Shown here in pieces: positions 1 through 43,183 of a stretch of 43,183 nucleotides of DNA. Source of the DNA: Oribacterium sp. (lineage in GTDB: Bacteria; Bacillota; Clostridia; Lachnospirales; Lachnospiraceae); assembly GCA_963592375.1 (NCBI GenBank), contig CAVAXR010000001.1:1-43183 (forward strand), in the 5' to 3' direction. The notes under the pieces were generated by a model. That model worked only from the letters and a program-made list of their open reading frames with translations. It had not been told where the DNA came from and did not search any database. The translations under genes were made by a program, and so were the position numbers. Within the stretch, counting starts at the first letter, position 1; each line of letters opens with the position of its first letter.

Positions 1-234
1 GTTCTCCGCCAATGTGGTTGCCGGAAGTGCCGGTGCAGCCGTGAGTGACGTGCAGCTGGCGAACATAGCGCGGTAGCAGTTCTCCGCCAATGTGGTTGCC
101 GGAAGTGCCGGTGCAGCCGTGAGTGACGTGCAGCTGGCGAACATAGCGCGGTAGCAGTTCTCCGCCAATGTGGTTGCCGGAAGTGCCGGTGCAGCCGTGA
201 GTGACGTGCAGTTGTGGAACATCTGCCAGTAGCA
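1..234. repeat. 78-bp coding tandem repeat, 3 units
   Basis: Units start at 1, 79 and 157; the first two are identical. Confidence 0.97.
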
Positions 235-585
235 GCTCACCGCCAATGTCGGATGTTTCCCTGTCGCAACGGTCTGCCAATCCAGCAGGTTCTCAATGTT
301 GCCCGTGCAGGAGACGTTTGCGCCCGTCAGAGTCCACGCAGAACCGTTGCTTATAACCGTGTTCCCTGTTCCCCGGACATAAATCTCCGTTGCCCCGCCG
401 CCGGATAGTTGCGAACCGTCCCAGAGCGTCCAATTCTTGCTGTCTGTTGAATAATACAGCGTACCGTCCCAGTTTTTTGTGGATACCGCAAGCGTAAAGC
501 TCGATGGGCTTGAAAACGTGATATACGTCGGCTCCGGCTCTGTTACGTTGATCCTACGCCTACCCAGAAAAATCCCGTATCCCAT
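1..585 (-). CDS. 5' part of LRR-like (BspA-type) 26-aa repeat protein; continues across the window junction into 42620..43183
   Basis: Not in the ORF track. ATG at 585 reads open to base 1: MGYGIFLGRRRINVTEPEPTYITFSSPSSFTLAVSTKNWDGTLYYSTD...GNIENLLDWQTVATGKHPTLAVSCYWQMFHNCTSLTAAPALPATTLAEN. About 370 aa in total if the ends are merged at the 36-nt overlap. Confidence 0.85.
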   Translation of the reverse strand, partial: MGYGIFLGRRRINVTEPEPTYITFSSPSSFTLAVSTKNWDGTLYYSTDSKNWTLWDGSQLSGGGATEIYVRGTGNTVISNGSAWTLTGANVSCTGNIENLLDWQTVATGKHPTLAVSCYWQMFHNCTSLTAAPALPATTLAENCYRAMFASCTSLTAAPALPATTLAENCYRAMFASCTSLTAAPALPATTLAEN

Positions 586-592
586 CTATCGG

Positions 593-805
593 TCACGCTC
601 CCGTCTCACGCATCAGCACGTCTTCCATGTACTTCATGCAGACGATGCCGTGCTTGCGGTATAAATCGTCATACTTGCATTGCATCGTGTACAGCTCCGT
701 GTTCAGCTTTTCGATTTCACAAAGGAGCTTCTGGATGTTCTCGTCCGTAGCCTTGAGTCCGTGATTCACGCAGACAGGAGAATCTGTAACGTCACTGTAG
801 TTCAT
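593..805 (-). CDS. hypothetical protein, 70 aa, short coiled coil
   Basis: ATG overlaps the stop of the upstream fibre gene; fills the gap before the repeat gene. Confidence 0.7.
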   Translation of the reverse strand: MNYSDVTDSPVCVNHGLKATDENIQKLLCEIEKLNTELYTMQCKYDDLYRKHGIVCMKYMEDVLMRETGA

Positions 806-2847
806 CTCACAACCTCCACCACAATCGGAATCGCCGTTCCGATGGATTCCTTCGCCCGAACGGTCAGCGTATTCGCCGCCGTTGCGCGTATGTCATAGAT
901 TTTCGCCACGTTCTCGAGAGCCGTATCCATGTCAGCCGAAGCCGAAAGGCTTGCCATGTTGACATCCCACAGGATGTTATCCGAGGCAAGGATGCCCGAA
1001 ACGGTAATGGTCTGCGTATAAGGAGCTGCCGATCCCGACCAGCTCGTCCCGGTCGAAGCCGTATACACCGTCTTCGAAGCCTTCGCATTCCATGCAGTTC
1101 TCTCTGCCGCCGTAATGTGGACGGTGGTGTTTCCCGTATGCGATGTCAAATCGGATGCGTTCGCCTTCGCATTCCAAGCCGTGCGCTCAGAGGACGTGAC
1201 ATGGACGGTAGTGTCCCCCGTATGCGCGGAAAACTCTGCCGTGCCGACCTTGTTATTCCAAGTAGATTTTTCCGTAGTGGTGACGTGGATGTCGGAATTT
1301 CCCGTATGCGTGTCCAGATTGGACTGAACAGATGCCGCCGCCCCCGATTCCTCCTTATAGGAAAGAGCCGCCGCCACGCCACCGCTTGTGACGGGGTTCG
1401 TGCTTCCCGCAGTAGGCGCGGAATCAAACGTCAGCGCATCCTGCTTGCCGTCCGTCTTCGTCGCGACATACGCCGCGATGCCTCCCGCCGCAAGGACTGC
1501 GCTCCCCGCGTCATAATCGGCAGCCGACATATCGCCCGAACCCGCTCCTGCCGCGCCTCGGCAATACCCCGCGTCCCGCGTTGTGCCGTCAGACAGCGTC
1601 AGAATTAGATGGTACTGCGCATCAATGGACGCGCCCGTGATGCTCGTTCCGTTCGTTCCGTCCGTGCCGTCCGTGCCGTTGTACACGGAGAACGTCGAAG
1701 CCGTGCTGTCGGTATAGGTAATCGTGTAGGTATCGGCCGAACCGGCCTTCCCCGTGCCGGACGTGCGGACGATGCTCACGATGCCGCGCCCGTCCTCGCC
1801 GTCTTCTCCGTTGGTGCCGTTCGTACCCGGGGCTCCGGGCGCGCCTGTGGCACCCGCGGCACCTGTAGCACCCTTCGGTGCTGTGATTTCATATGAAGTC
1901 TTGTCCGTCAGATTGACGGTATAGACGCGGTTTCCGTCCGAATCCGTGCGGGAGAATACGATTGAGGCAATGCCCGTGCCGTCTTCTCCGTCCGTGCCGT
2001 TCGTGCCGTCCTGTCCGGGCTTTCCATCCGTGCCGTCCGTGCCGTTGGTGCCGTCACGTCCCGCAGCTCCCGTGTCACCCTTCGCGCCCCTCGGAGCCGT
2101 GAACTCATACGCCGTGCCGTCCGTCATGGTGACGGTATAGACGTTGCCGCCAGCTGCATCCGTGCGGGTATAGCTCACGCCGGAGATGCCCGTGCCGGTC
2201 TCTCCCGTGCTGCCCTTCTCGCCCTGTACCGTGCCCAAGTCGCGCCATGCTTCCCCGTTCCAGACGTAGCCGTGTACGCTGTCCGTGCCTACGGCATAGC
2301 AGTCTCCCACGCCGGGAACCGGCACAGCCGCCGTCAGCGCCGCCAGCGTATCGTATTTGTCGAGGATCTTGAAGCCGTCTCCCGGTCTTCCTTGAATGCC
2401 CTGTTCACCCTTGAGAGAAGCCAGCCACTCCTCCTCCGTGCCGGAGTAGCCGTGCCGGATCGCCAGCGCATACGCCGACAGATAATACCCGTGCCTCTCG
2501 GCCTGCCCGTTCGACGGAGCCACTCTGGAGCCGTACCAGCCGGAGTATTCCTCATACGCCTCGTTGAACAGCTCATACGAATTCGCGTACCGCTTGATTT
2601 CCGCGTTCGCAAGATCGATCATCATGTACAGGAAATACCTGTACAGCTTTGAAAACGGTTCCGGGACTAAGAGATCAACCGCCAGATTCTGTTCGTCATA
2701 GCGAACCGTGTCCTCCGGCTCCAGAAAATAGATGTCGGTCTGTACACGTCCCTCGATCTCGTTCACCCATTCGACCATCGTTGCCGCATCAAATGCGTGT
2801 CCGGGTCTGGTTGTGTTCACAAAGGTCAAAAGAGAATTCAATACCAT
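802..2847 (-). CDS. collagen-like tail fibre with N-terminal head-tail adaptor-like domain
   Basis: GGAGG RBS; several G-X-Y runs; SAYALA..GYSGTEEEWLASLKG motif; repeated GI-S-x(n)-YTVTxTD knobs; three HTGxxxxHVTxxExxxWNxK repeats; first gene after the capsid gene. Confidence 0.85.
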   Translation of the reverse strand: MVLNSLLTFVNTTRPGHAFDAATMVEWVNEIEGRVQTDIYFLEPEDTVRYDEQNLAVDLLVPEPFSKLYRYFLYMMIDLANAEIKRYANSYELFNEAYEEYSGWYGSRVAPSNGQAERHGYYLSAYALAIRHGYSGTEEEWLASLKGEQGIQGRPGDGFKILDKYDTLAALTAAVPVPGVGDCYAVGTDSVHGYVWNGEAWRDLGTVQGEKGSTGETGTGISGVSYTRTDAAGGNVYTVTMTDGTAYEFTAPRGAKGDTGAAGRDGTNGTDGTDGKPGQDGTNGTDGEDGTGIASIVFSRTDSDGNRVYTVNLTDKTSYEITAPKGATGAAGATGAPGAPGTNGTNGEDGEDGRGIVSIVRTSGTGKAGSADTYTITYTDSTASTFSVYNGTDGTDGTNGTSITGASIDAQYHLILTLSDGTTRDAGYCRGAAGAGSGDMSAADYDAGSAVLAAGGIAAYVATKTDGKQDALTFDSAPTAGSTNPVTSGGVAAALSYKEESGAAASVQSNLDTHTGNSDIHVTTTEKSTWNNKVGTAEFSAHTGDTTVHVTSSERTAWNAKANASDLTSHTGNTTVHITAAERTAWNAKASKTVYTASTGTSWSGSAAPYTQTITVSGILASDNILWDVNMASLSASADMDTALENVAKIYDIRATAANTLTVRAKESIGTAIPIVVEVVR

Positions 2848-2878
2848 TGCTTTGTTCCTCCTCCAAACTGAGCGTTAT

Positions 2879-2945
2879 CTCCCCTTTTCGGGCGGGGGAT
2901 GCGGTTGCTTAGGGTTTGTCACATCCCCCTTGCCCGAAAGGGGAG
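2879..2945 (-). terminator. long stem-loop after the capsid gene (attenuator, terminator or mRNA stabiliser)
   Basis: CTCCCCTTTTCGGGCGGGGGATG (2879-2901) is nearly complementary to CATCCCCCTTGCCCGAAAGGGGAG (2922-2945); no strong U-tract. Confidence 0.5.
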
Positions 2946-2951
2946 CTGCCG

Positions 2952-3959
2952 TCAGCTCAGAGCCTTCGCGCCGGAGATGCCGCCGACGGAGAAGGCACGC
3001 CAATCAGCGAAGCCCGCGCCGAAGCGGAAGTACATCTGCCAGACGTTCGCCAGGGTGCTGTGGTCAAGATACGAATTGACCTCCAGCCCGGTGCGGTCGA
3101 ACCACAGAGCCGCGTCGAAATCCTCCAGGTAACGGGAATCGACCAGCATCCACGGGGTATCGCCCGCCTCGACAAACTGGTTCAGATACGGCCACACGAT
3201 GATGTTCCAGCGGCCGAACTGATAGTTCATGGCGTTGGTCGAATCGACCGGGGACTTCTCGGAACCGACAGCCACGAAGGCCGCCTTCTTGATGGACTGG
3301 ATGTTCGGGATGACGATGGTGTCGGGGGCGAGGTTCAGAATGTTGCCGTCATCGTCGGTGAACATCTGATGCGCGGTCTCCAGAAGACCGAGGTTGTCGG
3401 CGGTCAGCTCTCCCGCGAACTGGTTGGCCTGCGTATAGCCGGAGCGGGTCTTGGACTTATGCTCGCCGGAGAACAGAGCGACGTTGTCGGCGGTCGCAAG
3501 GGAAAAGTCCCAGCCATCGAACGTCATCTTGTCCGCGCCGCCGAAGGCATGGCCGAACATGGAAGCCGCGAAGACCTCCATCTTCCTGTAGTACGCCGCG
3601 ATGAACGCCGCAGGCTGCTTCTTCAGATCCATCATCTGCGCGTCATCGATCATCTCACGGGTAACCGCGAACTGATCTCTCCACGCGACATGGTGGATTT
3701 CCTTGGAGAAGCCCTCCTGGAAGCCGTCAACAGGAGCGAGACCGTTCTCGCCCACGGGCTTCGGGCCAGCCATAGCGGTCATGCCGGTGACCTTCTCAGC
3801 CCAGCGGGAGGATTTCTGAATCTTGAACAGCTTCTTCCAGACGGAAGCCTGGTCAAAGGCCTCAGCGCGCTGCTCAATAAACGTACGGATGGGAGCCTGT
3901 GACTTGCCGTAGATGGAGTCATTCAGGCCGGGCTCCATGGAGAAAATGATATTAGCCAT
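2952..3959 (-). CDS. major capsid protein
   Basis: 335 aa; follows the scaffold and decoration genes; VGE-G motif, VTREMIDD, and C-terminal RFGAGFADWRA resemble Mu gpT-like HK97-fold capsids; strong RBS. Confidence 0.85.
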   Translation of the reverse strand: MANIIFSMEPGLNDSIYGKSQAPIRTFIEQRAEAFDQASVWKKLFKIQKSSRWAEKVTGMTAMAGPKPVGENGLAPVDGFQEGFSKEIHHVAWRDQFAVTREMIDDAQMMDLKKQPAAFIAAYYRKMEVFAASMFGHAFGGADKMTFDGWDFSLATADNVALFSGEHKSKTRSGYTQANQFAGELTADNLGLLETAHQMFTDDDGNILNLAPDTIVIPNIQSIKKAAFVAVGSEKSPVDSTNAMNYQFGRWNIIVWPYLNQFVEAGDTPWMLVDSRYLEDFDAALWFDRTGLEVNSYLDHSTLANVWQMYFRFGAGFADWRAFSVGGISGAKALS

Positions 3960-3993
3960 AAGTAACTGCCTCCTTTTTCACTGACCTGCCGGT

Positions 3994-4404
3994 TCAGACG
4001 TTCGCCGCGGTGTCGAAGGTGACGAGGATCGCGGAGCCGACGGCGGTTCCCTCAATGCCTCTCACGGTCGCGGTGCCGCCAGAAGTGGTCGCGGTAACCT
4101 GCATACCGTCGGTATGAACGGTCACCTTGTCTCCGACCTTCACGGAGGTGAACGCCGCAGCAGCATGGGTCTCATAGATGATGTCATCACGCACGGGCGT
4201 CACGCACAGCTTGCCCGCCGCGTCAAGGGTGGTCTCCTTCATGGAGATGAACTGGGGAACGGTAGTGCCGGAGCACAGCTTCAGAACGCCGCCGTCCAGG
4301 GTGAGAAGCTCTCCGACCTTATAGGTGCCGGCCGCCGCGTCCATAGAATGGACAAACGCGGTCTGCTCTTCACGGCCGATCTTGTAGGGGATGAAGCCTT
4401 CCAT
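3994..4404 (-). CDS. capsid decoration/cement protein
   Basis: 136 aa, beta- and Gly-rich, between scaffold and capsid genes. Confidence 0.65.
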   Translation of the reverse strand: MEGFIPYKIGREEQTAFVHSMDAAAGTYKVGELLTLDGGVLKLCSGTTVPQFISMKETTLDAAGKLCVTPVRDDIIYETHAAAAFTSVKVGDKVTVHTDGMQVTATTSGGTATVRGIEGTAVGSAILVTFDTAANV

Positions 4405-4406
4405 AG

Positions 4407-5345
4407 TTATTTACTTCCTTTCCTGATGGAATTGAGATATTTGGCATACGCCTCGCGCTGCTTTTCGGGATCGGTAATGCCGAAGCCGTCAAACATCCGC
4501 TTCGTGTCTGCCGGGATTTCGATCTCGCCAGAGCCTCGCTGCGCGGTGCTCTGGAGATGATCCTTGGAGTTGGCTGCGTTGACCGCAGCCTGTCTTGCCG
4601 CGTCGGTGCGTGCGCCGGAGATTTTGTCGAAGTTCTCGATCTTCCACGCCTCAAGCCATGTAGCCTTGCCGGACTTGACGCGTTCTGCGATCTGCTTTCC
4701 CTTCGCCGTCTTCACCAGACTGTCCACGTCCTTCACGGTGGGGTCATACTTGGCAATCTCCCGGATATCGCGGGAGACGGCCTCCTGCAGCAGATCGTTG
4801 TATCTCTGCTGCTCCATTTTGCGGGAGAACTGCGCCGCCCTCTGCATATCCTGTCCGAGGGGGGTCTGCGCGAACAGAGCCGAAATTGTATCCGCGTCCA
4901 GACCTGCGGCCTTCACCTTTTCCAGCGCAGCCGCACGGGACTCCTCCTGCTCCTGCCTTTCCCGTGCCGCGATATACTCATCGTAATCCGCACGGGAGCG
5001 GATTTCCTTCCCCGTATAGGGGTTTTTCTTCCCCGCGAAAGCCGCCGCGTAGTGAGCGTCCAGAATGGCGCGTTGGGTGGACTCATTTACCGCTCCCATA
5101 CCGGGTGATTCCGACTGCTCCTCTTCGGTGCCCGTGCTTTCCTCATCGCCGGAGGGGACTGTTTCCTCTGCGGGTTCCTCATCCGTAGTCTCCTCTGCGG
5201 TTTCGGTCACGGGTTCTTCAACTTCTGCGGGGGTCTCTGCCGTATTGCTGTCCTCGGGGACGGCTCCCGGAGCCTCGGCTTCGGCCTCGGCAGAGGGTTC
5301 GGAGATTCCGAACGCCTCATAGATCGCGCTGCTTTCGGTGTCCAT
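4407..5345 (-). CDS. capsid scaffolding protein
   Basis: Very acidic disordered N-terminus, helical body, basic C-terminal tip; lies between portal and capsid genes. Confidence 0.75.
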   Translation of the reverse strand: MDTESSAIYEAFGISEPSAEAEAEAPGAVPEDSNTAETPAEVEEPVTETAEETTDEEPAEETVPSGDEESTGTEEEQSESPGMGAVNESTQRAILDAHYAAAFAGKKNPYTGKEIRSRADYDEYIAARERQEQEESRAAALEKVKAAGLDADTISALFAQTPLGQDMQRAAQFSRKMEQQRYNDLLQEAVSRDIREIAKYDPTVKDVDSLVKTAKGKQIAERVKSGKATWLEAWKIENFDKISGARTDAARQAAVNAANSKDHLQSTAQRGSGEIEIPADTKRMFDGFGITDPEKQREAYAKYLNSIRKGSK

Positions 5346-5359
5346 ACGTTACTCTCCTC

Positions 5360-5494
5360 TTATTTCTTGTTCTCGCTGCCCTTGTTGCGCAGATCGTTGC
5401 CGCGCTTCACAGAGGCGCCCTTGGAGGTGCCGGTGCCGGCTTTGTTGGACTTGATGACCTGGGTCGCGGAGTGGGAAATGTCAGTGCTCTTCAT
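5360..5494 (-). CDS. small basic protein, 44 aa
   Basis: Below the ORF-track cutoff. MKSTDISHSATQVIKSNKAGTGTSKGASVKRGNDLRNKGSENKK; AAGGAG RBS; genome-typical codon use. Confidence 0.7.
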   Translation of the reverse strand: MKSTDISHSATQVIKSNKAGTGTSKGASVKRGNDLRNKGSENKK

Positions 5495-5685
5495 AATCGT
5501 TGTACTCCTTCCTTGTCTTTGGGAATGTGTAAATCTCGGTTTTCCTGTCTGATGGCGCGGTCAAGGTTTTCCACAAGATGCTCGTTCCACGCCATGCCTC
5601 GGATGGCTGCGGGATAGCTGCAGGGGTCGCGGATAGTGAACCGACACTTTCGGCTCTTAAGCGTCAGGACTCGTTTACCGGGCAA
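5491..5685 (-). CDS. hypothetical protein, about 64 aa, TTG start
   Basis: GGAGG 8 nt before TTG; ATGA overlap with the next ORF; fills the gap after the portal gene. Confidence 0.45.
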   Translation of the reverse strand: MPGKRVLTLKSRKCRFTIRDPCSYPAAIRGMAWNEHLVENLDRAIRQENRDLHIPKDKEGVQRL

Positions 5686-7738
5686 TCCCCGCACCTCCTC
5701 TCATGGCATTCACGTCCGCTCTCGCGTCCGCTTGTGCCTGTCGGATGGTTTCAATCTCAAGCTGCCGCTCTGCGGCCTCGGCCTCGGACTGTGCCGCCGC
5801 CTGCGCCTCCTCGTCAGCTCTCCGATTCTCGCGGTCAAGCTGCTCGTCCTCTCTGGACTGTGCAGCCTCCTGCTGCTGCTGGAGAAGCTGCTGCTGCTGT
5901 TCGGCCTGTGCCTGTGCCTTCTCCGCAAGCTGCTGAACGTACTTCAGCGCCGCATCTGCGTAGGGGTAATGGAACTTCTCCATAAGCCCCCAGAATAGCG
6001 TCAGCGTGCCGTAGTCCTGCGCGTTGCCATACGCGCCGGTCTGAAGGTTCAGCCTCGCCTCCTGCCACAGGGACTCGCGGTTTGTGGCAAGTGAAGCCGC
6101 CGTATCGCAGGAGAACAGGAAGTCATCGTTCCAATACCATTCTCCCGCCGCATCCTGCCGCAGGAACAGATATCTGTCGAATTCGCCGTACTCCCGCTCT
6201 CCGTCCATGGCCTCGCGGCTCACGGGACGCGGTTCATCGGAATACGCCAATTTGAACTTGAAGATGGATTCGAACAGACGCGAATATGCCGCGTGCTTCA
6301 TGATGCGCTTGGATTCCAAGCGGCCTGCGGACTGCTGTGCCGCGAACTGCTTGGCCGTGCCGGACGTTGCCGTGGTATCGCGCCGTCCCTGGAAGGAGTC
6401 CGTGATGCCGATGACCTGTCTGGCCTGTTCGTAGATATTCTCGGCATACACCAGATCCTGCTCGATGTCCACGTTCATATCGCGGACGGTAATCATGGAA
6501 ATCCAGTCGGGCTTGTCCATACGAATGACCTTGCCCTCCTTATCATCCGCGCCGATCTTGGCGTCACGCGGAAGCGTAAGGTAGGAGCCGTACTTCATCG
6601 TCTTATCATTCATGGACGTATAGAGCCACTTCAGCGTATTCTGCTGATCCTCGATTTTGTCCACGTCCGAATCGCCCAGGAACTTGCCGAACATCGAAAC
6701 GTTCTTCTGCAGGACTACGGGGAAAATATCGGGCTTATAAAACGGAATCTTCGTCGGCTCGATGGTCACGTTTCCAAGCTCATCGAAATGCGGAGTGCCG
6801 CCCGGAATGACGCGCCCGTCGGGAAGAGGCTTATCCTCAAAGATTTCCTCAAACTCCTCCGTGCGCTCCTCCCACGAAGAGCCGCCGCACACGGGGCAGA
6901 CGTGCTTCCTCTTCTTGTCGGCGTCGGGGTTCTGGCTTCCTTCCGCAGGAGGCGCACCCGCGGGCTCGACCGCGCCGCATTTTTTGCAGCGTCTCAGCCG
7001 TCTGGACTGGTAGTCATCCAGATCCTCCAGCACGGTGTCCCGCACCCATGAGAACAGGCCGACGCCGCCCGAATCGTTTCTGTAGTACGCGACATACTGC
7101 GTGACCATGTCCTCTGCCGCCGATTCATCGGACGAGCCCTTGATGCCCGCCTCCTCTTCGGATTCATCGGACACATCCACTCTGTATTTGCGCCGGATGT
7201 ACTCCTTCGTCTGCGGGATCTTAAGGATGATATAATCCATATCCTCAATACCCGTGTAGACGCCGGCCTGCGGAACGATCTGCTTGGGATGCAGCAGCGA
7301 AACGCAGACATCGCCCACCACGTTATGAGAACGTTCGGAGTTATCCCATTCAACGAGCCACAGGCCGCCGCCCTGGATCGGAACGGTGCGCTCCTGCATA
7401 TCGTTCATTTCTTCAAAGCGCAGACGGTCAAGCTCTCCCCGCAGCATATCCTCGATGACTCGGGCAAGATGCTCGTCTTCCTTCCTCTTCGCCGTGACTT
7501 TAGGCTGCGGAATGTTGGTGTCGACCTGCGCCTCGATCAGCTCGGCCACGATATTGCGGACGTGCGTAGCCTCGCGAAGCTGCGTCTCGCCCGTATGCGC
7601 GTTGAACATATCATGCGTGCCCCGGTACAGATCCTCTCTGTGATCCATCTTCGAGACTTCCGCTTCATACTCCTGCGCGTTCTTTGACAGCCTGCGCTGC
7701 CACAGCTCCAGTCTTTCCGTGCTGTCCTTCTTCGCCAT
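5675..7738 (-). CDS. portal protein with internal CxxC...CxxC insertion
   Basis: 687 aa directly after terL; QARQVIGITDSFQGRRDTTATSGTAK and a Q-rich C-terminal barrel-like helix resemble P22-type portals; start chosen from the GAGGTG RBS. Confidence 0.88.
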   Translation of the reverse strand: MAKKDSTERLELWQRRLSKNAQEYEAEVSKMDHREDLYRGTHDMFNAHTGETQLREATHVRNIVAELIEAQVDTNIPQPKVTAKRKEDEHLARVIEDMLRGELDRLRFEEMNDMQERTVPIQGGGLWLVEWDNSERSHNVVGDVCVSLLHPKQIVPQAGVYTGIEDMDYIILKIPQTKEYIRRKYRVDVSDESEEEAGIKGSSDESAAEDMVTQYVAYYRNDSGGVGLFSWVRDTVLEDLDDYQSRRLRRCKKCGAVEPAGAPPAEGSQNPDADKKRKHVCPVCGGSSWEERTEEFEEIFEDKPLPDGRVIPGGTPHFDELGNVTIEPTKIPFYKPDIFPVVLQKNVSMFGKFLGDSDVDKIEDQQNTLKWLYTSMNDKTMKYGSYLTLPRDAKIGADDKEGKVIRMDKPDWISMITVRDMNVDIEQDLVYAENIYEQARQVIGITDSFQGRRDTTATSGTAKQFAAQQSAGRLESKRIMKHAAYSRLFESIFKFKLAYSDEPRPVSREAMDGEREYGEFDRYLFLRQDAAGEWYWNDDFLFSCDTAASLATNRESLWQEARLNLQTGAYGNAQDYGTLTLFWGLMEKFHYPYADAALKYVQQLAEKAQAQAEQQQQLLQQQQEAAQSREDEQLDRENRRADEEAQAAAQSEAEAAERQLEIETIRQAQADARADVNAMRGGAGIAR

Positions 7739-7751
7739 GTGTTTCATCACC

Positions 7752-9545
7752 TCAATCAAAATACGGTTCGCCCCACATGGCGACCATGGACTGCCGCTCG
7801 GAGGGAGTGGCGTTGTAGTAATCTTCCTTCATGTCGGACGTCCAGCGCACGCCTCTGCGCTGCGGAGTGCCTCCGCAGCGCACGTCCTTCGTCTGCTGCG
7901 GACGGATATAATGTGCAATTGCAAGGCTCATGACGCAGTCATCATGAGCGCCCAGCTCGGCCTCGGCCTTCATGTTCTCGTTGCGCACGAACGTCTCCAT
8001 TTCTTCCAGAGTGTCGCGGTCAACTATATTTTCGGGGTGATCCCTTACCTCTGCTACGAGCTGGGTGATCATGACCGGCCTTGTCTGCCGGTTTGTGCGG
8101 AAACCGTAGGAATGCCTCATGCGCCCTCTGAAGTCATCCTCAACCGCTCTGACGTACTGATGCGGGTATTCCAGTCTCTGAAGCTCCTTCACGGGATGCG
8201 TCGAAAAGTTCACCTCAATGCCAATCAGAGCTTCATTGTAATACATCCCAAGGCAGAACATCTGACGTGCAAATTCGTCCTCATCGTACTGAGCGCGGAG
8301 GACTGCGACCTGCTGCCCCGTGCGGTTATCCAGAACCTGCGCCACGAAGTAGTCAGAACCGTCTCCCGATGTATCCGCGCCGATGACATACGGCACGCCG
8401 TCCTCGGGTTCCCTGTACACCTTCAGCGCACCGTAGCCGCAGGCTTCAAGCCTCGCCTGTGTAATGCGCATCCCGTCATAGTCATACTCAAACATACCCT
8501 CAATGACAGGCTGCGTATTCAGCTCCATCTGTGCCTTGATGGCGCGGGTCGAGAAAACGGTCTTGCCCGTCACGCCCCATTCGCCCAGGCAGTATACTTG
8601 GTAATGATACGGTTCCGTCTCCTTATACGCCTCCAGAACGCGCCTGTTGGCCTCTGAGATGAATCGGTTGTCCTTATAGGTAGACTTGTGTGTCACCACG
8701 TCCGGGCTCTCATGGTCGAAGAATCTCTTCTTCAGCCAATGCATAATCGATATCGGGTTGAACGATATGATAATCTGCTGGTAGTAGTCCGACTTGTCAC
8801 GAAGACGGCGGTCAAGCTCCAGAAAGTCAGCCTCATCAAGCTCACTCGCCTCTTCGATCCATATCGACGTAATGCGGTAAATGGACTTCAGCTTTTCGGG
8901 GTCATCCAGTCCGGCGAAGATGATCTGCGAATCGGTCGACTCGATGTTGATGACCAAGTCTCCCTTGTTCGAAGACCACTTCACGCGGGGATAATACTGA
9001 TTGAGCTGTCCGCACAGCTGCGCAAAGCACGACTCTCTCAGCGTCCTCGCAACCTTTCGGCAGACCAGGATTCTGTGTCCCTTCTCCGTTGTCACCCGCT
9101 CCAGAATCTTGCGGCCGGCGAAGATGGACTTGCCCGATCCGGCACCGCCCATAAGAACCAGGTAACGCGCCTCGCAGAAATAGAGCGGGAGAAAGCTCTC
9201 GTTGTTCGTCTGGCACAGCTCGTTCCACCATTGCGCCACGGCAAGCTGACGGTCGATGTCCTCCTGCGCCGCGTAATCAACCTTCCACGACGGAAGCTCG
9301 GCCTTCTGCAGATCGCGCCGTCTCTTGATCTCAGCCCTCGCGCGCTTTAATGATTCCTCACGCGATATGGGAGAATGCCCGGAAAGATCCCCGGGGTTCT
9401 CCTCGTCCTCGTCTGCGTCAGCCGCGCTCATGCGCTCCGCTTCGAACTCCACAGCCTCCCGCTCACGCTTTGAAAGCCCCCGCAGGATCTCCTGCTCCTC
9501 TGCCGGTACGGAGGACGCCGTACTTTTCTTCTTCTTACTCGACAT
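7752..9545 (-). CDS. terL: terminase large subunit (PBSX/SPP1-like)
   Basis: Walker A GGAGSGKS, Walker B IWIEEA, ISFNP coupling motif, nuclease motifs IGADTSGDGSD and HDDCVMSLAIA. Confidence 0.95.
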   Translation of the reverse strand: MSSKKKKSTASSVPAEEQEILRGLSKREREAVEFEAERMSAADADEDEENPGDLSGHSPISREESLKRARAEIKRRRDLQKAELPSWKVDYAAQEDIDRQLAVAQWWNELCQTNNESFLPLYFCEARYLVLMGGAGSGKSIFAGRKILERVTTEKGHRILVCRKVARTLRESCFAQLCGQLNQYYPRVKWSSNKGDLVINIESTDSQIIFAGLDDPEKLKSIYRITSIWIEEASELDEADFLELDRRLRDKSDYYQQIIISFNPISIMHWLKKRFFDHESPDVVTHKSTYKDNRFISEANRRVLEAYKETEPYHYQVYCLGEWGVTGKTVFSTRAIKAQMELNTQPVIEGMFEYDYDGMRITQARLEACGYGALKVYREPEDGVPYVIGADTSGDGSDYFVAQVLDNRTGQQVAVLRAQYDEDEFARQMFCLGMYYNEALIGIEVNFSTHPVKELQRLEYPHQYVRAVEDDFRGRMRHSYGFRTNRQTRPVMITQLVAEVRDHPENIVDRDTLEEMETFVRNENMKAEAELGAHDDCVMSLAIAHYIRPQQTKDVRCGGTPQRRGVRWTSDMKEDYYNATPSERQSMVAMWGEPYFD

Positions 9546-10035
9546 CCGTCATGTCCTCCGGCTCGACCGTCACAACCTCCGCCGGACGGGACGCCGCCTG
9601 TATGAGTGACATCTTCTTCTGCGCCTCCAGCATCGACTGCTGCGACTTCTCAATGATCTTCAGCTTCTCCGCAAGCGGTAGAGCCTGTGCCACGGCAGCT
9701 CTCGTCTCCGCGCCCAGCTCATACTCCTTCTTGTCCTTCCAGCCGAACCTGTTGTTCAGCGCGTACTGAATGCCGTCCGTCCTCTGCTTACTTGTGACAA
9801 GCTCCGTCTCATACTTGTTCTCGATCCGCGCCCATGCCTCATCCAGAATCGGCGCAAACTCCGGCAGCTTCGACCAGTCCTGCAGCGCCCTCACAGAGCA
9901 GGAACATCTGATGGCCAGCCCCGACAACGTCGGCAGCACGTCATCCCGGTCACACTCTCTGAAGTAGTCGTTCACGACCTTCTGCAAATCTCCCGCTCTC
10001 TGATACGTCTTCAGCGATGTATACCGAAACGCCAC
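9535..10035 (-). CDS. terS: terminase small subunit (P22 gp3-like)
   Basis: 166 aa overlapping the terL start; YFxxC..PTLSGLA HTH and ALNNRFGWKDK motif. Confidence 0.8.
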   Translation of the reverse strand: MAFRYTSLKTYQRAGDLQKVVNDYFRECDRDDVLPTLSGLAIRCSCSVRALQDWSKLPEFAPILDEAWARIENKYETELVTSKQRTDGIQYALNNRFGWKDKKEYELGAETRAAVAQALPLAEKLKIIEKSQQSMLEAQKKMSLIQAASRPAEVVTVEPEDMTDVE

Positions 10036-10169
10036 AGCCCCTCAATGCTCCCTTCCTTCCGTCCCCGCATGGCGCCCACACGGTCAGAATTATGTTAACC
10101 GCCTATAAACAAAAACGGCACCCGCTCAGTGCTTCCCCGCACCGCAGATGCCTTCTCTTAAAATCCGAC

Positions 10170-10232
10170 TGGGTTCCCTTCCCCGATGGTACCTTCAAAA
10201 ATTCCCATGGGTTCCCTTCTCAGATGGTACCT
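10170..10232. repeat. 25-bp imperfect direct repeat, 2 copies, upstream of terS
   Basis: TGGGTTCCCTTCCCCGATGGTACCT (10170-10194) vs TGGGTTCCCTTCTCAGATGGTACCT (10208-10232); 23/25 identical, period 38. Confidence 0.85.
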
Positions 10233-10355
10233 ATGGAAATTTCGAAAAAGAGGTGGGTTATCTATGGGGGTCCCCCACGCGTTCCCTCGACACCCCCCTC
10301 CCCCGGGGGGGTCTCCGCTCCGCACCGAGGGCATCGTCCTTCCTCCGCAGACAGC

Positions 10356-10411
10356 TTTACAAGTATGATAGTACCACTAGCAAATGTATACAATCAAGTG
10401 CCACTTGTAAA
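10356..10411 (-). promoter_or_regulatory. candidate leftward promoter bracketed by a 9-bp inverted repeat
   Basis: On the - strand TTGATT-N18-TACTAT with a TG extension; TTTACAAGT (10356-10364) and ACTTGTAAA (10403-10411) flank it. Confidence 0.45.
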
Positions 10412-11214
10412 AATAAAACAATCTCCCTCCCTGCCTCCCCTCTCCCAGGCTCCGAGGTCAGAAGACCGCCGAGCTACATCTTGTGCCTCTCCGCATATCC
10501 GACTACCACATCTAGTCTCTCCACTTATACAAAATATGTATTTTGTACACCTCCTCCCCAAAGCCCCTCCCCCCCGAAGGCCGCTTCCCTCATCCGATAC
10601 AGCGTTATCGATATCGCATTATCGATTACTCAGATCCGCATCTAATATGGCATATTAGATAACAGCTCAAGTTGACATAATCCGTTATCTAACACACCCC
10701 CGCTCCCCGGATCCTCCCGCCCAGGCCGTCCCCTAATGCTCCTGCTCTTACCATCATTGGATCAGCCTCTATAGATGTGCTCCCCCTCGGGGATAGATCT
10801 CCAACCGTTGGGGGAGGATGAGACCTCTCGGTTGATTTCCCACATGGATGACTCCCATCCGTTAGGAGTGAGCAGCCTCTCGGCTTTAGGCTCCTGCATC
10901 CCAGCAAGCTCTTTCTCCCCCTCTAGGGCGGAGCTAGCCCATAGGTCTACACTTATCCTATAGCTTATATTATATATATAGCATATAATCCTATATGCGC
11001 CGAAACGCGCCTTCGGGGGGAGGCCGCCGAAGCTCCTACCGGAGGCCGCTCCTGCCGGAGACGGATCCTGCCCGGAGGCCGGGCAAACCGCCACAGCCAG
11101 GAGCCGCCTGGATCCCTGCCAGGCCAGGCCGAGCTCAGACCAGCAGCCGCTCCGTGCCCAGGCCGGACGCGCTCCGATCCGCCTGGAGCGCTGCCATCAT
11201 CGCCTCTGGCAATC

Positions 11215-11273
11215 TGCACAAATCGATTTGTGCAATATTACGTGTTGGCAGCGCTGATAATTAGTGCTATGAT
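11215..11273 (+). promoter_or_regulatory. sigma-A promoter with an upstream perfect 20-bp palindrome
   Basis: TGCACAAATCGATTTGTGCA (11215-11234); TTGGCA (11245-11250)-N17-TATGAT (11268-11273) with extended -10 TG. Confidence 0.8.
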
Positions 11274-11368
11274 ATAGCCAGCAAAAACAAAAGCGGCCAG
11301 CCCCGGAGGCAACCGAGACTGGCCAAGTCCAAAACCAACCAAAAATCAGAACGAAAAGGAGAACTATC

Positions 11369-11620
11369 ATGGCTTACTTCTCTCTCAACAACGGGCTCGG
11401 TGATCACTGGTACTCCCCCGATGACATCACCAACCTCTGGGACAGCTCCCGCGAGGGAGAGACCCTTGGCAAGTGCATCCTCTCCTACTGGGACGCAATC
11501 GTGCAGCGCATGGACGATGACACCCGCGAGGCCGTCAGCGATGACCTTGCTCCCTGCACCGAGTGCGAGTTTTTGGCGGAGTACCTCCGCCGCGCTCCCG
11601 AGGATCTCATCCTTGGATGA
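11369..11620 (+). CDS. small acidic protein, AcrIC5-like anti-CRISPR candidate
   Basis: GAAAGGAG RBS; 83 aa with 18 D/E vs 6 K/R; WDAIVQRMDDDTREAVSDDLAPCTECEFLAEY resembles the AcrIC5 core as recalled; paired with an HTH gene. Confidence 0.7.
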   Translation: MAYFSLNNGLGDHWYSPDDITNLWDSSREGETLGKCILSYWDAIVQRMDDDTREAVSDDLAPCTECEFLAEYLRRAPEDLILG

Positions 11621-11703
11621 CCAGACATTACTCCCGCCCCCCCGCCGCCGCAGGCCGGGCACATCCCAGGCCTGCACCCACATCACGAAAGGAGCTGTCC
11701 CCT

Positions 11704-11937
11704 ATGAAACGTGCCCCGTTTGACGAAACCTCTTCCCGGATCCGTGCCGCACGGGATTATGTCAACCTCTCCCAGGCCGCCTTCGCGCGCCTGGTCGGAG
11801 TTTCCCGCACCGCCGTGCAATATTGGGAATACCGTAAGAGCTCCATCCCTGCCTACGTCCTCGCCCTCATCGAGCACCGTGCCGCCAGCGCCAGTCCCGA
11901 AGAGCTTGCCTTCCTGCGTCGGGGAGGCCGAAGCTAA
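11704..11937 (+). CDS. XRE-family HTH protein (Aca-like), 77 aa
   Basis: GAAAGGAG RBS before ATG 11704; IRAARDYVNLSQAAFARLVGVSRTAVQYWE helix-turn-helix. Confidence 0.85.
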   Translation: MKRAPFDETSSRIRAARDYVNLSQAAFARLVGVSRTAVQYWEYRKSSIPAYVLALIEHRAASASPEELAFLRRGGRS

Positions 11938-11957
11938 AAGCCCCGCTCCGCACGAAG

Positions 11958-12005
11958 AACCCCCTGCAGCAGCCGTCATGACTGCCGCAGGGGGTTTTCC
12001 TTTTT
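11958..12005 (+). terminator. Rho-independent terminator
   Basis: AACCCCCTGC...GCAGGGGGTT stem followed by TTCCTTTTT, between convergent genes. Confidence 0.85.
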
Positions 12006-12055
12006 CCGTATGGACTGCGCCCAGGGCGCGCGGATCCGTGCCCGGAGACGCCGGT

Positions 12056-12502
12056 CTACTCCAGCTCCATCAGCGAGAGCAGCCGCCACACGCGCCGTCT
12101 CGCCGTAGTCGCATCCGCGTATCCGGCCGCCTCCGCAAGCCTCCCGTAGGAGAGACTGCCGATGTAGCGCAGCTCCAGCAGGTGACGGTCTGAGGGCGCA
12201 GGCAGCGCTGCTTCAGCGATCCAGCGTTCGACGCGCTCCATGGCCTGCAGAGACTCCGCAAGCCGTACCCGGTAATGCTCTGTCGCCTCTGCCAGCGCCG
12301 CAGCCAGATCTCCGACAGCGTCCGAGCCGGAGGAGCGCACGCGCACACCGTCTATGTTGAGCGTAGCCACGTCACGCGCACGATCCTCCAGCTCCCGCAG
12401 CACGCGCCGCAGGTGCCGTGCATCCCTCTGGGCATCTCTGTAGGCCGAGAGGCGCACGTCATTGGCGCGCGCCCTCTGCAGCTCCTCCACCGTCATCCTC
12501 AT
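12056..12502 (-). CDS. RinA/ArpU-like late transcription activator
   Basis: 148 aa; C-terminal sigma-region-4-like HTH (LLELRYIGSLSYGRLAEAAGY); last gene of the early operon. Confidence 0.7.
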   Translation of the reverse strand: MRMTVEELQRARANDVRLSAYRDAQRDARHLRRVLRELEDRARDVATLNIDGVRVRSSGSDAVGDLAAALAEATEHYRVRLAESLQAMERVERWIAEAALPAPSDRHLLELRYIGSLSYGRLAEAAGYADATTARRRVWRLLSLMELE

Positions 12503-12519
12503 GTGCCTTGCTCCTCCCG

Positions 12520-12930
12520 TCACGCGTCCATGTGGCGTGCCACGTATGCTCCGTAGCTCATGCCCGCCGCCGCCGCCCTGGCAGCCACGTCCGAGATCCC
12601 GCTCATGGATACCGGCGCGTTCTCGCGCCTCTCACGCGCCTCATGCCGGATCGCCTTGCGTTCCTCGCATTGTTTCCTGTCCCGGCAGCGTGCCGAGCAA
12701 TACACGCGTTTGGGTGCGCCCTCAAATTCCGTACCGCAGACCGGGCACACGTGCTTGACCGGGTGCGACGCGCGCCAGGCCTTTTGCTTCCGGCGCTTGT
12801 TCTCAGCACTGCACCCGGCGCAGCAGCACTTCTGCCCCCGCTCATGCGGGAGGAAGACCCTCCCGCACACCACGCACTCACGCGTCTCGACCGGCGCCTC
12901 GCAGAATCCGAAGCCTTTAGAAGGGGACAT
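12520..12930 (-). CDS. Cys-rich zinc-finger protein
   Basis: GGAGGT RBS before ATG 12930; two CxxCG-x(n)-CxxxC units; C-terminal GMSYGAYVA. Confidence 0.75.
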   Translation of the reverse strand: MSPSKGFGFCEAPVETRECVVCGRVFLPHERGQKCCCAGCSAENKRRKQKAWRASHPVKHVCPVCGTEFEGAPKRVYCSARCRDRKQCEERKAIRHEARERRENAPVSMSGISDVAARAAAAGMSYGAYVARHMDA

Positions 12931-13378
12931 CTTCCGCACCTCCGAAGGAGCCGAAGCCGTCCTGCGACGCCGGCCGCGGGAAGGTATTGCCGGACGGGTA
13001 ACTGTATGACGCACCCGCCCGATCCGCAGACTCCTGTTCATAATCGCGCTTGCGATCGCCGCCGAAGTTGACTGAATCTGCGATGATCTCAACCGTCACG
13101 CGCTTTTTGTTGTCGCGATCCGTCCATTCCCGTGTGGAGAGGCGCCCGGATACCAGCACCATCTGCCCCCGGGAGAAATTCCTTGACAGGAATTCCGCGG
13201 TTTTGCCCCACGCGACCACATCAAAGAAGTCCGCCTCCGGGCTCCCGTCCTGTGCCGAAGCGCCGGAGTACTGTCGACCGACCGCCACACGCGCCGTGCA
13301 TACGCTCTTGCCGGACTTCGACTGCTTCAGCTCGATGTCAGCCACCACTCGTCCCTGAATCGCTACCACGTTTAACAT
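12917..13378 (-). CDS. ssb: single-stranded DNA-binding protein
   Basis: MLNVVAIQGR, ADFFDVVAWGKTAE, VSGRLSTREW, acidic EDVPF tail. Confidence 0.96.
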   Translation of the reverse strand: MLNVVAIQGRVVADIELKQSKSGKSVCTARVAVGRQYSGASAQDGSPEADFFDVVAWGKTAEFLSRNFSRGQMVLVSGRLSTREWTDRDNKKRVTVEIIADSVNFGGDRKRDYEQESADRAGASYSYPSGNTFPRPASQDGFGSFGGAEDVPF

Positions 13379-13383
13379 GTCTA

Positions 13384-13620
13384 TTACTCTCCAATCTTTA
13401 ACTGATTTGTGTCAGCCTGTGCTGCAGGCTTTTCCTCGTCTGGTGATTCTGCTACAAAATCCTTGCATGGTTTTGTGCATTTCGCACAGTCTCTCCCGTG
13501 CTTGGAGCAGCATCGGATGTATGAGCGCTTGCCGTAGGAATCCCACGCGCACCCTGTGCAGATGCAGCCGTGCCCCCACATCGTCCCGCAGCGCGGATCA
13601 TGTCTGCCAAGCATGGTCAA
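13384..13620 (-). CDS. small Cys-rich hypothetical protein
   Basis: GGAGG RBS; many cysteines; overlaps the stop of the upstream ORF. Confidence 0.6.
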   Translation of the reverse strand: MTMLGRHDPRCGTMWGHGCICTGCAWDSYGKRSYIRCCSKHGRDCAKCTKPCKDFVAESPDEEKPAAQADTNQLKIGE

Positions 13621-13859
13621 GCGTCCTCCCCCCCGCGCCGGTCACGCTTGTACGGATTCCCTCCCAAGTCCCGGAAGCTGCGCAACCGCTTCCGGGCACT
13701 CGCGTACTCCGTCTCAAACGCGCCGAATATGCGCCGGCAGCCCTCGCGCAGGCCAGGCACCGTGCCCCATCCGCGCCGCGTCCTCCTGCGTGATACGCTC
13801 CTGTGGATCATCTGCTCTCCGGCAGAAAGTCTGTACCGTTTTCTATGCGTCTTCGCCAA
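13617..13859 (-). CDS. basic hypothetical protein, about 80 aa, TTG start
   Basis: GAGGAGG upstream of TTG 13859; fills the gap in a tightly packed operon; no recognisable motif. Confidence 0.4.
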   Translation of the reverse strand: MAKTHRKRYRLSAGEQMIHRSVSRRRTRRGWGTVPGLREGCRRIFGAFETEYASARKRLRSFRDLGGNPYKRDRRGGEDA

Positions 13860-14292
13860 CGTTCTCCACCTCCTCAATCTCGACTATGATGCGCGGATCC
13901 TTCTGATCCAGTGCAAACCGATCTTCAAACCCCTCGATCTCGTCCCAGCCGTCATCCCGCAGCACGCCCGACACCACCAGCGCGTCCTCTATGACCTTTC
14001 GCCCATAGGCAGACACATTGGACTTGTCCCGCTTGCGGTTTAGCTCGATCCACGTGTACACCATATGCACCGGCCGCCGGAAGCGCACGCCGCGCAGGTA
14101 TCGCTTGCAGCACAGGATCACCCAATGCTGTGCCTCCGACTTGAGCTTGGCTCCGGCGTAGCGTGACTTATTCTCAGCCGTGATGTAATCGTTGAGACCG
14201 GGTAGCCGTCCAGGGATCGTGAGCACCGCTCTCTGCAGAGCGCCCGAAGGCGCGGCCTGCTTTTTGGCTGTGCTATCTGCCCGTCGAGCCAA
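13843..14292 (-). CDS. rusA: RusA-like Holliday junction resolvase
   Basis: LPGLNDY; RKRDKSNV..K.IEDAL..SGVLRDDG; PRIIVEIEE. Start uncertain (TTG 14292 chosen; ORF is open to 14328). Confidence 0.8.
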   Translation of the reverse strand: MARRADSTAKKQAAPSGALQRAVLTIPGRLPGLNDYITAENKSRYAGAKLKSEAQHWVILCCKRYLRGVRFRRPVHMVYTWIELNRKRDKSNVSAYGRKVIEDALVVSGVLRDDGWDEIEGFEDRFALDQKDPRIIVEIEEVENVGEDA

Positions 14293-14683
14293 AGCCCCCG
14301 TCACCTCTCTCCGTATCCTCCAGCGCATCCACCACCGTCAGCGCCGGGAACCAGCACGGCAGAATAACGAGCTGCGTAATCTTCATTCCGCGCGTCAGAT
14401 GCACGTCCGCGTCCCCGTGATTATAGAGCTTTGCCACGATGGATCCCGTGTATCCGCAGTCTATGACGCCCTCCGACGCGATGCCGTACTTGACATTGAG
14501 GCCGGATTTGGACTTGAGCATCCCGACCGACCCCCTCGGCAGCGCCACGTGTACGCCCGTATCGATCACAGCGCTGCCGTGAGCGGGCACCGTCACGTCC
14601 TGCGGCGCGAACAGATCCAGCCCCGCGTCCTCCGCATGCGCTCTCACGGGGCAGTACGCGTCTCTGTCCAGCTTTACCTCCAT
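14273..14683 (-). CDS. dut: dUTPase (trimeric)
   Basis: DAGLDL, KSKSGL, GVIDCGYTGSI, ITQLVI, RGDGGFGSTGR. Confidence 0.97.
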   Translation of the reverse strand: MEVKLDRDAYCPVRAHAEDAGLDLFAPQDVTVPAHGSAVIDTGVHVALPRGSVGMLKSKSGLNVKYGIASEGVIDCGYTGSIVAKLYNHGDADVHLTRGMKITQLVILPCWFPALTVVDALEDTERGDGGFGSTGR

Positions 14684-14812
14684 TGTAAACCCCTCTCTTT
14701 CCCGTCAGAATGCCCTCTGCCGCGTTTTCCACGTTTTCCCGGGGAAACTATACCCCCTCGCGGGAAACGCGCTCAGAATCGATTCTGACGCATTTATCGT
14801 GAACCTGCCGGT

Positions 14813-15892
14813 TTACCCGACACATTCAGCCTGTGCTATGGCGCGGAGCTTGGCGTAGTACGCCGCATCCGCGTCGGACTCCCGTGCGGGAGCATCTGAC
14901 GGAGCGGGAGCCCGTCTGCGCTCCGTCCACTTGCGCAGCATGGCCTGCCAGTTGGCTACAGGTCGTCCTGCGGAATCCGTCCAGCCCGAGCGGGACATGA
15001 CCTCGAGAAATGCGTCTACCGAAGCGGCTTCGGCACGAAGACCCGCTCCATACCGTCTGACGTCCTCGTCGGTCGGTCGGTCACAAAACCCCGCGTTTTC
15101 CGCGCTCCTTTCTTTGTGTTGACCGACCGAAGGACGGTCAACATTTCTTTCAAAACCATTAGGTATACCTATAGGCTTACGGTTATATATATTACCTCTA
15201 GGTATATTATTATATATATAGCCTATAGGAGTAAGGCTGGAGCTATAGGGATTGTCATTCCCGGACGCATCTCCGTATTCGTAAACCGTTTTTTTGTATA
15301 CAGAAATCGGTTTTTCGTATGCAGAAACGGGATTGTTGTATACAGAAATCGGGTTTGTGCCAGCGGTAATCGGGTTTTCGTCTGCATCAACTTTATTTTT
15401 GCAGACAGAAATCGCGTTTTTGCATACAGAAATCGCGTTCCCGTTTCCCGACCCCGCGCCGCAGCACTCGTCCGGCGCGACGATCACGCCGCAGCTCTCC
15501 TCCGGCTGCAGGAGCCAAAGAGAGCCCCGCACCGTGCGAAGGGAACGTCTGCCGGAGGCGCCCAGCCACTTGCGCTGCAGCTGGGCACCCGTAAGGACAC
15601 CCTCCTCTGCCAGGGACTCATCGAAGAGACCGGAGGTCACGATGGCGCCCACGATGGCCGACAGACGTGCTGCCGTCATGCCGCCGCCCATGATGCGCGC
15701 CAGGGAGGGCACGTCCCCCTCGCCGAAGCGCAGGAAGTACCCGTCTGTGGAAAGCGCACGATTGCATAAAAAGAAGTATACGCCGAAGCCTTCCCAGCCC
15801 GCAGCGTCCAGAAGCGCGTCCATCTGCGCGTCCCCGTACATCTCACAGCTCCACGCAGCCTCGCTGACGGTCATTTTCATCTTGCGTCCCAT
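14813..15892 (-). CDS. replication initiator (DUF4373/Lin1244-like N-terminal domain)
   Basis: GGAGGT RBS before ATG 15892; GWEGFGVYFFL..DGYFL N-domain; internal 21-bp repeats; C-terminal PT.EDV...F...GW......NWQA...W domain. Confidence 0.8.
   Translation of the reverse strand: MGRKMKMTVSEAAWSCEMYGDAQMDALLDAAGWEGFGVYFFLCNRALSTDGYFLRFGEGDVPSLARIMGGGMTAARLSAIVGAIVTSGLFDESLAEEGVLTGAQLQRKWLGASGRRSLRTVRGSLWLLQPEESCGVIVAPDECCGAGSGNGNAISVCKNAISVCKNKVDADENPITAGTNPISVYNNPVSAYEKPISVYKKTVYEYGDASGNDNPYSSSLTPIGYIYNNIPRGNIYNRKPIGIPNGFERNVDRPSVGQHKERSAENAGFCDRPTDEDVRRYGAGLRAEAASVDAFLEVMSRSGWTDSAGRPVANWQAMLRKWTERRRAPAPSDAPARESDADAAYYAKLRAIAQAECVG
15134..15441. other. probable replication origin: eight 21-bp iteron-like units beside an AT-rich tract
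   Basis: Units at 15274, 15295, 15316, 15337, 15358, 15379, 15400, 15421 (consensus about YGYATACAGAAATCGSGTTTT); adjacent TATATA-rich segment at about 15160-15230. Confidence 0.7.
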
Positions 15893-15983
15893 AGAAGAAT
15901 ACCTCCGAAAAGTTATTTTATGTGCCCCAGCGGGGAAGCCCCGGCGCGTCCGCTGAAGCTCCCCCCGAACAGTGAAAAGATGC

Positions 15984-16874
15984 TTACTTCCCCACAGTTT
16001 CTGCCGCCGGCTCCTCCGGGGGAACCTCGGTGAAGCTGCCCTCGACCGCATCCGCGGGGATATCCTCGTCATCGAAGCTCCCGGTCGCAATCGCAGTCGC
16101 AGCCGCCACGGCAGCGGGATCCGCCTGCTTTTGGTAGTCGATGGACATGAGACCCCACTTGCCGATCAGCCTGCGCAGGACGGTCTTCTGTGCCATAGCG
16201 TCAAAGTCATCTCTCCAGCCTTTGGACTGATACTGCCCCTTGCGGTTCTTGCGCTCATGCGCCTCGATCTGAGCGCGCGTCATGTAGATAGTCTTCTCCA
16301 TGCCGTTGACCAGGCGGTAATAGCCGACCCAGCCGATGACCGGCAGCTTCTCGCGTTCGTCCTCGTCCTCGATAAAGTCAAGCTCGATCTCCTCCGTGAG
16401 CCGGTTGTAGCGGACAAGCTCACCCTCGCGGACATCGACCACGTTGATGACCTTGTACACGCCCGTGCGCATCGCAAGCTGGAGCATGCCCTTGTAGCCC
16501 AGGATAAAGCTCGCCTCCATGCGTTTGGTGCCGGAGGCACGGTTGAAGTTGGAAAAGGGCACGATGTAGGCGTAGCCCAGCTGCGCATCGATGGGCAGAT
16601 CATAGCTTGCGGCCTTCAGTGCGGATTGGATCACGGTCACAGGAGCCTCGGAGAAGGCACGGGCAAGCTCCGGGGAAGCGTTGATACAGGAGACGATGGA
16701 CGCAATGAACTGCGGAGCGCGTCTGCCCAGAAGCTCATCGAAGCGCTTGCGGTAACCGTCACGGTCGACGATGGAGGACACCATCTCGGCCACGGAGGCC
16801 GCAGCAGCATTGGACTTTCTTGCGGCAGGCGCAGCAGAAGCCGCACGTTGGATTGCGTTGTTGACATTAGCCAT
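15984..16874 (-). CDS. recT: RecT-family single-strand annealing protein
   Basis: LPIDAQLGYAYIVPF, FILGYKGMLQLAMRTG, W..DFDAMAQKTVLR. Confidence 0.93.
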   Translation of the reverse strand: MANVNNAIQRAASAAPAARKSNAAAASVAEMVSSIVDRDGYRKRFDELLGRRAPQFIASIVSCINASPELARAFSEAPVTVIQSALKAASYDLPIDAQLGYAYIVPFSNFNRASGTKRMEASFILGYKGMLQLAMRTGVYKVINVVDVREGELVRYNRLTEEIELDFIEDEDEREKLPVIGWVGYYRLVNGMEKTIYMTRAQIEAHERKNRKGQYQSKGWRDDFDAMAQKTVLRRLIGKWGLMSIDYQKQADPAAVAAATAIATGSFDDEDIPADAVEGSFTEVPPEEPAAETVGK

Positions 16875-17886
16875 TCTTCTTTTCTTCCTTCCTCTGCGAT
16901 ACGCGCAGCACACGTGATGTAGATTCCTTCAAATATTTTCCGGCAATTTCGGGGTTCCCCTTTTTCAGTGCCTCCGTATCGATGCGCCGCGTCACCTGGT
17001 TCTGCCAGGAGGCCACCTTGCCCCCGCAGATGCCGACGGGTTTGTCTGCCATGCGAAGTTTGATGCGGTTTTCAAGCTCCGCGCGCTGTGTTTCAAGCTC
17101 CTTAATCTGAGCCTTGACGTCATCCAACCGGGAGAAGACATCCTCCATGCCGGACAAGTCAACGGGCTCCGTGACAGAGCCGTCCGCCATCTGATACAGG
17201 CCGTTTATGGTATCCGTGGTAGCCTTCGTGCCGTCCACCTCCGGCGGTGTCTTAGCCTCCACCAGCGCCCAGAACTCCCGCTCACGCCCGATAAGCGTCT
17301 CGATCTCCGCATCCGAAACGGAGACCACACCGTCCACGCGTTCATCGGCCTCCGGGTTTTCCTCGCGGGTAAAGCGGTATACGCGGAAGTCCGATCCCAT
17401 GATAAGCACAGCCAGGTACCAGTCTCTCCAGCCTGTGACCGCCATGTAGTGAACGCATTGGACGTAGTAGTGCGCCGGAACGGAGACGGAGCCGTCCGGG
17501 GAAACGAAGCTGCGATAGTTGTAGGCCGATGTGGTCTTGCACTCCAGACCCGCGTCACGGCCTCGGACGCGTCGGTCGATATTGGCGCACATGTAGGGCT
17601 GCTCGACAGACCCCAAAAGTGCGTTCATGCGCTGGACAGGCAGGGACGCGCGCTCTGTAAAGCGCCTCGCGACATATTCCTCCAGATCCCGCCCGACGCG
17701 CAGCGCTTCGGAATCCGGGGTATCGGGCTTTAAGCCGATCTTGTCTGCCCAGACGGAAAAAGGGGAGGAAAACGGGGATAACCCCAAAAGCGCCGCCGCG
17801 TCCGATCCTCCGATGCCCCGTCTTCTCCAGGCAAGCCACTCTTCGCGGGGCATATCCGCTGTGGATACCAGCCTTGTGTAGCTCAT
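16867..17886 (-). CDS. YqaJ-like (lambda exonuclease family) nuclease
   Basis: WLAWRRRGIGGSDAA, ANIDR, LECKT, YYVQCVHYM; adjacent to recT. Confidence 0.93.
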   Translation of the reverse strand: MSYTRLVSTADMPREEWLAWRRRGIGGSDAAALLGLSPFSSPFSVWADKIGLKPDTPDSEALRVGRDLEEYVARRFTERASLPVQRMNALLGSVEQPYMCANIDRRVRGRDAGLECKTTSAYNYRSFVSPDGSVSVPAHYYVQCVHYMAVTGWRDWYLAVLIMGSDFRVYRFTREENPEADERVDGVVSVSDAEIETLIGREREFWALVEAKTPPEVDGTKATTDTINGLYQMADGSVTEPVDLSGMEDVFSRLDDVKAQIKELETQRAELENRIKLRMADKPVGICGGKVASWQNQVTRRIDTEALKKGNPEIAGKYLKESTSRVLRVSQRKEEKKNG

Positions 17887-18206
17887 TTTCTCCTCCTTAG
17901 GGGATGCTTCCACCCTTTCACCTTCTCGATATGCTCCACGCCGACCAGGATGTCCTCATCCTTCATACAGTTAATCAAGTCTTCAATGGAGATATCGCCG
18001 TCATTCAGCTCGTTTGAGAGCTTGTTCGCATGGTCAAGGAGCCTGTACAGGCGTTTCTCGCCGAAGCCGAACTGGTCATGCGCCGCCTGCAGCATACAGA
18101 TGAGCGCGATCGAGTAGGCTGTAGTCACGTTGCGCTCCAGCACCTGCCTCAGCTCGGACTCCTTCATGCTGATGTTCGCGTTTACCTTCTTTGCCACTAA
18201 AACCAC
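17883..18206 (-). CDS. hypothetical protein
   Basis: HDQFGFGEKRL motif typical of Bacillota phage early genes; the start may be the GTG at 18197. Confidence 0.75.
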   Translation of the reverse strand: MVLVAKKVNANISMKESELRQVLERNVTTAYSIALICMLQAAHDQFGFGEKRLYRLLDHANKLSNELNDGDISIEDLINCMKDEDILVGVEHIEKVKGWKHPLRRRK

Positions 18207-18499
18207 GCTCCTTCCCGCCGCTTCTTTTCTGCCAGCATCTCGCGCCGTGCCTCGTCAGCCGCGCGCCTGGTGTAGGTTTCCTGCACGTCCGTCAAGCCCA
18301 AAAGCCAGTCTGCCGACACCTCAAGCGCCACGCATAGAAGCATCAGCGTCTCCAGCCGGGGCTTGATGCGTCCGTACTCGATGCCCTTGGTCTGCGTGCG
18401 GGAAACGCCGGAGAAGTTTGCAAGATCCGTAATCGTCCAGCCCTTCCTCTCCCTTGCGTCCCATATGCGTTTGCCCATAAGCTCCAGGTCAAGCGTCAT
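18197..18499 (-). CDS. XRE-family HTH regulator
   Basis: GKRIWDARERKGWTITDLA...IEYG..P.LETL...LEVSADWLLGL. Confidence 0.9.
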   Translation of the reverse strand: MTLDLELMGKRIWDARERKGWTITDLANFSGVSRTQTKGIEYGRIKPRLETLMLLCVALEVSADWLLGLTDVQETYTRRAADEARREMLAEKKRREGAWF

Positions 18500-18669
18500 C
18501 TCCTAGACCCCCTCACGGCATCGATCACGTTTTTCACGGTCAGAATCGTCCAGTAGCCGACGATCAGCACCCATGCGGAGCCGCCGCGGGCGAGGATGAC
18601 CGCCACCCTCGCCGCAATAACCGCCAGCACAATGACCAGCATCGTGCTCCAAAAATCAAGAGGCTTCAC
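18496..18669 (-). CDS. small membrane protein, 57 aa, two hydrophobic segments
   Basis: Below the ORF-track cutoff. GGAGG RBS plus GTG; MKPLDFWSTMLVIVLAVIAARVAVILARGGSAWVLIVGYWTILTVKNVIDAVRGSRR; ATGA overlap with the next gene. Confidence 0.7.
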   Translation of the reverse strand: MKPLDFWSTMLVIVLAVIAARVAVILARGGSAWVLIVGYWTILTVKNVIDAVRGSRR

Positions 18670-18877
18670 TGCGCGCCTCCCGAAGCATCTCCTTGTAGAG
18701 CGCCAGCTCCTGCTTCAAGTCCCCGATCTCCCGCTCCTTGCGGTAGATCACCTTCTCCAGGTTGACGAGTGCCGTAGTCATCGCCACAACCGTGCGCCCG
18801 AAGCTCTCCGTGTCCCGGTCACCGCGCATCGCCGCCGCTGCCCGTCTGACTTCCTTCAGATTCATCTCAAACGTCAT
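18656..18877 (-). CDS. hypothetical coiled-coil protein
   Basis: Overlaps both neighbours; heptad pattern in the C-terminal half. Confidence 0.7.
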   Translation of the reverse strand: MTFEMNLKEVRRAAAAMRGDRDTESFGRTVVAMTTALVNLEKVIYRKEREIGDLKQELALYKEMLREARSEAS

Positions 18878-19128
18878 CCGTCCTCACCCTCCTCATCCTC
18901 ATGGTAATCCAGCTCACCCGTCTGAGCCGCCTCGGCAAACTCCATGCAGATATCTGCCATCTCATGAGGAGTCTTCTTCATCTCCGCCACCGCCAAGTAG
19001 AACAGCTTTGCCGTCGCTGCCAACACCGCGCCGCACGTGGCTTTCTTCTCCGGAAACGTGAGATCTGCGTTTAAACAGTCCTCGTTTTCCTCCACTGTAA
19101 GCACAAGCACGGTCTTCAGCTCACTCAT
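18874..19128 (-). CDS. hypothetical acidic protein
   Basis: GGAGG RBS; ATGA coupling with the next gene. Confidence 0.7.
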   Translation of the reverse strand: MSELKTVLVLTVEENEDCLNADLTFPEKKATCGAVLAATAKLFYLAVAEMKKTPHEMADICMEFAEAAQTGELDYHEDEEGEDG

Positions 19129-19340
19129 AATGTTTCCTCCCTGTCATAGCTTCGGGGGTTGTTGATGCCGTTCCGGACAAGTTTTGTGTTGAGTTCATAG
19201 AACTGCACGTCGGAGATCGCGCCCAGGCTGTGCGCCATTCTTACCTCGCCGTAGGTCTGATACATAAGCTCCCTGTCGCGTTCGCGCATGGCGTACTCGG
19301 TTCTCGACTTCAGATAGGCGTACGCGTCACTGTTCGTCAT
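19125..19340 (-). CDS. hypothetical protein
   Basis: GGAGG RBS before ATG 19340; overlaps its neighbours. Confidence 0.7.
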   Translation of the reverse strand: MTNSDAYAYLKSRTEYAMRERDRELMYQTYGEVRMAHSLGAISDVQFYELNTKLVRNGINNPRSYDREETL

Positions 19341-19665
19341 CGTCACCCTCCAGATCGTCCACCATCTGAAGCAGCTTCTTCACGCGGAGCTTGTCATCCC
19401 GCTCCGTGATAGCTATGATGGCATCGTGTGCGAGTGCCGCAGGATGCTCTTCCATATGCTTGGCGAAGTCCAGCAGCACCCGACCGATGAAGAACAGAAT
19501 GTGCTTTCTCTCCGTCTTCCGAAGTGTGGTCACGCTGAAGCGAAACCTATCCCCGTCTCCACAGTCGAACATCCGGCAGCTGATGACCAGCTCCTCGCCG
19601 TCCTGCGGCTCCATCTCCCTGTAGGCCTTCTTCGCTTCTTCCTTAATTTCAATCTTCTTCGTCAT
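19327..19665 (-). CDS. hypothetical protein
   Basis: AAGGAG RBS; fits the packed operon. Confidence 0.7.
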   Translation of the reverse strand: MTKKIEIKEEAKKAYREMEPQDGEELVISCRMFDCGDGDRFRFSVTTLRKTERKHILFFIGRVLLDFAKHMEEHPAALAHDAIIAITERDDKLRVKKLLQMVDDLEGDDDEQ

Positions 19666-19677
19666 CGTTCTTCTCCT

Positions 19678-19902
19678 TTACCAATCCAGTTTTCTGCCGC
19701 AGACCGGGCAGTAGTTCGCTTCAATCACGTGCTGCAGCTCGTCCGGCTCCCCGCTGCCGTTATCGCCGAAGGACGTGATGGCCAGCATGAGATTCATCGG
19801 GTAGAACTCAACTGCAAGCTGATGGCCGTTTGAACCTTCGAGGCTTATAAGCTGGTCTTCCGCGCAGAACTCGCACGGCTCAAGAGCCTTCTTCCTGGGC
19901 AT
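19678..19902 (-). CDS. small zinc-binding protein
   Basis: GGAGG RBS before ATG 19902; CEFC ... YCPVCGRKL. Confidence 0.75.
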   Translation of the reverse strand: MPRKKALEPCEFCAEDQLISLEGSNGHQLAVEFYPMNLMLAITSFGDNGSGEPDELQHVIEANYCPVCGRKLDW

Positions 19903-20122
19903 CGTCCGCATCCTCCATAATCTCGCCCGTGTCGGTGTCGGAGTGCCACGCAAGCCTGTTCCAGGCATCCAGAGCCACGTCCATGCTGTCGCAGGCCGTC
20001 TCCGTGTCGTAGACGCAGAGACTCACGCCGCACTCCGGGCACCAGACGGTTGTCCACACCCGCTCATAGCGTTTTCGCGCCTTCGTCCCGCAGCGGGGGC
20101 AGGGTTTTACTCCCCGCACCAC
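19880..20122 (-). CDS. Lar-family (restriction alleviation)-like zinc-finger protein
   Basis: KPCPRCG ... VWCPECG ... ALDAWNR pattern. Confidence 0.6.
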   Translation of the reverse strand: MVRGVKPCPRCGTKARKRYERVWTTVWCPECGVSLCVYDTETACDSMDVALDAWNRLAWHSDTDTGEIMEDADDAQEEGS

Positions 20123-20466
20123 GGCTGCACCTCGAGAAATCTGTCGCAGATATTATCGATGTAATCCATGCCGAGCCCGACAAGCTCCTCGTTCTCCGCT
20201 CCGCACAGGACAGCCGTCCCGACAATCGGATCGCGCCAGTTGTCGTGGATGTCGTAGGCCAGCTCGTTTTCGGCAAGCTCTGAGAGCTTGCCTTCCTCGT
20301 TGACCACCATCACGGGCGTGATGCCGTCCTCCGTATCGGGAAGGATCGTCCCCGCCACCTCGATGTAGCCCTCGACGATCTCCTGCAGCTCATGGAGATC
20401 AAGGATCTCAGCCGTGCGCCGCACCTCCACGCGCCCGTCAGCGTACAGAATGATAATGCCCGTCAC
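20107..20466 (-). CDS. DUF3846-like protein
   Basis: LHELQEIVEGYIE, VVNEEGK...L..N.LA, DPIVGTAVL. Confidence 0.75.
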   Translation of the reverse strand: MTGIIILYADGRVEVRRTAEILDLHELQEIVEGYIEVAGTILPDTEDGITPVMVVNEEGKLSELAENELAYDIHDNWRDPIVGTAVLCGAENEELVGLGMDYIDNICDRFLEVQPWCGE

Positions 20467-21476
20467 TTTTCAAACACTCTCTTCAGCATTTCGTTCGTAC
20501 GGTAATACGCCGCCGCAAACCAGCCCACCGCAGAGCAGACTTCATAGGTTGTTGTATCAAGCGCCTGTGCCAGATTGGCGATGCCCCGCCCCATCTCAGC
20601 CAGCGTGCTCACGACTTCCGTCTGCAGGGCACGGTCTGCCAGCTTCTCTTCGCACTTGCAGCCTTCCCTGCCGCTGCATTCGCATTCCTGCGTCTCCTCG
20701 TTCTTCACGATCTCTTCCACCGCTTCTTCATCCTCCTTCATCTGCTCCGGCTTCGTCTCAACGACATCCTGTTTCGCTTCAACGCACTCCGGCTTCGCCT
20801 CAACGCACTCCGGCTTCGCCTCAACGACATCCTCCGCTGCGTTTTCGCAGCGCTCCTCGGTCTCCGGCTGTTTCGCTTCGGTCTTCGCCCTCTTCTTCTC
20901 CCTGGTCGGGCTGATGTGGTGACGGCACTCTGCGCACAGCTGCTGCTTCGGCGCCTCCGGCGTGAACTTCGCACCGCAGACGGCGCATTCGCGGGTACCG
21001 TCCTCTCCGACCGCCGTAGCGCCCAACGCCGCTAGGTTTGCTCGGATGGGCTGCTTTGCCTGTTTGCGCCAATCCGCTGCCTTCTGCGACCGATTTCTCG
21101 GAGGAGGCTCGTTCGGGTCATGCTCGCCTTTGTAAACAATCATGCCCTGCGAGTTAAACCACGCCTTCACTTCGTCCTTGCGGTTTGCCCGGCAATCCTT
21201 GCAAATCTCGGAGCCGTTGAAGGAGGCGAAATCCTTCCCGCAGATCGCACACTGTGCTCTGACAGCGCCCTTGGACATTCCAAGTCGGATTGTCCGGCAC
21301 GTCCGGCAGTAGCGCTCCTTGCCCTTGCCCGTAAACGTCTCGCCGCAGTCTTCGCAGGTACGCTGCGAGTAAAGCCCCGGCTTGTACTCTTCCGCACTGT
21401 CGGCTCTGTCCTCCCTCAGTGCAGCCGGATCACTCAGCTCCGGCTGCCCGTTGATGATGCTCAGCACCTCGTCCAT
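20463..21476 (-). CDS. multi zinc-ribbon protein with an acidic repeat linker
   Basis: Three CxxCG-x(n)-CxxC units; 21-bp repeats encoding VEAKPEC at about 20745-20830. Confidence 0.8.
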   Translation of the reverse strand: MDEVLSIINGQPELSDPAALREDRADSAEEYKPGLYSQRTCEDCGETFTGKGKERYCRTCRTIRLGMSKGAVRAQCAICGKDFASFNGSEICKDCRANRKDEVKAWFNSQGMIVYKGEHDPNEPPPRNRSQKAADWRKQAKQPIRANLAALGATAVGEDGTRECAVCGAKFTPEAPKQQLCAECRHHISPTREKKRAKTEAKQPETEERCENAAEDVVEAKPECVEAKPECVEAKQDVVETKPEQMKEDEEAVEEIVKNEETQECECSGREGCKCEEKLADRALQTEVVSTLAEMGRGIANLAQALDTTTYEVCSAVGWFAAAYYRTNEMLKRVFEK

Positions 21477-21503
21477 TGTTTTTACCCCTTGCCCTTCCTT
21501 TCG

Positions 21504-21845
21504 TTATTTTTCCTGCAGTGCAATGCGGAAGGCATTGCCCCAACACGCCGCCCGGAGGAGCGCCTCGCCGCCGATGACATCGGGGATCTGGCGAAGGGCG
21601 TGCAGCCGGTTATAGCTCACGCAGCCCAGCACGATCCATATCACGCTGCGCAGCACGATCCACCAGTTCCGCCGGAACCAGATGATGACCTGCAAGCAGA
21701 AGATCGCGGCCGTCCTCCGTGCGGACTCTCCAAAGGTCATCTCCGACTTCCGCAATGACCGTGAGGAGCTCGTAATCTGGCGAAGGGACACCACGTCCGA
21801 CGTGAACGGGGCGTCGACATACGGTCTGACCGTGTAGGTATTCAT
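21504..21845 (-). CDS. hypothetical membrane protein
   Basis: AAGGAGG RBS; hydrophobic segment WWIVLRSVIWIVLG; a competing ATG at 21849 is in another frame. Confidence 0.55.
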   Translation of the reverse strand: MNTYTVRPYVDAPFTSDVVSLRQITSSSRSLRKSEMTFGESARRTAAIFCLQVIIWFRRNWWIVLRSVIWIVLGCVSYNRLHALRQIPDVIGGEALLRAACWGNAFRIALQEK

Positions 21846-21868
21846 GCATGCGTTCCTCCTTTTAGTGT

Positions 21869-22066
21869 TCAGTCAATGTGCCTTCCGCGCTTGCGCATCA
21901 GCTCCTTGAGCCTGTAGATCCTGCGCTTGGCACAGATTTCGTAATCATTTGCCTGTTGCTCTCCGACAGCCGGAGCGCGGATGATGCGCTCCGCCAAGTA
22001 CTCCGTGCAGCTCCCGTGGCATCCCGTGTGCCTCATCCTGCACAGGTAGCACACGGACTGTGGCAT
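21869..22066 (-). CDS. small Cys/His protein, 65 aa
   Basis: CYLC..R..GCHGSC..Y motif; starts just after the stop of the transglycosylase gene. Confidence 0.7.
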   Translation of the reverse strand: MPQSVCYLCRMRHTGCHGSCTEYLAERIIRAPAVGEQQANDYEICAKRRIYRLKELMRKRGRHID

Positions 22067-22068
22067 CT

Positions 22069-22617
22069 TTACTCCATCGTCCAGAGGATTTCTTCGGGCA
22101 TCGGCACGGGATCCGGCTCCAGAGGATCCGGCTCCGGGGGAGCCGTGTACTTCTCCATCCGCTCCGTCACCGTGCGGGAGTACCATGTCTGGTAGATTCC
22201 GTTTTTCCATTTTTCCGCAGCCCCTCCCGCTCCGAGGTTGTAGCACATCAGCGCCAGACCGAGGGCGCCGTCCGTGCGTTCCAGATGCTCATGCAGGATC
22301 GCCGCGCCGATGGTCATCGAGTCCCTGGCTGAGTACAGATCATACGTCTCCAGCCCGGCCTCCTTCGCGTAGTGCCCGGCGAAGCTCCTGTGGATGCCCA
22401 TGAGGCCTTCACACGTTCCGTTCCCGGCCTCCGTGTCCAGCCCCGACTCCGTTTCTGCGATCGCAAGGATTACGCCCTCTGGAAGCCCCCATTCGCGCTC
22501 CAGCGTGTAGGAGTATAATTCCTCATCCTTCGTCAAATCTGCGCTCTGAGCGAGTCCTGACGCCGCTGTGAGCATTCCTGCGGCCAACATCGCCGCCGCC
22601 GTTCGTCTCCAGTTCAA
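22069..22617 (-). CDS. secreted lytic transglycosylase (SLT domain)
   Basis: AGGAGG RBS plus TTG 22617; signal-peptide-like N-terminus; AIAETES, GLMGI and LMCYNLG motifs. Confidence 0.85.
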   Translation of the reverse strand: MNWRRTAAAMLAAGMLTAASGLAQSADLTKDEELYSYTLEREWGLPEGVILAIAETESGLDTEAGNGTCEGLMGIHRSFAGHYAKEAGLETYDLYSARDSMTIGAAILHEHLERTDGALGLALMCYNLGAGGAAEKWKNGIYQTWYSRTVTERMEKYTAPPEPDPLEPDPVPMPEEILWTME

Positions 22618-22774
22618 TTGTGTTCCTCCTGTTTCCTTTTCGTCCCCAGCACATGGGGCAGATGTACGCGCAGTCTGGGAATGTGGAGAGTGCTGAGATG
22701 TTCCACTCCTCCCCGCAGAAGCGGCACCTGGCATAGCGCCGTCCGCTCCTGCGGTCTTCCTTCTCCGCACTCAT
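22523..22774 (-). CDS. small zinc-finger protein
   Basis: CRFCGEEWNIS...YICPMC; ATGA-coupled to the upstream gene; its 3' tail overlaps the SLT gene. Confidence 0.55.
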   Translation of the reverse strand: MSAEKEDRRSGRRYARCRFCGEEWNISALSTFPDCAYICPMCWGRKGNRRNTIELETNGGGDVGRRNAHSGVRTRSERRFDEG

Positions 22775-22995
22775 GCGGTCATGCGCCGCGGCTCCCAGCG
22801 GAAGCGGCTGCGGCACTTCGGGCAGAAGAGCACAGGACGCGTATGCGCCGTGCGGTAATCGATCCCGTCTTCGGAGTAGATGTCCTCGCCGCAGTCCGGG
22901 CAGATGCCGTCAGCCGGGGAGAAGCAGGGGATCGCGCACCGGGCGAACTGACGAGCCTGTGCCTCAATGCAGCTCAGTCTTTCTTCCTTCGTCAT
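22771..22995 (-). CDS. small zinc-ribbon protein
   Basis: GAGGAG RBS; PCFSPADGICPDCGEDIY...CPKCRSRF. Confidence 0.75.
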   Translation of the reverse strand: MTKEERLSCIEAQARQFARCAIPCFSPADGICPDCGEDIYSEDGIDYRTAHTRPVLFCPKCRSRFRWEPRRMTA

Positions 22996-23000
22996 GGTTC

Positions 23001-23213
23001 TTACTCCTCTCCGTCTACGCCCAGGAGATCGTTGGGCGTACAGTCCAGAATCTCCGCACAGCGCATAATCATCGCATCGGTCGGAGCCTTGATGCCGACT
23101 TCCCACTGCTGAACAAGAGACGGGCTGCAGGGGATGCGCTGCGCAAGGTTTTCTCTCGACATACCCGCACGTTTGCGGTACACATAAAGCCGTTCGGAAA
23201 ATTTGCTTCTCAT
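23001..23213 (-). CDS. XRE-family HTH regulator
   Basis: FSERL..YRKRAGMSRENLA...VQQWEVG..P...ILDCTPNDLLG. Confidence 0.9.
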   Translation of the reverse strand: MRSKFSERLYVYRKRAGMSRENLAQRIPCSPSLVQQWEVGIKAPTDAMIMRCAEILDCTPNDLLGVDGEE

Positions 23214-23590
23214 CGTTTCACGTCCTTTCGCAATCTTTCAATACTTGGTGTCATCTTTTCCCAAAAGGGAAGCGCACAGCATGCTTGCCCATGCCATGCG
23301 CCGTGCTCCGAAGCACGAAGGGGAGAATTTCTGCGGGTGGGACAGGCCGGAACCCATGCGGTTTCTCATAACGACTTCCGGGTCTTGGGGAAACCCGTGT
23401 GCTCGGCTTGATACTCTGCTCTCGGCTTTTTGAATACAATGGGATGAACATATCCTTGATATGCAGGTTGCGGTCTGCATATTTGATTTTGTCTTCCTGT
23501 GGTCTTGCTCTTAGGAAAAGAACCGTTCGGCCTTCTCCCCCCGCCTCAGCCGGTTGAAATTCGCCCCTTCGCGTCCCGGATCAGGAAGTG
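23214..23590 (-). ncRNA. putative structured cis-regulatory RNA in the early transcript
   Basis: At least six hairpins, including a 12-bp stem whose two non-Watson-Crick pairs are G-U only on the - strand; no convincing ORF with an RBS. Confidence 0.4.
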
Positions 23591-23749
23591 CTATCTTGTC
23601 TTCTCCCGGGAGACTTCCTCCCGGCGTTCAAGCTCCGGCGTCCACATTGCCCGTCTGATGCAGCCCTCCAGCGTCCTCGCGATCCCGCCGAACTGAGCCT
23701 TCGGAATCTCCCGGATGCTGACCGCGCCGTCATTCGTCACAATCGTCAT
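23591..23749 (-). CDS. hypothetical protein, 52 aa
   Basis: Below the ORF-track cutoff. AGGAGG RBS; MTIVTNDGAVSIREIPKAQFGGIARTLEGCIRRAMWTPELERREEVSREKTR; directly after cro. Confidence 0.65.
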   Translation of the reverse strand: MTIVTNDGAVSIREIPKAQFGGIARTLEGCIRRAMWTPELERREEVSREKTR

Positions 23750-23751
23750 TT

Positions 23752-23973
23752 TTACGCCTCCTGTCCTGTTGACTTTACATCAATGGCAGAAAAAAGGGTC
23801 TCAATCGATACGTCCAGCGCACTCGCCACTTTTGCCAGGGTTCTTGTCGATGCGTTCTTTTCCGGGTGACGTTCCAGATAGTTGATCGTCGCGCGGGAAA
23901 GACCGCTCTTTTCGGCAAGTTCTCCCTGCGTCATGTTCCGCTTCATGCGGTTTTCACGAACGGTGTAGGTCAT
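23752..23973 (-). CDS. Cro-like HTH regulator
   Basis: MTQGELAEKSGLSRATINYLE; first gene of the leftward operon, divergent from the repressor. Confidence 0.9.
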   Translation of the reverse strand: MTYTVRENRMKRNMTQGELAEKSGLSRATINYLERHPEKNASTRTLAKVASALDVSIETLFSAIDVKSTGQEA

Positions 23974-24012
23974 CACTTCACCTCCCTACCATCCAGTAGG
24001 TTTTACAAGCAG

Positions 24013-24041
24013 AGTATACCACACCCGTTGCCCTTTGTCAA
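24013..24041 (-). promoter_or_regulatory. early lytic promoter (cro)
   Basis: TTGACA-N17-TATACT with extended -10 TG on the - strand. Confidence 0.85.
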
Positions 24042-24071
24042 GTCGATTTCCCACGGCATTTTGCACAAATC

Positions 24072-24100
24072 TTGACTTTCGTTTTTGTATCATGTATAAT
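24072..24100 (+). promoter_or_regulatory. repressor promoter
   Basis: TTGACT (24072-24077)-N17-TATAAT (24095-24100). Confidence 0.85.
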
Positions 24101-24136
24101 ATGCTTGACACATCAATTGAAAGGAGTGTCACTCCC

Positions 24137-24508
24137 ATGACTCTGAAGGACTTTCTGATACAGTACAGAACGGAACACGATCTGTCCCAGAGGCAGTTCG
24201 CAGCGATCTGCGGTCTATCTAACAGCTACATCTCCATGCTGGAGAGGGAGCGGAACCCCACCACAGGTGAAAAAATAGTCCCCACGCTGCAGGCGTTTGA
24301 AAAACTAGCCCGCGGCATGGGGATCACGCTGGAGGATATCTTTGATACGATCGAGGACACGCCGGTCGATCTGCGCTTCCACCCGGAGGGAGACGCGCCG
24401 GAGGACGAGCGGGAGCTTATTGCCGCTCTTCGCAGGATCCCGCCGGAGAAGCGGCGCGAGGCTCTGCGCTATCTGAAATATCTGGCAGCGTCGGAAGACG
24501 AAGCATAA
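24137..24508 (+). CDS. CI-like XRE repressor, 123 aa, without an S24 peptidase domain
   Basis: AAGGAG RBS; LSQRQFAAICGLSNSYISMLE HTH; short C-terminal helical hairpin ERELIAALRRIPPEKRREALRYLKYL. Confidence 0.9.
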   Translation: MTLKDFLIQYRTEHDLSQRQFAAICGLSNSYISMLERERNPTTGEKIVPTLQAFEKLARGMGITLEDIFDTIEDTPVDLRFHPEGDAPEDERELIAALRRIPPEKRREALRYLKYLAASEDEA

Positions 24509-24596
24509 GCGCGTCCCGCTCTTGTGGCGGGAGCTTGCGCAGGAATCGAAGCACCTGCAGAATGTCTCCGCTTGATACGATGAAATCGTCACGCAT
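24417..24596 (-). CDS. putative antirepressor, 59 aa, resembling the repressor C-terminal domain
   Basis: Below the ORF-track cutoff. MRDDFIVSSGDILQVLRFLRKLPPQERDALMLRLPTLPDISDSAEPRAASPAGSCEERQ; AAAGAGGG RBS; dedicated promoter. Confidence 0.65.
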   Translation of the reverse strand: MRDDFIVSSGDILQVLRFLRKLPPQERDALMLRLPTLPDISDSAEPRAASPAGSCEERQ

Positions 24597-24641
24597 ATCC
24601 GTTCCCTCTTTCTCCGTCTTTTTGTTCGATTTGTTGTCCCC

Positions 24642-24670
24642 ATAATAGCACCATATTCATCGCCTGTCAA
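24642..24670 (-). promoter_or_regulatory. sigma-A promoter for the antisense small gene
   Basis: TTGACA (24670-24665)-N17-TATTAT (24647-24642) with extended -10 TG. Confidence 0.8.
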
Positions 24671-24706
24671 GTGGAAGACGAATATTTTTTACATCGGAGG
24701 CGTACC

Positions 24707-26311
24707 ATGCCCAAAAATAAGAACAAGCCTTCGGAGCGCGTGCTCACGAAGGCCGTCATCTATGCCCGTTATTCCTCCTCCGGGCAGCGTGAGGAATCCA
24801 TCGAAGGGCAGCTCCGCGACTGCCGGAGCTATGCCATGAAGAACAGCATGGCTGTGGTCGGCGAGTACATTGACCGCGCCATGACCGGCACGTCCGACAA
24901 GAGGCCGGACTTTCAGCGCATGATCCGCGACTCCGCGAAGGGGCTGTTCGCCGTTGTCCTCGTCTGGAAAATCGACCGCTTCGCCAGGTCGAGATACGAT
25001 TCCGCAATCTATAAGAATAAGCTGAAGGCCAACGGAGTGCGCGTTGTGTCGGCAAACGAGACGATTCCCGACACGCCGGAAGGCATCGTGCTGGAATCTG
25101 TCATGGAAGGATTTGCCGAATACTACTCTGCGAATCTGTCGCAGAATGTCCGCCGGGGAAACTACGATTCCGCGCTGAAAAGACAATCGCTTGGTCATCA
25201 CATCCTCGGCTATCGGACTGGAGCGGACAAACGCTTTGAGCTCGACCCCCAGACCGCACCGGTTGTTCTGAAGATTTTCCAAGACTTCCTCGCGGGGAAG
25301 AAGCTGCGCGACATCGCGGACGAGTTGAATGCCAATGGGCACAGGACGGTTCTCGGAAAGCCGTTCACGGCGAATGCTCTGCGGTACATCCTAAAGAACG
25401 AGCGGTACACGGGGCTCTATGTCTATGAGGATATCCGCGATGAGCACGGCATCCCGGAAATCATCGACCGGGAGACGTTTGCCCGGGCGCAGGTGCTGAT
25501 CGAGGAGCACCGCCGCACACCGGCAGCGAAAAAGTCGCAGGAGGTATTTATGCTGACGGGAAAACTCTTTTGCGGGGACTGTGGTGAACCGATGAGCGGA
25601 GCCGCCGGAACGAGCCACACGGGGAAGGTCTATACCTATTATATGTGTCTTGGGAAAGAACATGGGACGTGTACGCATCCCAGAGTGCGCAAATCCGAGC
25701 TGGAGAACGCCGTTCTTGGGGAACTTATGCGCGCCGTGCATTCCAACGATGTCATCCAGGCGTTTGCGGACAGGTTCATGATCTGGCAGTCGGAGCAGAG
25801 CTCCACAGAGGAGCTTGACGGCCTCCGGGCGAAGCTGCGGGAGACGGAGACCGCGATTAAGAACGTCATGCGGTTTGTCGACACAGGCATTGTATCGGAT
25901 TCTTTAAGGACGCATCTGATGGAGCTTGAGGCCGAGCGGGTAGATCTGGTGCGGGGTATCGCGAAGCTGGAGCTGGAGAACCCGAAGCTGAAGCGTGAGG
26001 ACGTAGTCTGGTTTTTGGAGCAGTTTCGCGAAGGAAATGTCACGGACGAGAAGTGGAAGCTGCAGCTTACAGAGACGTTTCTGCGCGCAGCCTATCTCTA
26101 CACAGACGGCCGTCTTTTGCTCCAGCTGAACTTTTGCGGAGAGCAAAGCAAAACCTCGACGAAGCTGGCCGAAGCCGCCGTCGAGGCAGGAGAAGAGGAA
26201 AGGTTCAACTTGGCACGGTCTGGTGCACCAGACGAAGGCAAAGGAGAACCCCTGTCCCTGTACTTTTACGCCGGCATCTTTGTCATTTTATCGCGTTTTA
26301 AGCAGATTTAG
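24707..26311 (+). CDS. int: large serine recombinase (integrase)
   Basis: GGAGG RBS before ATG 24707; IYARYSS catalytic motif, DR..TG..DKRP.FQ, WKIDRFAR, recombinase domain, zinc ribbon CGDCG...YYMC...C, coiled coil. Confidence 0.96.
   Translation: MPKNKNKPSERVLTKAVIYARYSSSGQREESIEGQLRDCRSYAMKNSMAVVGEYIDRAMTGTSDKRPDFQRMIRDSAKGLFAVVLVWKIDRFARSRYDSAIYKNKLKANGVRVVSANETIPDTPEGIVLESVMEGFAEYYSANLSQNVRRGNYDSALKRQSLGHHILGYRTGADKRFELDPQTAPVVLKIFQDFLAGKKLRDIADELNANGHRTVLGKPFTANALRYILKNERYTGLYVYEDIRDEHGIPEIIDRETFARAQVLIEEHRRTPAAKKSQEVFMLTGKLFCGDCGEPMSGAAGTSHTGKVYTYYMCLGKEHGTCTHPRVRKSELENAVLGELMRAVHSNDVIQAFADRFMIWQSEQSSTEELDGLRAKLRETETAIKNVMRFVDTGIVSDSLRTHLMELEAERVDLVRGIAKLELENPKLKREDVVWFLEQFREGNVTDEKWKLQLTETFLRAAYLYTDGRLLLQLNFCGEQSKTSTKLAEAAVEAGEEERFNLARSGAPDEGKGEPLSLYFYAGIFVILSRFKQI
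26201..26251. other. probable attP within the integrase 3' end
   Basis: Perfect 16-bp palindrome GTCTGGTGCACCAGAC (26218-26233) flanked by GGTTC (26202-26206) and GAACC (26246-26250). Confidence 0.6.
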
Positions 26312-26358
26312 AAACCAAAAAGAAAAGCCCTCCCCCGGAAGAACCGAGGAAGGGCTTT
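26312..26358 (-). terminator. terminator between convergent int and late operon, possibly bidirectional
   Basis: AAAGCCCT...AGGGCTTT stem (26324-26358), with a U-rich tail on the - strand. Confidence 0.8.
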
Positions 26359-26389
26359 GTTGCGGAAGTGTATGTTTGTCTTGTGGAAG

Positions 26390-29300
26390 TTAGTTCCAGG
26401 GAGCTTCACCCAGAGCGCTCTTGGCGTAGCCCTCTGCAAGGTAGATGGCATCCTTTTGGTCATCGGACAGCGGAAGGGAATTGATGTACGCCATAACCTT
26501 GGCCTTTTTGGAGCCGGATATGGTCTTGCCGTTTTTATCCTTATCCGCAGACATTTCGGATACCGCGCTGATGTAGGACGCATAGGTTGCGTAGGGGATT
26601 TTCGCCTGCTCAAAGGCCGTGAACTTTGCCTGGCCGGACGTGCTGTCTCCGATGATCTGGAGAATGGCGATCCGCTTCTCGGCATCGTTCGCAACGGAGT
26701 TCGTAGCGATGGCAAGGATTTTCTGGTTATCCGAGACGGAAGCCTTGCCGTCCAAAGGAGCGAGGGATTTGAGATCGGTGTAGATGGAAGCCGCCGCGGA
26801 ATCGGAGACTCCGGCAGCGTAGAGGGAATCGTACTTACCCGCGTCAGCCTTCATCTGCTGGTAGTAGCTGAGCACATCCTTGATGAATGTGCGTGCTTCC
26901 TCTGATTTGCCCGAGTAGGTCTTGTTCACCCAACGGGAAAACTCCAGCGCCTTCTCCGAAGGTTTCGCATTCGTGGCATTGATTTCGGCATACTTGGCAT
27001 AGGTATCGACAAACTGATCGTCCGTGAAGCCCATCTTCATGCATTCCTTCATGCCTTTTGCGATGTTCGTAGATGTTGTGACAAGCGTTGTGACAACTGT
27101 GTACTTGTCGGATACATCGAGATCCTTCAGCGCTGCCAGCTTGTCGGCCTGTTTTACCTCTCCGTCTGCATCGGTAAACGCCGCCTGCACGGACAGGAAG
27201 TCATCCATATCCATACCGGCCTTGCGGAACTTCTTCACCTGCGCCTTCACGGAATCGGAATCGGAAACGAGTGCGTAGTACGCAGACTCCTTCGCGGCAT
27301 CCGGCAGAGAAGCTGAACGGAGAGCATCGATCTTTCCGTCCTTTTTCAGCGCGTCTCCCGTCTCATAATCGTACATGGACTGCACGATGGAACAGGCCTC
27401 CGTCATGGAAACGCCGCCGTTATCGATGATGGCCTGTACATCGGCCTGTGCGGAAGCCGAAGCAATCTTCGTCATGTAGATGAAGCTCTTCTCATCCTCG
27501 TCAAGGTCGAGCGCGTTCAGCGCGGAAATCTTTTCCGAGGTTTTTGTTCCCGCCGCGGAATCCTTCACCTTATCGTAAGCGTAGTACACGGATTTTATGT
27601 CAACCATCCCGGAGTCGTATAGGTCAACGGCGCTGGGTTGCGGCTTCTTCTGGTTGTCCTCGCCGTACAGAGCCGTCTCGATGGCGTCGCGATAGACAGT
27701 CTCGTCCAGACCGATGTATTCGAAGTATTCCATTCTGGCCTTTTCGGAGGCTGCGTCCATCACCTTCGCGACCATGTCCACCTTATCCGCATCGGAGGCA
27801 TCAATGTATTCCTGTGTCTTATAGAGCGCCTCCAGGCCGGAGTAGGTTTCCTGGCCGAGGGTTTTCGCGAACTGCGTATAGGCATGGGAATCAAGGTAAT
27901 AGGTTTGTCCCGCATAGGTCACGTTTTTCGGAGCCTGTTTCGGAAGCGCCGATGTATCCCCGGTTGCGGCATAGAGTCTCTTCATCTCGTTATCCGCTTC
28001 ATAGGACGTAACCTTCTGGATGTATCCGGGAGACAGCGTATTGTAGAGGAGCCTCTTCCACCACGTATCGCCGACGTTCTTGCGCTCGTTGCCGTACTGG
28101 TCAACGGAGGGTTCCAGCTGCATGGATGCGAAGGGAATCTTGGCGATGATGCGGCGTGCAAGCTGCTCGGCCTTCTTGGAGTACGGGGAATCGGTCGGTG
28201 CGTAGGTCGAGCGGCGCGTATCGTCCACCACGCGCGCCATCTTTCCTCCGAAGGTCGGGAAGAACTGAAGCGCATAGCTTTCCAGCGCAGACCACGCCAC
28301 AGAGGACGCGACACCGGCGCCGGTGGACTCATAGGATTCGAACATATCGGTAATGCCGGAGAGCATGGACAACGAGAAAATCGGCTCCATGATGCCCAAG
28401 ACGGAATCCACCACCTCGGAAGCCGACAGATCCTTGTTTTCCCGCTTTGCGTACTGTGCAAGGGAAACGCCGATAAAGAACGGCATGCAGGCCGGAGCGA
28501 CCCAGTCCATGGTGTAGGTATAATCGCCGAAGTGAATGGAGTAATCCTGCCGCCCGGTCTCCTCTTCCATAGAGGATTCGCGATCCTTCTCGTCGGATCC
28601 GGCAGAGGTGAAGGCCGCGCCGGTCGCGCCGAGGAAGGCTCCCAGGATGGTCACACCCGTGCCCGTAAGCCCGGCCGAGAAATCGGAGATGATCTGAGAC
28701 GCCGTAACGTCCTTGCCCCGTGCCTTCTGCGTGATGTCATAGACGCCCTTAATGAGACCGGCAGGTGAGTATTCAAGACCGCGCTTCAGCACGTTGATCG
28801 GGGTTTTCTTGAAGGGCATAAGGCCGCCCATGAAGAACTCTGCGGCTGCGCTGCTGTTCTCGATCTGATTGAGCAGATTGGCCGCATGGCTTGCATCACG
28901 ATAGGTAGCCTTCAGTGCCTCCTCAAAAGCCACCTCACGGGCACGCAGCTTCTGCGCGTCCGTAATGTTCTCCGGGGTCAGCTTGTTCGCCTTCATGTAC
29001 TCGGCAAAGGAATTGACGTAGTTGCGGCGCAGGAAGAGCGCGTCCTCCGCCTCCAGCGTGTTGGAAGAGAATTTGCGCACGGCTTCAGCAGCAGGCGTAG
29101 CGAAGATTTGGCGCTTCTCCTCGATTCCCGCCGTCTCGGAGCGCTGCCCTCCGGCCTGTAGGTCAGCTTTGATCTCCGCATAGTCAGCCGCCGCGAAGGA
29201 CTTGCGCCCGGAATCCTTGCCCGTAAGCACGGCCTTCGTGCGTTCGCCGCTTTTGATGAAGGCCTTTTCGAAGGCCGTTGCGACCACGTCGCGCACGTTC

Positions 29301-32300
29301 TTCATGCCAAGCTGCACAGTGTTGCCGAAGACGTTGCGGATATGCGTTGTGGGGTTTAGAAGCATACCGATGTAGCGCACGGCACGGATGCGTTCAGAGA
29401 CGGAGCCAGGAAGCTGATCGGCGATGTTCTGCTCCAGAGCCTCTCTGGCCGCAGCCAGATCCTCCTCGGTCTTGGCATTGATGAAGTTTTCCATCAGTGT
29501 CTCGTCGATGATGACCTCGCCGCCCTTGTTCTTCACAAAGCTCAGATAGGCCTGCATGACGGACTGCGCCGTTTTGATGGTCTTCTTGTACTGTTTGGCG
29601 TTGTCCAACGTGATCTCAGCCGCCGCCATGGATTCCGACAGTGCCCGGATGTCTCCAGCATAGCGGTTCCACGTTTTCCATGCGCTGGTGATTTCGGAAT
29701 TGGTCTTTGCAAGCTCGGCCTTCAGAACCTTGCGCTCGGCGCGGGTTTTTTCAAGGGTATTTAATTCCCGCTCCAGCTTCGCACGGCGCTCCGCAAGCTG
29801 CCCCAGAAGCTCCTTCTGCTTTGCGATGTTGTCAAGGGTCTTCTTCTGAGCGGCCTCAATCTTTCCGGGGATGGCGTTGTACTCCCGACGAATCTTGGCA
29901 AGTTCCTCAGCCGATGCTCTCTTCTCTCCAAGCTCCCGCTCCAGCTCCGTGCGGCGCTTCGTCAGCGCGTCCAGCTCCTGCTGAAACTCGGACTGCGTCG
30001 GATCGGCATAGGGCTCCAGCTTGTGTGAAAGCTCTTCCATGACGTGCTTTGTGTCTGTGGCTGCGCGCTGGAAATCCTCGTTTGTGGCATCTCCGGCTTT
30101 TACGGCCTGCGCCGTAGCCTCAAGGTGATCCACGGAATCGATCGCGCCGTTGATGCTGTCACGGATGCGCTGAACCTCGCGCGTTTTGCGGGAGGCTTTC
30201 CCGGTCTTCTTGCGCTTGGCATAGTTCTCGGCCTGTCTTGCGTAGTGGTAAAGCTGTCCTTCCGGCGTAAGCCGCTTTAGGAGGGAGAGTGCCTGGATGC
30301 GCTGGCCGTAATCCGTACCAAGGGTAGCGAGATCGGAGAGGATTTCCACAGACTCCTTCATGCGTCCGCTGCGCCTGGCCTCCAGCATCAGACGTTCGCC
30401 GAAGGCAATCTGTGCAGCGCCGTCCTTGCCCTCGCCGCCCGACTGCGCCCATTTGCGAAACGCACCGTAGGCCTGGTCAAAGGAATCGTAGGAGGAGCGG
30501 ATATCGATGGCCTGTGCCACGTTCTCCTCGTTGGTAGTCGGCGTATAGGTATCGAGGACGGCAACATCGCGCACATCAAAGTCATAAGCCGCAGCCTCGT
30601 CCGCCGTGCGATAGAATCGGCGCACATTTCGGTCATCTGCAGCTTTTGCAGGAAGCTCGGAGACAGTTGTGTGATAGGACGGATCGTCGACATCGTAGAT
30701 CTGTTCGCCGGGCTCGATTTTCCCGTACTTCTCCACGTTCTTTGCAATGAGCGCGTCAAGGTTGAACCCCGCCACAGCCGCCTGTCCCGTCGGCAGATAG
30801 TCCGTAAGGGACTCCTGCGAACGATAGCCCCCATTCAGCGCCACCGTCCCCCCGCTCTCCGCGTACCGGCCGGAGCCGCGCTGACGGTTCACGTCATCCA
30901 ACGCTTCCGCAAGGATATTCTGCGCCCGGACAAGGCGATCCTGCGCCACATCAGTCGCAAGGCCGTTTTCGGTGGAGCGCGTCAGCACATCTTCGACGGA
31001 ATCGAGGAGAACGCGCGCGGCATCCGGGTCGGTTTCTGCAACACCGCGCAGAGCGTCAAGACTGCCGAGGAACTTTTCTGAAACATACGCCGCCATGAAT
31101 TCATGCTCCGCGTCAGCGCGGGAGAGCTTGACTCCGGCCTCTGCATAGCCCGTGATGATGTCATCCAGAACGCCGTTGTAGGCTTCAGACCGAAGGCTCT
31201 CATTGCGCAGGACGAAGCTCTTCAGCCGTCCGTAGCCCTTTGCCGCTTCAGCCCTGTGCGTCAGTTCATGGGCATACGTTGTCCAAATGGCATCGTTTGC
31301 CTGCAGCCGGGAATTTAAGACAACGGTATCCGCTTCGCGGTTGTAGTAGCCGTTGTAGCGGGATCCGAGATCGGCAAACTCCACCTTGGAGCCGAGCTTT
31401 CCGGCAAGGTTGGAAATTTCAAGTGAAACAGTCGCATTCACGCCGTTCTCACGCGCCGACCGCTCAGTCAGCCGCATGATTTCCTCAGAGGAATATCCAC
31501 GCCCCGCTTCGTACACGGATTTATGTGCGGACACATCACTGGTGGCTGTCACCTCTGGCAGAGATTTCATGATGTCGGAGAGATTCACGGAGGCCTGCGA
31601 ATCGCCGCCGGTGTACCGTGCGTTCCAGTAGCTGTTCTGCAAGTCCTGTATGGTCTGCTCGACCGATGTCTGCACGGCCTCCGCGATCTGAGCCTCCGAC
31701 ATGCCGCCGTGAAGCGCGATATCCGTCTCGTTCGCGCGGTCATAACGCGCCTCCTGCGTCATGAACTCAGAGAGTGCAGTAAGCTGATCGGGCAGCGTCA
31801 TGTGCTGGTTCTCGTCAAAGTAGCCCGGATAATCCGAAGACAGTTCCCTGAAGAGTGTATCGATGCTCATGGCCTTTTTATCGCCCGTGCGAAGCCATCC
31901 GTTCTTCCGTCTCCACTCGCCCCAGGAGCCACGTCCGACCTCGGACTTGACGTCTCCGGGGATGTAGAGCTTCGTCTCGCGGATATGATCGTATGCCTTC
32001 TTATAGTCCTCGCGCACCTTCGGCATGGAGCGCACGGCATTGTCCCGCTGCACAGTCAAGGCTGCGGTATAGCCCTTCGTCAAGGATTCTCTCAAGGCCT
32101 GCGTAGCCTCGTTGGAGCGGTTCTGTACCTCAGCACTGCGGTCTCCTGCAAGGTAATCGCCAACGGCATTGAGATACGTCTCAGCCGCGTCAGCCGCCGC
32201 AGAAACGCTTTCCACATCGGTTCTGCCGGAGGCATCCTTAAACTGCCGATTCAGCTCCTGCTTGAAGTTCAGCTTTTCGGAAACCGACATATGCCGCGTC

Positions 32301-34651
32301 TCATCCGTGACGTACTTCGTTCGGACGGTTTGCTGCGCCGGAGTGGTCTGCTGTGTCTCCTGCACGGAGGATGATGCTGCCGGAAGAACCTGTGTCTGCG
32401 TGGAAAGGGTACCGCGGGAAGACTCCTCGGCCTGTCTTGCCGCAGCGTCCATGGCTTCTGCGGAATTATCGGAGACGGTCTGTGTGGGACGAAGCTGCTG
32501 CACGTCGGCCGGAACCGTCGGATCGGCCGCCGGGGTTTCGGCTATGGGAGAAGATTCCTGCGTCTGCCCGGAGAGATTCATCTCACGCGCCGCAGACTCC
32601 TCGGCCTGTCTTGCCGCAGCGTCCAGCTCCTGCTGTTCGCGCAGCTTCGCCGCGCGCTCCTCGATGTTGATGCCCTCCTGCCGTCCGATATCGGACAGGG
32701 TATCGGCATCGAGAGATGCGCGAAGGGTAGCCAGAGCCTTTGCGTCAATGCTCTTTCCTGCGGTCTGAGCCTTCGTCAGCTCGACCGCCGCCTTGTAACC
32801 CGCGGACTGATTGTCCAGCGTCATCAAGCCTTCACGGATATAGAGATTCAGCGAATCCGCGTCGTTCACATACTCCGCGACATTGCGGTTATACGATTTC
32901 GCATCTGCCGCCGCATTCAATCCGGCCACAGCTGTGCCCCCAAGGCCGAACATTGCGCCGGAGATGGAGCCGGCAAGCGCCGCCATAGCGGGGTTGCGCA
33001 CGAAGAACTCAGCCGTAGCCTCGCTCCTTGCCTCCTTGTCAGAAGCACCCGCAGCCTTCAGCTCACGCACACGCGTTTCATATTCGGATTTCTCGCCCAT
33101 AACGGCCATGTCGGCGAGATTCCCGGCGAACTCGGAAATCAGCTCTTCAGAGCCTTCCGACAGCGTCTGCGTCGCAATGTTGCGGAAGAGGCTCTTGACA
33201 CCCGCAGCACCCGAAGTAAGGACTGTGTCGAAAAGATTGTCAAGCCCCAGCTTCTCCGTTGCCGCCTCGATGCCGCCGGAGATCGCGCCGGAAAGCACGG
33301 CCTGTCCCTGCGTACCGCCGCGTTCCAGCGTATCGATAGCCTGGCTGCCAGCCGCCTGTGTGCCGATCCAGATGAGAGAGCCGACGGGTCCGAGAGCCGC
33401 CGATGCCGTGCTGTTCAGCATGGAATAGGCCGTCTGCCCAAGCAGCTTTCCGACAGTGCCCTTGTTCTCAAGAGACTTCTCCTGTGCAAAGGACGCAGCT
33501 CGTGTCGCGCCGACAGCACCCTCGTTCAAGTCGGTATACTTTCCCCGCACGGTATCTGCCGCAATCTGCGCATACGCCGCAGGAGACGCAAGGAAATTCG
33601 TGACACCGATAGCCACCTGTCCGGCCTTCGAAGCTCCCGCGATGCCCTTCTGCTGCTGCGTGAAAAGGTCTTCCGTAAGCTGAGACTTGATGGCGTTTGC
33701 ATAGGTCTCTACTTCATCGTACTTCCCTTGATTTGCCAGATTCAGAACAACGTTTTTCTGAGCGTCCGACATATACTTGGCAAGGTTGTACCACTCGCCG
33801 CCCGCTTCGGACTCGTCCCCGATCCGAGCCGTCTTGCCAAGTGACTCGTTCACGGCCTTTGCAATGGTGCGGCCTCCGTTTCCCACAGTAATTGCAGGGG
33901 ACTCATACTCCGGCATAGCCGCCGTGAGATATTTCGCCTCATAGCTGCGTGCTGTTTTCAGATTATTGACATCCGACTGGTTCTTCTGCGCGGTGTAGAG
34001 TTTGCTTTCAGCCCTCTTAACGGCAGCATCGTTGGATGCAGCCGCTTCAACAGCGTTCTGATACGCAGCAGTCTGGTAGGCCGGGGTGTAGAGCGTCCCC
34101 TGCCGCTTCAGATAGTCCTCTCCCGTCCGGGGATTCTGCCTGTTCACCGCCGCATTCGTACTCTTCACGCCGATTTCCGCTCTGCGCACGTCCTCATCCG
34201 CAGCTTTGCTTGCACGGTCAAGGTTTAGGTACTGCGTGCCGTTTGCAGCCTGAGCGCGGACATCCTGCAGCCCGTGCAGCTCATCCGTAATGCTCTGAAA
34301 CTTCTGGAAGCCTGCGGTAAGCTCCTCTGCCTTTTTTCTCTGCTCCTCATACGCATCGGCATATGCGTTCTGCGTAAGATCCTCCACAATCTGATCGCGG
34401 ATTTTTCTGGTTTCAGCCGCAGTCCCGAGCTTCGCCTTGCCTGTAGAAGAATATCTCCCCTCCGTTTTTGCCGGAAGGGAGATATTCTTCTTCGCCGTGG
34501 TGGACGCAGAGGAGGACGTTTTCCCCGTACTCACGTCCTCCTCGATCTGGCTCTTGATCTGGCTGAGTGCCGCCGCCTTATCGGTTTTCTTCTTTTTGAC
34601 GGTCTGAGTGCCGCCGCCCTTCAGATTGAGTTTGTCGGTGAGAACTGCCAT
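26390..34651 (-). CDS. giant virion protein (probable DNA ejection / polyvalent protein), 2753 aa
   Basis: Last gene of the structural operon; Gly/Ala-rich membrane-like segments; HELTH zincin-like motif; long coiled coil; C-terminal helical repeats. Confidence 0.8.
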   Translation of the reverse strand: MAVLTDKLNLKGGGTQTVKKKKTDKAAALSQIKSQIEEDVSTGKTSSSASTTAKKNISLPAKTEGRYSSTGKAKLGTAAETRKIRDQIVEDLTQNAYADAYEEQRKKAEELTAGFQKFQSITDELHGLQDVRAQAANGTQYLNLDRASKAADEDVRRAEIGVKSTNAAVNRQNPRTGEDYLKRQGTLYTPAYQTAAYQNAVEAAASNDAAVKRAESKLYTAQKNQSDVNNLKTARSYEAKYLTAAMPEYESPAITVGNGGRTIAKAVNESLGKTARIGDESEAGGEWYNLAKYMSDAQKNVVLNLANQGKYDEVETYANAIKSQLTEDLFTQQQKGIAGASKAGQVAIGVTNFLASPAAYAQIAADTVRGKYTDLNEGAVGATRAASFAQEKSLENKGTVGKLLGQTAYSMLNSTASAALGPVGSLIWIGTQAAGSQAIDTLERGGTQGQAVLSGAISGGIEAATEKLGLDNLFDTVLTSGAAGVKSLFRNIATQTLSEGSEELISEFAGNLADMAVMGEKSEYETRVRELKAAGASDKEARSEATAEFFVRNPAMAALAGSISGAMFGLGGTAVAGLNAAADAKSYNRNVAEYVNDADSLNLYIREGLMTLDNQSAGYKAAVELTKAQTAGKSIDAKALATLRASLDADTLSDIGRQEGINIEERAAKLREQQELDAAARQAEESAAREMNLSGQTQESSPIAETPAADPTVPADVQQLRPTQTVSDNSAEAMDAAARQAEESSRGTLSTQTQVLPAASSSVQETQQTTPAQQTVRTKYVTDETRHMSVSEKLNFKQELNRQFKDASGRTDVESVSAAADAAETYLNAVGDYLAGDRSAEVQNRSNEATQALRESLTKGYTAALTVQRDNAVRSMPKVREDYKKAYDHIRETKLYIPGDVKSEVGRGSWGEWRRKNGWLRTGDKKAMSIDTLFRELSSDYPGYFDENQHMTLPDQLTALSEFMTQEARYDRANETDIALHGGMSEAQIAEAVQTSVEQTIQDLQNSYWNARYTGGDSQASVNLSDIMKSLPEVTATSDVSAHKSVYEAGRGYSSEEIMRLTERSARENGVNATVSLEISNLAGKLGSKVEFADLGSRYNGYYNREADTVVLNSRLQANDAIWTTYAHELTHRAEAAKGYGRLKSFVLRNESLRSEAYNGVLDDIITGYAEAGVKLSRADAEHEFMAAYVSEKFLGSLDALRGVAETDPDAARVLLDSVEDVLTRSTENGLATDVAQDRLVRAQNILAEALDDVNRQRGSGRYAESGGTVALNGGYRSQESLTDYLPTGQAAVAGFNLDALIAKNVEKYGKIEPGEQIYDVDDPSYHTTVSELPAKAADDRNVRRFYRTADEAAAYDFDVRDVAVLDTYTPTTNEENVAQAIDIRSSYDSFDQAYGAFRKWAQSGGEGKDGAAQIAFGERLMLEARRSGRMKESVEILSDLATLGTDYGQRIQALSLLKRLTPEGQLYHYARQAENYAKRKKTGKASRKTREVQRIRDSINGAIDSVDHLEATAQAVKAGDATNEDFQRAATDTKHVMEELSHKLEPYADPTQSEFQQELDALTKRRTELERELGEKRASAEELAKIRREYNAIPGKIEAAQKKTLDNIAKQKELLGQLAERRAKLERELNTLEKTRAERKVLKAELAKTNSEITSAWKTWNRYAGDIRALSESMAAAEITLDNAKQYKKTIKTAQSVMQAYLSFVKNKGGEVIIDETLMENFINAKTEEDLAAAREALEQNIADQLPGSVSERIRAVRYIGMLLNPTTHIRNVFGNTVQLGMKNVRDVVATAFEKAFIKSGERTKAVLTGKDSGRKSFAAADYAEIKADLQAGGQRSETAGIEEKRQIFATPAAEAVRKFSSNTLEAEDALFLRRNYVNSFAEYMKANKLTPENITDAQKLRAREVAFEEALKATYRDASHAANLLNQIENSSAAAEFFMGGLMPFKKTPINVLKRGLEYSPAGLIKGVYDITQKARGKDVTASQIISDFSAGLTGTGVTILGAFLGATGAAFTSAGSDEKDRESSMEEETGRQDYSIHFGDYTYTMDWVAPACMPFFIGVSLAQYAKRENKDLSASEVVDSVLGIMEPIFSLSMLSGITDMFESYESTGAGVASSVAWSALESYALQFFPTFGGKMARVVDDTRRSTYAPTDSPYSKKAEQLARRIIAKIPFASMQLEPSVDQYGNERKNVGDTWWKRLLYNTLSPGYIQKVTSYEADNEMKRLYAATGDTSALPKQAPKNVTYAGQTYYLDSHAYTQFAKTLGQETYSGLEALYKTQEYIDASDADKVDMVAKVMDAASEKARMEYFEYIGLDETVYRDAIETALYGEDNQKKPQPSAVDLYDSGMVDIKSVYYAYDKVKDSAAGTKTSEKISALNALDLDEDEKSFIYMTKIASASAQADVQAIIDNGGVSMTEACSIVQSMYDYETGDALKKDGKIDALRSASLPDAAKESAYYALVSDSDSVKAQVKKFRKAGMDMDDFLSVQAAFTDADGEVKQADKLAALKDLDVSDKYTVVTTLVTTSTNIAKGMKECMKMGFTDDQFVDTYAKYAEINATNAKPSEKALEFSRWVNKTYSGKSEEARTFIKDVLSYYQQMKADAGKYDSLYAAGVSDSAAASIYTDLKSLAPLDGKASVSDNQKILAIATNSVANDAEKRIAILQIIGDSTSGQAKFTAFEQAKIPYATYASYISAVSEMSADKDKNGKTISGSKKAKVMAYINSLPLSDDQKDAIYLAEGYAKSALGEAPWN

Positions 34652-34672
34652 GAATCAAGTCTCCTTTTTCTT

Positions 34673-36823
34673 TCAGTCCTTCGTGTGGAGGGTGCTGACA
34701 GAATCCTTCCTGTTCTTCTGGACGTATTTGTAACGGGTGTTTCCGTTTGAATCCGTAGTCTTCACGCGCTGTGCCGTGCCGTTGTAGACCATGTTCGCAA
34801 GCTGGTCTGCCGTAACCTTATCCGCGACCGTGCCGCTGTTCGAAGACGTATAGACGGGGATGGTAGTGGCCTTCTTCGAAGAACTGTCGGAGGATGTCCG
34901 GGAAGCCGTCTGCGTGCTGTTTTTCAGCGCCGTACCGCTCCCGCTCTTAACGGTTCCGTCATACAGGCTGACGTTGCGGTTGAGGAGCGCGCCCTTTGCC
35001 GAGCCGAGCGTGCCGTAGCCGCTGGACGGAGCAGTCGAAGCCGTGCCCGTCACGGAAGGTGCGGCCGTATAGTCCGCCGCAGGGGTATAAGGCGTGTACG
35101 TCGGATCCGCCGTATCGTAGTCGTAGCCCAGGCCGGACGAGGAGCCGGTCTTCTTGCCCGTCTTGCTGCTGCGTGAGGAATTTGCCGAATAGATCGCAGA
35201 GGACGAGCTGGGTGCCGTAACCGTGCCGGAGGACGCGCCGGAATTGGCGTACTGCGCCGCCAGCTTCGCAAGGGTAAGCTGGTTGTTGAAGGCATCCTGC
35301 TCACGGTTGTACATGGCATTGGCTGCGTTGTAGGCATTGGCGTAGGCATCCTGCTCCCGATTGTACCCGGCCTGTGCGATGTTGTAGGCATTGGTAAAGG
35401 CATCCTGCTCACGGTTGTACTGTGCCTGGGCAAGGTTATATGCGTTGTTGAAGGCATCCTGCTCCTGGCTGTAGCCCAGCGTCACCTTGTTATAGGCATC
35501 GTTGTAGGCATCACGCGCCGCCTGGTACGCCATCTGCTGATCCCACTGGGAATCGCTGATCTTGTCGCGGTAGGCCTGGTAGGCGCGGTCGACATCCGCG
35601 TTCCACTGGGCACGTTCGGCCTCTGACTGGCTGAAGGCATTCTCATCCTGCGTCAGAAGCGCGGAATAGGTATTGTAGAGCTGATTATAGGCATCCTGGT
35701 ATACGTCAAAGGCCTGTGCGCGGTCGGTGTTGTACTGCGACAGCTCCGTCTGGTACTTCGAGAAGTCATTGGCCTCCGCGTTCTGAAGCGCCGCCAGCTT
35801 GTCCTGCTGCATGGAGTAGTCCTGCAGATAGCGCGAATACGCCTGTGAGTACAGCTCCGGGATCTTATCCGCAAGCTGTGCGTTGTAGTAATTCTGTGCC
35901 TGCTGGGAAGCCGCAATGGCAGCAGAGGACGCCACGCCGCCGGTCTGCGCAGCCTTGTTCGCAAGCGTGCTCTGCATGGAGCGGTCTCCCTCACGTCTGT
36001 ACTGCTTGGCGTAGGCCTGGTACACAGGATCCGTTGCGTAGTCATAGGAGAACTTGCCGTAATCCGTCACGTCATTCAAGGCCGACTGAATGCGGTCATC
36101 GTGGCGGGACTCCCAAGTCGGAGCCGCGTCATAGGTAAACGCGCCGTAGCTTCCCAGATTTCCAAGTGCGGAATTGATCTGATCGGTATACGCCGACTGA
36201 TACGTCGGAGCCTCTCCAAACTGCGACATATCGAAGTCATCATAGGTTTTGCTCTCCCACGTCGGGGAATCCGGCAGTGAATCTGCGGAGTATTTTGTGG
36301 AAGTCGGAACCGACGGCAGAGCCGACGCGGAGGAAGACGTCGCGGGAACCGACGGTAGCGAGTACGAAGACGTAGTCGGAACGGACGGCAGAGCCGAAGC
36401 CGCAGTCGAAGTCGCGGGAGCTGACGGCAGAGAGTACGAAGATGAAGTCGAAGCTGACGGAAGCGAGTACGCGCTCTGCGTTGCGTTCTGCGTCTGCGGG
36501 GTAAAGCTCGTCTGGGTATCGGGGCTCTGAACCGTGCCGCCGATGGGGTTATACTCCAGTCCCCACGAACCGCCGGTATAGGATGTCATGCCGGAAGTCG
36601 AAGCCGCATTGGAGCGAAGCTGCTCCGCTCTCTGATTCGCTGCCGACATTCCTGCGGTATCCCCCGACTTGTTTGCCGTGTTCCAGCTCTGCTTTGCGGA
36701 CAGAAGCCCCATGCCGACATCGGGATTGGCCTTCGCCAGCGCAAGGTCATACGATGAGAACTGACTTGCAAGCCCCGCATTCGAGACTGCGTTCTCAAAG
36801 TCCTGGTATGTATACTGTGCCAT
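34673..36823 (-). CDS. probable internal virion/ejection protein, 716 aa
   Basis: Low-complexity S/T/A/Q/Y helical protein; 54-bp repeats (EQDA..NAYN) at 35291, 35345, 35399 and 35453; lies between the nozzle-like gene and the giant gene. Confidence 0.65.
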   Translation of the reverse strand: MAQYTYQDFENAVSNAGLASQFSSYDLALAKANPDVGMGLLSAKQSWNTANKSGDTAGMSAANQRAEQLRSNAASTSGMTSYTGGSWGLEYNPIGGTVQSPDTQTSFTPQTQNATQSAYSLPSASTSSSYSLPSAPATSTAASALPSVPTTSSYSLPSVPATSSSASALPSVPTSTKYSADSLPDSPTWESKTYDDFDMSQFGEAPTYQSAYTDQINSALGNLGSYGAFTYDAAPTWESRHDDRIQSALNDVTDYGKFSYDYATDPVYQAYAKQYRREGDRSMQSTLANKAAQTGGVASSAAIAASQQAQNYYNAQLADKIPELYSQAYSRYLQDYSMQQDKLAALQNAEANDFSKYQTELSQYNTDRAQAFDVYQDAYNQLYNTYSALLTQDENAFSQSEAERAQWNADVDRAYQAYRDKISDSQWDQQMAYQAARDAYNDAYNKVTLGYSQEQDAFNNAYNLAQAQYNREQDAFTNAYNIAQAGYNREQDAYANAYNAANAMYNREQDAFNNQLTLAKLAAQYANSGASSGTVTAPSSSSAIYSANSSRSSKTGKKTGSSSGLGYDYDTADPTYTPYTPAADYTAAPSVTGTASTAPSSGYGTLGSAKGALLNRNVSLYDGTVKSGSGTALKNSTQTASRTSSDSSSKKATTIPVYTSSNSGTVADKVTADQLANMVYNGTAQRVKTTDSNGNTRYKYVQKNRKDSVSTLHTKD

Positions 36824-36840
36824 GTTCTTTTTTCCTCCCT

Positions 36841-38451
36841 TTAATGATACGAGCTTCCCTGCTCCGTATTCGGCGCGACAGAGTAGACCCAGACCCGTCC
36901 GCGTCCCTCAAGCCGTATTCTGTAGTGATCCGCGCGTCTGGGAATTCTTGGTACGATAAAGGATCGTTTTCCCGCCCCGGAGAAGGACGCAGCGGTCTGC
37001 CACGGCTCCTGCCCGTCATATTTCACCTTCACGGAAAAACTCGCGTCAGAGGCCAGCTCTGCGCGAATATCGATGCCCAGCAGCCATTTGCGCTGTGGAG
37101 AGCTTTCCGTGAAGTCTGCGGACTCTGCGAACCATTCGATGTCGGTCTCCTGCGTGCTGCCCTCCGGCGCGTCCTCTGCGTCTCCGATGAACCAGAGATG
37201 CCCGTCCGAGCAGAGCGCATACAGTCCCTCCCCGCACCACGCGAAGAAGAGAACGTGAAGCGCGTCATGCCTGTGCCACATACTGCGCTGCGTATCGTAC
37301 ACGAACAGGCTCCAGTTCCCCGCCGCGTCGTGCATGGAGATGTAGTACAGAAGCCCGTCCGTGCCTCCCACGCCGTCCGAATAGGACACATCCCCGAATG
37401 GGGTCGATATGGGAGCCGGCAGGCCGCCGGAGTACAGGACTACACCCGCTCTGGACAGGTAGAAGAGCTTCTCCGATGCGATGCCAAGGCTCTTGCCGGA
37501 GCCCTGTGCCACGCCGAGATTGGCAGACGGAACGGTCTGGAAGTCCGAAGGGATCGAGCCGTACACCTTGTACACCTGCTCAGACTTGAAAAAACAGGGG
37601 TAGCCCAGATATGAGCATCCCCCTGTAAAGGTACCCGCACCAAGCACATCCACGTACCACGATTCCGTGCCGGTCAAGTCGAAGTTGTTGAAGTTGGTCG
37701 GATCGGCAAGCGCCGAAGCGTAGATGGTGTTGCCGCGCGCGCCCCACAGACGGTTGTCATGCACGAAGAGGATGTCGAGATCCGGCACATTGCGGTCAAT
37801 CTTGATGCTTCCCGTCTCCGTGTAGGACGTATTCCCGTCCCCCAAAACGAAGGAATCCGGGTAGAAGCGAAGGGTTTTCCCGTCCTCCGAGATCTCACGG
37901 ATGAGAATCGTCAGATTGTTTTCCGGGTGAACGGTGCAGCCCTGGATGGTCACAGCATCCCCCACGGCAAAGCCCGTGAAGGCTGCTCCTGTGGTGGTCA
38001 GCGTATTCGCCGCCGCAGGCTCTCCCGTATAGGTTCCGTCCGAGAACGTGACCGCGCCGGAAGAGGACGTGTAATGAGCCTCAAGACTCCCGAACTCTCC
38101 CGTATTGATGTTGTAAGACATCTTGTCCGGGAAGATAAGGACGAGATGTCCCATGACGGTCATGGTCTTTTCACTGTCCGCAACGGTGCCGCGCAGGACT
38201 CCGTCATAGTAAAAGCCCGTGCCGTCCACCCACGCCAGCGCGTCTCCTCCGCACAGACCGTTGGGACGTGCAAGAGTGCGCGCCAGACTGCGTGGACGGC
38301 GCACGGCGAGAAGCGGCGCGTCTGCGGAGGTAAGGTTCTGCATATCGTACCATTCTCCGTCACCCGCCGCACGGCGATGGTTATACCCGCCGAACTCCGT
38401 CTGTATCTTTTTTGAGTAGCTGTCCGCGTACACGGGTGCCGGAAACGCCAT
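36841..38451 (-). CDS. tail nozzle / stabilisation protein (P22 gp10 / T7 gp12-like)
   Basis: FGGYNHR...DMQNL N-terminus; beta-propeller-like motifs (HDNRLWG, IYASALADP, LFYLSRAGV, LFVYDT...W). Confidence 0.7.
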   Translation of the reverse strand: MAFPAPVYADSYSKKIQTEFGGYNHRRAAGDGEWYDMQNLTSADAPLLAVRRPRSLARTLARPNGLCGGDALAWVDGTGFYYDGVLRGTVADSEKTMTVMGHLVLIFPDKMSYNINTGEFGSLEAHYTSSSGAVTFSDGTYTGEPAAANTLTTTGAAFTGFAVGDAVTIQGCTVHPENNLTILIREISEDGKTLRFYPDSFVLGDGNTSYTETGSIKIDRNVPDLDILFVHDNRLWGARGNTIYASALADPTNFNNFDLTGTESWYVDVLGAGTFTGGCSYLGYPCFFKSEQVYKVYGSIPSDFQTVPSANLGVAQGSGKSLGIASEKLFYLSRAGVVLYSGGLPAPISTPFGDVSYSDGVGGTDGLLYYISMHDAAGNWSLFVYDTQRSMWHRHDALHVLFFAWCGEGLYALCSDGHLWFIGDAEDAPEGSTQETDIEWFAESADFTESSPQRKWLLGIDIRAELASDASFSVKVKYDGQEPWQTAASFSGAGKRSFIVPRIPRRADHYRIRLEGRGRVWVYSVAPNTEQGSSYH

Positions 38452-38484
38452 ATGCGCTCAACTCCTTTTTACAAATGTTATGTA

Positions 38485-38847
38485 TTATTCAACCCGTACA
38501 AGGCTGTCCAGCGCGAGGAGCATATCCGGGGTGATGCCGCGCATATCGCCCTTCAGCACAACGGGCTCTGCCTTCACGGTGACTTCCGTTGCATCCAGCT
38601 CCCGCACGCCCTCCGCGTAGGCATCCATATCCTCCCGCGATTCAAAACGGTATTTCTTCGCATCGGTCTCATCGGGCTTGCCGTATTTCTCCAGAAGCCG
38701 GTTGCGCTTCTCCGCGTAGAAACCCGCCTCATCGCGCACGGCCTTTGCCAGCTTCATCACGCCGTAGGCTTCCCGCGCCGTAAGTTCCTCATTCTTCATC
38801 AAAGGCTCCAGCGCCTCCGATGCCTTATACGCTTCCAGTAATGTCAT
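38485..38847 (-). CDS. hypothetical protein in the tail module
   Basis: AAGGA RBS; helical; RNRLLEKYGK motif. Confidence 0.75.
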   Translation of the reverse strand: MTLLEAYKASEALEPLMKNEELTAREAYGVMKLAKAVRDEAGFYAEKRNRLLEKYGKPDETDAKKYRFESREDMDAYAEGVRELDATEVTVKAEPVVLKGDMRGITPDMLLALDSLVRVE

Positions 38848-38871
38848 AGGGGGTTATTCCTTTCCTCGCTG

Positions 38872-40434
38872 TTATATATACCAATAGAGATTGCCGCTTG
38901 CATCGGTCGACGCGATAGTTGTGTCGTTGACATAAATACTCTGGTTTGCTCCGATGTAGAAAGCAAGACTGCCGTCGCTTGAGATATTCGTTCTCCAGTG
39001 ACCGGCAATGTTCACATATCCCGAAGCAGAGAGCTCCATATTGGCGCCGGAAGTAACTACCAAATTATATGTGTCATTGCCATTCCCGGTCAAATACATA
39101 TTGGCTACGTTGTTCCCTTCTCTGTAAAAATAAAGGGCACCGTAATCGTATTGGCTTCGCCCGGATATAAGCGCTGGCCCGCTCAGCGTACCGTTATAGA
39201 AGCTTCGAAGGGTTCCATCGGTTATCCGCATATACCCGCCCGACGTATCGTTTGGGCTGTCCTGCGTGGAGAACAGCGATCCGTAGATGCTCGATCCGTA
39301 CATATTCGAGCCGTTGATGGTGCCGGTCATCTCAATGTTGCCGTTCTCGTCTGCGGCGAAGACCTCGCTTCCGGCTGTGTTCTTGATCTTGATCTTGCCG
39401 TTGGAGACGGTAAGACCGTCCTTGTCGATGGTTACGCCGGACTTATAGGTACTGGTAGTGCCGTCACGGTATTCTGCCGTCAGCCCCGTGCGAGTAAATG
39501 TCAGCTTCGCATCGGAGTAGGACGTGCCGTCATTGCCGCCGATTGTGAAGGCAAAGCCCTCTGCGGTCTGTGTCGCGCCGGTGCGTGAGACGTAATTCCC
39601 AAGCTGCGTTGTGACCGTGGTGGAGACCTCCTCCGCCGTCTGCACAGCCGTGGAAGCCGCCGTTTTCGCCTCGTCCGCTTTTGTGGATGCCGATTCCGCT
39701 GCGGACTGTGCCCTCGTCACACTGGTCTGCAGGCCGGACGTGGTAGCTTCAAGGGACGTGATGTCCCCCTCCGTGGTGCTGATGCGCCCGGATAGGGAGC
39801 TTGCCGTCTGCTCCAGTGTGGAGATGTCTCCCTCCGTGGTGCCGACTCTCGTCGAAAGATCGTCTGCCGTCTGCTCAACGGTGCTCATCCTGCCGTCCAC
39901 AGCCGTCATCTGCGAAGAGAGGCTCTTCGCCGTCTGCTCCAGCGTGGATACGTCTCCCTCCGTGGTGCTGACGCGTGAAGACAGGCTGTCCGCAGTCTGC
40001 GAGAGGGTAGAGATGCTTCCTTCGGCATTTCCCACTCTCGTCTCCAGACCCGTGACCGTGACCTTCACGGCGCTCATGTCTCCCTCGACATTTGACACCG
40101 TAGCGCTCAGCCCCGCCGCCGTAGCCTCCAGCTTCGTCTGGGACTCGTTCAGCCGGTCGATGGATGCCGAAAGCCCGTCCGTTGTGATGGAAACGCGCGT
40201 GATGGCCTCGTCCGCTTCCTCCAGCTTGATGTTCAAGGGATCCTGTATGTTCTTCGTCAGCGTTTCCAACTGCGCTACGTTGAAGTTTGCGATTCCTAAG
40301 TTATCCAGCGCGTACCCTAAGTATTCGCGCAGGAGGAACAGATAGTCATTCGACTGCTTCAGATACTTGACCGCATCGTCCCCCTCGCGGTACTCGGGGA
40401 AGAGCACGTCACACATATATACGGGTTCCGACAT
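38872..40434 (-). CDS. tail fibre/needle protein with 21-aa coiled-coil repeats
   Basis: Repeated STLEQTAxxLSxRVxTTEGD units followed by a beta-rich C-terminal domain. Confidence 0.7.
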   Translation of the reverse strand: MSEPVYMCDVLFPEYREGDDAVKYLKQSNDYLFLLREYLGYALDNLGIANFNVAQLETLTKNIQDPLNIKLEEADEAITRVSITTDGLSASIDRLNESQTKLEATAAGLSATVSNVEGDMSAVKVTVTGLETRVGNAEGSISTLSQTADSLSSRVSTTEGDVSTLEQTAKSLSSQMTAVDGRMSTVEQTADDLSTRVGTTEGDISTLEQTASSLSGRISTTEGDITSLEATTSGLQTSVTRAQSAAESASTKADEAKTAASTAVQTAEEVSTTVTTQLGNYVSRTGATQTAEGFAFTIGGNDGTSYSDAKLTFTRTGLTAEYRDGTTSTYKSGVTIDKDGLTVSNGKIKIKNTAGSEVFAADENGNIEMTGTINGSNMYGSSIYGSLFSTQDSPNDTSGGYMRITDGTLRSFYNGTLSGPALISGRSQYDYGALYFYREGNNVANMYLTGNGNDTYNLVVTSGANMELSASGYVNIAGHWRTNISSDGSLAFYIGANQSIYVNDTTIASTDASGNLYWYI

Positions 40435-40467
40435 CTATCTTCCCCTTTTCTCTTTCTTGTTGTGTTA

Positions 40468-41295
40468 TTACAGTAAATCCAGTCTCTGCAGGATGAGCGC
40501 TAGCTCCTCGCGCCGCACATAGTCTCTTGGACGCGTACCGTCCATGATGCCCGTGTTGTACGCTGCTTTCCACGCATCTGCGGCATAGCCGAAGGACTTC
40601 TCCGGCGGTTCAGCTTCCGCAGGAATGTCGGAGTTCAAGCCGTCCACGGCATTCGCCGCCGTCTCTGCAGCATCCTCCGCATAGATGCGCGTGACGTTTT
40701 CCAAAAATGAATCCCAATGCGGCAGGATGTACACGGGGCAGTTCTTGCCCGACCAGTATTTGTGCGGATACACGTCATAAGCCGGGTCGAGCTTATGCTC
40801 ACGGCACAGATACGCGACCAGATACGCCGTAGTTTCCTCGGTCTCCGCGTCCTCGCCGATGGCTTCGATGGCAATGGTATCAAGGTTCCCGCCGATTTTC
40901 TTCTTTCCGTTCTTCGACTTCTTCCGGCCGGAGCCGTCTCCCGCGTGCCAGCCTCTCTCGTTGTCCGTAAGCAGTCTCCAGATGTCGGAGTGCCAGACAT
41001 AGTAATGCACAACCACACCGCCCATGTTGCCGTTGTAGGTAGCGCGGGTATACTGTTCTGCGGCATTCGTGCCCGACTGCACGTTAATCATCTCGGTGTT
41101 GTGTACGGTGATGCCAAGCGGCACGCCCGCCGTGCCGATCGAGGCACAGGGCTTCATCTTCCCGCCCTTCTTGACATAGGACGCAACGTCCTTCGTAGCC
41201 GTAAGGGTATCGGGGATGAGCTTTGAATTGATGCTGAGAGTTTTCCCCGCAACAACGTATGTAAGGACGTCGTTCGGTTCCAGAAAGTTCGCCAT
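40468..41295 (-). CDS. endolysin, N-acetylmuramoyl-L-alanine amidase (Amidase_2)
   Basis: ITVHNT, HYYV, WHAGDG, IAIE, HKYWSGKNCP; C-terminal SLH-like GIMDGTRP..VRREELA; GGAGG RBS. Confidence 0.92.
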   Translation of the reverse strand: MANFLEPNDVLTYVVAGKTLSINSKLIPDTLTATKDVASYVKKGGKMKPCASIGTAGVPLGITVHNTEMINVQSGTNAAEQYTRATYNGNMGGVVVHYYVWHSDIWRLLTDNERGWHAGDGSGRKKSKNGKKKIGGNLDTIAIEAIGEDAETEETTAYLVAYLCREHKLDPAYDVYPHKYWSGKNCPVYILPHWDSFLENVTRIYAEDAAETAANAVDGLNSDIPAEAEPPEKSFGYAADAWKAAYNTGIMDGTRPRDYVRREELALILQRLDLL

Positions 41296-41297
41296 CG

Positions 41298-41519
41298 TTA
41301 TTCCTCCATCTTCTCCTCTGCGGGTTCCACCTCCGGCAGTCCCGCGATGCTGGTCAAGATACTCAGTACACCTGCAAGAAGCGCCGAGCTGCCGACATAC
41401 GCCCAGTCCACGCCGCCGAAGACCGCCGCGCATCCGACAGAGGCAATCGCCGTCTGTGCAACTGTCTTAATGGCGCGGATACCCGCCGCCTTGATCCATG
41501 CCTTGAAATTCGTTCCCAT
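41298..41519 (-). CDS. holin (r1t family)
   Basis: WIKAAGIRAIKTVAQTAIA...VDW...SILTSIAGLPEV. Confidence 0.92.
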   Translation of the reverse strand: MGTNFKAWIKAAGIRAIKTVAQTAIASVGCAAVFGGVDWAYVGSSALLAGVLSILTSIAGLPEVEPAEEKMEE

Positions 41520-41542
41520 GACACCTTTGCTCCTTTCCGTGC

Positions 41543-41755
41543 TTATCTGCGCAGCTCATCCAGACTGTGCTCGACCTCAGTCAAGCGGCCTTCGACTTTG
41601 TACATTCGCTCGATGAGCGAGTTATGCGCCTGTACCTTCTTCTCAAGCTGCTCCAAGCGGTACACAACGAGCTTCGCCGAAGTCGCGATTCCGGCAAGGC
41701 TTCCCAAAAGCGTACCCGCAAGTGAGAGGAGACCGACCACAACGGAGTCCGACAT
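41543..41755 (-). CDS. lysis-cassette membrane protein (N-terminal TM plus coiled coil)
   Basis: VVVGLLSLAGTLLGSLAG, then YRLEQLEKKVQAHNSLIER; upstream of the holin. Confidence 0.8.
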   Translation of the reverse strand: MSDSVVVGLLSLAGTLLGSLAGIATSAKLVVYRLEQLEKKVQAHNSLIERMYKVEGRLTEVEHSLDELRR

Positions 41756-42174
41756 TAGGCCTCCACCTCCGTCCATCCCGCAGGATACGCATCCGGCGCG
41801 TACACATTCGCATCGATGGTACTCTCATACACCTTGCCGTTGTAGACAACTCTGTCACCCTTCTTGTACGCATCGTGCGCACCTGTGGGCTGTACAAATT
41901 CGTCATATCCCGTCCCGGCATCGATTTTCACGGTCGACCAGAGGGAAACCGCCGTGTCGGGTGTCCAGTCACTCTGCGCCGTATGCGCCTGTACGCAGAC
42001 GTACAGAGAGCCGTTGTAGCGGACGCGCTTGCCGACAGCGTAGGTAGCGGAGCTGTCCCACGCGGGGAAAAGATCCGTGCAGAACAGAGCCTCCTCTGCG
42101 GTCAGCTCCGCGCGCTCTGCAATCGCCTCAATCATGGCGCGAAGCTCCCGCGCCTCTTTCATCGTAAGTGCCAT
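41755..42174 (-). CDS. carbohydrate-binding (CBM5/12-like) tail-associated protein
   Basis: FPAWDSSATYAVGKRVRYNGSLYVCVQAHT; QPTGAHDAYKKGDRVVYNGKVYES. Confidence 0.85.
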   Translation of the reverse strand: MALTMKEARELRAMIEAIAERAELTAEEALFCTDLFPAWDSSATYAVGKRVRYNGSLYVCVQAHTAQSDWTPDTAVSLWSTVKIDAGTGYDEFVQPTGAHDAYKKGDRVVYNGKVYESTIDANVYAPDAYPAGWTEVEA

Positions 42175-42191
42175 GGTGGTGTCCTCCCTTT

Positions 42192-42551
42192 TTAGCGTCC
42201 TGTGATGATAGCCAGAAGCTCACTCGCAGTCGGCTGTCCCATGTAGATGATGACCATGCCGTCCGGGCGAACCAGAGCATCGCCGCGAACGCTCCACGAA
42301 GAGCAGTCCTCGGTGTCGGTCACGGTCTCCACGGTCTGGTTTCCGTCCGCATCCGTCACGGTTTCCTCACGGACAGTAGTCACGGTGTATTCCGCGTCCG
42401 TGCAGAACGCGGACAGGACATCGGGCAGAGAGCTGTACTGCGTAATGCAAAACGCCCTCCACGCACGTCCCGAGGGGAAATAGCGCACACCGGACGGCGT
42501 ATCCTCAAGCGGAAACGTTACGCCCGAAGCAAATGTTACGGTCTGTGTCAT
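42192..42551 (-). CDS. hypothetical protein in the tail module
   Basis: AAGGAGG RBS; lies between the repeat protein and the CBM protein. Confidence 0.75.
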   Translation of the reverse strand: MTQTVTFASGVTFPLEDTPSGVRYFPSGRAWRAFCITQYSSLPDVLSAFCTDAEYTVTTVREETVTDADGNQTVETVTDTEDCSSWSVRGDALVRPDGMVIIYMGQPTASELLAIITGR

Positions 42552-42619
42552 ATGTGTTCCTCCTTAATTGAGTTTGGGGGTGCAGAGTAAAATGTTCCTT
42601 TTGGGGCTGCACCTTCCGC

Positions 42620-43183
42620 TTACGGATATACGATTTCATTCGCAGTGTAGTATGTGGTATTGATGGACGGCGTACCCGTAAAGCTGCCGCCGGTGTCGGA
42701 GAACATATAGTCGAGTGCATTGTTTGCCGTAGTGCCAGTGCCGGACATCGGTATGCGGTATGCGTATTTGTAGGTAGAGTCCTGCGTGGTGGAAAGTTTG
42801 ATGTTGGTGCAGCCGTCGAACATATCGTAGTAGCAGCTGCTTGCCAATATGGTCGCCGGAAGTGCCGGTGCAGCCGTGAGTGACGTGCAGCTGGCGAACA
42901 TCCAGTAGTAGCAGTTCTCCGCCAATGTGGTTGCCGGAAGTGCCGGTGCAGCCGTGAGTGACGTGCAGCTGGCGAACATAGCGCGGTAGCAGTTCTCCGC
43001 CAATGTGGTTGCCGGAAGTGCCGGTGCAGCCGTGAGTGACGTGCAGTTGTGGAACATAGCGCGGTAGCAGCTGCTTGCCAATGTGGTCGCCGGAAGTGCC
43101 GGTGCAGCCGTGAGTGACGTGCAGCTGTCGAACATAGCGCGGTAGCAGTTCTCCGCCAATGTGGTTGCCGGAAGTGCCGGTGC
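42620..43183 (-). CDS. 3' part of the LRR-like 26-aa repeat protein (continues from 1..585)
   Basis: CTSLTAAPALPATTLAxxCYxxMFxx repeats, then a C-terminal cap IKLSTTQDSTYKYAYRIP...MFSDTGGSFTGTPSINTTYY; open to the window end. Confidence 0.88.
   Translation of the reverse strand, partial: APALPATTLAENCYRAMFDSCTSLTAAPALPATTLASSCYRAMFHNCTSLTAAPALPATTLAENCYRAMFASCTSLTAAPALPATTLAENCYYWMFASCTSLTAAPALPATILASSCYYDMFDGCTNIKLSTTQDSTYKYAYRIPMSGTGTTANNALDYMFSDTGGSFTGTPSINTTYYTANEIVYP
42836..43183. repeat. 78-bp coding tandem repeat, 4 full units plus 36 nt
   Basis: Units start at 42836, 42914, 42992, 43070 and 43148; 43148-43183 is identical to 1-36. Confidence 0.97.

Follow-up and report, generated by a model that had tools for sequence, protein, structure and literature searches.

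The window analysed here is a whole contig of 43,183 nt (CAVAXR010000001.1, assembly GCA_963592375.1, Oribacterium sp.). It carries a 36-nt terminal repeat, its ends (positions 1–80 and 43104–43183) lie in a short repeated stretch, and it is a circular, complete temperate phage genome with genes for a terminase, a portal protein, a capsid protein, an internal virion protein, an endolysin, RecE/RecT and a large serine recombinase. The bin assignment of a circular phage is weak. A near-identical copy of the locus (L100, 5 differences in 900 nt) lies in a bin labelled Oscillospiraceae and the nearest relatives of the repressor come from Oscillospiraceae and Faecalibacterium; the host is therefore probably a gut clostridium. 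Adjoining the internal-virion-protein gene, positions 26390–34651 (minus strand) encode a protein of 2753 aa for which neither Pfam nor NCBIfam gave a convincing family; it is probably a giant virion protein that a podovirus-like phage ejects. The early lytic operon includes, distant from the lysis genes, a gene for an SLT lytic transglycosylase (22069–22770, minus strand) that may have a signal peptide.

The control region contains, in order, cro (minus strand), the repressor gene (plus), a small ORF (minus) and the integrase gene (plus). The Cro-like HTH gene (23752–23973, minus; assigned by domain search) is the first of the early lytic operon, and promoter scans placed the early lytic promoter, TTGACA-17-TG.TATACT, at 24013–24041 (minus) and the repressor promoter, TTGACT-17-TATAAT, at 24072–24100 (plus). 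The repressor (P0002; 24137–24508, plus) is a 123-aa XRE-family protein comprised of an HTH_3 domain, a linker and a two-helix C-terminal domain; in its AlphaFold model the HTH domain and linker are followed by C-terminal helices at residues 89–99 and 103–122. The large serine recombinase gene (24707–26311, plus; domain search) is divergent from the promoter of the small gene and starts 110 nt upstream of that gene. A domain search of the repressor returned HTH_3 alone, with no S24 peptidase, and no NCBIfam model for ImmA/IrrE or AimR/TPR matched any of the 53 phage ORFs, in agreement with the initial annotation, which had seen neither a self-cleavage domain nor an adjacent ImmA/IrrE protease. 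Peptidase_M78 had no match in the bin, which is 73% complete (the phage contig itself is circularly complete).

The small antisense gene (24417–24596, minus strand) encodes a 59-aa peptide, P0001, a candidate antirepressor by its ORF, conservation and profile likeness. It is preceded by a GA-rich ribosome-binding site (RBS) at 24604–24615 (minus), an element read from the sequence and present in 33/33 relatives, and by a sigma-A-type promoter at 24642–24670 (minus; promoter scan). In this promoter a TTGACA box (24670–24665) is separated by a 17-nt spacer from an extended −10 element, TG-n-TATTAT, ending at 24642, with 11 of 12 consensus matches. The 3.7-kb scan contained four sites this good against 1.6 in shuffles, and the other three include the cro and repressor promoters. 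The ORF (24596–24417) overlaps the repressor gene by 92 nt, and since codons 1–29 lie outside the overlap, so do 18 of the 23 residues of its core. Thus the promoter, the RBS-led ORF, the extent of the overlap and the position of most of the core outside it are as initially proposed. The AlphaFold model of P0001 has helices at residues 9–21 and 24–36 followed by a low-confidence, unstructured tail; prolines at residues 35 and 38 fall where the peptides of the family continue helix 2, which ends early here.

We found convergent genes of this kind throughout the relatives with the same repressor tail. From 161 loci with a repressor relative, 25 duplicates were removed and the remaining 136 were classed by C-terminus using an HMM built from repressors only. 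Three of the 36 loci with a two-helix tail were cut by contig ends, which left 33 testable loci (including the window and L100; about 16–18 clusters). All 33 carry a convergent RBS-led ORF, in one frame and starting 70–88 nt past the repressor stop; a conserved antisense ORF had been named as a test of the initial proposal, and it is there. The same loose ORF rule picked out 6 of 61 loci with long repressors and 7 of 35 with other short repressors (4 truncated loci set aside), and among these 13 are four (L074, L124, L130 and L131) that have a hairpin tail and a look-alike peptide. One locus found via its integrase, L003, has an unrelated DNA-binding domain and the same gene layout. Of 19 pairs, which were hand-picked and are non-independent, 14 have a pS above pN in the non-overlap codons; 3 pairs are identical and 2 have non-synonymous changes alone. 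In 21 relatives, a divergent cro-like gene was present in 20 and an integrase gene in 16, and no M78 protease or AimR was detected among the 55 neighbours scanned (65 listed). The repressors of L124, L195, L197 and L200 are 180–205 aa long, with an extra segment between HTH and tail, and the peptide module is still present.

Searches that did not start from the repressor recovered the same arrangement. In a genome search begun from the peptide, three further loci came up; at each the ORF converges on an HTH gene with the tail, and two of these genes have other N-terminal domains. A scan of viral contigs with the promoter motif alone, which is only partly independent because the motif derives from the first set and some contigs recur, yielded 94 stretches; 80 of them were fetched, representing 44 distinct loci. 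At 29 of these 44 loci an RBS-led ORF in the same frame converges on a hairpin-tailed gene; the other 15 mostly have no RBS-led ORF. The scan added more tail types and repressors with several other N-terminal domains, the N-terminal HTH being judged by eye, as most do not match the repressor N-terminal model. At L218 the same promoter motif and an RBS precede a 51-aa ORF that converges on an HTH-like gene in a different frame. The peptide profile matched 155 clusters at 50% identity (E ≤ 0.001), nearly all of them short proteins. Run on genomes, it matched 0/400 other members of the bin's family and 5/401 in the family of genome G403, so the module is rare per genome. Pfam held no family for the peptide clusters and none of the 8 clusters looked up had an informative name; across 104 peptides the only Pfam match at E ≤ 0.01 was DUF2281, in 2. 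Rfam gave no match in 6 loci. Taken together, these comparisons indicate that the small gene is real, conserved and mostly unannotated. P0002 itself found no relative in a single-protein scan of viral sequences and two distant ones in a metagenome scan; L334, the one inspected, is a long repressor without the ORF.

The family genes share transcription signals at both ends. An extended −10 of the TG-n-TATAAT type is present in 30 of 31–32 family promoters versus 6/91 controls, and a good −35 in 9 of 31 distinct promoters. In 27 of the 31 a dyad, CTRYCGRYAG, lies at the start site, mostly 7 nt past the −10; −10 and dyad together occur in 1 of 91 controls. At the other end an antisense hairpin of −10 kcal/mol or stronger, followed by a T-run, is situated 3' of the ORF within the codons of the repressor linker in 30/34 clusters, compared with 8/92 controls and 4/34 on the sense strand. 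By these sequence criteria the peptide gene is a discrete, conserved, protein-coding transcription unit that lies tail-to-tail with hairpin-tailed repressors. The window departs from the family pattern: its promoter has a consensus −35, no dyad (best match 6/10) and no Spo0A-like boxes, and no linker terminator of the family kind was found in the window. It does contain a strong hairpin with a T-run within the repressor gene (24270–24323, minus strand; −29.1 kcal/mol, z −5.4), likely the terminator of the antisense transcript. The hairpin in the same region is weaker in 20/20 other relatives tested and equal in the near-identical L100 only. We consider it likely that this hairpin at 24323–24270, which the 20 relatives are without, replaces the family's linker terminator in this phage. 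L100 was the only relative of the window's variant that we found, and the single difference between the two small ORFs is silent.

The product of the small gene resembles the tail of the repressor on which the gene converges. The core of P0001 aligns with the repressor C-terminus without gaps, as first noticed, with 6 identities in 23 positions, and the non-overlap part of P0001 scores 38 against the last 40 repressor residues (shuffle mean 18), a score reached by 0/2000 shuffles. Across the family, the peptide and tail profiles match with 92.7% probability in hhalign (E 4e-7) over 33 columns without a gap. On the tail profile the 37 peptides all share one register, 36 of them from the non-overlap part alone, though 7 of the 37 do not beat shuffles at p < 0.07. 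The peptide profile, run on 10 host genomes, matched a peptide in 8, and its further matches were repressor tails only, in 4 of the 10. When P0001 was left out of the profile, the small ORF still came first (E 1e-5) of 44,635 six-frame segments in the bin, with the repressor next (E 0.03). The tail HMM, searched genome-wide, did not find P0001 at E ≤ 5, and the likeness is therefore one-sided for the window copy. Peptide–tail DNA identity across clusters is 0.35, 0.55 and 0.31 at the first, second and third codon positions; the low third-position value relative to the second points to likeness at the protein level, and a recent inverted duplication of DNA, or an RNA duplex, was rejected as its source on this ground. 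For the window copy alone, the third-position value is 0.61. Thus, on the basis of alignments and models, the peptide is like the repressor tail in sequence and in predicted fold. Fold-search matches were not counted as evidence: they were HTH-driven, with SinR/SinI (1b0n) on top at rmsd 14.5, those for the hairpin were weak (Z ≤ 3.9; CapH C-terminal domain, TP901-1 CI dimerisation domain), and an Atlas search returned three unnamed clusters at 0.81–0.87, which are leads only.

Co-variation of each peptide with its cognate tail, also named as a test by the initial annotation, is weak overall. Cognate matching was not significant in 16 clusters (p = 0.26) and reached p = 0.01–0.02 in sets of 22–34 clusters (12.4 versus 9.9, p = 0.02 in 34), values that kinship inflates; co-variation is thus modest in the larger set, whose clusters are kin. 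Three residues ahead of the loop leucine, an aromatic is shared in 11/16 versus 2/18, a contrast likewise inflated by kinship. Outside the overlap the window peptide ranks its own tail 2nd of 16. A third type of peptide, 56–60 aa long (L198, L199, L223, L237 and L267), has the same promoter motif and terminator; these peptides are conserved among themselves and weakly like their repressor tails, and those of L198, L199, L237 and L267 are barely alike to their own (scores −6 to 9).

We therefore favour, as the probable function of the small gene, a decoy antirepressor that would disrupt the dimers of the repressor in the way AimX acts on AimC, without AimR or AimP. The repressor would dimerise through its C-terminal two-helix hairpin, as judged from SinR, AimC and similar XRE repressors, and the peptide would fold as a copy of this hairpin without a DNA-binding head. 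It may then pair with a repressor monomer in the place of the partner, upon which the repressor would lose DNA binding, the cro promoter would be released and lytic growth would start, on infection or on induction. It weighs against this reading that the window promoter is near-consensus and has no visible operator: with a strong antirepressor behind it, lysogeny would be difficult to keep stable. The initial annotation had arrived at an induction switch of this kind under possible LexA control; the conserved antisense gene with a tail-like product stands, within a cro/repressor/integrase module lacking S24 and ImmA, but the LexA control is not supported.

The closest tested system is the AimX-AimC-AimL "extended arbitrium" module of the Bacillus phages phi106, phiW23, BMBtp14, Wbeta and Waukesha92 (bioRxiv 10.1101/2025.11.23.689978), and by analogy with it we infer that this phage works like AimX. 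As described there, aimX is a convergent, overlapping small gene whose product acts at the protein level by heterodimer formation, the antisense RNA layer is dispensable and an explicit analogy to SinI is drawn (bioRxiv 10.1101/2025.11.23.689978). The survey in that preprint was confined to the genus Bacillus, and the string "Clostridi" does not appear in the main text (bioRxiv 10.1101/2025.11.23.689978). The decoy design is thus already known from Bacillus phage AimX, and the clostridial gene would be a variant without AimR/AimP. Gene order is the same in both, with a small, helical, convergent ORF (29–80 aa in the arbitrium module, 59 aa here) overlapping the 3' end of a short HTH repressor gene that has no auto-cleavage domain and lies beside a divergent cro-like HTH gene (20/21 relatives). 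The systems differ in that aimR and aimP lie directly upstream of aimX, and neither is present here; the clostridial peptide has its own sigma-A promoter and a family terminator in the repressor linker, with no AimR antitermination or LexA box; it is a detectable tail look-alike, unlike AimX, which is described as highly divergent; and its hosts are gut Clostridia.

The sinI gene lies upstream of sinR on the same strand. SinI, too, is a small antirepressor, and it imitates the domain through which an XRE repressor oligomerises; the peptide here resembles the C-terminal helical hairpin of its own repressor. SinI-SinR differs in being a chromosomal biofilm switch. Transcription of sinI in Bacillus subtilis is triggered by Spo0A~P (review PMC4238804), and some of the clostridial relatives have Spo0A-like boxes. 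The SinI family gave no Pfam match for P0001 or P0002 (E ≤ 0.1) or for the 104 peptides (E ≤ 0.01), and a search of PDB sequences gave none at E ≤ 10. The TF-smORF modules of linear Vibrio and Aeromonas phages, such as smORF72, are also small, non-proteolytic, SOS-independent antirepressors; the smORF is driven by a dedicated phage transcription factor encoded alongside, and the description given there includes no repressor-tail overlap or mimicry (PMC10432266). ImmR-ImmA of ICEBs1 and S24 self-cleaving CI repressors occupy the same position in the lysogeny module and are proteolytic, in contrast to this phage, which has neither S24 nor M78. The ORF is mostly missing beside long repressors that share the DNA-binding domain but have ends that look S24-like by eye. 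LexA-controlled phage antirepressors (Tum, Gifsy, phi106 aimX) have an SOS box at the promoter; the clostridial small gene has none. A literature search, with subscription papers outside its range, found no account of the clostridial module.

Binding of the tail might also serve another end, with the peptide acting as a constant titrator or co-factor that sets the threshold of free repressor, or the state or stability of its oligomers, with no inducible switch. The weak cognate specificity would fit this, as would the window promoter, which is close to consensus, shows neither a LexA box nor a palindrome, a Spo0A-like box or a match to the repressor operator, and so may be always on. We nevertheless consider constant titration unlikely, as a start-site dyad in 27/31 family promoters and a good −35 in 9/31 look like regulated transcription, and the AimX and SinI precedents are described as inducible. 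The active agent could instead be the antisense RNA, pairing with the 3' end of the repressor mRNA or acting by transcription collision, with the ORF secondary. The transcript is complementary to the tail-coding repressor mRNA, about 240 nt of it in the window, and its promoter and terminator are strongly conserved. However, RBS, frame and purifying selection outside the overlap indicate a protein, as do the third- and second-position identities (0.31 versus 0.55) and the lack of an Rfam match in 6 loci, and in AimX systems recoding and start-to-stop alleles are reported to show that the protein does the work, which together make an RNA agent quite improbable. As the second layer envisaged in the initial annotation it is possible but limited, since the terminator of the relatives stops the transcript at the repressor linker and the RNA layer of AimX systems is described as immaterial.

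Two further explanations concern whether the window copy, or any copy, is a working gene. The window lacks the palindrome and the linker terminator, helix 2 is short and L100 is the sole relative of the variant found, as would be expected if the family were functional and this copy a degenerate or rewired remnant. Against decay, the ORF is intact with an RBS and a strong promoter, a replacement terminator-like hairpin is unique to the variant, the sole ORF difference from L100 is silent and the peptide, scored on its non-overlap part, places its own tail second among 16; we regard a remnant as very improbable. That there is no gene, and that the overlap or an inverted DNA repeat at the repressor end accounts for the likeness, can hardly be the case: the repressor strand fixes roughly half of the ORF and third-position identity is 0.61 in the window, but the non-overlap codons alone still show the likeness, an open frame and pN < pS, third-position identity across clusters is 0.31, and the gene has its own promoter, RBS and terminator.

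If the small gene encodes a decoy antirepressor, the inducing signal is the most interesting point of the clostridial module, and we searched its promoters for candidates. A CGAAC half-site taken initially as a hint of LexA control is present at 24628–24624, but no full box accompanies it: GAAC-N4-GTTC is absent within 2 mismatches from both intergenic regions of the window, no LexA box (exact, or in four single-mismatch forms) occurs in 31 family promoters, and the host-type box [AG]AAC-N4-GTT[CT] is absent in 33 of 34 cluster representatives, the remaining one being too short. Host lexA promoters do carry an SOS-like box, of the form (G/A)AAC-N4-GTTT; with the box seen there and not at the window or family promoters, LexA control of the small gene was rejected. 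In five host genomes (L299–L303) recA has no SOS-like box within 260 nt upstream, whereas three lexA genes do; recA may lie inside operons in these hosts.

Control of the peptide promoter by the repressor itself was likewise rejected on operator scores. The operator TGTTYAA-N4-TTRMACA scores 13.5–21.4 at the cro promoters of relatives; among 18 peptide promoters the highest score is 3.7, and the window's peptide promoter scores −5.6. The best window matches to the relatives' operator are at 24093–24110 (7.5) and 24036–24053 (3.5), and from these comparisons the window operators are diverged from the family, together with a G-to-S change in the recognition helix. An 11-nt repeat, 10/11 identical, at 24036–24046 and 24665–24675 spans the −35 boxes of the cro and small-gene promoters; it could be plain promoter consensus or a common operator.

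In the relatives, the trigger probably acts at the start-site palindrome, bound by something other than the repressor. Because the dyad is common to repressors with different recognition helices, we infer that it is read by a host factor or by a structure at the RNA 5' end. Tested as a motif of a host regulon, the dyad showed no enrichment over the reversed pattern in 5 host genomes and was absent upstream of lexA and recA. The Spo0A box TGNCGAA (PMC7643835) has an exact match in 6 of 34 cluster representatives (shuffle mean 0.4), located 50–60 nt upstream of the −10, and is in tandem with a 3-nt spacer in 5 of 34 (shuffle mean 0.03). Controls gave 0/91, and the window has none. Four of 5 host bins contained Spo0A; it was detected in neither G401 nor G000, both incomplete. 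These Spo0A-like boxes could equally regulate the divergent accessory or integrase genes and are a lead only. A broader reading, which we put forward as speculative and rather doubtful, is that promoter, decoy gene, repressor tail and linker-codon terminator form one overprinted unit placed on unrelated DNA-binding domains, an arbitrium- and LexA-independent induction cassette that would be widespread in phages of gut Clostridia and be read by a host regulator, Spo0A~P at the tandem boxes and another factor at the palindrome. Sporulation or starvation, and not DNA damage, would then be the signal that induces these prophages.

The module names a candidate switch for one phage group in Oscillospiraceae-type hosts, in a small gene that annotation usually misses or leaves unnamed. 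The question is directly testable, as expression of the peptide should induce the prophage, and the conserved promoter elements would mark where the natural signal acts. Should the decoy reading be true, it would extend the AimX mechanism beyond arbitrium. At one locus, L307 (G405:C35), a similar leader stands directly after the −10 box of a 28-aa hydrophobic ORF, which resembles Fst-type type I toxins.
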